Positions 1 through 64,000 of a DNA stretch of 64,000 nucleotides are shown in pieces. Positions within the stretch are counted from its first letter, which is position 1. Each line of letters starts with the position of its first letter. Under the pieces are notes generated by a model. It did no database searches and was not told where the DNA came from. It saw only the letters and a program-made list of their open reading frames with translations. The translations under genes and the position numbers were made by a program. Where the stretch lies: assembly GCA_002189035.1 (NCBI GenBank), contig CM007990.1, positions 434,001 through 498,000 on the forward strand, read 5' to 3'. This DNA comes from Utricularia gibba (taxonomy: Eukaryota; Plantae; Magnoliophyta).

Positions 1-1
1 T

Positions 2-3000
2 TTGGATGGACTTGAGGTTGAGTTGGACGAAGAGAGGGAGGAGTCGTCGGATGATTTTGAGGAGCCTAGGCGGAAAGCTAAGAAAAACAGGGCTACTGAG
101 GGTGCATCAACGTCGGGAGCAGTTGGGCGTAGAAGTAGCCTGAGTTTGATAGGTTGGTCGTTTTTCTATATTTTGGTACCTGGAATTTTTCTGTGTATGT
201 GGAGGGCTGATCTTGTTAACTCATCCCTGAATGAGAAGAATGGATGTGTTACTGGTCTAACCATTAGATGCAGTTTTTGCCTGTAAAGAATGAATTTATC
301 GTTCTATCTTGATTTTGTGATCTTGATGGCATATATTGATCGAAAAATTCATCTCCTCCTCAGTTGAGGTCTCCAAGATTTCATTAAGATTTTGCATTTG
401 TTAAAATCCTGTTGGTTTCGTAATTATTCATTCATAGTTCATTAATTCCATCTTTCACATTCAAACTCATGTCCTTTTCTTCAGATGTCATTAAGGGTGA
501 TGCGAAAATGATTCCCAATGTAGTCAAATTTTGGGTTGAAAAGTATGAGAGAAGTCGAAACTCTGCGATGGCTGAACTCTTGACTTTGCTTTTTCAGGTT
601 GGCATGCTGGTTTTAATAATTTTTATGTAAGCGTAATTTTATTTGATGTTGCTTCCATAATATTGCTATCTTGCAGGCATGTGGAGCAGATTATTTTCTT
701 CAAGAAAATGATGTCGATAAAACTGATGTGGATGATGCTGTAGTTCAGCTTGTAAATATTGCCAAGGCAGTATCCTTTTTTTGAAAACAATGCTCATTTT
801 CAGTAGTTGAATGTGCAAGCATTTCATAGAATTTTGATGCAGTCTATTCAAAAGAACACAGTTGAAATTTCTTAACACTGATTTAGGGTGATATTGAAGA
901 TTTTCAAAATTCTAAAAGGGATCTCAAGCATTTCAAAGAAAATTTGCTGTCTTTCATAGATAACGTGGTTGGGGAATGTCAGGATGGACCGTTATTTGAA
1001 AAGGATGAGCCACTCTTTGATCGGTGCATAGACTACATCATTGCCTTGTCGTGGTAAGTTCCTTCATTTCTATAACTAGGAGTGTACTTTTCTGAGATAT
1101 CTAGCAGTTTGTTGTCATATATTAGTTTCTTCTTTACAGTACTCCTCCTAGATTCTATCGTCAAATAGCCACACTTATGGGACTTCAGTTTGTCTCATCC
1201 TTTATAAATGTTGCGAATAAGCTTGGTTCGCTGAGAGAAACTACTCAGCGGCAGCTAAATGCTGAAAAAAAGAAAAATGCTGAAGGACCAGGTATTGAAT
1301 CACTAAATAAAAGGCTGTCAATGGCACACGAGAAAATTACAATTATGGAAGACATGATGCGAAAAATATTTACTGGGTATGCTTATTGGCAGTTGTTCAA
1401 TTCAGTTTGGCTAATTGCATCTTTATAATGTGTCTAATACATTTTGTATGGTGAATTTTAGGTTATTTGTACATCGTTATCGAGACATTGACCCAGATAT
1501 CCGGATGTCATGTATAGACTCACTTGGAAAGTGGATACTTGAGTACCCTTCTCTCTTCTTGCGGGACTTGTATCTGAAGTACCTGGGCTGGACATTAAAT
1601 GATAAAGTAATTATTAGATGATGATTTGAGAATCCAGGAGTGAGAAATTAAGTTACCTGTAGCTAATATCTGCATCATTTCGTTCTATTTTGGCATGCAG
1701 AATCCTGGAGTTAGAAAGACGTCTATTCTGGCATTGCAAAGCCTGTATGAGGTGGATGATAATGTACCTTCTCTTAATCATTTCACTGAGAGGTTTTCTA
1801 AAAGAATGGTAGAACTAGCTGATGACATTGACATTTCTGTGGCTGTCTGCGCTATAGGCCTTGTTAAACAGTTACTCAGGTATGTGGTAGCAGAAAAATC
1901 TCTTTTGTTTGGCATTTATGAAATTGGCCCATGGAATTTCATGATTTTATCTTTTTTTTTTGTTTCTTTTACATGATGCAGACATAGACTTGTTCTGGAT
2001 GAAGATTTAGGTTCTTTGTATGACTTATTGATTGATGACCCTCCAGATGTTAGGCGTGCCATTGGAGGATTGGTGTATGATCATTTGATTGCTCAGAAAT
2101 TTAATGATTCAAGAACTCGGCCCACAGGTTTGTTTTGTGTTTTTGTCAATGTGCACACCTTATCTAAATACTGACTGAATTTGGCATTCTTCATCCTGTT
2201 TCTAGGAACTGATTCTGAACCTTCGGAGGTATATATAAATAGAATGCTGAAGATACTAAGAGAATTTTCAGCTGATCCCATACTGAGCTCCTATGTCATT
2301 GATGATATTTGGGATTACATGAAGGCCATGAAAGTATGCAACTTGCTTTGTCTTCAGACGTTTTTTTGTGTGTGTGTGTGTGTTTTTTTTTTTTTTTGCC
2401 TGATCTTATGATTTTATGCATTATTCAGGGCATGATAATGGTGCTGAAGTATTTTTCTTCGATATGTAGTCACTTCATTCACTTGCTCTCATTTCTGTTT
2501 TGGTCTCTTTGTGCATCTGCAATTCTAGGATTGGAAGTGCATTATTCAAATGATATTGGAAGATAACCCATCAGCTGAGCTTGATGATATGGATGCTACA
2601 AACCTGATCAGGCTCTTCATTGCATCAGCGAGGAAGGCAGTTGGTGAAAGGATTGTCCCTGCAACTGATAACAGACATCCACATCAAACAAAGGCTCAGA
2701 AGGTGATATTCGTTTCGATTATTATCATTTGTAATGTTTCTTGAAACATTCTTGTCACCACAAAATTTTCTATCTCGTGCCCATTGAATCATGATTCTCC
2801 TTTTCATAATCTTCGTTTCTTAATATTTATAGGAAATGTTTGAGAACAGCAAGCGTGAGATCACAGCCGCCATGATGAAGAATTATCCTCTACTCTTACG
2901 CAAATTTATCTCTGACAAGGACAAAGTAGGACATTTGATTGAAATTATGGTCCACATGAACCTAGAGCTGTACTCTCTCAAGCGTCAAGAACAGGTAAGT

Positions 3001-5779
3001 TAGTTGATTGAGATCAGTTTTTTAGTATTTTCTATCATGGGTATTACATTGTATGTCTTTGGCCACATTTCATTTTTCAGAATTTCAAGACTACTCTGAA
3101 ACTTATCCGAGATGTGTTCTTTAAGCATGGAGAGAAGGATGCTTTAAGATCATGTGTGAAGGCAATACGATTCTGTGCAACTAATAGCCTTGGGGAATTG
3201 CAAGATTTTGCCTCAAATCAGGTCAAGGAGCTTCAGGATGAGTTAATTCGCAAATTGAGATCTGCCATTAAAGATGTTCAGGTATATTCATTCATATGTA
3301 CACTGCAGGTATAATCCGTTGAAAATTGATATGCCCTATTTTTTTGGCAGAATGGTGGTGATGAATATTCGTTGCTCGTGAATCTGAAAAGGTTATATGA
3401 GCTTCAGTTATCATGCAGTGTACCTGTGGAAAACATGTACCATGATTTTGCAGACATTCTAAAAAATCATAGTAGCATTGACGACGAGGTAGATCTTCAA
3501 GTCCTCACATGTTTTTGTCCCTTTGTTTTCAACTCTGTTGTCTTCACTGATGATGAGTGTATTTTCATGATCCAGGTTGCTGCCTTTTTGCTTCTCAATA
3601 TGTTTCTACATGTTTCTTGGTCCCTGCACTCTGTTCTATCCAGTAATACGGTTTCAGAGGCATCTTTGTCGTCTCTTGTAGAGAAGCGTGATAGCCTGCT
3701 GCAACAGCTTCAGTATTTTCTTGATGACCCTAGACTTCACGTTGACAGTGGATCCAATGCGCTGCTGGCATACAGAGTACGAAGATTATGCCAAATGGCC
3801 TATTGTCAACTATGCCTTTCCTATAATACACAAATGTTCTGCTTGGGTGTATTTAACCTTGACTGTGTTGGGTTCTAACTCTGCCTAATTTGATGTCCTA
3901 ATAGGTGTGTGGAATACTTGCCGACACTTGGTGTTTGTTCAGAAGGTCTAAGTTTGCTTCAACAAAGCTGGATGCATTAGGCTACAGCCCAGATAAATCC
4001 GTGATTAAGAAGTACTGGAACGTGTGCCAGCCATTAACCGCTGTTTCTGGTAAGAGCTGCTGTTATTGTATTTCTTTCCCTCTGACATGTTTAATTAAGG
4101 AAGATTATAGCATCCCTGCGAATGGTACATCCTGTGAAATTTTTCAGGCTGCCTTGAATCTTTTGTGAATAACTTACTGGAACTTTTAATTTATGTTGGA
4201 AGTAATGGTCATTTCTAATTTTTGGCTGTTTCCATATTTCAAGATGATGAAGAAGACGAGAAAGGAAATAGAGAGTACGTGGAGGACACCAATGCAGATA
4301 CCATCATGTTTTGTTTGGCCAAGTTGGTGGCCACTGATTCAGTCCCCAAGGTAGTATATTTTGATCTCACTTCAGTCGGTTTTCTTTTTTTCGTCATTAA
4401 GATATTTTTGTGATCCCTATGATTTTTTGCTCTTTGTGGATGCGACTTGAAGTCAACTGCTCGTTATGAAGAAGAAATAAATGCTATGTCGTAGTTTCTG
4501 TTTGTCATAATGTGCATAATTTCATTAAGCATTCTTGTTCCATGAAGCTCAGCATGCTCCTTTAATCGCAGGAGCATCTTGCCCCCGAGATTGTTGCCGG
4601 TTTTGTCAAGTACGGACCAAGTGTTGGTGAGATTGTTAAGAATATGCTTACCGCCTTGAAGAAGAAAGGAGATATATCAGCTATTCTTCTAGAATCCTTG
4701 AAGCAGGTTGGACTGCTAGATGTGGATTGTTTTATGGGTGCCTTCTTTTACTGTTATATGTGCAAGTGGTTGTGTTATCTGATATACATTAATCCAGGTT
4801 CATCAAAATCATCTGCTTGTGACCTCTCATGGGAAAGGCGAATCATTGTCAAAAAAGTCTATCAAGGAATGTAAAGATCTTGCAATTCGGCTTTCTGGGA
4901 TGTATGCTGGTGCTGCTCGAAACAAGTACAGATCTGAAATTTTGAACATTGTTAAAGGAGGTATAAATTACGCATTTGTGGATGCTCCAAAACGGCTGTC
5001 TTTCCTGGATGCTGTGCTGCAGCATTTTGCAACCAAACTCCCCGCATCCGACATGAGTGATATGTAAGTTCACACAATCAATCTCCATATACACTCAAAG
5101 CATCAAATATACTCTTTCTGTTTTCTTATGAACCGCAGAATCAACCTCCATATGCACTTGATCATCAAATTTCCTAATTCATGTTTGCTTATGGCCTGCT
5201 ATTGTGGCCTGCAAATTAGAGGGGTGCTGCGCAGAATGCTTGCTCAAATTACAGTAGCTTCTGTTTGGCATGTTATGTTCTTGATACTGAATTTTCCTTT
5301 TTCTTGTCATTCAGTATGAATGGAGTTAAGGGAAGAATTGTGAATTTGAATACTGACAAGGACCCCGGTGCCTGGCGTCCCTACCACACATTCCTAGAAA
5401 CTCTTCGTGAGAAGGAAGGTGCCAAAGGTAAAGCCCAAAATCACTTCATCCGACTTCTATACGCTGCATGGTCTCATTATTGAAATCAATCGTTATATGC
5501 TCTCATCGTTTTGTTCTTACTCCGATCTGGGTCACTGCAGATGCCAAAGAAGTCGCGGCTGTCCGGCGCCGTGGTCGTCCTCGTAAGGTCCAGAACGTGC
5601 AAGGGAAGCGACTCTTTGATGAGCAAAATTCAAGTGGAGAAGAAGATTCCATAAGTGGGTCTGAGCAGGACCATCTCAAACATGAAGACGAAGACGATGA
5701 TAATCCTTCGATACAGTCGCTGAGAGCGTCATCCAAATCAAAATCATCAAGGTCATCAAAGGACGACAAGAGGATCTGA
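2..5779 (+). CDS. SCC3: Sister-chromatid cohesion protein 3 (SCC3/STAG), multi-exon; start probably upstream of the window
   Basis: Spliced exons give FVHRYRDIDPDIRMSCIDSLGKWILEYPSLFLRDLYLKYLGWTLNDK, FFKHGEKDALRSCVKAI, LLVNLKRLYELQL and the C-terminal VRRRGRPRK...KRLFDEQ, as in plant SCC3. Introns are GT-AG. Stop TGA is at 5777-5779. Confidence 0.97.
770..886 (+). other. U12-type (minor spliceosome) GT-AG intron in SCC3
   Basis: Donor GTATCCTTTT at 770, branch TTCTTAAC at 869-876 and AG at 885-886. Removing it joins NIAKA|GDIEDF in frame. Confidence 0.88.
2361..2397. repeat. Compound T7-(GT)n-T15 microsatellite in an SCC3 intron
   Basis: Directly visible: tttttttgtgtgtgtgtgtgtgttttttttttttttt. 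Confidence 0.9.
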
Positions 5780-6631
5780 CACACCCTCGGTAATGATCAT
5801 TTCTGCCACTTAACAGTCACCTTTTTCCATGATCTCATAACCTCCTTTTTTGCACCTTCCATTGCAGGCGAAGTCAACCACCCACGCTGCTCCCATTCTC
5901 CAGCCGGTTTAGTATCATGGAGTCTTTCAGATGTCTAAAAGGTTGGATTTTTATAGATTTCCCTTACATCAATATCATGGTGTATTAACGTGTAGCAACT
6001 AGTAGCCACCATGGCGATGGATGTATAAAGTGCACCAAAGGATCCATCCGCTTTCGCATTTATATCCGGCGAGTACCATCCGCCCAACCATTCAATGCTC
6101 ATTCGTGCTTGAATCCAGTAGATGTTGCTCCGGACATTTATTGTCTCCCGGAGCATGCATTTAATAAGGCTTGTCTTAGAGCAGACAGCCCCGACAAGAT
6201 TAGAAAGAAATATATCGAAAACCCGCTATTAAGTAGGCAACACAACAGATGAACCAAAAAAGAAATGGGGATGCAGGTACTTGGCGCTTCCACCATTCAT
6301 CACTTACTACTAGAAAGAAGATGAATTTCCTTCAAATGGGGATGCAGTGAAGAGGAGGAAAGGACATTCCCTTGTTAATACAGGTTAGTGTGCTGCTTGA
6401 TCACACCTTTACTGTGTGTTTTTATTGTAATGTTGGTGATTAATATAAGATGCACTTCAAAGCAGGGTGTTTACAAGAAGAGATCAGGGACACCAACAGA
6501 TGACTAGATGGGTGCAATTATTCAAAGTGTGGCCCTTTCCTTTGCCCCCATGATCTTGGAATAATTTTAGGATTATTTGGTTTTTTTTTTCTGAAAAGAA
6601 GGGTATAATGATGTTCCCATTTTACCCTTAT

Positions 6632-7815
6632 CTACAAGGTGCATTCTTGGGTAGGCCTTGATTTCTGAGACCCGGCTTTGAAAGGGCAGGGGGTCTCCAG
6701 TGGCGGAACCATGCAGTTGTACTGTAGACACACCGAGGTGCTCTGTGGAATCTCCACCGTCGGGTTGATCTGGATCCCCGTCAGATAGTTGTGCTGCAGA
6801 TACAGAACCTGTATGCTTGCCGATAGGATCCTGTCCACGAAGCAACCGGGGACCTGCCCGGAGAATCGGTTGTTGTTCAGGTACAGAACCGGGACCGTTG
6901 AGAACGAGGGCGGTATATCGCCGGAGAGGCGGTTGAAGCTGAGATCGAGGGTCTGGATTTTCACCGGGCTGCCGGTGGGTTGTACGTGGCCGGAGAGCTG
7001 GTTCCTCTGCAGTTGAAGCGTGGTGATGGGGAAGGTGAATAGAATTCCCGGGATCGCGCCGACGAAACGGTTCGCGCTGAGGTCGACGTAGTTTAACTGG
7101 TTTAATGTGGAAATCACGCGGGCGATTGGACCGGAGAGGCGATTTGCGGACAGCGAGAGGTGTTGGAGAGATGAGGGGAGGCCTTGGCGGGGAGCCACCC
7201 GTACAGCTGGTTCTGATTCAAATCCAACCGGGTTAGTTTCTGTGATATCAGCGGCGGGATTGTACCGGTGAGGTGGTTGTGGCAGAGTATGAGGTTTGTT
7301 AGCGCCGGCAGTGTTCCGATCGAAGCAGGGATGGTGCCATTAAGCTGATTGTAACTGAGGTCCAGAGTTTCCAGGCCTTGAAGTGTTCCCAGGTTTTGGG
7401 GAATCTCACCGGAGATAAAATTGCGACTGACAGCTAAAAACTTGAGCGATTTCAATTCCGTGACGTTCTGCGGCAGACGGCCCATTATCCGTCCCGGGAC
7501 GACGGTGAACTCCTCCAGAGCGGTGAGCTTCCCGATGGCAGGATCGAGTCTGCCCATCAACCCAGGGGATCCGGCGCGGGGATCGCCGAGGTTAAGGGCG
7601 CTGACTCTGTCTCCGACACAGTAAACCCCGGCAAAGTTACATGGGTCGGAGGTAAAATCCCATGAAGCGAAGTAGTTGGAGCCAGGCATATCCTTCAAGC
7701 TCTTTCTGATGGATTGCAGGGCCAGGAAATCATTGGGGTCGAGCATGGCCTGGGAGACCACTGCGAAATTCCAAAAGAAAACGAAGATGCAGCAGCAAGA
7801 GCTCCATCTCTCCAT
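6632..7815 (-). CDS. Secreted leucine-rich-repeat protein (no TM or kinase domain), intronless, interrupted by a -1 frameshift near 7184
   Basis: Signal peptide MERWSSCCCIFVFFWNFAVVSQA, LRR N-cap (DFLALQSIRKSL...WDFTSDPCNFAGVYC) and plant LxLSxNxLSGxIP repeats continuing from ORF 7114-7866 into ORF 6632-7198. Confidence 0.92.
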
Positions 7816-8755
7816 CGGAGGAATGAATTTGAAGGGAACGCAGGGGAGGTGGCGATGTGTATGCATATATATATATGTGCAGGATGGTGAAGAAGCTTTA
7901 ACGTGAAGCTTTAATGGAGACAGCCATCAACAGCTGTAGAGTGGCGTAATCATAGAGCCCCCGAAAAGATAGATAGACGTATAAATTTGGCTTCACAGGA
8001 AAGCAATCAAGAAAACTGAAGCCTTATTGATGGTCTTTAGTGCGTGCAGGAGGAGATGGGCCGATGCTTGATGAATAGCCATAGTGGGAAAGGGGGCTGC
8101 CTGTCTCGTGGACCCTGCTGCTCATCAGGCCCCGGTAGGTGGTTTGGTCATTGGAAGGAGTGGGGGCTCCCGTACCTTGCTCCGTCATATTCGGGTATAT
8201 CTCTTCTTCTTCTTATTCTTCTCCTCCTAAACAACAGTTACCATTCCCATTTCTCGCCTTCTCAGGATTGGAAGGATTCCATTTGAGCAGACCAATTACA
8301 AAGCGGCAACGATGACACTCATTCCATCTGACAGGGGGGTTTTGATTGTCATCACCTTAATCCCCCATCCTACATGTCCAGCCTTGCTACTGAGTGAAGC
8401 ATCCCATAATAAGAATCAATAAATGCACTGTTGACGTGGCGTTCTCTGCCTTTTGACCTTTGTCGGGATGGGGAAGCTTCCGCCCGGGCCCCGGCGCAGA
8501 CAATTCCGGCACCCCTCCTCGGTTAGTATAGTTTTCATCATGTGTTTCTGTATTTTTGTCTTCCTCCTATTCCCATTATGCCATCTATCTTCATTCTTGA
8601 AAAGTTGATTTTGCTGAGTTTTGGGGTTTTGGTAGCTCAATGTGGGCATTGGATGAATCGGGTTCATTGATACCCATCATTCAATCCCAAAATCTAGCTC
8701 TCATGTTAGATCCTATGCAAAAAAAGTGTCTTGATAATGCATAAATGTTGTGAGC

Positions 8756-9381
8756 ATGATCAAACACATGGTGGAGGCGGAGAGCATTAGTTATTAATCT
8801 CTATTATTGCAGCGCTGGGCCATGGACAAGGGTATAGAATAGTAATGGCATGACCTCCCTTATTTAATTCCCGGGGTGCTCTCTTACAACTGGTGTTAGT
8901 GTTTATGGAGCATGTCCGTTTTAGTACATTATAATTGGAATGTTAGGTGTGCACTAATAGTTGCACTAAAAGGTCATTTTCCGCACACTGATCATCATTA
9001 TCCCCTCTTTATAACAATTACCATTTCACATCGGATTATTTGTTTAATTAAAAATTATGATTTCTTGTCTGAAAGTTCTTTATTTAAATTACATGATTCT
9101 GTAGTTTATATTATATTTTACAATACTATGTTTCACTATGCCATCAACAAAGCAGGTGTAAGAGTGAGGGCCCCCGGCTCTCTTTCTTACATGACAACAA
9201 AATCACATTAAGAAGGATGGTGGACGAGGAAGAGCCTACCTGTCCTAACACATCATCTTCAAGCAGCAGCAGCAGCAACCAGACACTGCAGCTCTGCTTC
9301 AATTATTTTGAAGCAGTCCCCTACAAAAAACTTCATGAGCTGCCCTCTTCGTACGTGGATGATTCCTCGCAAATCGAATAG
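8756..9381 (+). CDS. Candidate 2-exon small (possibly secreted) protein of unknown family
   Basis: Open 75-codon exon 9156-9381 (CKSEGPRLSFLHDNKITLRRMVDEEEPTCPNTSSSSSSSNQTLQLCFNYFEAVPYKKLHELPSSYVDDSSQIE). A phase-compatible upstream hydrophobic segment LLISIIAALGHGQG|gtatag ends at 8831, but it has no in-frame ATG unless one base is added. Confidence 0.3.
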
Positions 9382-9801
9382 TCGATATGGTGCGCATTAA
9401 GACACTTTACACTCGTTCGTTGTCGCATGGTTCCGTGCTGCTATGATGTGTCACTACTATCATATCGTATAGCATCCTCCTCCATCACTCATGATGTCGT
9501 TCTATGTTAGTGGATTGGATGGAGAAAATCTTGTTATTTACCCTTTTTTCTCGTTCGGTTTGGGCCCCTTTTACGGCCCATTAACAGATTTGGCCCATGT
9601 GATGCTGCGCGTGGAAAGCACGCAGATTCTCTGTTATCCAGTTGTAGCAAGGTGTTGGAGTTTTTTTTATCAGAGTGACCACTAGGGCGATCTGCATGAA
9701 CAAAAGATGATATAGTCTCCTGCATCCAAAAATAGTGAAGCTCCTCATTTGGTTGTTGATGGAAATGCGCCTTCTTCCTGCATGGAACTCCAAAACACCA
9801 C

Positions 9802-11361
9802 TCATAAGAACAAACAACATGAATGGGGCTGATATGCGGAAGGAATTTCTGGAACAGTCAGTGATGAGAATATTGCATGTCGGAGGATGAAGAAGATGCT
9901 GACCTTGTAGGTAAACCCCTTCAATGGATTCTCATGTAATCCTTCAGAAAAAACTGTAGGCATGACTATGAGGCCTCTGCTTTGGAGCAGCTCATAAGCT
10001 GCTGACGGATCGACACTAATCAATCTCCCTAGTGTTTCTTCTACTGGCCCTTCAAGCATTTGTTCATGGACAATATAATGGCCAAGCCCCTGAAAGTTGA
10101 AAAACAGCAATTTTGATATTCATATGCGGGATGATGATATCTTTAACAATGGTACTGCAGATGAAGTTGAGTCATGTACCTCTAGGAATAACACAGAGCT
10201 AGAAGTGGGTTCGCCACCTAATCTTCTTTGACTGAGATCCTAAAAGACATATAGCATCTCTAATACTTGTAAGCATGTGCGCTAAAGCTAATAGAATGGG
10301 TGAGAGTGAAAAAAAATATAATAAAAACAATCCTCCCAATGCAGAGTAGTAGGGGAAATAGTTTCCGAGTCCAAAAGCATCACTGATGCTACCTTCATTT
10401 GGCACTGCAACTTCTTCACGTAGTCAATGACGTGATCCAGAAATGCTTCTCTATCAACCTGTAATCATACTTTTCCTCATTCAAAGAATGAAAGCTGTGT
10501 TTTGGGTGAATTTGTGCAGTCTTACCATTTGTGAATGAGGCACTACTTCTTGTAAAGCTCTAAGTGCATGCGATAATCTCATTCTGCGAGACTAAACAAA
10601 ATCGAAGAAACATCTGAGATGCATGAAAATGAAAGGGAAAACTCTCTAACCCATTAAGACAGGAAAACGCCTGGTGATTCACAAGAGAATATGCATACAC
10701 GGTCACTAGCATATGCTTTCTCCCTCGATCTCTTCCTTCTAGAATCAGAAGTGTGATGTGTTTTAGCAGGACCTGATCTTAAATAAGCTTGAGGAGCATA
10801 ACTGCTATCCGAACTCCACACTTGTTTCTGTGAACAAGTATTCCTATGAGGGAGGCGTATGGAGGCTTAATTTTAAAAAGGGCCACGGTACAAACTTGAC
10901 CTGAACTCCCACTTGATCTTCCGAGTTTGCAAATTGACTCGCAGAATTTCCCTCAAAATGCAAGCTCACATATGGTTCCTGCTAGAACCAACTACAAAAT
11001 CACATTTCACATATAAAATCGAATCATCAGTCATCAATGCAAAAGTAGCCGGCTATACCAACTGAGAATGTTCTGAAATGAATCCTTGGTTTTGCGGCTG
11101 CATGCTATAATGCATTTGCTCCTTGGGTTCAGAGTATCCCTTTTCACTAAGGAACTGCAAATAATTGTGAGGATTCTCCTGGAAATGTTCCCACTGAGTT
11201 GTTAGAACCGGCATTTCATAAGTGCCACTACTTTCAAGAACCGTGACATCTTGCTGCTCGTCATTGATGCCACCAAGAAACTCATAAGCATTCTCTGATA
11301 TCCTCCCATTAAAAGTCACCGGGAAAAAATGCGAGTTCCTTCTAAAATCGTGTTCCTCCAT
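9802..11361 (-). CDS. bHLH transcription factor with LRL/UNE12-like C-terminal motif, multi-exon; exact 3' end uncertain
   Basis: Phase-0 exons give EKAYASDR|SRRMRLSHALRALQEVVPHSQM|VDREAFLDHVIDYVKKLQCQMK|DLSQRRLGGEP...|GLGHYIVHEQML...AAYELLQSRGLIVMP. Confidence 0.88.
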
Positions 11362-14225
11362 TACACAACCAGCGAACTGCGCTGCCAACCAAATAAACAT
11401 TTTTTAAAAGAAAATCATGAAAACAATATTCAAGCGATACAACTCGAAATCTAGCACAAAACGGTAGAACACTACTAGCAATCGTTTCGAAAACATCATA
11501 TGGATAAAATGCGTATATCGAATACTCCTGGGCTCCGTCACATATCTGCATATCTACAACCGCAGAAATTAAACACCAAAACAACAAGTTCACACGCTGC
11601 GAAGCATCAAACAAAAGCATGCCATTGTAGAAGCACAAAACCTGGAGACCAGACGGAAATGCGTACTATTGTACTGTTACGTACCCCATGAAGTGGAGAC
11701 GAAGAGAGGGAAAATGCGATTTACAAAAAAAGAAAACAAAAACAAAGAAGGCTTTGGGCCTATTTGAAAAGGGCCGATCCATTGCTTCCTATGGGCCTTA
11801 ATAAGGAAAACAAAAAATAATAATTTATAATGAAAAAATTTTATGGTAAAAATCACAATACTAAAATATTATGTTAGCTTATAGGGAACAACTCATATGA
11901 TAAGTACGACAGAAATGTTACGATTTCTCATAAATTATGATGATTCTAGTTATACAATATATTGATTCAAGCATTGTTCCAAATCGATTACATTGAATCA
12001 TGAAAATCCGATCATCTGATAAAACAAAGTCACAATTTACATATGATATTCAATATTATAAGAGTTATACATATCATCTCCTATGTCGTATATTGAATTA
12101 TTTAAAATCAAAAAAATGATTTCGAATAGTCATGGTCTAAACTACTAAAAAAAATATAGTTTATGATCTATCACCAAACATGGACGTAATAAACTAACAT
12201 ATTTCATTTCTTAAGTTAATATTTTTGGATAATTATTTAATTAAATGATTTAGAAATTGATATAATATAAATATCATCTAAATTTTGTAATAATATATCT
12301 AATTATTGTATCTTCAAAAAAAAAAAAAGCTTTACTCATACTCCCTGGACGGTTGACAGCGGCATGGATAGTGTCCTATTTCAAACGCCCACGCGCTGGT
12401 GGTTCTTGAGAAACGGGGAGCTACCGGGATCTGGAAATCTTCATCGGAGAAAGGACGGGAGTGAAACCAAAAAGCCATGATGATGAAGGAATAATCCGTT
12501 TCTGTTCAGAGATGGAATGAATGCGAATAATCGGTGTGATGTGAAAACTTGAAACATATGGAGAGCACACAGTGTGAAGAAGATTTGGCATCAGATACCA
12601 GACCAGTAGGAATTCGAAAACGAGGCCTGGATGTGACCTCCCCAGCAGAGGACTTTTGCGCACAGCACAAACATGGCGAGATTGCTAAAGGCCCTAACGA
12701 CCAGGAAAAGGAGAAGATATTGTTGAAGATATGCTGTTGCTGTGGGGAGGCTATGGAGCCAATGGGGTGCCGAAAACGCTGCTCCATGGGGCCGTACCCT
12801 TCTCAGTGCAGTTGGGTACGAACGCTTTGAAAAGTTTTGCGTGCAGATGGGACGTGGGAAGGGACCCTCTCTCATGCTGCTGCTGCCGCTCCATGTTTCA
12901 AATTTGTTTCCCTTGCTTTTGCTCATTCTAGTGGAAGCCTTATACCTCTTATCCTACTGTGCGAGCATGAATTCCCACCATCCCTGTCAGATTCTTTTAA
13001 GGATAAAACAACGTGAGCTCTGCTGTGTGATGGGAGATGGAGGGGCCGAGGAAGAAGATGAAGCATATAGTCTGGTGAAGAGATGGCATCATCAGACCGC
13101 CCCTTGATTTCATTGTACAGAATGGGGATTCCCCACAAAACTCTAGGTCTTGGTGTGCCTACAATTATGCAGGCTGCCTCAAAATGGATCTTACACACAC
13201 ATTTGGGGTGAAAGCTCGGATCTTGTACACACAGATGGCAGATTAACTACATATAGTGTTAGTGCGGCTCGAACGCATGATTCGTGCATCTTATCACCAT
13301 GTGCAGTCCTTGCTTTATTTTTCCTTGATGGGCTCCTTGGAGGAGGAGGAGGAGAAGAGGTAGTAGAGCAGCTTGGAGACACACATGTGCAGATGTAGTG
13401 AAAGGAGATTTTGCAATAATGTGATGGATAGGAGAGAGTATGATGAGGAGAAAGAAGAAGTTGGTGACAGGAAAGGAATTTGAAAAGGTGTTCCCTTGCC
13501 ACATTGAAAAGGAATTTGAAGCACATGTTCATGAGCTACTACTACGTTGGAGTCTGATGTGCCTTGTTGGTTGTTAGAACATGTACCAATCTTTGATTCT
13601 TGAAGTGGGATTTGGATATTGGATCCATGGACTTGGATTATCTTCCAGAATCATGAATTGGTGCAAGATTTTAGCAGAATCACCTTGGGAACCACTAGGA
13701 GACAACAAGTGTGAAGAGAATCCCAGCTCTAGATCAGCAGCACTTTGCTGTGTACAGTTTCTGCTTCCTTGATGATATCCATTTATTGGACTCCAGCTCC
13801 AAAAGCATAAAGTCAGATGTAGAAACCAAAAAGTTGAAGAACATGTGGATCATAAACAACCTTACAGAAACACAGAAACAAAGTTGAAATGCGAGCAACC
13901 CCACGTACATTCTGGTACACCATTAAGCTGGGATCCAGATGGAATCCCGTTCCCCGCAGCACTATACGTGTGCATGCATTAGATGCCATAAGAGCCAAGT
14001 TGTCTCCATTAGGAAAGCCTGAAGTCTTCTGTAAGATACAGCAGTTATCTTGTTCTGATGGTTTGGGAGGAGGGATTTTAGCGCAATGGGATGGCAACAG
14101 CACTTTGGTAGTAGAGAGATTACACTAGACACAGACAAGCATCTTCCTATTCGACAGATCTAACTCCAGACACCAACCATGTCTGGAGTTTATTCATAAT
14201 GATTTGTAGGAATGTCGTTCGATGA

Positions 14226-14816
14226 TCATGAAATGGCGACGCAGTATGGCAAACTCCTCAGCCTGTCGTTGTGGTGAGACTCGCCGTTGCAACGGTTACC
14301 GGACCACTCGCCGCAGTTGATGACACAGCACCCGCCTCCATCTTCTTCCTCCGCAGTGGCGTCCCATGGACGGCGGGTGTCGGTCTCGTCTTCGGGCTCC
14401 TCGACGCCTTCCCAGTTGTTGCTGATGATATAAAGGCGGAGCCGGCCCTCGTGGCGTTCGATTCCGAAGTGGGTGCTGCAGGAAGACGGCTTAGAGGCTT
14501 TGATCACCAGCCTTCCTTCTTCCCGCTGGGAATGGATATGGAGAGCGATGGAGGTCAGGGGAGGAGGAAAGCTGTAGCTTTTCTTCTTCTCTACGCATTT
14601 AAGCTTTGGGGCGGCAATCGGGGTTTTCCGATACTCCGGCGCTGTTCGATCCACCGGTGGTTCGATGGCGCTCCCGCTCTCACTCCCTAAGCTCTCAGTG
14701 CACATCTCCAAGCTTCTCAAGCTAAGAAACGAACCCGAAACGGGATGAACATACATTTTCTCATGGAGAAGAAGCTTGTTCAGATTGGAGAAGCTCGAAG
14801 AAGAGGACGATGACAT
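14226..14816 (-). CDS. FAF: FANTASTIC FOUR-like protein (DUF3049), intronless
   Basis: Motifs SLEMCTESLGSESG, FPPPLTSI, REEGRLVIKA and ERHEGRLRL. First ATG is at 14816. Confidence 0.92.
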   Translation of the reverse strand: MSSSSSSSFSNLNKLLLHEKMYVHPVSGSFLSLRSLEMCTESLGSESGSAIEPPVDRTAPEYRKTPIAAPKLKCVEKKKSYSFPPPLTSIALHIHSQREEGRLVIKASKPSSCSTHFGIERHEGRLRLYIISNNWEGVEEPEDETDTRRPWDATAEEEDGGGCCVINCGEWSGNRCNGESHHNDRLRSLPYCVAIS

Positions 14817-15333
14817 CACTCGAGAATGTTTCTTCTAAGTTGGACTCAGCTGCAAGTGAAGTTGAAGCAGAAAACTGCAGGCAGCTATGGAAGGAGGAGA
14901 GGTTCTATTTATAGGTTCCAAACCATGGGAACAGAACATAGGTTTATACTGTACAGGATTACTTTTCATCGCTTTAATTCAAATACATGAAAAAAATTCC
15001 AATGTGCCCACAAACATATATTTTAAGATCCTGCACTTTTCATATTGTCTTGGAGCTCAATTGAAAAAACAAGATCCGAATAGTCGATCCGATCCGATCC
15101 GTTTTTTGATCGACCCCATGGTTTCGAAACATGGTAAAAGAAAGTAGCAAGTATTATGCTCCAATAAGTTGGATTGCACAAACTATAATTCAAGAAAAAA
15201 TTGAAAATATTTACGTACTATATCAATTATGAATATGGATAAGAATTGATTCAATTAAATTTAGTTTAACATGTATTTTTATAAAAAAATATAAAATCAT
15301 AACTAGTAAATATGTAAAATAGATAATATCGTG

Positions 15334-15354
15334 TATATATATATATATATATAT
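15334..15354. repeat. (TA)n microsatellite within an AT-rich spacer (about 15150-15720)
   Basis: Directly visible tatatatatatatatatatat. Confidence 0.9.
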
Positions 15355-16227
15355 CATATTATTAGTTAATAAAAAGGAAGAAGTGATCTAATTAAATTTG
15401 ATATGATACATATTTTTAAAAAATAAAAATAAAAAACCATGAATATCAAATACATAGAATAGATAATATGGTACTAAGATGCTAAATGATTAAATAATGA
15501 GAATATAAGATTTCATTTAAAAGAAAAAAGAGGAGAGGTAGTTATATTCTTCATATTACATCAATTATAAGTAAACAACAATAATCAATCTAATTAAATT
15601 TTATATGAGATATATTATAAATAAAAAATGTAAAAATATATATATAAAAAATATTTATCTAAAATAGATAATATGATAAAGACTAGCAAGCATCACTTTT
15701 CAATAAATTTGGAATTGGAATCTGATTCATCGGCTAATTAATCGGTACAGAGTGGGACACCGGAATCGGGATCGGGATCGCGAATGTCTGGTTGATCGTT
15801 TTGTGGTTTGGGGTGTTTGTTAGAAACGACACCCCACACCCGCGCTGGATGCGAATGGCGTAAAAGTGGATTCGCGTCTACTCATTTATTGAAACTAAAG
15901 CCGCTTTCTCTAAAGACGAGATCATTGGGGGGCAAAAGGGATCATTACACCAATAGTAGTAGTAACACATCATGCTCCTCCATTTCAGTCTTTTCCCCCC
16001 TTACTGTTTCTTTTTCTTTTTTTTTTTTTTTTCTGGAGAAGAAGAAGAACACCCACTTGGTCGGAGTGAGATTTAGGGAACGGGCCACGCTGGGGGGAGG
16101 CCCATCGTGGGAAGGGTAAATGCGTCATTGTCGTTGGAAGGAACCGAAGCGAAGAGAAGCTCCGCCGTCGTTTCATTATCGGAGCTCTTCCCACGCGCAG
16201 ATCGCGTTTTGTTGAAGAAGGGCGCGT

Positions 16228-17242
16228 ATGGGAGAAGGAAGACCAGTGTGAGTGACGATTGGCTTCCGGCTGTTAGTTTTTATTGTTTCCGTAATTTGTT
16301 TTGTGGGTTGGGCAGGCGCCTTTTGATTCGCTCGATTTTGAGCTTCTTTGAGAACCCCATTTCTCCTGTTTTCGCAAGGATTGAGGAAAGCTGTCATCTT
16401 GAAAGTTTTCTGTGTTGCTAGGATAATGCACGTTCTCATCCCGGCGGACCTGAGCAAGCGAGCAAAAGATCTGGTGCTGTTCCTAGAAGGTCAGTTCCAA
16501 CCCGGAAAGCAGCTTCTGGTTTGGGGGTGGATCGTACAGAAAACCTAGCAGAAAATGGGAGCGTAGATGAACATGGGAATGGTCGAATTGAAGCTTCAGC
16601 TGTGGCACTCACAGGACATGTCTTGGACTCAGAGCGGTCACAGAAACTTGATTACATCATTGAGTTAGTGAATGAATTGAGGGCTGAGGTTGTCTCTCTG
16701 ATGTTGCTTACAGTTGAATGATCACTTGGTAATCCCCTGACGAATCCTTTTATTTTGGATACATGTGCTGCTCAAGTATCATGCCCAGACTCAAGGGCTG
16801 AGCCCTGCCATGGAGAAGAAGGCAAATTCTCTTCCTTGCTTCAACAATGTTCGATCAACCCCCATTAGAGTTCTGGGATCATGGCCTTATCTTGTTCTCC
16901 TGGTGAACTCCTGTAGATTGGAGATTTGCTGGAGGAAAACTACCGCTATATCAGGGAATACGACTTCCTGCAGGGACAACTGGCAGTGGTATTGACCAAC
17001 TCAGATGTTCTTTGCATGCACAAATGATGAAAGCATTTCGTTTTCAGTATGAGGAGATGTACAACCGCGAACCTGCTCGGGGTCCGGAGGAGATGGTTGC
17101 TGCAGATGAAGCCGAAACTGCAGGTGAGGATGATGAACCGAATGCACCACCCTCTTCGAAGAAACGCAGCAAGTCATCGTCCTCTGCTGCTGCTCGTCGG
17201 GTTGCCACAGCGAGCAAAAGCAGAAAGCGGGCTCGCTGCTAG
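16228..17242 (+). CDS. Candidate uncharacterised 4-exon gene, about 183 aa (coiled coil, acidic stretch, basic tail)
   Basis: Exons 16422-16688, 16917-16985/16988 and 17048-17242 all join in phase 0 with GT-AG ends and no stop. The first exon is ambiguous: ATG at 16228 with donor 16246, or a longer frame with donor 16248. Confidence 0.6.
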
Positions 17243-17587
17243 CGGAAGCAGGGGCTCTTCTCCTGCTGTCCTAACAGGCTCTTACTCCGTTGGCTGTGTG
17301 GGCAACTGCTAATCCACTAGCCAAGTATATACTCCATGGACTGAGAATCAGATGCAGTTGGGTGGTGGAGCTTATGGCCAATCCAAAATTCCATTGTTTC
17401 AAAGACTCGTTCTTTGTGATTCAAGTAGTAAGTCATCAAGGTGCTTTTGCTGAGATGGGAAAAGAAAATGTTTAATGAATCTCCAATTTGTCGGGACGGT
17501 TTCCCACACAAATTCGTTATCCACACAAGGAGAGCAAGTACCTTGAGATAAACGTCGCGTACAGTTGGAGCGCCTAAGCTTGCTCCA

Positions 17588-19158
17588 ATGGCGATCAGGG
17601 TTTCTTCTTCTCTTCTACTATCGTCATCCTCCACCTCCTTCCCTGTTTTTCCGCATCCTTGTGTTCCTAAAGCTTCCTCCTTCCGGTGGGGGTCGCTCTC
17701 CTCCTCAATCTCCGTTTCTCCATCTGCCATTCCTGCACCCAAAACCGCTGCTTCGAAATCATCTCTCTTCGCTGTGAAGGCGGAGAAGAAGAATGTGTTA
17801 ATAGTGAACACCAACAGTGGAGGCCACGCCGTCATCGGATTCTACTTTGCAAAGGAACTCCTGAGCTCGGGTCACGGTGTCACCATCTTGACAGTTGGGG
17901 ATGAGGGCTCCGACAAGATGAAGAAGCCGCCGTTCAACAAATTCTCAGTTCAGTTTCTGTTCTCTAGCAACGGAATGGGGTGCTTCCTTATCCTCCTAAC
18001 CTTTCGGGACTGTGCAGGAAATTGTGGGTGCTGGAGGGAAGACAGTCTGGGGTGAGCCATCAGACATTGGGAAAGTATTAGAAGGTAATACCTTTGATGT
18101 AGTGCTGGATAACAATGGCAAGGACTTGGATGCAGTCAGGTAATGATGGGCTGTTTCATCGTTCTTGTAATTCGAGCATCATCACTGGATTTGTGTCCCA
18201 AGCAGATTCGTATATGAATTGAATGCTCACCGACAGGCCAGTAGCAGATTGGGCAAAGAGCATTGGTGTGAAGCAGTTTTTGTTCATAAGCAGCGCCGGG
18301 ATCTACAAAACAACAGAAGAACCTCCCCACGTTGAAGGGTACGTCCTTGATGAGTAAGAAGCTGATGGGTATGAACATTTTACTGAAAAATGGAAGTCTT
18401 CATCTTACCAGGATACAGTGAAGGCTGATGCGGGTCATGTTGGAGTTGAGCAGTACATCTCGGAAACCTTCGATAACTGGGCATCATTCCGGCCACAGTA
18501 CATGATTGGCTCCGGCAACAACAAGGACTGCGAAGAATGGTTCTTTGACCGTGAGTCAGCTAGCAAATCTCTGCACACACCATGCTTCATAGTGGTACCA
18601 TTTCAATGCCAACAAGTGAACCTTGATTGATGACAGGTATTGTGAGGAACAGGCCCGTTCCGATTCCCATCCCGGGGATCCAGCTCACCAACATCTCTCA
18701 TGTTAGAGATCTATCATCAATCCTTTCCCTAGCAGTTTTAAAGCCAGAAGCTGCACAAGGGAAGATATTCAACTGCGTGAGCGAACGGGGTGTTACACTT
18801 GATGGGATTGCAAAATTATGTGCCAAAGCTGCTGGACTGCCTGTAGAAATAGTGCATTATGATCCAAAAGCAGTGGGAATTGATGCCAAGAAGGCATTCC
18901 CTTTCAGAACCTTGGTACTGGTTACTCTGTCCTCCCTCTAGCTTCAAGCTCAAGATGTCCATGTTCTCATAAAAACACTTAACTTTGCAGCATTTCTACG
19001 CTGAGCCACGGGCAGCAAAGGAGCTTCTGGGATGGAGTGGCACCACAAACCTTCCTGTGGACTTGAAGGAGAGATATGAAGAGTACATCAAGATTGGTAG
19101 AGACAAGAAGGAGATCAAGTTTGAATTGGATGACAAGATCCTCGCAGCAGTCAAATAA
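17588..19158 (+). CDS. CSP41A: Chloroplast stem-loop binding protein of 41 kDa a, 6 exons
   Basis: S/P-rich transit peptide, then [47 protein letters not shown] and DAKKAFPFR. Stop TAA is at 19156-19158. Confidence 0.96.
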
Positions 19159-19421
19159 GTTGCAGGAGTTTGGATCCTGGAAAAAGTTAAGCACAATTCG
19201 TGATCACTAAACAATAAAACAGACATCGCAGTGATCAATACACAGGAGTGTAACTAAGCAAATAAATCGCAACTTGTTTCGGTTCATGGTAATGAGATAG
19301 CGAGCAAAAACATATATCATGAGAAGAGAACCATCTTCCCATTTATTGTCTGTAGATGAGCCAGCATCTGTAAAAGCAGTATCCAGAGCGAAAACTCTGT
19401 CATTCCCACGAATCAAACAAG

Positions 19422-19951
19422 TCAAGAGCGAGGAAGAAGGCACTGATCCGTATTATGAGCAGAAGATCCATCACGTTGGGCTGGAGGCCCTGAAACGGAG
19501 AACTTCCTCGAAAGCCTGGTTATACTCGGCCCCTCAACCACTCTCACGTCCACTTTCTGTCCAGCCTGGCAGCTCCCCACGAAGCTGCTAATATAGAAGA
19601 AATGCCCCGCGCTCCAAATCACGATAGAGTCGTTACCGGTGACGTAAACCGCCTCCGGTGCCACCATTGTACACGCGTGGAACTCCGATCGGCTGACTTG
19701 CACCACGTTGCTATAGAGCGGATTGTACTCGAAAACTGTAACGAATCAAGATCGCATTTCAGTTCCATTTCAATCCCCGAGATACGGAGACTCCGCTTAC
19801 CGACACTGTCGCCGACTTTGAAATTTTGAGACGAAGACCAAAGTGAGTAGTCGACGTTCACGGCGGCGGTCCATCCGGCTGAATCCCCGACCTTGTGCAC
19901 CACTCCGTCGCAAATACCGGCAAAGGCGACGGCGAAAACGAAGTGGATCAT
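19422..19951 (-). CDS. Phytocyanin (mavicyanin/stellacyanin-like fold) lacking copper ligands, 2 exons
   Basis: Signal peptide, HKVGDSAGW...NFKVGDSV|[13 protein letters not shown]...GNDSI...[21 protein letters not shown]. Intron 19736-19800. Confidence 0.9.
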
Positions 19952-20943
19952 TTTTCTTGTTAAGAACGATATCTTTCAGACGCGCTCGATCATATTTGCA
20001 GAGAAAAAAAGTGCAGTTAGGTGGAGAAGGCGGAAGTGAACTGCGGCGGTTTTGGCATGACGAACTCCACCCCGATCGCCATGGATTGCTATTCGGTGTC
20101 TCATTGTAAAAATCTTTCACATTTTTACCGCGGCGGGTAATCCCATGCATATGAAACTAAACTCGTAGGCAAGGTAAACACACTTTTCACCTGGGTAGAA
20201 ATCAGACAACAGTAAATAATGGCGGTAAATAAATGAAGGCAGGGTGAATTATTTAGTGCTTTCGGAAGGTGGGGCCCGCAGAACACAGCCGCGCGCGTAC
20301 AAACGCGCCAGCTCTCTAGAAACCCCCACGTGAGCTGTTGTTCCACTGACCGCTGTTCAGGAAATGGAATCTTACGCGCGCTACAGATATTTCGTTATTT
20401 TTTAATTAATTTTTTTAGAATATTAAATGACATTTTTTGTAACAAAAATTCAGAATATTTAATGTGTGTAACAATAAAAAGTATATCATTATGAGCCTGA
20501 CCAATGAGACGAAATAACGGATAAAAAGGGGAGGTTAAAATAAAGTAAACAATGTTGTTGTCACGTATTCCGTGGGGCCCATCTTTTGATCATAATCAGG
20601 AAAGGGACAGTTTCGCCATGCTGGCATTAACCCTTGGATGGAGTTTTGATCCAACGGTGCTTCGGGCGTTTCGCGGAGGAAGAGAAATCGTCGCCGTCCA
20701 TTTTGGCTCGGCATTGCGTGTTAAGAAATGGTGAGCGGTGGGAGCGTGGAGAGGGAGGGAATGTGAGGGGAGGTGTGGGGAGTGCGGTCAAGTGTTCAAC
20801 GGATTCGGTTTCGTTATCTTTTTTCGTGAATCTCAGTGTTGGTTTTTTTTTTTCTAGCATCGATTTCTCCTGTTTTCTGGCGGTGGAGATGGTGAAAATC
20901 AGGTGAAAGTTTCAAGGCTGAATATTGGGGGATAGAGAGGAAT

Positions 20944-23900
20944 ATGGCTTCTAGAAAGGCGAATGGTTCTAGTGTCAATGGCTTGAGAAAGCGTCAGAGG
21001 GTAACCGTTCAGAGAGGTACAACAGGTTTGGAGTATTCTTCAGAAGCCTGTTAAATCTATCAGTTTCTGTATCTTTAATTGTTTTTTCGGTTTTTTAGAT
21101 GAAGATGTGCGGTCGGAGTTGCTGGAAACGGGGAAGTATGGAGATCCAGAGCGTTTGAAGAACGAAAAGGAACGAGAGTTTGCGAAGAGGAGCGGCGGCG
21201 ACTGGAGCTGCTGTAGAGAGAATGAGAGCACGGATTCGAGTGGTGAAGAGTACTCTGAGGGGGAAGGTGATGTTAGAGTTCATCATCCACGAAATCGGTT
21301 TTCTTCTCCGTCGTCCCACTCCGTGAACAACCATCGTGGCTTCCGTGATCTCGCGCCGTCTCCGGAGCAAAGAAATTGTGCCGATGAAATCCTGGGTTTT
21401 TCTGTACCTCGAAGAACTCGCTCTGGTTCGTTTCAGGACTGGGTTGCTTCGAGTTTTCTCTCACTCTGTTTTTTTTTTTTCTGAATTTGCTTATTTTCCC
21501 CTATTTTTTACAAAATCTTCAGCTACGACGAGAAAATTTCCAGACATCATGGATACAAGAAGTGGTGGATTTCGGGAAGAGTTGGTCCAACGCAAACATT
21601 CAGAGCATCCGACGATGGTGCTTTCATCAGCTATGCGGGGAGATTCGCCTGCACCGCCGTTAGGTGTTTCGTTGAAGAAGAAGGTTATTGATTGCATCTT
21701 TTTTAGGAATTTTTTTACGGAGAACCTGTCACGGAAAGGAGATTCGCTGATTGTCTTTGTTCTTCCTACTTGCTTGTTTCGCAGAAATATTCAGAGACTA
21801 AAACTGGGTTTTGGAATTGCGCATTTGATTCCTTGGCGACCCCGGCTGATATCGAGATCGAAGCTGCTGAAGCTCTGTTCGACCTCATGCGGCAATCTTA
21901 TTCTCAAACCCGAATTCGCGAAGAGCCAGAAAAACTCGATAGGGAAAGGATATGCGATGCCCATGGCGGTAAAATTCGAGATCTCTTCACGGCTCTGGTT
22001 GAAAATTAGTGAATAATTCCTTTTCTTGAATAGACGTGGGGTTGGGTGGAGTACAGAGTTAAAGATATTAAGAGCTGATGGTAACGACAAGAATAATTCC
22101 TTTTTCAGATGAGGATGAAGCCTCAGCGAAAGCGAAAGCTGGAGAAACTTCGGTTGACTCAATCGGTGCAGTGAATAAACAAGTTGTTTTCGAGAAAGAT
22201 AAATCTTTGGATGAAGGGTTTGATGGATCGGTGCGTGGAGTTGAGCTTGCCATTAATAGAGAAGTGGGGTCTCGAAAAGAAAGCGAAACACTATCATATG
22301 TCGAAGCAAATCCTCGTGATGTCCGGGATCCGCCAGCGACAAACGCGTGAGTATTTTCCTGTTTTCTTTTCCATTTATTACACACTTCTTTTTGTTCCGT
22401 TCTCGATACGGCTTGCTTGCTGCTCTACCATTGGTCTCTTGTGTGGTGCAGGAACAATGCAACTGATTTAGAAGCTAAAAAGGGAACCCAGCACGAAATG
22501 GATTTGATGGTTAGTATTTCTCATAGAATTTGTTTTTAGATCGTGGGATTATGATTTCTTAGTGGTTCAGTGATGTTTGTCGGAGTTGTTGATGTTGCTC
22601 GACAGTCTTTTAGATAGGTTGCGACATTTCTTTTTTCCAGATTGCAGAAGTTCTCTCTGTGTTTTGTTTTCTTACGTGTGAATTTGATGCAGGGCAGAGA
22701 AGAGGTTCGACAAGAGGCCCCTCAATAGTTCTGTCTCAACTGGTGGAGGAGAACCCGGGATTTTCACAGCAAATTGTCCGGGAGGATTCCAAAAATCAAT
22801 GTACAATACTGGAAGCTTTTACTTCTTAATGAAGTCTTTGTATTTAGCTTCCTCATTGCTTTGGTTTTTGCAGTGCCAAATGCTGTGTTGCCTTCAGTTG
22901 GTGGAATAAACAACTTGCATGGTGTTGTTTCTCGTGGAGGGTGTGTCGAGAATCTGACTCTTTTATTTAATGGAAGATTCCCTTAGCTGAAATTGTTGTT
23001 TTTCCTGTAGGCATATGCCTCAGTTTCAAGCTGTGTATCCAACGGATGCAAGTGCCAGATTTATGAAGGTGGCTTTTCATTTGCCTGCGGTGTGCATTTT
23101 GCTCGTTTCTGTTTCGTTTATCATTGCTTTATATTTCCATTGTTTAAATTTGCAGCTGCCGCAGTTTAAATTGTCCCAGCCTCAGCCAAAGAGATGTGCC
23201 TTGCATCACTGCATAGCGAGGGATATTCAGAATCACCAACAATTAATCAAGTCCATGTCACTCTCAGCTCCTCCTGCCGGCATATGTGGATCCCAGATGT
23301 TAAACCCAAAAACAGTGTCAACACCGCAAAACCTCGTACCGGAGGACCTTTCACTAGGAGACTCTAAACCCCACAAGAAACCAGTAAGCATTTCTAATGC
23401 CTCTTCCTCTGTGAATGTTCCCCAGATAACCAATTTTACTTCAACAAGTTCTACACCAGACCTCAGCACATCACAGCGAAAAGATACTTATTCATGGTTG
23501 TCCGTTATTGCAGTGCGGTCCGGGCTTCACCTTTGGGCAGAAAAAACTTTTAACTAGCTCGTCTGCTGCTAACCAAACTGCTGGAGCAACTGGCAATGCA
23601 TCGCTGCCCTCTAATCCAGCAGAAAGGTCCATGAGTTTACCCTTTCCCAGAGGAATGTCTACAATGAACTTCAGTCATCCAGTGTTTCCTCCCAGCAGCT
23701 GCTACCCAGTTCCCATTTCGCCAAACCATGTTCTTCTCCCTTTTGGAGGAGTGTCCTCTACCGCCCCCCTTTTGACCCTTCATCATGTTTCAGTGTCAAC
23801 CAGATACAGAAAAATTCACTTCCCCTTGCTGTAAAGCCTCCAGCGTTCCAGAATATGGGGTCATTGTCCCAAAATCAGCCTCTGAGTTTGCAACAGAAGA

Positions 23901-24439
23901 ACCTGGACAGACGACGGGACGCTTCCACTCTTGGTGGGCTGTCCCCGAACCTGCCATTGGGTGCTCTTGGTGATCCCTTTTCTACGGGTAAAGCTGAACC
24001 CTTTTCTTCTCATCGGTTAGTGTCGCCGTTTGGAACAGCACAGAACTCTGGCATCTTCCAACTGCATCCTGATGTGATCCAGACAGCAGCAAATCAGCCG
24101 CCCCCGAGAAGGAGTTGCAAGGCATCATCTGATGCCAACACCGCGATGAACAGTGGCCAGATTCTTAACTTCTCGAACACTGGCTGTGCTGATCTGCCGT
24201 CTGCCTTTCCCGTGCCATTCCCTATCCTCACAGAGCACCAAAAGCCAGCCAGGATTGCCACCGGAGCAGCTGCTGGACAGTGGGAGGCCTCCATCCTTCC
24301 TCCAGCTGCCTCACTCCAGGGTGTGGGAGGGATTCAGACAGCAGCATTGACGGCGGCCACCTTGAGATCCGCCAGCAACCCAGAGATGGATGCTCCTCCC
24401 ACCCAGAAGAGGGGAAGCGTCATATCCATCCTAAGCTGA
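20944..24439 (+). CDS. TIME FOR COFFEE family protein (TIC/TICKLE-like), multi-exon, -1 frameshift at 23764-23769; 3' end uncertain
   Basis: Motifs ADEILGFSVPRRTRS, DIEIEAAEALFDLMRQS, HEMDLM, HMPQFQAV and PKRCALHHCIARDIQNHQQ match TIC-family conserved blocks. Confidence 0.85.
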
Positions 24440-25321
24440 CGAACAACACACTGGCAAGCCTGCTCTGGGAGCTCCCGATCAAGCCTGGAAGTCGAAGTTA
24501 AGCGGGGGGCATCTTGGGTTGAAGGACAGGCACCCAGGTATGCCTTGCCACTCCACTTTCATCATCACCCATTCTTTGACTCGTAGGCGGATCCTGAATC
24601 CAAAACCTGCTCTCTGTCACCTCTCTGCGTTAAACAAGTTGTTCCCTGTTTATTACTTACTATTTTGATGATTACCACTTGTAACCACAATTTCCAACCC
24701 CCAAACAGTAGCTTGCATTCACAATAATGCGACTAGGTACATGAGATGCATGCCCCTCCATCACCCAAGCTCCCTTATATGAATATTTATTGGGAGTCGT
24801 CAGTAAATAGAATTAAATATGAGTGTGATACTTACATAAAAGAAAAGCATTGGTCCCAGTTTGTAAGGTATGTCTGTTTTCTTTTGTTTTCTTTTCTGTC
24901 TGTCTGTCTTTCTGTTTGTGCTGGTGTGATGGAACGGTCCATCTCCATCTAATTCTTTTACTATTCATTTAGGATGATGATAATAATAAGTAGCAGCTCC
25001 ATGCATTCCATCGAAAGGTAAGTAGGATGAATAAATGCGGAGCGGAATCGCTGTCACCTACACCTGATGCTGCTGCTGTGCAGCGTTTTAGGTCATCTGT
25101 GTGTGTGTGGGTAGACAGATTCTTGTTTTCTTTACCTTCTTACCCTCCCGGAGGAGGGCCGGCCGGCCGGCCGGGTGAAAAGTATAGAATTACTTCCGTC
25201 GCCGTGCAATGAAAGGAAAAGGAGATCATTATTGCAACAGGGATGGAAATGGAATGCGACTCAGTTGGGAGGACCCCCCCCCTCCCACGGAACAAAACAA
25301 CGAGAGGTCTCTGTTTAATGC

Positions 25322-25758
25322 CTACATTGCTTTTCTTGGTTTGGGGGTGGGGGGAGGGCGTACCGGTACCGGAGACGTGCCGCGGCGGCTGGGGGCGAGG
25401 GAGACCAGTAGATCGGCGAAGGCGGCGAGGACGAACTTGTGGGTGTCCTTAGTGTTCAGGGAGAGGTAGCACATCAGGAGGTGATGCAAGTAGTCCCACT
25501 TGACTTCCGCCCCCCTCCTCACCTCCACCATCTCCTGCATTGATCGCCGGAAGTCGACGTACGGGTCCGCCGAGTAGGTCGGCACCGCCACGCACCCGCC
25601 TCTCATATGCCCCCGCTCCCGGAGGAGTAGTCGACGATGGAGTTGGAGGAGCCGGGGGAAGAGAAGAAGAAGCGCTGAGACGCGATGGCCGACGCGATCG
25701 AGTCCCGTGTCGCCGTCTCCTCCTTGGGGCCATTTTCGTGACTCTCGGCCTCCCACAT
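25322..25758 (-). CDS. OVATE family protein (OFP12/16-like), -1 frameshift at 25610-25614; true start may lie further upstream
   Basis: AIASQRFFFSSPGSSNSI motif in one frame, and the OVATE domain VAVPTYSADPYVDFRRSMQEMV...LLMCYLSLN...FVLAAFADLL in the next. Confidence 0.9.
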
Positions 25759-27126
25759 TGATGAGAAACCAGAAGCAGAACAAGGAATTATTTGTAGTGC
25801 AACTGCCCACACGGACACGGATTTACTGTCCGGACGCCCGTGTCCATCATTTTTTTGAATTAAAAAAACAAAAAATCCCACCAAATTAAAATCAATTATT
25901 AATTCGTATTTAATAACAAAGTCGTTTGTTTTTGGATGAAACGTCAATTTGTGTGTGTGTTTGGAATGGGATGGTTGGTTAGTTCCTTTTGTGGCGCGGC
26001 GGAATCGGCGCAGCCCCGTCGCGCATTTAAAGAAACCGGGGACCAGAAGATCGGTGACCACCGGCTCCCGGAATTCAATGAGCCGTCCGGTCGTCACCAA
26101 CCACCGCGAGCTCGCCACATAACTGACAAGGATCCGCCGCCTAACTCCTCATAACGGATTAACTAACCCCCACCCCAATTCCCAAGCATTCCCAATTTCC
26201 AGTTATTATTATTATTAATCGATTAAATGATATTGGAATTGGTTTACATAAAAATGATGTATTGAATGTGTGTGGGTTTAAAATTTTGTAATCTAATTTA
26301 TATCTATAGATAAATTGATTTTGAATAATATGATATAAAATATATTATCAAAATATTCATAAATTTTCATATCCTGTAACTATAGTACATCATGCATCGT
26401 TGAGGGTAAGGTTGCAAATGAGTTGAGTCGGGCCGAACAATCATAATATGGGCCTACAATATTGGGCTACCCGTGTAATAATCATAATATGGGCCGGGCC
26501 GAAATAAGCAATTTTGGACCCTATTTTATATCTTGAATTTCTATTTTATTATAAATATTTTTCAAAAAAGAAAAACAAATCCATACTCAAATTGGACCTT
26601 TTTCTAATAATAAATAGACCTTGATTTGATCACTCGCATTCATTATTAAAGTAAAAAGAAAAAAATTGAGGATGGACCGGACCATCGTGCCCACATGTCT
26701 CTACAATAACATTTGATCATGTCCGAGCATCTTTTTTTTCTTTCTCTTTTTTGTTTCTCAACATATCATTTCGAAAAATGAGACGTGTTATGTATTTTGA
26801 AGTTACGATCAAATTATGTAAAATAGAATCAGTTTTGAAATTATAAAACTTTGGTATAGAATAATATATAGTTATATTACAAAATTTAATAAAATGATAA
26901 GACATGATCACTAACAAAAATGGATTGGATGGGACTGAATCTGCACAACATGGCCATCAAATTGTCACACTCCTCCCTATTACATCCACTGCCTGAATTC
27001 ACCCTTCTCCTCTGTTTGAATTGCAGGGGAGGAGATAAAGTAGAACAGCTTGAGGTGGCAGTGACAATGGGGGATCTTAATCTGATGATTTTATTTATTT
27101 GTTCTAACATGGGGAGACAACACACC

Positions 27127-27946
27127 TCAGGGTTCTTCAATCTTCATCCCTTCTGAATGAATCATTTCTTGGAACCGGCATTCTTCGCTGCAGAAGGGTT
27201 TCTGCTCGCTGTGATTCCCAGAAGGGGGATTTCAGAATCATGGAGTTTTCAAAATGAAAGAAGAGGGCAAGGTAGGTGTACCTATGGGGGTTAGGCTTCT
27301 CCTTGTCGTCGTCTTTGAGGAGCTCTTTGCAGTGGCCACAGAAACCCTGCGTTGGACAATCGATTATGATGTCCTTCTCCTGTGGGTGATCGTCATCATC
27401 GCTGTTCTCCACGATGTAATCGTCGAAAATGTGGGTGGTTTTGGGGTGGGGACCGTGGGTGATGACGCAAGTGTAATCCTCATAAAGCTCCATTTCCTTG
27501 AGAGACAGGTGCCTGATGAGATCTCTTGATCTGGGAAAGGAGCTGCAGAGCTGGGAGCTCTTCGTCTTGGTTCCAAATTCAGACGGTGGAGACGGCGTGT
27601 TGGTTGCCGGAAACTGGATCCTCGGCTTTGATCCAAGCAGCGCCATTCTGCTGACTGGTTTCGAGGGAAAGTTCCCATCATCGCCTGTGTCTTCTTCAAC
27701 AATGGAGTAAATCAGAGCCAACCCGATTGCTTCTGTAGGCTTTTTGGGAACCGGGTGTTGGTTTTGTGAAGATGGGGTGGAAGATTTGGAGAAGCCAGTG
27801 TCGTGAAAGGCGAAAGGGTTGGTAGAAATGGACGAATTCTTGGTTTCAAGAACTGAAACTGGACTGCAGACAACGGTTTCTGAACACTCTGAAAGCTTTT
27901 TGCTGATGAACTTGGGGGATGTTAGAAATGGAGGCTGATCAGCCAT
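27127..27946 (-). CDS. FCS-like zinc finger protein (FLZ8/MARD1-like, DUF581), 2 exons
   Basis: SPVSVLETK, EAIGLAL, SEFGTKTKSSQL and MELYEDYTCVITHGPHPKTTHIFDD, then after the intron CGHC...KPFCSEECRFQEM. Stop TGA is at 27127-27129. Confidence 0.92.
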
Positions 27947-28870
27947 CAAAAGCTTCTTTCCTGAATCCCAGCTACGGATCTCGTTTGGTAATATACTACA
28001 ACCAGTTAGCTAATTCACCCTTCCCCCAGCCGTAAAAAAGACAACAGTAAAAAAACCCAACAATCATCCAAACAAAAAACTCCAAAAAACACCCAACGGT
28101 TATCAATCAAAAGATGGTCTTCTTTTCTCAAAGCCCACGATGTAAAAGATAACAGCGAAAAGCAGAAAGCTCGAACTTCAAATCCCTACTCGTAACTATC
28201 ACAGTGTCACGCAGAAAGAACAAATCCTTCACATTTCCCTTCCCAAATTCCCGGGTTTTTCAACAGATCTGAGCCGCAGCCTCATTACAAGATCCAAGTA
28301 ACAGAGCTCCCGCATTTCGATGACTCAACCGAAGGCCGTGGAGAGGAAGAGATCGCCGGAGACGAGAACCATCGACGGGCTCCGCTGCTTTTAAAGAGGA
28401 GAGCACGCGAAATTGCTAAAATTATTTAAAAAAATAAACGTTAATTTTTACTGCAATCTGAAAAATATTAATAAAAAGAAAAATCCAAAAGGGTAATTTC
28501 GTCATTCTACAAGAACCGTGAATGGCGATGGACCCCACCCTGGTTCAATGATTGTGTTATGTGGTGGGGAATATTTTATATATTATGCATTTTATTTAAT
28601 TTTATTACAGCAATTTTAGTGAACTGTAAGAAGTGAACAGGCACCGTGAAACGAAAATATCTGACTGGCGTTTTCCCCTGTGGGGCCACACCGTTGAGTG
28701 ACGTCATTTCCCACGTCACAGTCCGATTCGAGTTGACCTCTTGTGGGCCGGGTTTTCTGATGGGTACACATTATTTCGGTATTTTCTTCGTAATTCGAAA
28801 TATATATTTTTATTTTTATCAAAATTTCTCTATGAAACAGGAACATGAAGAAATGCAACGAGCGCTTTCC

Positions 28871-29474
28871 TCAGAATCCCATCCATCGAGAACCCATTAG
28901 AGCGGCGATCACAAGGATGCCGCCGGCAGTTGCAAAGGCTCCTCCGGTTGCCCTTCCGCCGGAACCTGGACGGAGACTCACATCATCATCAGGTTTCATA
29001 CGAAAAAGGATAAATTAAACTTACCTGTATGGGGAGTTCCCGGTGGCGGAGGAGTGCTATTGGCGGAAGGTGCAGTGGGTGGGGAGACTTCCGGCGCACC
29101 AAAAACTCATCATTTTAGCAACAGGACATGATAGTGGAAGAAGCATGGTGAAGTAATCTGTGGGGGTACGTACCGTCTTTGCAGAGGCTAACAGGCGGCG
29201 TCTGGATGTTGCATGCGGTTGGCAGCGACAACGCCTTAGTTTGGTCGCCGGAAGCACCGCCGCTGTTGAGCAGGGTGCATAGGCACGTCGCCTGATTACT
29301 GATGACGGAGGAGAGGTTGGAGCAGCAAGATGGGGAAGGGGTGGAAGAGGTGCCGGTGACGAAGTCGATGCACGGCGTTAGGCTCGTCAGCACGTCCGCG
29401 CATGGATCCTGAGTCTGAGCGGCAACTGTGCCCAATACGATCACTAAAAACGCCGCCGCGAGCTTCACCGCCAT
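28871..29474 (-). CDS. GPI-anchored non-specific lipid-transfer protein (LTPG), 3 exons
   Basis: Signal peptide, 8-Cys motif (C..C..CC..CLC..C..C), Pro/Thr-rich exon 2 (APEVSPPTAPSANSTPPPPGTP) and hydrophobic tail GAFATAGGILVIAALMGSRWMGF. Confidence 0.92.
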
Positions 29475-29819
29475 TCCTGTAATGAAGAAGTTGAAGGACT
29501 GCAATAAGACGACAACTTTATGGGGATTAAATAGTGATACTGAAGTGAAAATGTCGTCTCCTTCCTTGGCCTAACTCCGTACGATATCCTGCCACTTCCC
29601 CCTGCCGGATGGTATCAAATGGTGTTAAAATTCATTGAACCAGAAAAACCCTATTTGATTTTTTCTTTTTTTCTGTAGGTCACACGGGGAACCATCTCAC
29701 ACCCATATTTATGCGTCCGACTTTATCGACGGTGGATATTGCAAAGCTTTAACAGCCATCGATAACTTAGAGAAGGGAGAAACGCCCGGAAGGCCATTCA
29801 GACGTCGGCATTCTTGTTC

Positions 29820-29827
29820 TATATAAA
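29820..29827 (+). promoter_or_regulatory. TATA box of the Ole e 6-like gene
   Basis: TATATAAA about 40 nt upstream of ATG 29865. Confidence 0.6.
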
Positions 29828-29864
29828 CAGATCCGAGCTACTGAACGAGACACCACGAACAACA

Positions 29865-30160
29865 ATGGAAGTGAAAACCAAAGCCGTGTTCTTTCTCCTC
29901 TGCACGGTGGCGCTAGCGGCGGCGCTCGTCACTGCGCACGACGGCGACGTCCACACCCCAGCCTTCGAATTCGACGCTTGCTACGACGACTGCAAGAAGA
30001 AGTGCGCTGAAGAAGGCAATCACGACGTCGTCTGTGGGTTCAAATGCGACACCCAGTGCGCCGTCAAACGTATGATCATAGTTAATTACTAAATTACCCT
30101 TCTCTTTATTAAAATCTCACACTCCAGACCGTATGTTTTGCAGGTGTTTTTGGACATTGA
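29865..30160 (+). CDS. Small secreted Cys-rich protein, pollen allergen Ole e 6-like, 2 exons
   Basis: Signal peptide followed by FDACYDDCKKKCAEEGNHDVVCGFKCDTQCAVK|RVFGH, the CxxxCxxxC-x9-CxxxCxxxC pattern of Ole e 6. Confidence 0.85.
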
Positions 30161-30433
30161 TCAGCACACACGAACGCGTACTCGTTACTACAGTCCCCCA
30201 TGTCTGGCATGATGTCTCCCCACGTGCTCCCCATTAAATTCGCATTTTATTAATAAAGACTATACAATAATTTAATTAATACATATTGTAATTATTAACA
30301 CACTTAAATTAAGAAACGTAAACAAATCTGTATAATACCGGAAAAATCTTAGCGCCAAGGTATACCACTGCCTACCAAAAGTAGAGCAAAACCAGGGTAG
30401 TTCAACGTACCAGTGGCTGCGGGATCCCCCAAA

Positions 30434-32297
30434 CTAAGAAGGGGAAGAAGAAGCTCTGGTGCGGGTGAGGGCTTCATATATTCCTCTGATAGTGTGGGGA
30501 GTTGTTCTGCAGCAGCCTCCTACGAGGGATGCGCCTGCTTCGCACCATTTGTTCACGTACGAAACGAAATCTTCATCGGAGACACCGGTGTTTTGCTGAG
30601 AGAGGAAGAGGGAGAGGGAGAGATCATGAGTGGGAGGGAGTGAAACTTACAGAGTGTTGTTAAGAGTCTGGTTTCTCACTCACCACCCATTCCTTTCGAT
30701 CCGGGTCATAGCTCTCGCCACTATTGGGGTAAATGAGTATTGGTTTAGATGTAACCTGATAGAGATTTGGTATCAGTGTGGAGGGGAGAGGATGCAGGGA
30801 ATGTGTTAATGAGTTGGAGATGACAGAATGCTTACCTCTGCGATGGCCCTGATCAGATGCCTGATGAACCTAGGTGGAGTGCAGTTTATTCCAACGGCGA
30901 CTATGTTGTTGGATGATTCAGCAACATTGATGCAGCTCAGCAGAGAATCACCACTCACCACGTTGACTCCATCTTTGGAATTGAAAGAGAGCCATGCAGG
31001 GAGATTGAGTTTTTCTTCCTCCAGCAGCTGAGCAAACGCCTGGTGCAATAACACAGCATTGTAATATTCTATCTGCTGGAAGCATCTGATCATGAAGGGA
31101 TATAATGCACATGTTTTGCAAGAAGATATTTGCAGCACTTCAAAATTTTTAATAGAATTTTCTGACGGCTTCCCAATAGAATGCCCATACCTGAGCTTCC
31201 AGTCTGTTAGGTACTGTTTCGAAGGCTATAAGATCAGGACCCGCATCCGCAAGAACCTTGACCCTTCGCCGGTGAAACTTTTTAAGGAACTCAAGATCCA
31301 CGGCATCTCCATAATCACCACTGCATGTAAATTGATGCTAAGTCTAAACTTTTCCAGGAGATAGGGAGTTCAGGATTAATTTCAAGTTCGAATGAATAAC
31401 TATAACCATCAAAAGAGATCATAAATGATGGGAATTTGTGTCACAGTACCTGTATTCAGAGCCATCAGCAAGGTACGCCCCATAACTTCCAACGGATGCT
31501 GCAACTAATATCTGCCGCTGCTTGTATATCTTACCATCATTATCCTGACCAGCCCCGTTTTCAAGGCACTTGCTATGGTACAGATCCCGTGCCTCGAGAG
31601 CAATTTCAACACTTTTTCTTAGCAAGTTCTCACCCTCTTCGGTAGAATAGCCTTTATTCTCAAACCCCTGTATGGTAGCCTATGCACATTGAAGAACATG
31701 GAGTTTCAGAAACAATGTTCACATAGTGAAGGACAAAAATAACCCAAAGAGAACGAACAATGTACCTGATAAGAGGCAGTTAAGATGATGTCCGCCCCAG
31801 CCTCAAGGTAATCGAGGTGCACCTGTTAGTTAAATCGGATTAAAAAATGAAGCTCACAGCTCCAAAGCACTACATTTCACCCAGTCCACATAAAGAACAT
31901 CAATCCCTAATCAATTCTCTATCTGGAAAATAGAGAATTCACAAAAAACTTGCAATGATGGCGGGAGAAACGTTAATAGACTATGCTGACAACACGAAGA
32001 ACATCAAGTCCTAATTAATTAAATCAACATACAAGTAACCAGCTCAAAAAGAACTAAAACTTGTTACGCCAGCCCATCCTCTACACATTTCACAGACGGC
32101 TTATCGAGAGATAACCAAAACCATACAGCACGAATGAGGTGAGGCGAGGTGAGTAGGCATTTCGCACTCCACAGAGGATCGTTAAGATCAGCTCCGTGTC
32201 TTTCGAGCTCCGTCGCGAGTCCACCGTCGATGACCGCGAAACCGCCGCACTGGCGGAGGAAATCCGTCATAAACCTCTCCGCAATGCCCGTCGACAT
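30434..32297 (-). CDS. HMT: Homocysteine S-methyltransferase (HMT2/3-like), 7 exons
   Basis: [75 protein letters not shown] and GGCCRTTP. Confidence 0.96.
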
Positions 32298-32379
32298 GTC
32301 CAACCGTTCTCTTTTCACTTGCCCGCGGATTGGCAGATTCTAGCGGCAGCCATCGACGCCTCCGGGCCTGAACATAATC

Positions 32380-32454
32380 TGGGCCCAAACATAAACCTTC
32401 AATGCTGCACATTGGGCCTCATTCTTCCAGACCCAAATAACTCCAATGGGCCCA
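32380..32454. promoter_or_regulatory. Cluster of site II (TGGGCY) elements upstream of HMT
   Basis: TGGGCC at 32380, 32413 and 32447, two of them within palindromic TGGGCCCA, 80-160 nt upstream of the HMT ATG. Confidence 0.6.
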
Positions 32455-33549
32455 TTTATTTCTTCCTCTTTTTCTCAATATTTTATATTTTTTTCCCTTT
32501 TAGATCAAATTGAATATTTTTTTTTCCTATAAATTAGTTTTCAGTCCATAATTAAATTATCTAATGATATAATAAGATGGCTGGGGTTTTGAGGACCATT
32601 AAAACCATTTTATTTTTTTTATATTTTAAAATTGTGTTTTGTACGGACATTGATGAGGGACACAAGGTCCACTTTGTAGTTAATTAATTATAGTTTGAAA
32701 ATAAAAAATGAAAAAGACAAGACAGCCAAAACCAGCATTTGATTGGTCCACGTGTACGATTGGGGTCCCGACATCTAATCCAATTATTGGAGAAGATAGA
32801 CACCTCTTTTTTATCCACCTACTTCACCTCTTTGTTTATCACGCGATAATCAGAAATTAAAAATTAAAAATTAAAAATATTGATGTGGGACCCACGGAAA
32901 CCTGGATTATACCGTGCGTGCAGACTCTACTCAACTTTTGGAGTGTGAGTTTCCCAAAATGCCCTCGTCTTGCGTCTCCAGTTGACCATTTGACGACTCT
33001 TCCTCCTGCGTGGAGGCCTGGCATTGGATCTTGCCAAGAAACACGTTTGGTTTGGTTTGGAGGGCGGTGGCTGGTGGCTGGGTGGGAGTAATGAATGGTG
33101 TGTAGTTGTCAACTTTTCTTGGGTTTCAATTGCCGCCCTTTGTCCCAACCACGGCATTGGGTCACTGGGGGACCATTGCCGTTGCCACCATTTCACCCTC
33201 AACAGTTTTCATGTGAAAAAAAAATGGAAGTTTTTCTTGCAACTCCTGGTTAGAGAGGGAGAGAGAGAGGCGTTGATGGTGCGACAAAATTAAGGGGATA
33301 AAAAGGGAGACCGAAAGGAGTTGTACAAGTTTGCCTTTTTCTTCCTTGTTACAGGGAATCTCCCCTAATGAAATTCTTCCCAGTGCCCATTTATCGCGGG
33401 TTGCATTTAGTTCGTCTCCCTCGAGTATTTCGCCGGTTGTCTTAATGTTTCTTGGTGAGGCAGCCATGTGGGGTGTTAATGTGGTTAATTGTTGTGGGAG
33501 AAGTGGAGTTTGATTGGTTGGTGAGTTTGTATTTAGTGGAACTTTGGTT

Positions 33550-33640
33550 GATGATCGTGGGGTTGATTTTGTGATTTTGATACCCAACTCGATGATCGTG
33601 GGTTGATTTTGTGATTTTGATACCCAACTCGATGATCGTG
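33550..33640. repeat. Tandem duplication of a 41/40-bp unit (2.25 copies) upstream of NET1
   Basis: gatgatcgtg(g)ggttgattttgtgattttgatacccaactc at 33550 and 33591, plus a partial copy at 33631. Confidence 0.95.
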
Positions 33641-34008
33641 TTCCTATTTCATTTTTAGTTTCCGGGGTGTTGATTCTTCCTACAGATAGGGCTGTTGAAT
33701 TATTCCAGCAACTTGGATAAGAAGGCAAGCGGAAATCAAGGTAATCGACTGAAGAAAAGTTTCCTTCATTGCTTGTTGAATACGATCTGGACTGCTGCAT
33801 TTGTTTTGAATGCTGAATGAAGGAGAATTTTACTGGATTGATCATGATAATCCTTTATTCATTTGTTCTATAGCATTATCTCTTTCATTTGGGCATGAAG
33901 ATTGTAATGAAAACAACTTCCATAAGTTAGAATGTAATAGCTTTGCAGTTACCTACAGTTACCAATGGCTTATCCCTCTTCGTGCCAGCTGCTTATAATA
34001 CGGAAAGG

Positions 34009-37000
34009 ATGGCAAAGTTTTCAAATGCCGACAACAGGAGAATGTACTCCTGGTGGTGGGATAGTCATATTAGCCCCAAGAACTCGAAGTGGCTTAAGGA
34101 GAATCTCACAGGTCCTTCCTTGTAGTCATATTATCAAGTTTACAGTGTACTGCACCATAATGTAATAAATTATCTGAACCTTTGTCTCCACGGTGGAGAA
34201 AGACAGTGCTGAAAAGCTTCTGTCTTGCACTGTTTTTTATGCTGTTATCCTTGATGCAAATGAGGTTTTTGAGAAGTTTCAGCTGTGCTTGTCCCTTTTC
34301 TCATGTAGATATGGATTCCAAAGTCAAATCGATGATAAAGCTCATTGAAGAAGATGCAGATTCATTTGCCAGGAGAGCAGAGATGTACTACAAAAAGCGG
34401 CCGGAGCTTATGAAATTGGTGGAAGAGTTTTACAGGGCGTATCGAGCATTGGCTGAAAGGTATGATCATGCAACCGGAGTTATCCGGCATGCCCACCGCA
34501 CTATGGCGGAAGCCTTTCCGAACCAAATGCCGGCAATGTTTGCTGATGATTCACCAGTAGGTTCTGCTGATAGTAGAACCTCTGATTCATCTACCCCAGT
34601 AAGTTTTCTTTGAAACAAGATTATTCCTGTTTCTTGATTCTTCTCATTACTTCCTTTTTTGTTCGCTAATGATCCTGACCTCGAACAGAACAGGGAGTTT
34701 ACGGATGATTCTGAATCGGTTGGCCGTAGAAAATCTTTTACACGTTTTAGGGATGAGTTCTTGCCTGTTGATCAGGCAAGGAGAGAGCTTCATTTTGATG
34801 AGATGGAGGAGAAAGAAGACAGCACCCACAGCAATAGGAGGAAGGATCATGACTCTGAGGAGATTATGGCTTTAAAGGAATCCATTGCTAAGCTTGAAGC
34901 TGAGAAAGAAGCTGGCCTTTCTCAGTATCAGCAAAGTTTGGATAGATTATCTGATCTCGAAAAGGAGATGGCCCAGATCAAGGGAAGTTTTGAAGTTCTT
35001 TCTGATCAAGCTAAGAAAGCTGAATCTGAAATCACTATCTTGAACAAGAAACTGACTGAAGTTGAAGCTGAAAAGGAATCTCATCTTCAAAACTACCAGC
35101 AATCTGTGGAGAAGATATCCAAGCTTCAAGAGCATGCTTGGGAACTTGATAAACGAGCCGAATCAGCTAATAGCGAAGCCCAGTCTTTGAGAAGTGAACT
35201 TGAGAAACTGGGATTGGAGAAGGATGCTGCTCTCAATCAGTATATGCAATCGTTGGATCTGAGATCGACACTGGAGAACAAGTTGCAGCTCACTGAAGAA
35301 GATTCTAAGAAGTTGAAAGAGAGAGCAGAGAAAGCGGAGAGTGAAATTCAAGTTCTCAGAGAAACTGTTGCCAAGTTGACTCAAGAAAAGGAAACTGCAG
35401 CTCAGAGATACCAACAGTGCTTGGATACAATCGCCACATTGGAGGAGAAGTTGAAGATTGCTCAGGAAGAGGCGAAGAAACTCAGTTTTGAGGTTACTAG
35501 CAGAGACACAAAGCTGAAGGGAGCTGAAGAACAGTTTTCCCTGTTGGAAAAGTCAAACCAGTCTCTTCATATGGAACTGGAGGCTTTGATGGTAAAAATG
35601 GGAACTCAAAGTCACGAGCTTACAGAGAAGCAGAAGGAGCTTGGAACGCTTTGGGCTCGCATACAGGAAGAAAGACTACGGTTTGTTGAGGCTGAAACGG
35701 CTTTCCAGACTTTGCAGCAGTTGCATGCACAAACTCAGGAAGAGCTTCGAGTTATGGCTTCTGATCTGCAGCACAGGGTTCAGAATATGAAGGCCATGGA
35801 GGCCGAGAAGCAAAGTTTGCAGGATGAATTCTCCGAGATTAAAAAGGAGAACAAGCACCTGGAGCAGCTAAATGCCTCTTTCGAATTGTCGATTAAGGAT
35901 ATGAAGGAGGAGATGTCAAGCTTGGTAGAATCAAAACAGAAACTCAAGGATGAGCTTGAGCTGAGATTTGACCAGAAAAATGCATTACAGCAAGAAATAT
36001 ATTGCCTGAAAGAAAATTTGAATGACTTGAACAAGAAGCATATAGGGATTATGGACCAGGTACATGCTGTTGGCTTGACTGCAGAGTCCTTGGAATCCTC
36101 AGTGAAGGAGTTGAAGAGCGATAATACTCGTCTGCAACAAACTTTGCAGATTGAAAGTAGAGAGAAATCAGCACTGCTCTCAAGGCTGGAAATTCTAGAC
36201 CAGCTCTTTGAGAAAAACTCTCTTCTGGAGAACTCACTAGCTGATTTGAATGCTGAATTAGAAGCTGCCAGGGGGGAGATCAAGAGGTTGGAAGAGTCTT
36301 TCCAGTCCTTGTTAAATGAAAAATCCACTATTCTCGAAGAGAAATCTAGCCTTGCTGTGCAGCTAGAGGAAACAAACAGGAATTTTGAAAAACTTTCGCA
36401 GCATAATGCAGTTTTGGAAAACTCCCTTTCTGATGTGCAGAATCAACTTGAAGTTTTAATGTCCAAGTCTAATATCTTGGAAGATTCACATCAGTTACTT
36501 GTAAATGAGAAAGCTTTGCTAAAGATTGATAATGATGGTCTAAGTGTTCAGTTGGAGGTTATTCAAGGGAAATTGGACGATCTTATGAAACTCTATGGAG
36601 AACTAGAAAAGAGAAATTTCGCACTTGAGAAAGAGAAGGAAGAAAATCTTAGTAATATAGGAGAGTTGCAGTTGTCTTTGGAGGTGGAGAGGCGGGAGCA
36701 TGTTAACGATGTTTATGTAAGTCAAACAAAGTTTAGCGAACTCAAAACCGAGATGGATCATTGGCAGGAAGAATGCAGAAGAAGAGAAGCAGAACTTGAT
36801 CAGATGATGGGTATTGCCTTAAATAATGACATTGAAATACTTGTTCTCGGCATAACTGGCCAGGACTTGATCGAAAGAAACCACTTTCTCCGCAGTGAGA
36901 ATGTTAAACTTTCAGAAGAATCACTTCTACTAGGAAGGAAGATCTCACACTTAGAAGCAAATTATTTGAAGCAACAAGATGATAAAAAGGTTCTGATTGA

Positions 37001-40000
37001 CCAAAATAGAGTCCTGCGAGCAGGGAATCATCAATTGTTGAGGGCTGTCGACATGGCTGAGGATTTCTGCATTGATGCTAAAGGTGAGAAGGATCAGGTT
37101 TATATTGACCAGCTTTTAAGGAGGATTCAAAACATGAAACAATCCCTGAAAAAAAGTGATGATGAGAAAATTGAGGCTTCTCTTGAAATGATTCCACTTC
37201 TCACTTGGATCCGGCAACTGGTACATATGAATGAAGAATTGAGATCCGAGTTGCAAGAGGGAGACTGTTTTAAGGAAACTCAACTGAGGCAGATTGAGGA
37301 TTTGGGGTTAAAGCTAAAGGATATTCAAGCATCTTTCGAAGAGATGCAAAGAGAAAAAACAGAGCTTTATGCAGAGAAATGTTCTTTGACTGATGAGATA
37401 CTGGGTTTGGAGGAAAAGAGCAGTGTCCTTGAAGTGGAAAATGACATTTTGTCTATAGAAATGTTGGATCTAAAAACCATGTCTTTAATTTTCAGAAGGC
37501 TTGTGGATGAAGGAATGTTCACAATACAAAATCTCATGAAAGATCTGACAACTCTTCAGGACAAGAATGCTACCCTCGTGGGAAAGCTGCAGTTGGCAGA
37601 AGGAAGGTTGCAAGACGTTGAAATCGAAAATCTTCGTCAAAAGGAGGTGCTGCAGAAGATGGATGAAGAAGCCAAGGACTTCGCATTTTTAAAGAATCAG
37701 TTGTATCATGAGATCGAAAGTGGGAAAAAAATGTTGCAGCAGGCGGCGCTGGAACTTAAGTTGGCTGAAGAGAAACTTGTTGTAGTGGAAGAAGAGAAAT
37801 TTGAGTCAAAAAGGCAAGTGGAAGATCTAAGTGTGCTGTATAATATACTCAAAGTGAATCACAACGAACAGGGGAATCAGATCCTGAAACTATCAACAGA
37901 CGCATGCCATTTGAGGATTGAGAATGAACTCTTTCACGATGTGAGCGGGAACCTTGAAGGTGAACTGCAAAACAAATCCGAAGAGATAAACAGGTTGAAT
38001 GATGAGATTGAAAATGGAAAAAAAATGTTGCAGCAGGTGGGGTTGCAACTTAAGTTGGTAGAAGAGAAGCTGGTTGTAGTTGAGGAAGAGAAATGCCAGT
38101 CAAAAAGGCAAGTTGAAGGTCTGAGTGTGCTATACAATGAGCTCAAAGCGCGCCATGACGAGCAGGGAAATCAGATCTTGAAACTGTCAACAGATGCATG
38201 TCATTTGAGCATTGAAAATAATTTGTCGCATGATGTGAGCTTAATCCTTGAGGACGAGCTTGAAAAAAGATATGCAGAGATGAAGAAGTTGAATGATGAG
38301 ATTGAAAATGGAAAAAAATCATACACCAGGTGGGTCTGGAACTTAAGTTAGCAGAAGTGAAACTCGTTTTAGTAGAGAAAGAGAAGTTTGAGTCAAAAAA
38401 GCAAGTGGAAGGTCTGAATACGCTGTACAATGAGGTCAAAATGCGTCAAGATGAATACGAGAATCAGCTCCTGAAACTATCAACAGGCACATGCCATTTG
38501 AGCATTGAGAATGATTTCTTGCACGATGTGAGCCGAAAGCTTGAAGATGAGCTGCAAAGCAAGTCTGGAGAGATGAATAGGTTGAGTGATGAGATTGAAA
38601 GTGGGAAAAACATGTTACAGAAAGTGGCACTGGAACTTAAGTTAGCAGAAGAGAAACTGATTGTAGTGGAGGAAGAAAAATTTGAGTTAAAAAGGCAAGT
38701 GGAGGATCTAAGTACGCTATACAGTGAGCTGAAAGTGCGTCAGGATGAACAGGGGAATCAGATACTGAAACTTTCATCAGAGACAAGCCATTTGAGCATT
38801 GAGAATGATTTCTTGCATGATGTGAACTTAAGCCTTGAAGATGAGATGGAAAACAGATCTGAAGAGATCAACAAGTTGAATGATGAGATTGAAAGTGGAA
38901 AAAAAATGTTGCAGCAGATGGCGCTGGAATTTAACTTAGCAGAAGAGAGACTGATTGTAGTAGAAGAAGAGAAACTTGACTCAAAAAGGCAAGTGGAAGA
39001 TCTGAGTATGCTGTATAATGCACTCAAAGTGAATCACAACGAACAGGGGAATCAGATCCTGAAATTATCAACAGACACATGCCATTTGAGCATTGAGAAT
39101 TACTTCTTGCACGATGTGTGCAGAAACCTTGAGGATGAAATGCATAACAAAGACGAAGAGATAAGCAAGTTGGACAGAGGAGCTTCATCTATTCTGAGGC
39201 AATTTTTTCATGTCATGGTAACTCAGCTTCTATACGAGCAGAAGTGCCATGAACTTCAGGAAGCCTGTCTTGAATTCATGTATCAAAATGAAGCTCTTAA
39301 AACTGAATTGGCATCACTTGCCCCAGACATTGAGTCAATGAGGGAATGCGTTTGGTCACTAGAGAACTACACTAGTACACACATGAAGCTTCACCATCCC
39401 AAGGACGAGAAGCTGGAGGTACATTTGGAAAAAAATGAAATTTCAAATTTTGAGGACTTGAATTATCTGCTTTATCATTCCAATTTCATGCGGCTTCAAC
39501 TGACTATTTTATCCATTTCTAGGATCCTGATGCTGCTAAGAGTTTGGATGAAGTCGCCTCGAGCAAAAATGAGAAGCATATGCTGCAAGATCCCTTCATG
39601 GATCTGCATGGTAGACTTCAAGTGGCTGTAAAGACAGTAATGGGCATAAATGATCATTTGATTCAAGAAAGCGGTGATCTGCGTTCCAAATTGGACGCTT
39701 CAAATAAGCAACTGGAGTTGTTGCAGAATGAGGTTCAGAATATGAGGCCAAAATCTGAAATAACAGAGGCTGATGATGCTCTTTTGACTAAAGATATTGT
39801 GCTTGATCAGGCGTCGGATGGCAGTAACCGTCATGCAGTTGATGAAAATCATGTCTTGAAGCTATGGGAGATATCTGATCCAGACCCAACACTCAGAACA
39901 CCCAAGAAAAAAGAAGTTTTGGGATCATTTACCGAGGAAGAACTAACCTTGGGGATGCTAGAAACCTCAAAAAAGTCAGCTGATCTGGTCCATGAAGTAA

Positions 40001-40521
40001 ACAATATGAAGATCTTGCAGAGGCTGGGCTCTGATGTTCAGAAACTGGTGAATCTCCAACTCACCGTCCAGGACTTGAAAAAGAAACTCAATGTCACCGA
40101 GAAACACCAACGCGGCAAGGCTGTGATTGTGTGTGAAGCACTGAAGGGACAACTTGAAGAAGCTGACACAGCCATCTTAAAGTTGTTTGATGTCAACGAC
40201 AAGCTGATGAAAAACGTCGATGACAGGGCTTCTTTCGAGATTAAGTCATTCTCCTCGTTCGACTTCGAAGGGGAAGACGGTGGAGCCAGGAGGAGGAAGT
40301 TATCTCTGCAGGCATGTAGAATGTCGGAGAAGATTGGAAGGTTGCAGTTGGAAGTACAAAGATTACAGCTTGATCTGCTGAAACTGATGGATTATCAACA
40401 AGGAGGCAAAACAAAGACATCAATGAAAAGAATCCTTCTGAGGGATTACATCTACGGAAGAACCAGATTCAAAGACAAAAAGGCTCTTGTTTGCTGCCTG
40501 CAGCCTTCAACCAAGGAATGA
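34009..40521 (+). CDS. NET1: NETWORKED 1 actin-binding protein (NAB/KIP1 domain plus long coiled coil), about 2040 aa, 4 exons, -1 frameshift at 38312-38318
   Basis: [22 protein letters not shown]|[34 protein letters not shown] and C-terminal [12 protein letters not shown]...[12 protein letters not shown]...ILLRDYIYG. Exons 34009-34111, 34309-34598, 34689-39418 and 39523-40521 total 6122 nt, one short of a multiple of three. Confidence 0.95.
37710..39172 (+). repeat. Five tandem 294-bp coding repeats inside NET1
   Basis: Unit starts gagat(c/t)gaaa at 37710, 38004, 38298, 38591 and 38885, giving spacings of 294, 294, 293 and 294. Confidence 0.97.
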
Positions 40522-42162
40522 GTAATCTGTTTACATTTTTCTACGAGACCCTTCTTCCATTTCTTTTGATCTCCCCCAATGGATTTGCAGAGCGCATGTG
40601 CTGTGTACATTTCGAATTGAATAATACCTACAGCTTCTGAACATGTGAGAGCAATTTTCAGTACTGAAAGAATCATTTGAGCTCCACGATTCGCTGTGTT
40701 CTGCAGCCATCTTGGAACAAGGCCTTCCATTATTGCAAAACTACACTTCTGGAGCACGATTCTGGGCCTGAAAAATAAGCCATTCAGAAGGGTCATCCCT
40801 AGACAGGTAGAACAAACCATCTACAGTCCATTTCTCTTTTCCTTGAGTAGGTGGAAATGCATTGAAGTTTTGCGTGTCCAAGTAGCAGAAACAGACTTAA
40901 CTCCTATACTATGTCTATGCGTGCCATTGCTGTCAGATCCCATAAAGCCTTCCTTCTAACACCCCAGATGATCTCATCCTTGCATCATCCTCAAACAAAG
41001 GGAGATCCCATTGATTGATTACTCTCACTAATCCCCATGGTGTGAGCCTGAGCCTGTACAGCGAAAGGGCAGGGCATCATCACAGGGACAAACGTGAGAG
41101 AATCTTCGAGGGAGACAGAGGGAATAACCTCGTTTGAGGGTGTGTCCAAAGGGAATGAATGAATGAATGATCCCAGCCATAGAGCAAAAAGGCTGGTTTT
41201 TGCTTTGAATTAAGAAAAGGAAATGTGAAGCGAAGAAGCAAGCAAGCAATGGGTCAGTGTTGTGTGCTCAGTAGATGCTACTGCTGGTGTAGGGCTGCCT
41301 CAGGGCACGCCAGTTTTTGTCGTTGATGATGCCGATGTTGAGGGGACAAGCCTCACCCCCATCTGACCCCTCGCCCCTCTTCCCTTGTCTTGCTCTCCAG
41401 CGTGCTGTCTCAGTGGCGCAGACGGGTATTTAATTTTTTTTCTTTCAAAAATAAAATAATTTATTCCAACTTTATAAATCATATGATATTTTGAGTATTT
41501 TTATCATTTCTATCCGCATGCATAATTGTTTAATTCAAAAATACTTTATTTAGGTAAATTTTATTAAATAACTTAAATATCAATCAAATTTTTTTCTAAA
41601 TTCAAATAACTCAAATATGATATTAATTAACCTATTTTACTGAAGATTAGTTGAACTAACCCTAGTTTTTCCAAATCGCGGCTTCCGGGACTCGCCGATG
41701 GGCAGCGGCGGTGGCGTATCTATCCATGCCGATAGGAATGGGACCGGCGCGCGATCGATGAGGAAGGAGGTTTGAGTGAGGAATGATGGGATGGGGATCC
41801 CCAGGTGGGGAAAAGCGAGGAGAAAAGAAAAAGTTGGCATGAGATGAAAAAGAAAAAGTTTTCGCATTGGAAAAGTAAAAGCGTAGCGTGTTTTTCCTCA
41901 ATTTCTTATTGTTGTTGCGACAATGTTGGTTGCATCGAGTGTGAGTACCTTTTGACTGTTAGTTTGGTTCGTTCTGAGCTCTCGAGGTACAACGCTGTGA
42001 AGCGGGAAGGGGAGGCGCAGATAAAAGGAGCCACTCACTGCGCTCTCATTTGTTTACTGTGACGGTAAGATGGGTGGGTAGGTGCATGGGGTAAGTGGTT
42101 TCTATTCTATAAAGCAGAACAATTGGGGTCTGTCATGCACAACAGTCCAGCTGCAACTCGAA

Positions 42163-44333
42163 ATGTACAACAATAGGAGCAGCGGGAGCAGCAAAATGGA
42201 CATTCTCTGGGCGGATTCCGGGGAACCCCACCTGCCGGAAAGTCCCAGGGGTCCGATGGAGTTTCTGTCGAGGTCGTGGAGCGCCTCGGCGCTTCAGGTT
42301 TTCAAGGCTCTGAGTCACAACCAGTCGGTGAATCTTCCCAAAGCTAACTCCGGCGCCGCAGTTGTATCCCCGGCGGAACATGTTGGTGCTGAAGAGGAGC
42401 CTGGTAGACTTTCTAGGAACACCTTCTCCTTCGCTTCCTCTGCAACATGCCAGCTCATACTCGAGCGGATTATGTCTCAGTCTGTAAGTTCGTTGCACAC
42501 ATTCGAATTTCCTGCAACATTTTGGGTCCTCATTGTTGTGTAATTGCAGGAGATCTCGCCTCTGACATCAGGGAGGCTTTCACACAGCAGTGGACCTCTC
42601 AATGGCTGTATGAATGAAGAGAACGAGAGTCCTCCGGTCTCACCTTATGAGGAGGAGTACGAAGATGTTGTCAAGGTTTGTTTTGTGTCAACAAGTGATT
42701 AACTCTCTAAAGATGTGCGACAATATCTGCTTTTGTTTCTTTCTGAAATCTGCTTTGTTGACTTCGCTAAAAATCTCAACTTTTTCGGTTTTCCTTGTTT
42801 GGTTGATGCTTTTTCTTCTATGCGTGCCGTAGGCTATAGTAGCTGGTTGAGTGGTTCAGTGGATAACGTCGTCTCAGTCGATTCGTGGTTTTTTTAGTTG
42901 ATTTTGAGTGCTGACACAGTAAAATTTATTGCGTTTGTTGCTTGAGTGTCACTGGATGAGGCCCCATTTCTGGAAAAAGATGGGAGCTTTGATAAGTTTA
43001 CTGTGTTTGATGAGGACCCATTTTCAACGTGAATAGTATTTCAACGCCAAGAACACACTGCAACCTCTGTTCACCGGAACTCCTCGGGCCGGTGGCGGCA
43101 CCAGCGGCGTCGCAACGCCGGGAGGGAAGAAGGTGGGTAGGTGGCTCAAGGAGCGGAAGGAGAAGAAGAAGGAGGAAACCAGGGCTCAGAGTGCGCAGAT
43201 TCATGCGGCTGTTTCAGTTGCAGGAGTTGCTGCTGCCGTCGCCGCCATCGCCGCCGCGACGGCAGCCGCATCTTGTAAGGGACAAGACGAACAGATGGCT
43301 AAGACCGACATGGCAGTGGCTTCCGCTGCCACTTTGGTGGCCGCCCAGTGCGTAGAAGCGGCGGAGGCCATCGGCGCCGACCGAGACCATCTACTTTCCG
43401 CGGTTTCCTCTGCCGTCAACGTCCGATCCCACGGCGATATTTCCACTCTCACCGCCGCTGCCGCCACCGGTAAACCAACTAAAAATCATACCCCCTGTTC
43501 TCTTCCACCCAAAGAACAGCACAGAACTAACCTTTTTTCCTTTCTGTTTTCCTCCCAAGCTCTCCGAGGAGTTGCTACCTTGAAAGCTAGAGCTTTGAAA
43601 GAAGTATGGAATGTTGCAGCGGCAATTCCCATTGAAAGGGGAATTAACAACACCAATGTGGATGGCCACTTAGATGATCTTGTTGCAGAGGAAAACTTCC
43701 TTGCTGCGTGCAATCAAGAGATGCTTGCTCGTGGCTGTGAGCTTCTGAAAAGAACCCGAAAAGGTAGCAACTACACAGTTCTTGTGCAAAGACCAACAGT
43801 TGTTGTGATCTTGACAGAGAAACAACTTTTTCTTCCTTCTCAGGTGATCTCCATTGGAAGATTGTCTCAGTTTACCTCCACAGGAGTGGAAACGTAAGTT
43901 TGCTTCATCATCCTCACAAAAAGCATTGTTACAGGCATGCCATTCGAACTCTCAAGCTTTCATGAATTTTAAATGCAGGTCATGCTGAAGATGAAGAGCA
44001 AGCATGTGGGCAAGACCATCACTAAGAAGAAGAAAAGTACCTACTTTTGTTCTCCAAAGTTCAAACTTCAATGCACTTTTCGAGTTTTTTCACAACTTTT
44101 CATCACCCACAGGTGTTGTTCTAGAGGTTACTAGAAATGTACCTGCATGGCCGGGCCGGCATCTGCTTGAAGATGGCGAGCAGAGGCGATACTTCGGGCT
44201 GAAAACCTACGGAAGAGGAACAGTAGAATTCGAATGCAGGAATGCTAAAGAGTATGAAATGTGGACACAAGGAGTCTCCAGGCTCCTCGCCATTGTTGCA
44301 GAAAGGAAGAGAAGGCATCAACCATGTTACTAG
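42163..44333 (+). CDS. VAN3-binding / FORKED-like protein (DUF828 plus plant PH-like domain), multi-exon
   Basis: [64 protein letters not shown] and RRYFGLKT...EFEC...WTQGVSRLL. Start is ATG 42163 or 42196. Confidence 0.95.
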
Positions 44334-44589
44334 GCTTGCAACAATGCCTTGCCCTGAACAATCTGGAAGCCTGGTTTTTGAACCTTCGTCTCCAGTGGCA
44401 TCAGCTTCGTGTAATATCATTTTCTCTGAATAATGAATGATCTCTGACAATAATCAGCATGTAACAAAGAGGGCTATAACAATAAACATTGAAGATCACT
44501 CAAGAGTATAACACATGTTGCTGTTGCATTAGATACACAGTATGGACTATGAACAACAGTGCAGGATGGGAAGAAACCCCATTAGCAAT

Positions 44590-45572
44590 TTAAGTCTCAG
44601 CAGCTCTGAAAAGGTTCATCAAAGAGATGAAGAGATTGAGGATGTCCAAATACAGAGCAACGGAAGCCCAAATGTATTCGTCGTAGGAGTACCGCTTGAT
44701 CAGATTGTCTGTGTCGTAGATGATGTATCCTGCAAAGATTATTGATGCCACACCGCCGTAGATCATCACGGCGATTTTCCCAAAGGGGAAGAAGATCTGA
44801 AATGCAACAGTGCAGTTATAGTCAGCATACCATGAATACTACTTAACAGATAGATAACCCACAGGCAGATGGTAATGCAAGAACCTGAATCAGGGAGAAC
44901 ACCAGGAGGATAATCACAGCAGAAAACAAGAAGGGTCCAAGGAAATTGAAATCTTGGCCCCTCTTTGCGGCCCAGAAAGTGTAGAGAGTCAGACTAATCA
45001 CAACCACCGCTGTTAAGACGGCAGCCTCCAGAATCACTTTCCCTGCAAACGCAGAAGAACCTCAATTTTCCGGCGAAGGCAGAAGAACTTCAGCAATCAA
45101 AACCACTTACCGCTGGTGAAGGCACAAGTTATTCCCAAGGCAAGTGCAAGAGAAAGGGTGAAAACTCCTAGCAGAAAATAGTTGACCGGATGCTTCTTGT
45201 AGTAGAACTGCAACGGGCACAACGCTGCAAATCCCAAATCACCCGAATAAGCAACAGTAGGCAAAAGCACAAAAAATCCCCAATTCAAAAGAATACGCGA
45301 CCCCAAAGGAAGAGAGAAGTTTCCGTACTGATCAGAGGAGTGAAGATGATGACGATGTAAAGAGCTAAGCCAGCGCTGGTGGTTGCGAAGAATCGAGAGA
45401 CGGGATGAACAGAGACGACGACGGCTGCAACAACGACGGTGAAAAGCAACTGAATCGTGATTATTGAGTATATTTTCCGTATGAACGACCATCGGAGCTC
45501 CGGGTTCTCGAGCATCGCCGGGTACAGCAGCTGAGCGCCGCCTTCCACGTCACTTTTCCGACCACCCCACAT
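44590..45572 (-). CDS. Protein LIFEGUARD / Bax-inhibitor-1-like (TMBIM), 4 exons
   Basis: LYPAMLENPELRWSFIRKIYSI, KHPVNYFLLG, TFWAAKRGQDFNFLGPFLF and YDTDNLIKRYSYDEYIWASVALYLDILNLF. Confidence 0.95.
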
Positions 45573-46228
45573 TCTGGAACCCCTCTCGAAATTGACCAAG
45601 GAGAATATGCTTTGACGAATTGAATACGTGAGGGGCAAGGCGGCCGTTATAACCACACCAAACCCAAACCCAAAGGAAACTTCCCGATGACCGTTCTTAC
45701 AATCCGACGGTCCCCCCTTCTCACTCCGGAAAGATCCAGATTTTCCAAGGACACTTTTTTGCGTAAACGTAACTTGCTGAGACAAAAAAATCAACAAACA
45801 TAAATATCTAACTCAAAGACAGGAGGGGTTTTCTTTTATTTTGAACAAATGGCGTATAGTGTAAACATCCAGTGGCAACAGCAATCACCCCAAAAGATGG
45901 CACCCGGCAGCAGGGAGGGAACTCTGTGGATCCCTTGAACAAATGCCTGCAGATCTCATTGAAAACTATGGCATCACATGAATACTAGCAGCAATATACA
46001 CATACATTGCTGTAGGTTCTGGATTTCAGAAAGCATAGGCTCTATGACGACGGACTCCAAAGGTGGAAAAAATGCGAATGGTGATCATTCGACGAGCTGC
46101 AAATCACAAACAAGAACAGCATCCCAGTTTGTGAACATGGATGGGTACTTTGTGCATCTCAGTAAAGTTCTGTAGTGCGAGATAACCTTGTTTAGAAAAG
46201 GGTGGAAGAGATGATTACCTCTTTTGTG

Positions 46229-49200
46229 TCATGCAGTTTGTTGGACTTGCCTGTGGATCAGCAACATCCAGTCGGGGTAGCCGTTGGCTCCGCCGAAATT
46301 GTCCTCCACTAGATTATTCAGAAAGAAGTAGCCTTCTCCTGGTTTTTCGCCTTGTCTCACGAGGCGGCATAATTGGAAGTATGATGGGTCACTCTCTCGG
46401 AACTTATTAAGTATCTTCATGAGCTTTCTTGAAATCGCATTCTCCTTCTGTGTAAGGTAAACCTGCATTAAAAGAATCAAGGATCATCTCAGACTAGATA
46501 CAATGAATGCAATGAAAATTGAAATTAGACACCATATGAGGCAGAGTTACAAAAAAATGGAAGATAGCTTAATTGATCAGAACTTGGTATTTTTTGAACT
46601 GCCATGAAGGAACAGAATCGGAATCATCAGGTAAGAAGCTTGCCTTGGAGATATCTGCCGAGAAATCATCCCCAAGTAGGCTCCTAATTATATCAGGTGA
46701 TAGGGAATTTCCAAACCATATGACAAATTGAAAGCCGTTGTCCAAGATATAAAGACATCTGGGATCTAAGCTCTGTGCGGTAAGTGGCAGCTTCGGTGCA
46801 ACATTTTCAAAGTCCCCAGGCTGAGAAGAGATACATCGTAAGGCATGCTTCGAAGATTAGGTATTACAGTTACAATTAAAAGATGAGAATAAAAAAAGCT
46901 TACTTTAATAAGGATGTCGTCTACCCGGACAAGAGTAGGATACAGAAGCTTCAACAATTTTTTAACTGGTAGAGCCATCATGGTAAATCCAGCTGCAGAG
47001 CGCTCATCAAGCTGCGCATCAGCATATCCACCACGTAATGGAACTGATTTAGCTATGGCTAATCCATACAAGGATAAGAATTTTAATGAATCTGGGAAGA
47101 TCAGCCGTCCGGACAGGCGATGCTGTACAGCATACAGATTTTTGTATTCTCTGAGGGCCTTGACTATCCGGAGTTGGACAGAATTCCGAGCATCTTCCAG
47201 CTTGTAAGACAAACTTTTTTCAATTGCTGCAATATTCAATAGTGATGAAAATTTTAGTTCCCACTGGGTTTGAGAAAAAAGCAGATGCTGGGAAAAAAAA
47301 AGGTGATTTCTCATACCCAGCCTGGTAAGCAAAGATACAACAGCACCCACATCAGCCAGGCGATACATTTGTCCGAGGTCTGAAACAACAGGCGCAGCAG
47401 ATGTATGCACTCGAATGCGCCTTTCCCCTGAAGACGATGTATATCTTTGAAATAGTTAAGTTTCATTGTCATTGATCATTAACTAAAAAAGCACAGAGAT
47501 GTAAAGAATCCCAAGAAGTAACATCATTTTAAAATAACGAAAAAAAATACACAGGCTATTCATGATATATATCTCAGCACTGTAATAAGAAGGATACAAC
47601 AGTGCCACTTGGAAATACACAGTTGTTGTTGTCAGTAATGTATCTTCTAGGGATAACTGTGCTCCATAGGCCTTATCACAGTCAACAGCTGGGAGAGAGA
47701 TCAAGTCCGTAGATCTCATCATGAAGTTTCCATGAAAGGATGTGAAACGCACACCTACAAAGCAAAACGACTAGTTCAAAAAACATGAAGGCCACTACAA
47801 AGAATAATAAAAAAGAAATCTATACCTTTTCCACATCTTATCCTCATGACTGATTCCCAAGCAGTGTCTCTGGTGAGATCTCTGCTAAGTTCATGTTGCA
47901 GCCTATCTTTATGAACGCTTGAATGGAAATTGGGATAGTAATACACCTGACCGCCAGTATACTTGGCCAGAGTTCCTGGTGAGTTACATAAAATACATAT
48001 GCTAATCATAGTCATCCATGGAAAACTTGTTTGAAAGTACACATATGGAAAAAAATTTCGATACGTAAGAGGATTTCAATCATTTTGTAACAAATAAAAA
48101 TGATGAAAAGTACTGCATCGTAATTCAAAAAATACAATTCAGCCACCAAAAACCCTTTAACTGTTTTCTCAGTAACAAAAAGAATTGAAACATCGCAATT
48201 CTTTGATATCTCAAGGTTTCTGTAACAAAAAACTGAATCTGAAACGAAAAGAGAAAGCAAGAAAATTAACGTAGCAACCAAAACAAGATACCCTACAATA
48301 AAAGCATTTTACAACATTGCAATGCAACCACTTACCTAAGGATGCTATGTCGGTGTACTTATCACTAAAAGAATAGACATTCACAGCAATCTGATACTTA
48401 TTTAGATCAGCAGCCATTTGCTTATAGAATGGATCTTCTGCTATTCGTAGTGTATGCTCCTTGTCTGTCCCATATAACTTGATATCATCTCCACGCAGCC
48501 TTAGGCGACCAACTCCCAGTGATGGAAGAGTATGTTGGAAAATCAACAATTTACCACCAAGTTGGCTCTAAGGAAAATGGTTAAAAAACAAGACCATCAT
48601 GCCAACATGAAAAAAAGCTCACAGTACCACAAAGTGCAATATCAGAATGAGAATCATAACAGCAAGACCTTTACAAAAAGTCAATAAAACGAAATCAAAT
48701 ATTACAAAAAACTAGATAACACTAGAAAATCTACGCACCAGAACCATGAATGTGGCTTTAAGGGCAGGGCCAAATGCAGATTCGACATTTACGTTATCAT
48801 GAAATACAGCCGGCAGCATATCAAGGAATGTATCTACCACATTCCTGGATTCTGACAAGTTCACAAGAAGGTCATCTGGTAATGGAACAAATATATCTTC
48901 CAAATCCGAGATGACCATCATCTGAGGTTGCATCAACGATGACTAGTGCAAGAGAAAGTCATGTTACTCGCCATATAAAGTTGTAGAAATTAAAAGGTTT
49001 TTTAGATCACATGCCTTCATGTTGTAGAAGTGTATGGTGCTATCATAAGTGATGAATCCAATCTGCGTCCTTGGATACCCAGGGAGACTGTCCAAACATG
49101 ACTTAATAGTTTGTGCCATGACCTGTAAAACAGGATACTTAAGCAAGTTTAACAAACAAAATATTTTTCCTGCTAAGTCTATCCTAAATTTGGTACAAAA

Positions 49201-50885
49201 TACTGTAATGAGAGGTCAGTAAGTTACTTGACAGCAACAAAAGAAATTACAATTACCTCAAGCATCCCACTTTGAACAGCAGATAGCGATACATCAATAA
49301 GAAAAAAATACGTAGGTGGCATTGGAGGGCGGACCATGTATTCAGCTGGAGCTATAATATCAACACTGCCCTTGTAAGTTCGGGCCTCTGATCTAAATCT
49401 ACTCTTCTTCCATTACCATCAATGTGAGCAAAATAATCGCCAGGAACTGAAAAGAAATGTTATCATAGATAAGTGCATGCCTAGATCCATTGGCAGGTCT
49501 CAGTTAGTAAAACATCGTAGCCACACATGCCATATTATATGTGCTCGAATCAAATGGCAATATGAAAGCCATATTATGGTCATAACAAAAAGGCTCTCCA
49601 AATCATATGAAAAAAATGGGATCTTATTTTCCAAATAAAAAACGGAAATTCAGAAAAAAAAAACTGACCATCATTTAAAAGTGAACAAATATTGCACCTC
49701 CATTTTCTCCCATTGTCTGTGAACACGACATAAGGGTTAATATAAGTACGGCATCGTCTACACCGTATTATGCCAGTTGTCGCAAAATTAACTACTGGAA
49801 CTTCATCCTGGAGGAAAATTACGTGATAGACAGATTAAATATACAGTGAATACAACAGGACATAGATCACATAAACCACAGAAAGGGTAACTAACCCCAG
49901 CAGGAGATTCAGCCAAAGGGCAGACAACAACACCTAGAGGCAAATGCCACCTAGAACACAATGATTGGGAACTCGGTACGCCACTTGTGGTCAGTCTAAC
50001 AAACCTTGAGCTGCAATTAGACGGATACATTTCAGAAAGAGAATTTGATTCAATGTCACCATCCAAAGGTCTTGGTAAAGATAGAGCATCAATTCCCCCA
50101 TCAAAAGATCCTGGGGCAGAACCAATTGTAAGTGAGTTAAAATCTTCCACCAAACCCTGAGCTGTAGAACTGGGTGGCGGGATCCCAACTTGTGCTACTT
50201 GGTTTCCTGGATAGACTGTGCCCATTGGGGTCGACATTGGTGGACTTGGATAAGGTACTTGTTGGGAAAGATAAGATGATGATAGGTTGGGCGGACCATA
50301 ACTTCCAAACTGTGGCAAAGAAGTAGGAGGATCCAGGGGAGGAGCTTGAGAAATAAAGCCTGAGGGCATATTTGTGGACTCTGGAATTGCAGCCCGTGGT
50401 GTTCCACTGCCAGTCACATAAGGTTGCCTTCCGAATGATTGAACAGATGGTTGACCAACAGGACCCAGCGAAGAGCTTTGAGGTTGTTGAGCAGGCACAG
50501 GTATGTTTGGATGATAGTGACCACCTCTGAGGTTTTGAGGACCGACAGGTAATTGACTGGGTTGGGGTTGTGGAAGAAAAGAAACAGGAGGAGGACCAGG
50601 AACTGGAGGCCTGAATGGCGGAGGTACAGAAGAGGGTGGTCCATATGCGGATGGGTGTGGTCTAAGTTGTTCGCTTGAAATACTTGATGGAGGCCTAATT
50701 CCAGGGCCTTCTGATCCAGCAATCTGCCCACTAGAGAAAGGAGGCACCTGAAAGTGAGATGCAATAGGCGGTGCAGGTCTAACAGCTGATGGCTCTGACG
50801 ATACAAATGGGGATAGGTTTGGCTGGGCAGAAAAACCTGCTGGAGGAGGTCGAAATGGGTAGCTTGGACGATTGGAATTTTCCAT
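46229..50885 (-). CDS. SEC24: COPII coat cargo adaptor SEC24 (SEC24A-like), multi-exon
   Basis: Pro/Gln-rich N-terminus, RWHLPLG, zinc finger [12 protein letters not shown]...WRCNICS, vWA region YFFLIDVS and [20 protein letters not shown], and gelsolin-like C-terminal NLVED...[13 protein letters not shown]. Confidence 0.96.
47445..47597 (-). other. U12-type GT-AG intron in SEC24
   Basis: On the minus strand: donor GTATCCTTCT at 47597, branch AACTTAAC ending 11 nt from the 3' end, then AG. Joining gives VAL-L|YTSSSGERR in frame. Confidence 0.87.
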
Positions 50886-51644
50886 TCCAATGAGAATTAT
50901 GCTCTGAGCCTGACATAGCGAGGTAAAGGTGGTATCTGTAAGTCATCATGCACCCAACATACCACGCATGAAGCAAGATAAGAACACACATTCTACGTTT
51001 GAAAATAAATACAAAAAGCTACCCTTTGCAGTGGAAACATTAGCCGAGATCTTTATCAAGCAAGAGAAATCATACATCAACAAAATTTAAACCCATTACC
51101 ACACTGCAGATGAGCTATTTTAGCTAGATATAGTAGGAAATCTAACCTTATAAGATAAAAGCTAGAGATACTTATACTATTCCTTGCAATTCCTCTTCAA
51201 GGGCAATGCTCATGAAAAACAGAAGATAGGAAAATGCAGGGACTACTTCAACTAAAATGCTAGACAACCAACACAACGGAGCCAATGAAATACGTGAAAC
51301 CACACAATTTGAGAAATCAAAATACCCGATACCAAAAAAACAAGACTAATGCCACAAACAATTACTCCCAGTGACCAGAATTAGGGCAAAGCCAACCGGC
51401 GTAATGCAAAAACCTTCAGTCTGATTACCCATCACCAGTACAATTAAGAACATACCAGAAAATTCTAACCTGATGGAAGATCTCAGCGCAGCGTTGAGGA
51501 AACCGATGAGAAAAAGGTCGTCAGCTCGCGATCGCGGAGAAGATTAAGAATATGAAGGTCTTTGTCGCAATTCTCTAGATTCAGGAAGGCGGAGATGGGC
51601 ACAATCTAGAACCACGGTCAGTAAAATTCTTCTTCTCACACGTA

Positions 51645-51751
51645 TGGGCTAAAGCTCAAGCCCAGAAGTGCAGGCTGAGTCGTGGCCCATTGCTACTGGA
51701 TTAACTTGCAGAAGAAATGGTGGATAAATTACACCTAATCAAAAACCCTAA
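51645..51751. promoter_or_regulatory. Shared divergent promoter of SEC24 and the PPR gene, with site II elements and a telo-box
   Basis: TGGGCT at 51645, AGCCCA at 51659, GGCCCA at 51684 and AAACCCTAA at 51743-51751. Confidence 0.65.
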
Positions 51752-51856
51752 ATCGAAAGAAATGGTTTCTTAGGTGGATTTTCATGGGGGACTCCGGCCT
51801 GGAGGGACCGGGTCTGGTTCACCGGCGTGTTGAACGCCGCACTCTGAAGTGTGGCG

Positions 51857-54661
51857 ATGGCAGCCCTTATCCATTACGCTTTGGGCTCAGTGGATGTCTC
51901 GGCACCTCGATGTTGTCTCGACGGAGCTCACAAAACCCAGCAGCCGAAATCCTTTCCAGACTCCGTTAGCTTGAAAAAATCAGTGCTGCAACTTTCTGAT
52001 GAATCACTGGTTATAGGAAAAGGGACCTCGGATGAAGCTTACTCGGTGGTACTTGATCATTGTGCGAGCCATAAATTGCATTCACTTGGCAAACAAATCC
52101 ACACGCATATCGCGAAACGTAACAATGTGCATGATTTGGCGTTTCTGGGGACTAAACTCGTCCTCATGTATGGTAAATGTGGTTTTCTGGTTGACGCGAC
52201 TGAATTGTTTGATGAAATGCCTGAAAGGAGCGTCTTCACCTATAATGCAATGCTTGGTGCTTATGTGTCGAGTGGAAAACATTGGGAAGCGGTTGAGTTG
52301 TTTGCTGAGATGCAGTTCTCAGGTATCTCTGGAGATGCGCATACTTGTAGTTGCATGCTGAAGGCCTGCGCAGGTGCTCAAGCTGAGAGTGTTGGGTCAC
52401 AAATTCATGGATATGCAATCAAGTCTGGCTTTTTTAATAATGCTATCGTAGTTAATTCACTTCTGAACTTTTATGAAAAGTGTGGCAATTTAAATGATGC
52501 AAAATTGCTGTTTGATAGCACAGGACGAGGTGATGCAGTTTTCTGGAATACAATGATTTCTGCATATGCTTCCAATGGGATGATGGATGAAGCGATGTTG
52601 GCTTTTGGAGAAATGCAGAATGAGGCAGTCTCTCCTAGCTCATATACTTTTGTTGCAGCTCTAAAGTCCTGCGAGGAGCTCTCCTGCGGAATGCAAATTC
52701 ATGCACTTGTTTTGAAGTATAATCTTGCATCTGATGGATACGTTGGGAATGCATTACTTGTCATGTATTCAAAATGCGGTAAGGTACCTGAAGCTGAAAA
52801 GGTCTTCTGCAGTATAACCAACAAAGATGACATATCCTGGAATTCAATGCTGACTGCATATGTGCACAATGGAATGTATGATGCATCTATTGATTTTTTT
52901 GTTGAGATGGCAGCAGGTGGTAGAGAACCTGACCATGTTTCAATCATTGGAGTTCTTTCAGCATGCGGAAGATCTGGTAACCAGTTCAGTGGAATGGAAG
53001 TTCATTCTTTCGCTTTAAGAAATGGGATGGACATGTATCTTCAAGTGGGTAACACCATCGTTGACATGTATGCAAAATGTTCCAATACGAGGTATATGGA
53101 AGACGCCTTCAAAAGGATATCCCAAAAAGACTGTATTTCCTTTACAACAATCATAGCTGGCTATGTTCAGAACTATTGTTTTATGAAGGCCTTGCAAACA
53201 TTCCGTGAGGCACCATTGAGGAATATTGTTGTTGATGAATTGATGACAGAATCTCTCTTGCTAGCCTCTCGAGGGTTGAAATGCATTTCAAAAGTGAGGG
53301 AGATCCATGGCTACATAATAAGAAAACGGTTGTCAGATACTGCACTGCAGAACACTTTAGTGGAATCCTATGGAGCTTGTGGGGAAGTAAACATCGCCAG
53401 AAATATTTTTCAACTTATTGAAGCGAAAACTGTTGTATCCTGGACAAGTATGATAACATGTTACGTTAATAATGGTCTTGCCAGTAATGCACTTCAACAC
53501 TCATTTGATATGATCAAAGCAGGTGTTGATCTAGACTCGGTTGCAATTTTAAGTATTCTATCATCTGTTTCAGTTTTATCAGCTCTAAGGAAGACAAAAG
53601 AGATTCACAGTTTTCTGGTTAGGAGGTGCATGCATTTAGATGAATCCATTGCCAGCTCCCTCATAGATACGTATGCAAACTGTGGTGCTTTAGACACTTC
53701 ACACAAGATCTTCAGTTCGCTCAAGAGTACAGATTTAGTTTTATGGACTAGCATGATAAATGCATATGGAATGCATGGCCAAGGTATGAAAGCCATAGAA
53801 CTCTTCATGAAAATGGAGGCTGAGAACTTTGTTCCTGACCATGTGACATTCTTAGCACTCTTATCTGCATGCAGTCATTCTGGACTAGTGGATCAAGGCC
53901 TGGGATTTTATAATCGTATGCTGTCTGTATACAGAATAGAAACATGGCCTGAACACTACGCCTGTGTAGTTGATCTTCTTGGTCGAGCAAATCGCCTAAA
54001 AGAAGCATTTGATCTTATCCAAGGCATGAAAATACCCCCTCCGGCTGCTGTATGGTCTGCTCTCCTCAGTGCCTGCAGAGAACATTCTAACATGGTGATC
54101 GGAGAAATAGCTGCAAGGAAGGTTCTTGAATCGGATCCCCGGAATCCCGGTCACTATGTACTCATATCAAACATGTACTCCGCAGCAGAGAGATGGAAAG
54201 ATGCACAAGAAGTGAGAACAGCAATGAAGTCCAAGGGACTGAAGAAAGAGCCTGGCTGTAGCTGGATTGAAATTGGAGACAAGATGCACACTTTCACAGC
54301 AAGAGATGCCTCTCATCCACAGTCCGATGCAATCTTCAACAAACTCTCCGAGATAACCAATGAATCAGAGACGACAGGAGGTTACAAAGCAGACACAAGA
54401 TGGGTATTGCATGACATCCCAGAGGAAGAGAAGGTGAAGATGCTTCATGGACACAGTGAGAGGCTGGCTTTAGCTTATGGGATTCTCATGACCGCAGATG
54501 GGAATCCCATCAGGATCACCAAAAACCTGCGAGTCTGTGGAGACTGTCACCATTTCTTCAAGGTAGCTTCCAAGATCTACAAGCGTGAGATTCTCTTGAA
54601 AGATGCCTTTAGATACCATCAGTTTAGAGATGGGCTTTGCTCGTGTGGTGATTTTTGGTGA
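51857..54661 (+). CDS. PLS-class pentatricopeptide repeat protein with E and DYW domains (OTP86-like plastid editing factor), intronless
   Basis: Uninterrupted 934-aa ORF with PLS repeats, PGCSWIE, HSERLALAYG, KNLRVCGDCH and terminal CSCGDFW. The OTP86 likeness is from memory and gene order. Confidence 0.95.
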   Translation: MAALIHYALGSVDVSAPRCCLDGAHKTQQPKSFPDSVSLKKSVLQLSDESLVIGKGTSDEAYSVVLDHCASHKLHSLGKQIHTHIAKRNNVHDLAFLGTKLVLMYGKCGFLVDATELFDEMPERSVFTYNAMLGAYVSSGKHWEAVELFAEMQFSGISGDAHTCSCMLKACAGAQAESVGSQIHGYAIKSGFFNNAIVVNSLLNFYEKCGNLNDAKLLFDSTGRGDAVFWNTMISAYASNGMMDEAMLAFGEMQNEAVSPSSYTFVAALKSCEELSCGMQIHALVLKYNLASDGYVGNALLVMYSKCGKVPEAEKVFCSITNKDDISWNSMLTAYVHNGMYDASIDFFVEMAAGGREPDHVSIIGVLSACGRSGNQFSGMEVHSFALRNGMDMYLQVGNTIVDMYAKCSNTRYMEDAFKRISQKDCISFTTIIAGYVQNYCFMKALQTFREAPLRNIVVDELMTESLLLASRGLKCISKVREIHGYIIRKRLSDTALQNTLVESYGACGEVNIARNIFQLIEAKTVVSWTSMITCYVNNGLASNALQHSFDMIKAGVDLDSVAILSILSSVSVLSALRKTKEIHSFLVRRCMHLDESIASSLIDTYANCGALDTSHKIFSSLKSTDLVLWTSMINAYGMHGQGMKAIELFMKMEAENFVPDHVTFLALLSACSHSGLVDQGLGFYNRMLSVYRIETWPEHYACVVDLLGRANRLKEAFDLIQGMKIPPPAAVWSALLSACREHSNMVIGEIAARKVLESDPRNPGHYVLISNMYSAAERWKDAQEVRTAMKSKGLKKEPGCSWIEIGDKMHTFTARDASHPQSDAIFNKLSEITNESETTGGYKADTRWVLHDIPEEEKVKMLHGHSERLALAYGILMTADGNPIRITKNLRVCGDCHHFFKVASKIYKREILLKDAFRYHQFRDGLCSCGDFW

Positions 54662-55987
54662 TGGTATCCCGCATCGGTTATAGAAATAAAATGTTTTTAA
54701 CTAAAAGTATCATCTTAATCTTGTATGAATATTTTAGTGATACTTTCTTCTAATATGTTGTATTTTCAGTATCTTACAGGATTAAGAAGGTTGACATAGG
54801 AGTTTTGAAAATAAGAAAAATATTTTATTTTGAATATTTTAAAATTATAATATAAATACTTACAAATAATAATTAAAAAATGATTAAATAAATTGATTAG
54901 CAGGAATAAGGCGTGAGTGGGGAAGAAGATGTAATTAGTAGCATTAATGGTGGATGGATGGATCGGGCGGAGATTTGATCGGGTTTCTGCGCGGCTCCAA
55001 ACTGCTGCTGGAGTTTGCTCACTCACTCTCCCCGTACGCCTATTGAATACCTTGAAGATCTAGTATTCCTCTGGATCCGTGCATTATTGAACTTTTTCAC
55101 GAGAATGGGGGGGACTGGGTGTTCCTCGCTGCTATACAAAACCTATGGCCTACGCCTTCTTAATATTCCGCCCTCTTCCGTTTTTCAGGCCTGTTGAGAA
55201 TTTTATATGAAACCAATTGCTGTTGCGGTTATCTGTTTTGACCTTCGTTTATGCGATTTTACGCGTCTGAATCAGCTGCATTCTGGAAATTAATGATACC
55301 CAGATCAGGGAGGATGAAGGGGCTCAGGGGGTTCACCGTTTGGTTTCTATTTCTTGCGTTTTTTGCGACTGGGGTGTTTTCTATTGAGAATTTTCGTCAA
55401 GCGTGAGTGCCCCTTGATTCTAGAATGGTACTTTACATGCATTTACTTTCTTTTATGTGCATTTGGCTTGTCTCCGCATCGTGGCTCTTGTTTTGCCAAT
55501 CGCGTCTGGCATTTCTGTGTTTGTATGCGGGCATCATATGTTTGTTGTTCTTTTTACAGTTGGTTGTACGTGTGCCTTTTTCCGCGCATCATTTATCCCT
55601 GCGGAAGGCGTTTGTTTGCTTTTCACCTGTATTTCCGTGGCAGTATTATCTGACTGCCTGAATTCTATGTGGGTGTAATTTCCTGTGCATATTTATTGTG
55701 GGCTCGCTGCCTTTGAATTTGTCATGATGTCGGCTTATTTCATTTGCTTTAAAGATCTGATTTTTTGAATAATATGCACACGTTAAATTCAAAATGAAGT
55801 ACTTGTTAACGTAATAAATTCAGGCATGCTGCAGTCAAATGAAAGTTCCTTTTTTCATGCCCTACGTTGTTTCATTAACTTTTATCATGCGTGGCTGGTG
55901 GCATCTTATGAGATGTACCTGAATGTTTGGTTGTTAAAGTGCACCTGATGTTGTATGTACATTTTTCTTTTGATTATTTCCATTCAG

Positions 55988-58900
55988 GTTTCCGATAATA
56001 GAGCCAGATCCTGGTCACACAAAGCTACGCCTCTCAGATGAAGGCTTGAAGGCTATTGAGAGAATCACTACTCCCATAGCTGCTGTTTCCGTAAGACTCA
56101 TCTATGTTGCCAGCATGTGAATATAAACATTTGACTGAATTCTATTTTTTGCAAAAGAATAGTTTGATTATGTGACAGTTAAGTAACCTCATTTTATGCT
56201 TGGTCGCTTGAAAGTATAGGAAGAGTTCAAGTCCTTTTTTGATTCCTAATCTTATTCTCTACTGATGCTAGTGTTGATGTGCATCAGGTCATTGGTCCTT
56301 ATCGTTCGGGAAAATCATTTCTTCTTAACCAGCTGCTGTCACTTTCATGTTATGAAGGTACTTCCTGGAACCCTGCCATTCTTCATCTCTGGACTTTCCT
56401 CTAATTGCAGTTATGCATGTCCTGATTTGGCAGGCTTTGGTGTTGGGCATATGCGTGATACTCAAACTAAGGGTTAGACCATAGTTTTGCAGTTTTTTGA
56501 ATACGCACAAATGGCTGAACGTGGATTTCAAATAGTTATTTATGGTTTGAATAGGTATATGGGTGTGGGCAGATCCAGTCATGGTCGATATTGATGGAGT
56601 CAAAACCTCAGTTTTCTATCTCGATACAGAGGGGTTTGAGAGTATTGGGAAATCTAATGTATATGATGACCGGTTAGTCTTGCTGCATGAGTCAGTTTGT
56701 GATTGTTGGTATGGATTATTGAGGGTTAGAACTGATATTGTTCCTGAATCTTGTATTACAGGATATTTGCCTTGGCAACTATAATGAGCTCTGTGCTTAT
56801 CTACAATCTACCAGAGACGGTTTGTGTCACTTGCCTTGGTGCCACACTTCTATTATGCCTTTCACCCATCTAACATGAACACACAATCAAATGAATCTTG
56901 AAAATCTTTTGGACCTTCAAGGCTGCAGCTATATGATGTTGCTTTTCATAAATGAATATTTGGAACATGTTTTTTAAGATCCTGTCTTGTCCTTATTTCT
57001 CCTATTGATTCATTGTTAGATACGTGAAGCAGACATATCTCGCCTGTCTTTTGCTGTGGAGCTTGCTGAAGAGTTTTATGGAAGGTTTATTATTATGTTG
57101 ATTAATCAATCATCATGCGATTTGATTTGAAGTTGACTTTGTTTTCTTGTTCTGGTACTTTTGCTATTGGGATGGTCTTCCATATGCATGGGCGTACAGA
57201 GTTAAGGTAAATCTAGTATCTCCAGATCATTTTTATCATTATAACTTTTCTTCTATATATTTCTTTTGTTTTAAAAGGAAGTGTTTCCTGCACAGTTGGA
57301 TGATCTCATATTGTTTTATGCAGGGCCAAGATGTAGCATTTGAACCGGCAAAGTTATTATGGTTAATCCAACGTGACTTTCTGCGTAAGTGTGCCACCAA
57401 TAGTCTGTAAAGGGTTTATGCAGTCAACAATTAACAGGTCTACCTTTAATTTATTTCTTTTTCCTTTTTTTTTTTGCATTGCTGTTTTTTTTTCAGAAGG
57501 GAAGTCTGTGCAAGAACTGGTCAGTGAGGCTCTTCAACGAGTCCCAAACGACAATGGTCAGCATTATACATTTCCTTAGTTGTCAGTTTTCATTAGCTAG
57601 ATGTACAATATAGATTTTGATTGGGTGAATCTATTAATTTGAACTGATTTTGAGCAGGAGACCAAAACATCGATCAGGTAAATTGAATTACTGGTCTCCT
57701 TTACTGCTCATTGGAGTATGGTAAATTGCGCTTAATCTTGTAATGATTGCTTAACAGGTTAACAAGATTCGGGAATCTTTGGCCATCATGGGAGATAACA
57801 GCACAGCCTTTAGCTTACCTCAGGTTCTTACCTTGCAACCTAATGGTTGAACGCAGTTTGGTAGCTCTGTTAGATATTTACATTAACTTAACAAAATTTT
57901 TATTTCATCAAGAAAATGATAGTTGGCAAGTATGCATGACTAAAAAAATCTGCGATCCAACTTCTGTTCTTTATAGATGTTGAAGATTCTTTCATTCTAT
58001 GAGCTTTTAGGTTCTTTCTCCAGAAAGTGTGGAAAATTGATTGGCAATGTCACTTTTGGCACAGCCTCATCTCCAACGCACAAAGCTTTGTGATTTAAGT
58101 GATAGTGACCTTGAACCTGCATATGTAAAGAAGAGGGAACAACTGAAAACAATCGTTTCCTCAATAATTCGTCCAAAGATTGTCCACGGAAAATCTCTGA
58201 ATGGCAAGGAATTTGTTTCATTCCTGGTGCAGGTAGGCCTGATTTTTTGGTATTTCAAAATTTGTAAATGTGCAATGCAGTCATGTTGTTGCTTACATTT
58301 TTTTTTCTTTTTTATCCATAGAGTAAATTTTCTTGGAAATGCTACATAGGTGCAACATATAGATAGCTCTCCCTTTTCTTTATTCCCTTTATTTAATATG
58401 TGAATCTTTTCTTCTTAGATACTTGATGCCTTAAATAAAGGGGAGATTCCATCCACGGGCTCCCTCGTGGAGGCATTCAATAAGCGCATTCTTGAGCGTT
58501 GTCTAAAACTATATAACATACGCATGGGAAATTTGGGGTTACCAACATCAGAAGAATCTCTTCAACAAGCACATGATGGTTCCAAAGAGGCAGCAATGCT
58601 TGCTTTTGATGAGCAACACTTTGGTCGTCAACATGCAAAGAAATCTGCTGATCAGTTGGTTGAAGAGATTGAGGGGGTTAGTTAGTCTCTGAATAGTTTC
58701 TGTCGAGAACAACCCCTGCTCAATTGTGCATTCATATGCTTTTTCAGGTGTACAAGAACTTCATTTTGGCTAATGAATATCAATCTTCAAAGCTATGCGA
58801 GGCTTTGTATACGAGATGTGAGGACAAGATGGACAAACTCCAAGTGCTCAGACTTCCGTCTATGGCTAAATTTAATGCAGGATTTTTTCATTGCAATAGA

Positions 58901-59578
58901 AGTTTTGAGAATGAGTGTGTAGGACCTGCCAAAGGCAACTATGAGGCACGCATGATGAAGGTTTTGGAACTTATCTTTCTGCAATATCTCTTTCTTTCAG
59001 AAAACCTTTGCTTCACTTTTCCAGAGTCCTCCATTGCGCCATTTTCTTCACATAACTTTTATTCCATGTCAATTTCTGCCTTGTAAATGCAGATGTTGGG
59101 AAAGTCAAAATCTTTGTTCATCAAAGAATACAACCAAAGGCTCTTCAACTGGCTGGTGGCCTTTTCCCTTGTTATGGTGGTGGTTGGGCGATTCATATTA
59201 AAGTTCTTTTTGATTGAAATTGGAGCATGGGTGCTTTTTATATTCCTGGAAACGTACACCCGCATGTTCTGGTCATCTGAGTCTCTCTATTACAATCCAA
59301 TTTGGCATACGATTGTCGCAAGTTGGGAAACTGTTGTGTATAGTCCTGTACTTGATCTTGACCGGTGAGTGGGATGCTTATAGCATTATCATACACTCTG
59401 GCCTCCTGCAATCTTTTTTAACCATGTTTGTTCCTGTTCCAATAGATGGGCCATTCATCTTGCTGTTGTTGCTGCAATTTTGATGCTTTACTGGAGATGT
59501 TACGGAAGAAAGAAACATGGATCTCGATGGTTATTACCACTCTACAACAACCGGAAAGAGCAGCGGAGATCCGAATGA
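55988..59578 (+). CDS. Guanylate-binding-protein-like large GTPase with C-terminal TM segments, multi-exon; first exon (about 55200-55345) unresolved
   Basis: P-loop VIGPYRSGKSFLLNQL, TKGIWVW, YLDTEGF, LLWLIQRDF and hydrophobic C-terminus LFNWLVAFSLVMVVVGRF. Stop TGA is at 59576-59578. Confidence 0.93.
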
Positions 59579-60516
59579 AACCTGATTTTTTTCATCCTCT
59601 GGTGATTTAAATTTCACTTACAGGCACTCCTTGCTGATCAAAGACACCCATTCGGTGCCTACATCCCACAAAGCTGGGGACAACCTTGGAGTCTTTGGAG
59701 ATATTGCCATTCTTTTCTGTGCTGTAGGAGCTCCAGCCATTTCTGTGTGTCTGTGATGAACCAGAAGCCTGGAACAATGGAATTTTGACCTTCTCTGTGC
59801 TCAGATGGTTGCATCCTATGTAGCTCAATTCTTGCCAAGCTGTGTCATGGAGAGTCTTCATCCAGATAGGTGTGTCTGTGCCTGAAGTTGTGTGTATACG
59901 AATTAGATGATTTTGCTGTAAGAGGCACAATTCACTTGGGAAGTACATTCTCTTTTTTCATTCCAAACAGGCGTGCATGTGCATGCATTCGATGTTTTTA
60001 CCGTTTTACCCAAAACAAAAACGGTGATAACTGGATGGAGACAAATTGGTTCGTGGCTACAAACATAATTTGCTTTCAAGTTCTTGTTGGGCTGCTCTAC
60101 CTGTAAACCTCGAAATATCGGGCCGACGGCCCAGGAAATACTCGTGGAATTGAGCGGTACCCATGAGCTACCGGCCGGTGACCCGCCGGACCACCTTTAT
60201 GGCTCACAAAGGTACCCGGACCTGGGCTGTGCTTGTCCAGCCCCGGCCTTGTGCCAAGTTCTAGTTTTGGCAGTCTGATCATGACCGCTGTTTAACTTGG
60301 TCACCCAATCTCGATTCTGATCGCTCATCGCTGTAAGTGATTCTGATTCTGATTTCTCCGGTGCTCGGATTTCTGGGCTGTTTTTCTTTGAATCGCATTT
60401 CTGGTTTTTTGTGTGATTAATCTGCGGTAAGCTGTTAATTTTTCTGCAACAAGTTCACAATTTGGTGTGATTGCAGGTTTTTTTTCTGTTTTGTTGGGTT
60501 TGAGTTTGGAGTGAAG

Positions 60517-61492
60517 ATGGCGAACAAGCCTCAGATCCGTACCAGTAACTCGGCTCTCATCGCCATGATCGCCGATGAGGTACCTCCCCATGTCGATTTT
60601 TCTTTAGAATTCTTAGATATCGTGTATTGATATGTATTGATCTCGGCAAATCTACACGCACTTGCCCATCACTGAGCATCTGCTTTTTCGTGTACTGTTT
60701 CTAGCTCAGCAATTGTTTAATCATCTTGTAATCAATGGACGGACCTCTCTGAAACTCTTCAAACTTTGCTGAATTTTGTTCCTTTTCGTTAGATGGCTCT
60801 TCCTCTTTGTTTCCTCAACTTCTGTTTTTCATAGGATACCATCACAGGATTTTTGCTAGCAGGCGTTGGCAATGTGGATTTAAGGAGGAAGACCAATTAT
60901 CTCGTTGTGGACTCAAGTAAGCGCAGTGCTTCTCCTTTAACTGCAACACCTCTCATTCTTACACAACAGAGAGAGCTGTGAAGGGATGTGCGTGTCACCT
61001 TTTTTCTATAACCTCACTCCAGAAGAGATGGTTATGCCAGTTTGTTGAATTTCTGGGCTTGTAGGGAGATTCTTTTGCCACTCACAATGCTTTGTACATT
61101 AAAGAGGGCATAAAATTTAGCGAAGTTGAGATGTGCTTTGTCTTAATGTCAATGCTGCTGGCTTTTTGCTCAGAAACAACAGTGAAACAGATTGAAGATG
61201 CATTCAAAGAATTCACAACCAGGGAAGACATTGCAATTGTCTTGATCAGCCAATATGTAAGTTTTCTGCCTCTGCTTATCAGAAAAATCCCAATACAACC
61301 TCACTCATAATCTGCTCCCTCCCTCAGGTTGCAAACATGATAAGGTTTTTGGTAGACAGCTACAACAAACCGATCCCAGCAATCCTGGAGATACCATCCA
61401 AGGATCATCCATATGATCCTGCTCACGACTCCGTTCTCTCACGAGTTAAGTACCTCTTCTCCGCTGAGTCCGTAGCGTCCGGAAGGCGTTGA
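60517..61492 (+). CDS. VHA-F: V-type proton ATPase subunit F, 4 exons
   Basis: LIAMIADE|[12 protein letters not shown]...|[28 protein letters not shown]|VANMIR...[19 protein letters not shown]. Confidence 0.97.
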
Positions 61493-61849
61493 ATTGTGCT
61501 TGGCTTTGTTCTTCATTCTGCTGATTCCAGTTCTGGTGTTAGAACTAAGAATTCTAGCTTGGGTTTCTCTGATCCTGAGAACATTTTGTCTCAACTTGTG
61601 CCATTGTCTTTTCAATAAATGTTCCTCTTCTCCCTCCTTGGTAGCAAAACATAGAGAAATCTTTTCCTAATTTTTAAAGGTAAAATTAACAACAATATAT
61701 TTATATATAATTTGTTAACGGATTGGGCCATTGTACTCTGCCTGGTTTTGCACTTGGGCCTGAATAGGAGGCCCAATAGCAAACGTAAGCATTCTGTGTT
61801 GGAGCGTGGATGACTCGCCGCAGTCGTCTAGTTCCACGCACGGCGAAGA

Positions 61850-63152
61850 ATGTTCGGTGTTTCCTATGGACAAATTTTGCTGATTTTGGGCGCTGCCGCC
61901 GCTGTTATCGGTATCGTCTCTGCGTAAAATTCTGTTAATGAGTGATGGGATGCTGTTTGATTGTCATTGGAGTGAGGTTTTGTGTTGTCGTTGTGGGTGA
62001 AATTAGGGCCAAAGGATCTTCCGATCATTGCTAGAACGGTTGGGAGATTGGCTGGGCGTGCTATTGGGTATGCTCAAATAGCGCGCGGCCAGTTCAATAG
62101 CGTTATGCAGCAATCCCAAGCGCAGCAGGTACCGAATTGTGTGCGAAATTCATCAGCAGAAGTTGATTTTCTCGTATGAAGTTCTGGGAAACTGTTTATC
62201 AGGTACATAAGGAATTGCAAGATGCCATGGCCCAATTGGAAGCCATTCGCCATGAAATCAGGACAGTTTCATTCATGAATCCTGGCTCAATGACAACTAG
62301 GCTTGTGGACAAGATCGCTAACGAACCATTTGATGTTAATGGTGTGTCTGTTGCTTAACCATTTGTTGCACATTCATTTGGAATTGCATTTCACAGTACC
62401 TCTTTTTCATGTGGTTTAGTAAAGAAGGATTCTTCGGAATCTCATAAAGAGAGTTCATTGAATCCCCGGGAGGACACCCCCAGTGTACCTAAGGTAACAT
62501 CTTTTTTGTTGTGTGGAATGGGAGAAGCTTCAACCTGCTTTTCTGCTGAATTTGTTCCTTTGTATTGAGTTACGTGATTCTGATTTGTGATTTATCTCCT
62601 GTATTAATCACTATGCTTTTAGACACCCCGCGCCTAGAAATCAGATAATCAGCTGATATCCAGCTTTAGCTGCATTCTCCTTCCCTCCCCGGCATCGCCC
62701 ATGTTACATCATTCTTGCACCGTTTTTGTCGAATGATCCACCATCTTAAAGCCAGACACTTCTGTATCCTCAAGGACCACATTCAAGCAACCCCATCATG
62801 TTCCGACATGCATGCCGAGGCAACAGCATATGCAAGATTGGCAGAATCCATGCCTTTCAACTCAAACTCCATGGATGAAGTCATCAAAGAGCTGAAGGAT
62901 GGTTCAGGGCAGTTCGTCATTCTTCCCATATCAGCAGAGACTGCAAAACTACTACCCAACCGAAAAGGTTAGGACCTTTATCTCATCTCAGATTCATTCA
63001 TGGCTCCCAGTCTTCTGTCCTGAACAAATGTGACCTTCTTAGGCAGCTTAACGGGATCCGACATCCTCCTGGAAGCCATACTCGAGGAAGGGGTTGCCCA
63101 TGATGCACAAGGATTTCTGTACAACGCTCAAAGCCATACGGAAAAGGGATAA
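61850..63152 (+). CDS. Sec-independent translocase TatB-like protein (mitochondrial type), 6 exons
   Basis: MFGVSYGQILLILGAAAAVI|GPKDLPIIARTVGRLAG (Tat hinge GP, amphipathic helix), VHKELQDAMAQLEAIRHEIR and C-terminal LTGSDILLEAILEE. Confidence 0.88.
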
Positions 63153-63477
63153 TTCTTAAGCGCCACCTCTGATCACTTACAAATCTGAATATCATGTAAC
63201 ATATATTTGAAAAAATTGATCATATTTAATATTAATTTTTTTAATGTAAGAAAACCATACAATTTAGAAAGAAAGAGAAGGCATTGAATTTAACCTAAAG
63301 CAGTAGAAAGTACAGAGACAAGAGACAGGGAAATTGAACTGAATGTCGCAGGAAAGATTTCAGCCACCCACATGCACGTTTGTTCTTCCTTCTTCTTCCT
63401 CTTCTTCTTCCATTGTCGTATTCAGAGTGCTCGTGAATACGAGAAGGGAAGAAGATGCCGACCCCAACCGGGAACTC

Positions 63478-63946
63478 CTACTTGGGAGCTTGAACCTGCA
63501 ACCCTTTGGCTTCGGAGCCCCTCATGATCCTCATCCTTTTGCAGGAAGCAACGAACATCTCCCATGGCACATCTCCCACCAGCATCCAATCCCCATCCTT
63601 GTCTTGGTACGTCGGCGCGTACGGGGATGCGCTACTGTACCCCTCCCTTCCTGTTCCTGGGAACAAAAGGCGAGACCTTTAGAGATGTAAAGAAGAAGGG
63701 AAAAGGATGAGATGGAGGTTACCCAGGTTGCAGTTGTACATGTTCTGCAGAGCTGTGAGCAAATCGGCGTAGTTGTGGTAGAAGTTGAGGTCGATTTTCC
63801 TCAGATACGGAGCTCCATCCATGCTCACCTTCACAAACATGGCCCCGGAACGGTTATCCTCTTCCCCGGTTTTCCCGTCATGCTGCTGATGGAGAGTGTT
63901 TTTACGGTAGGAAGATCTCACCGGCGGCCACCCGACAACTTGCTGC
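63478..63946 (-). CDS. Aux/IAA repressor (IAA1-4-like clade), exons 2-3; exon 1 lies beyond the window
   Basis: Degron [10 protein letters not shown], domain [20 protein letters not shown] and domain [23 protein letters not shown]. Confidence 0.96.
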
Positions 63947-64000
63947 CTGAAAAGTCATCAGAATCCATATCACCAACTGAGCCCGGGAGAGGACAAAACG

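Follow-up and report, generated by a model that had tools for sequence, protein, structure and literature searches.

NET1 proteins, of about 1700 aa or more, begin with a NAB domain that binds actin, the remainder being largely a long coiled-coil rod, and are thought to connect actin with the plasma membrane or the membrane of plasmodesmata. The stretch of Utricularia gibba DNA analyzed here (the window; 64,000 nt of contig CM007990.1) holds a gene of this kind, in whose rod a segment of 98 codons follows head to tail in five copies, one of them being a single base short as assembled. The locus raises the questions whether a cytoskeletal rod has been lengthened in phase in this lineage, whether the gene still encodes one continuous protein, and whether such a lengthening is peculiar to this plant.

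A four-exon gene of the NET1D type

From the window, a gene with four exons on the forward strand (34009-40521; Table 1) can be deduced, which appears in the ORF list as three successive ORFs in three frames (34659-38351, 38330-39631 and 39544-40521). The change from the second to the third of these frames is caused by an ordinary intron (intron 3), and the change from the first to the second lies within the repeat array. The product of exon 1 bears a tryptophan triplet preceded by YS and is 85-88% identical to residues 1-34 of NET1D from Sesamum and Paulownia (tblastn), and exon 2 corresponds to the Pfam family KIP1 (PF07765) with an E value of 8.9e-26 and 90 bits against a cutoff of 33.9. 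A NAB (KIP1) domain at the N-terminus, in which YS comes before the three tryptophans, is described for NET1 and NET2 proteins (PMC4046492). The stretch following exon 2 starts with GTAAGT and is left out exactly (34599-34688) from the annotated NET1D proteins of Sesamum and Paulownia when these are aligned by tblastn, and is thus a conserved intron and not a lesion. A pseudogene reading of its two in-frame stops was accordingly ruled out, as the orthologue models omit the identical 90 nt.

Table 1. Positions within the 64,000-nt window of the parts of the NET1D-type gene, its repeat array and two further genes
Feature	Position	Strand	Characteristics
NET1D exon 1	34009-34111	+	Start codon at 34009; start of the NAB domain, YSWWWDSHI; GT donor at 34112; from ORF translation
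NET1D exon 2	34309-34598	+	Remaining NAB/KIP1 actin-binding domain; AG acceptor at 34307-34308, GTAAGT donor at 34599
Intron 2	34599-34688	+	90 nt; begins with GTAAGT; in-frame stops at 34611 and 34644
NET1D exon 3	34689-39418	+	Coiled-coil rod including the repeat array; donor at 39419; orthologue matches in two frames (tblastn)
Repeat array	37710-39178	+	Five 98-codon units in protein register; Tandem Repeats Finder, DNA and protein alignment
Unit 1	37710-38003	+	Protein register
Unit 2	38004-38297	+	Protein register
Unit 3	38298-38590	+	Protein register; 293 bp
A7 run in unit 3	38312-38318	+	Site of the frame break; A8 at the same site in units 2 and 5
Unit 4	38591-38884	+	Protein register
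Unit 5	38885-39178	+	Protein register
Intron 3	39419-39522	+	104 nt; GT at 39419, AG at 39521-39522; orthologue alignment changes frame across it
NET1D exon 4	39523-40521	+	Conserved C-terminal region and stop codon; from translation
LRR gene	6632-7866	-	Split into two overlapping ORFs
OVATE-family gene	25322-26118	-	Apparent one-base deficit near a G5 run

The pieces of exon 3 before and after the frame break were used as separate queries. The best matches of the first piece (34689-38348) are from Lamiales (Sesamum, Paulownia, Salvia and Rehmannia) at 50-56% identity, and the top matches with informative names are all NETWORKED 1D-, 1A- or 1C-like (E = 0, coverage of 89-99%), which places the gene with NET1 and not with NET2-4. 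The rod aligns along its length to NET1D rods and additionally gives weak Pfam matches of the tropomyosin type, while exon 4 shows 50-53% identity to the orthologue C-termini (tblastn). With the KIP1/NAB domain, its WWW motif and the best matches to NET1D of Lamiales, the assignment to NET1 made in the preliminary description is corroborated and, judged by its sequence, the gene is of the NET1D type and from a fast-evolving Lamiales plant. In line with such a lineage, identity to Sesamum is only 60%, compared with 65-66% for Fraxinus and Henckelia to Sesamum, and the gene is more diverged than expected for a Lamiales orthologue. F-actin binding and localization at plasma membrane and plasmodesmata have been established for Arabidopsis NET1A only (PMC12127668).

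Structure, register and age of the repeat array

Tandem Repeats Finder reports a single array at 37699-39172 with a period of 294, 5.0 copies, 79% matches and a score of 1793. The array and its position agree with the five near-identical 294-bp units previously described, except that the third is of 293 bp, and the unit motifs quoted at that time are found in the translations. Pairs of units have a nucleotide identity of 0.77-0.86, close to the 80-85% estimated by eye, and an amino acid identity of 0.57-0.76. The DNA alignment of the units does not contain any indel other than the one-base deficit in unit 3.

A unit of 98 residues corresponds to 14 x 7 and should preserve the heptad phase of a coiled coil. 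In a sliding count of core residues over 28 positions, a single register indeed runs from 11 residues before unit 1 to 23 residues after unit 5. Across the 490-residue array, the best register places hydrophobic residues at 98 of the 140 a/d positions (70%), compared with 15-47% for the other six registers and an overall hydrophobic fraction of 35%, these values being a crude hydrophobicity count and not the output of a calibrated predictor. The register-preserving character claimed for the 14-heptad unit thus holds over all five copies. An AlphaFold2 model of units 1 and 2 (pLDDT of 90.5 in the best of five models; single-sequence monomer prediction with only this one of the five being confident) places helices at residues 2-29, 34-127 and 132-195, so that one helix spans the joint between the units and a short break falls at residues 30-33 of each unit. 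Provided that the coiled coil is continuous, the four additional units, about 392 residues, would lengthen the rod by about 58 nm relative to a form with a single copy, a value obtained by simple arithmetic at about 0.15 nm per residue; the approximately 390 residues and 55-60 nm proposed earlier agree with this figure under the same proviso.

For tracing the origin of the array, its units were placed in a tree of 64 units from the window and from homologues. All five window units group together on a long stem (100/100 support), nested among single-copy sequences of core Lamiales, which indicates an amplification in this lineage, as had been suspected. The preliminary description had also called for counting the units in orthologues, and according to a profile built from the Utricularia units, the segment occurs exactly once in most eudicot NET1D homologues, for example at residues 1196-1289 of the Sesamum alatum protein. 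An array older than the split between Lamiales and Solanales was ruled out, the units of the two forming separate, well-supported clades and most Lamiales being single-copy.

Synonymous divergence between the copies is considerable (dS of 0.23-0.96 over the ten pairs), and dN/dS, for which a comparison between units had likewise been proposed, is 0.15-0.61 in all ten pairs, pointing to purifying selection on each of them. Differences among units amount to 276 at third codon positions versus 154 and 151 at the first and second, respectively. For most pairs of copies, the longest stretch of identity is 14-31 bp, while units 1 and 5 share 43 bp. Both the dS values and the shortness of the identical tracts characterize the array as old and as a poor substrate for ongoing unequal crossing-over. 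From these sequence features, it is best described as an old, stable and maintained array and not as a young, unstable expansion, and an array that would currently be length-polymorphic is not favored in view of the copy divergence and the short identical tracts. That the copy number itself is an artefact, the repeat having been expanded or collapsed in assembly, is hardly credible: tandem repeats are classic sites of misassembly, but these units differ at 14-24% of their bases and are each unique, the whole array of 1.5 kb lies well inside single long reads, and differences structured by codon position are not expected of artefactual copies.

Frame break in the third unit

The continuous reading frame implied by the preliminary description is not found in the assembled sequence, as the frame breaks in unit 3. 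In the unit alignment, units 2 and 5 read GGA, then eight A, then TG, whereas unit 3 has only seven A, and downstream of this run the initial frame meets a stop codon at 38349-38351. Past the break, an open frame one base back continues through the other 2.8 units and on to the end of exon 4, with 371 codons in exon 3 and 332 codons in exon 4. The spliced coding sequence comprises 6122 nt including the stop codon, i.e., one base less than 2040 codons plus stop. As assembled, the gene would encode a product of 1351 aa, and with one base added a product of 2040 aa; the approximately 2040 aa given before are correct only if the assembly misses one base.

Several observations argue for the latter. 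By tblastn to orthologues, no other lesion is detected in the 6.1 kb of coding sequence. Identity to Sesamum and Paulownia is 57-58% downstream of the array (end of exon 3 and exon 4 concatenated) versus 60% upstream, and in intact orthologue pairs, both parts are nearly equal in the same way. In line with their dN/dS values and the excess of differences at third positions, the copies located after the break have been translated in phase with the earlier ones nearly throughout their history. Moreover, one-base deficits recur in other genes of the same window, which fits a systematic assembly error. In the LRR gene, which lacks exactly one base next to a short run of G/C, the Pfam LRR matches end at about 7207 and restart at about 7174 one base back, and a comparable deficit is apparent in the OVATE-family gene (Table 1). 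It is therefore likely that the deficit in unit 3 is an assembly error. The missing base is most likely a homopolymer error of long-read assembly, so that an uninterrupted protein of about 2040 aa is the probable product.

A real frameshift, making the gene either a very recent pseudogene or the source of a 1351-aa protein, is considered rather unlikely. The sequence as given does read seven A and runs into the stop codon at 38349-38351, A-runs are genuine mutational hot spots, and the searches of fragment-sized proteins and of cluster representatives did not return any independent sequence contradicting it: with 38321-39418 as query, no same-species sequence covering the break was obtained at E <= 1e-10 among candidates of 201-640 aa, and a search with the unit profile of 1.84 billion cluster representatives did not retrieve a close relative. 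On the other hand, a second lesion is absent from 6.1 kb of coding sequence, conservation is as high past the break as before it, and dN/dS is 0.26-0.61 for the copies past the break, so that the mutation would have to be very young; the one-base deficits in other genes of the window also speak against it. If real, the frameshift would leave a protein with 2.2 units, the NAB domain and the greater part of the rod but devoid of the conserved C-terminal third. Bypass of the break in expression, either by a splice excising some of the array or by slippage during transcription or translation, is extremely improbable, since the seven-A run is a potential slippery site but such slippage by the nuclear machinery is not known to be an established mechanism for plant genes, and CAG/GTGGG-like donor strings are present in every unit but do not have an acceptor at workable distance, with selection on all five units also arguing for their translation. 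A frame-restoring intron at the break was specifically rejected, the only GT...AG pair around it spanning 22 nt, which is too short. Irrespective of its cause, the deficit matters for annotation, as without a check of the A-run against reads, the gene would be annotated as a pseudogene or as two separate genes.

Taken as a whole, the favored course of events would start from a 98-residue, 14-heptad rod segment, single-copy in most eudicots, which was amplified in this lineage to five head-to-tail copies, most simply via unequal crossing-over or replication slippage. The copies would then have diverged under purifying selection without indels, resulting in one phase across 490 residues and the flanks. 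This account of a lineage-specific, in-phase NET1D amplification with later divergence, the A-run deficit being a likely assembly error, is considered fairly probable.

Recurrent expansion of the NET1 rod and comparison with known systems

Contrary to the earlier statement that no such repeat is known from NET1 proteins, the homologous segment has been amplified independently in Solanaceae, Salvia, Andrographis and Castilleja. This became evident when 120 homologues were scanned for internal offsets without gaps and when a unit profile was iterated, both with the two exon 3 pieces side by side and XX at the break, the surveyed sequences being database gene models of which some are possibly wrong. 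Within Solanaceae, the period is 95 aa, with three copies in Nicotiana and Solanum verrucosum, four in Capsicum, Lycium and Withania, five in Datura and S. stoloniferum, and six in S. bulbocastanum (2068-aa protein). The Solanaceae units group in a clade of their own in the 64-unit tree (100/99), separate from the Utricularia units, and hence represent an independent array. Salvia splendens and S. divinorum possess a 182-aa unit in three and two copies, respectively, the NET1D-like protein of Andrographis paniculata has a 105-aa unit in two copies, and the homologous segment is amplified in Castilleja as well. Other arrays lie nearby or further upstream in the rod (Ipomoea, 70 aa in five copies; Cornus, 101 aa in three; Oleaceae, 158 aa in two to three; Bertholletia, 126 aa; Perilla, 67 aa; Herrania, 74 aa; Cinchona, 66 aa; Hibiscus, about 285-296 aa). 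The copies of a duplicate in Sesamum latifolium are 100% identical, and the record carries an unverified flag. From the cluster representatives, the unit profile retrieved 13 weak matches, the best being from Andrographis with two stretches, and no other five-copy protein.

Judged by sequence, plants have expanded this rod segment several times independently. As one of these cases, the Utricularia array is modest rather than unique, other plant families having expanded the stretch on their own. Regarding earlier reports, the word "repeat" occurs neither in the NET evolution paper of 2014 nor in the NET/VAP27 review of 2025 (PMC12127668), internal repeats are not mentioned in the paper on tomato SD1 (NET1-like), and a description of recurrent amplification of a NET1 rod module was not found in the NET literature searched.

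When one event is counted per lineage, 16 events result, the independence of which is tree-tested for a subset only. In eight of these, the period is an exact multiple of 7 (7 of 15 without the Utricularia array, binomial p = 0.003), and 14 periods are 0, 3 or 4 mod 7. Coiled-coil geometry would thus filter the internal duplications that survive, mostly retaining whole-heptad periods and otherwise 3- or 4-residue offsets. The midpoints of 11 of the 16 events fall within residues 1000-1380 of the Sesamum alatum NET1D, a span of about one quarter of the rod (p = 2e-4, exploratory, as the bounds were set after seeing the data).

Both this clustering and the enrichment of multiples of 7, together with the purifying selection on all Utricularia units and their freedom from indels, might be taken as signs that the added length is adaptive, the NET1D rod being a spacer tuned by in-phase modules and the segment a preferred tuning site across asterids. 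However, an insertion-tolerant region combined with selective removal of out-of-phase insertions predicts the same pattern, and in Solanaceae, the largest of the other cases, the period does not correspond to whole heptads. In addition, according to the 2025 review, neither the membrane partner of NET1 nor its route to the membrane is known (PMC12127668). Adaptive lengthening is consequently regarded as doubtful. The same doubt applies to the broader proposal that, in asterids and other eudicots alike, modules in the distal half of the rod have been amplified again and again in independent and mostly phase-compatible events by which selection tunes linker length, with the Utricularia array as one extreme, and the suggested role of this array as a molecular ruler is speculation. 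Nevertheless, the Utricularia gene and the arrays of Solanaceae, Salvia and others are natural length variants with one to six modules of one rod segment, and could be used for asking whether rod length affects localization or plasmodesmal function.

Compared with the NET1D proteins of Sesamum alatum (1760 aa) and Paulownia fortunei (1764 aa), the Utricularia gene has the NAB/KIP1 domain, the position of intron 2, the long rod and the conserved C-terminus in common, with 57-60% identity over the aligned parts and the 98-aa segment at the same place, but it differs in having five copies of this segment instead of one. The NET1D- and NET1C-like proteins of Solanaceae resemble it in head-to-tail amplification of the homologous segment and in reaching a similar maximum copy number and protein length. 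In contrast, their arrays are of independent origin with the 95-aa period not divisible by 7, and some of their copies are nearly identical and thus still turning over, whereas the Utricularia copies are old and diverged. Also from Lamiales are the NET1 proteins of Salvia and Andrographis with expansions in the same rod region and periods of 26 and 15 heptads, which nevertheless have other unit boundaries and lengths and fewer copies and represent separate events on the unit tree.

Outside the NET family, streptococcal M proteins also combine a coiled-coil rod with tandem repeats, the number of which is altered by intragenic recombination, but these are bacterial surface proteins under immune selection with rapidly size-variable repeats and without homology to NET1. 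In the cytoplasmic tails of the chicken BG proteins (butyrophilin family), coiled-coil length varies by heptad-sized coding modules, for which unequal crossing-over has been invoked (PMC5938342). There, however, each 21-nt exon encodes one heptad, module number varies between alleles and paralogues, and the proteins are unrelated, while the Utricularia array is built from a 14-heptad block within one exon and appears to be fixed and old.

Frame changes in neighbouring genes and the intron of NET1D

Besides NET1D, two genes on the minus strand are interrupted by a change of reading frame. The intronless LRR gene, encoding both LRRNT_2 and LRRs, falls into two ORFs that overlap, the downstream one shifted one base back. 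Short GGG/CCCC runs adjoin the break, giving what looks like a one-base-deficit signature of the same kind as that in NET1D. In the OVATE-family gene, the OVATE domain (Pfam E = 9e-24) is encoded in a frame differing by one base from that of an upstream conserved RFFFSSPG-type motif, and a G5 run lies close to the frame change. This is probably a further one-base deficit in the window. A bacterial-style ORF scan also shows a break directly past the NAB domain of NET1D. This stretch is an intron of frame-keeping length, yet with two in-frame stops inside, and it is left out by orthologue gene models.

Features of the window, including genes that neighbour NET1D
Feature	Window position	Strand	Remark
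LRR gene	6632-7866	-	break at about 7171-7207
FANTASTIC FOUR-domain gene	14226-14819	-	
OVATE-family gene	25322-26118	-	break at about 25600-25625
Exons that look like homocysteine S-methyltransferase	about 30800-32320	-	by eye only; just upstream of NET1D
NET1D intron	34599-34688	+	90 nt
Shared 56-aa/63-aa periodicities	exon 3, about 35100-35400		in homologues, residues about 200-400 and about 650 of the rod
Auxin-canalisation gene (PF05703)	43133-43897	+	
PPR-E-DYW editing-factor-type ORF	51851-54661	+	intact, 936 aa

Repeats in the rods of other NET1 proteins

Nearly all NET1 homologues have in common an old 56-aa (8-heptad) periodicity of the rod, with echoes at 112 and 168, as well as one of 63 aa (9 heptads), which suggests that the rod was initially assembled through heptad-multiple duplications. 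In NET1D of Sesamum latifolium (P0001, a record flagged UNVERIFIED_CONTAM), a 147-aa segment is duplicated at residues about 1056-1393; the copies are 100% identical, so that the duplication either could have arisen very recently or could be an artefact of assembly or annotation. The NET1-like proteins of Solanaceae (P0087-P0120) carry, at residues about 1000-1580, 3-6 head-to-tail copies of a segment homologous to the unit of the window's NET1D, here with a period of 95 aa. Copy number differs between close species and, to judge from the near-identity of units 3 and 4, turnover of the array is ongoing in Solanum bulbocastanum.
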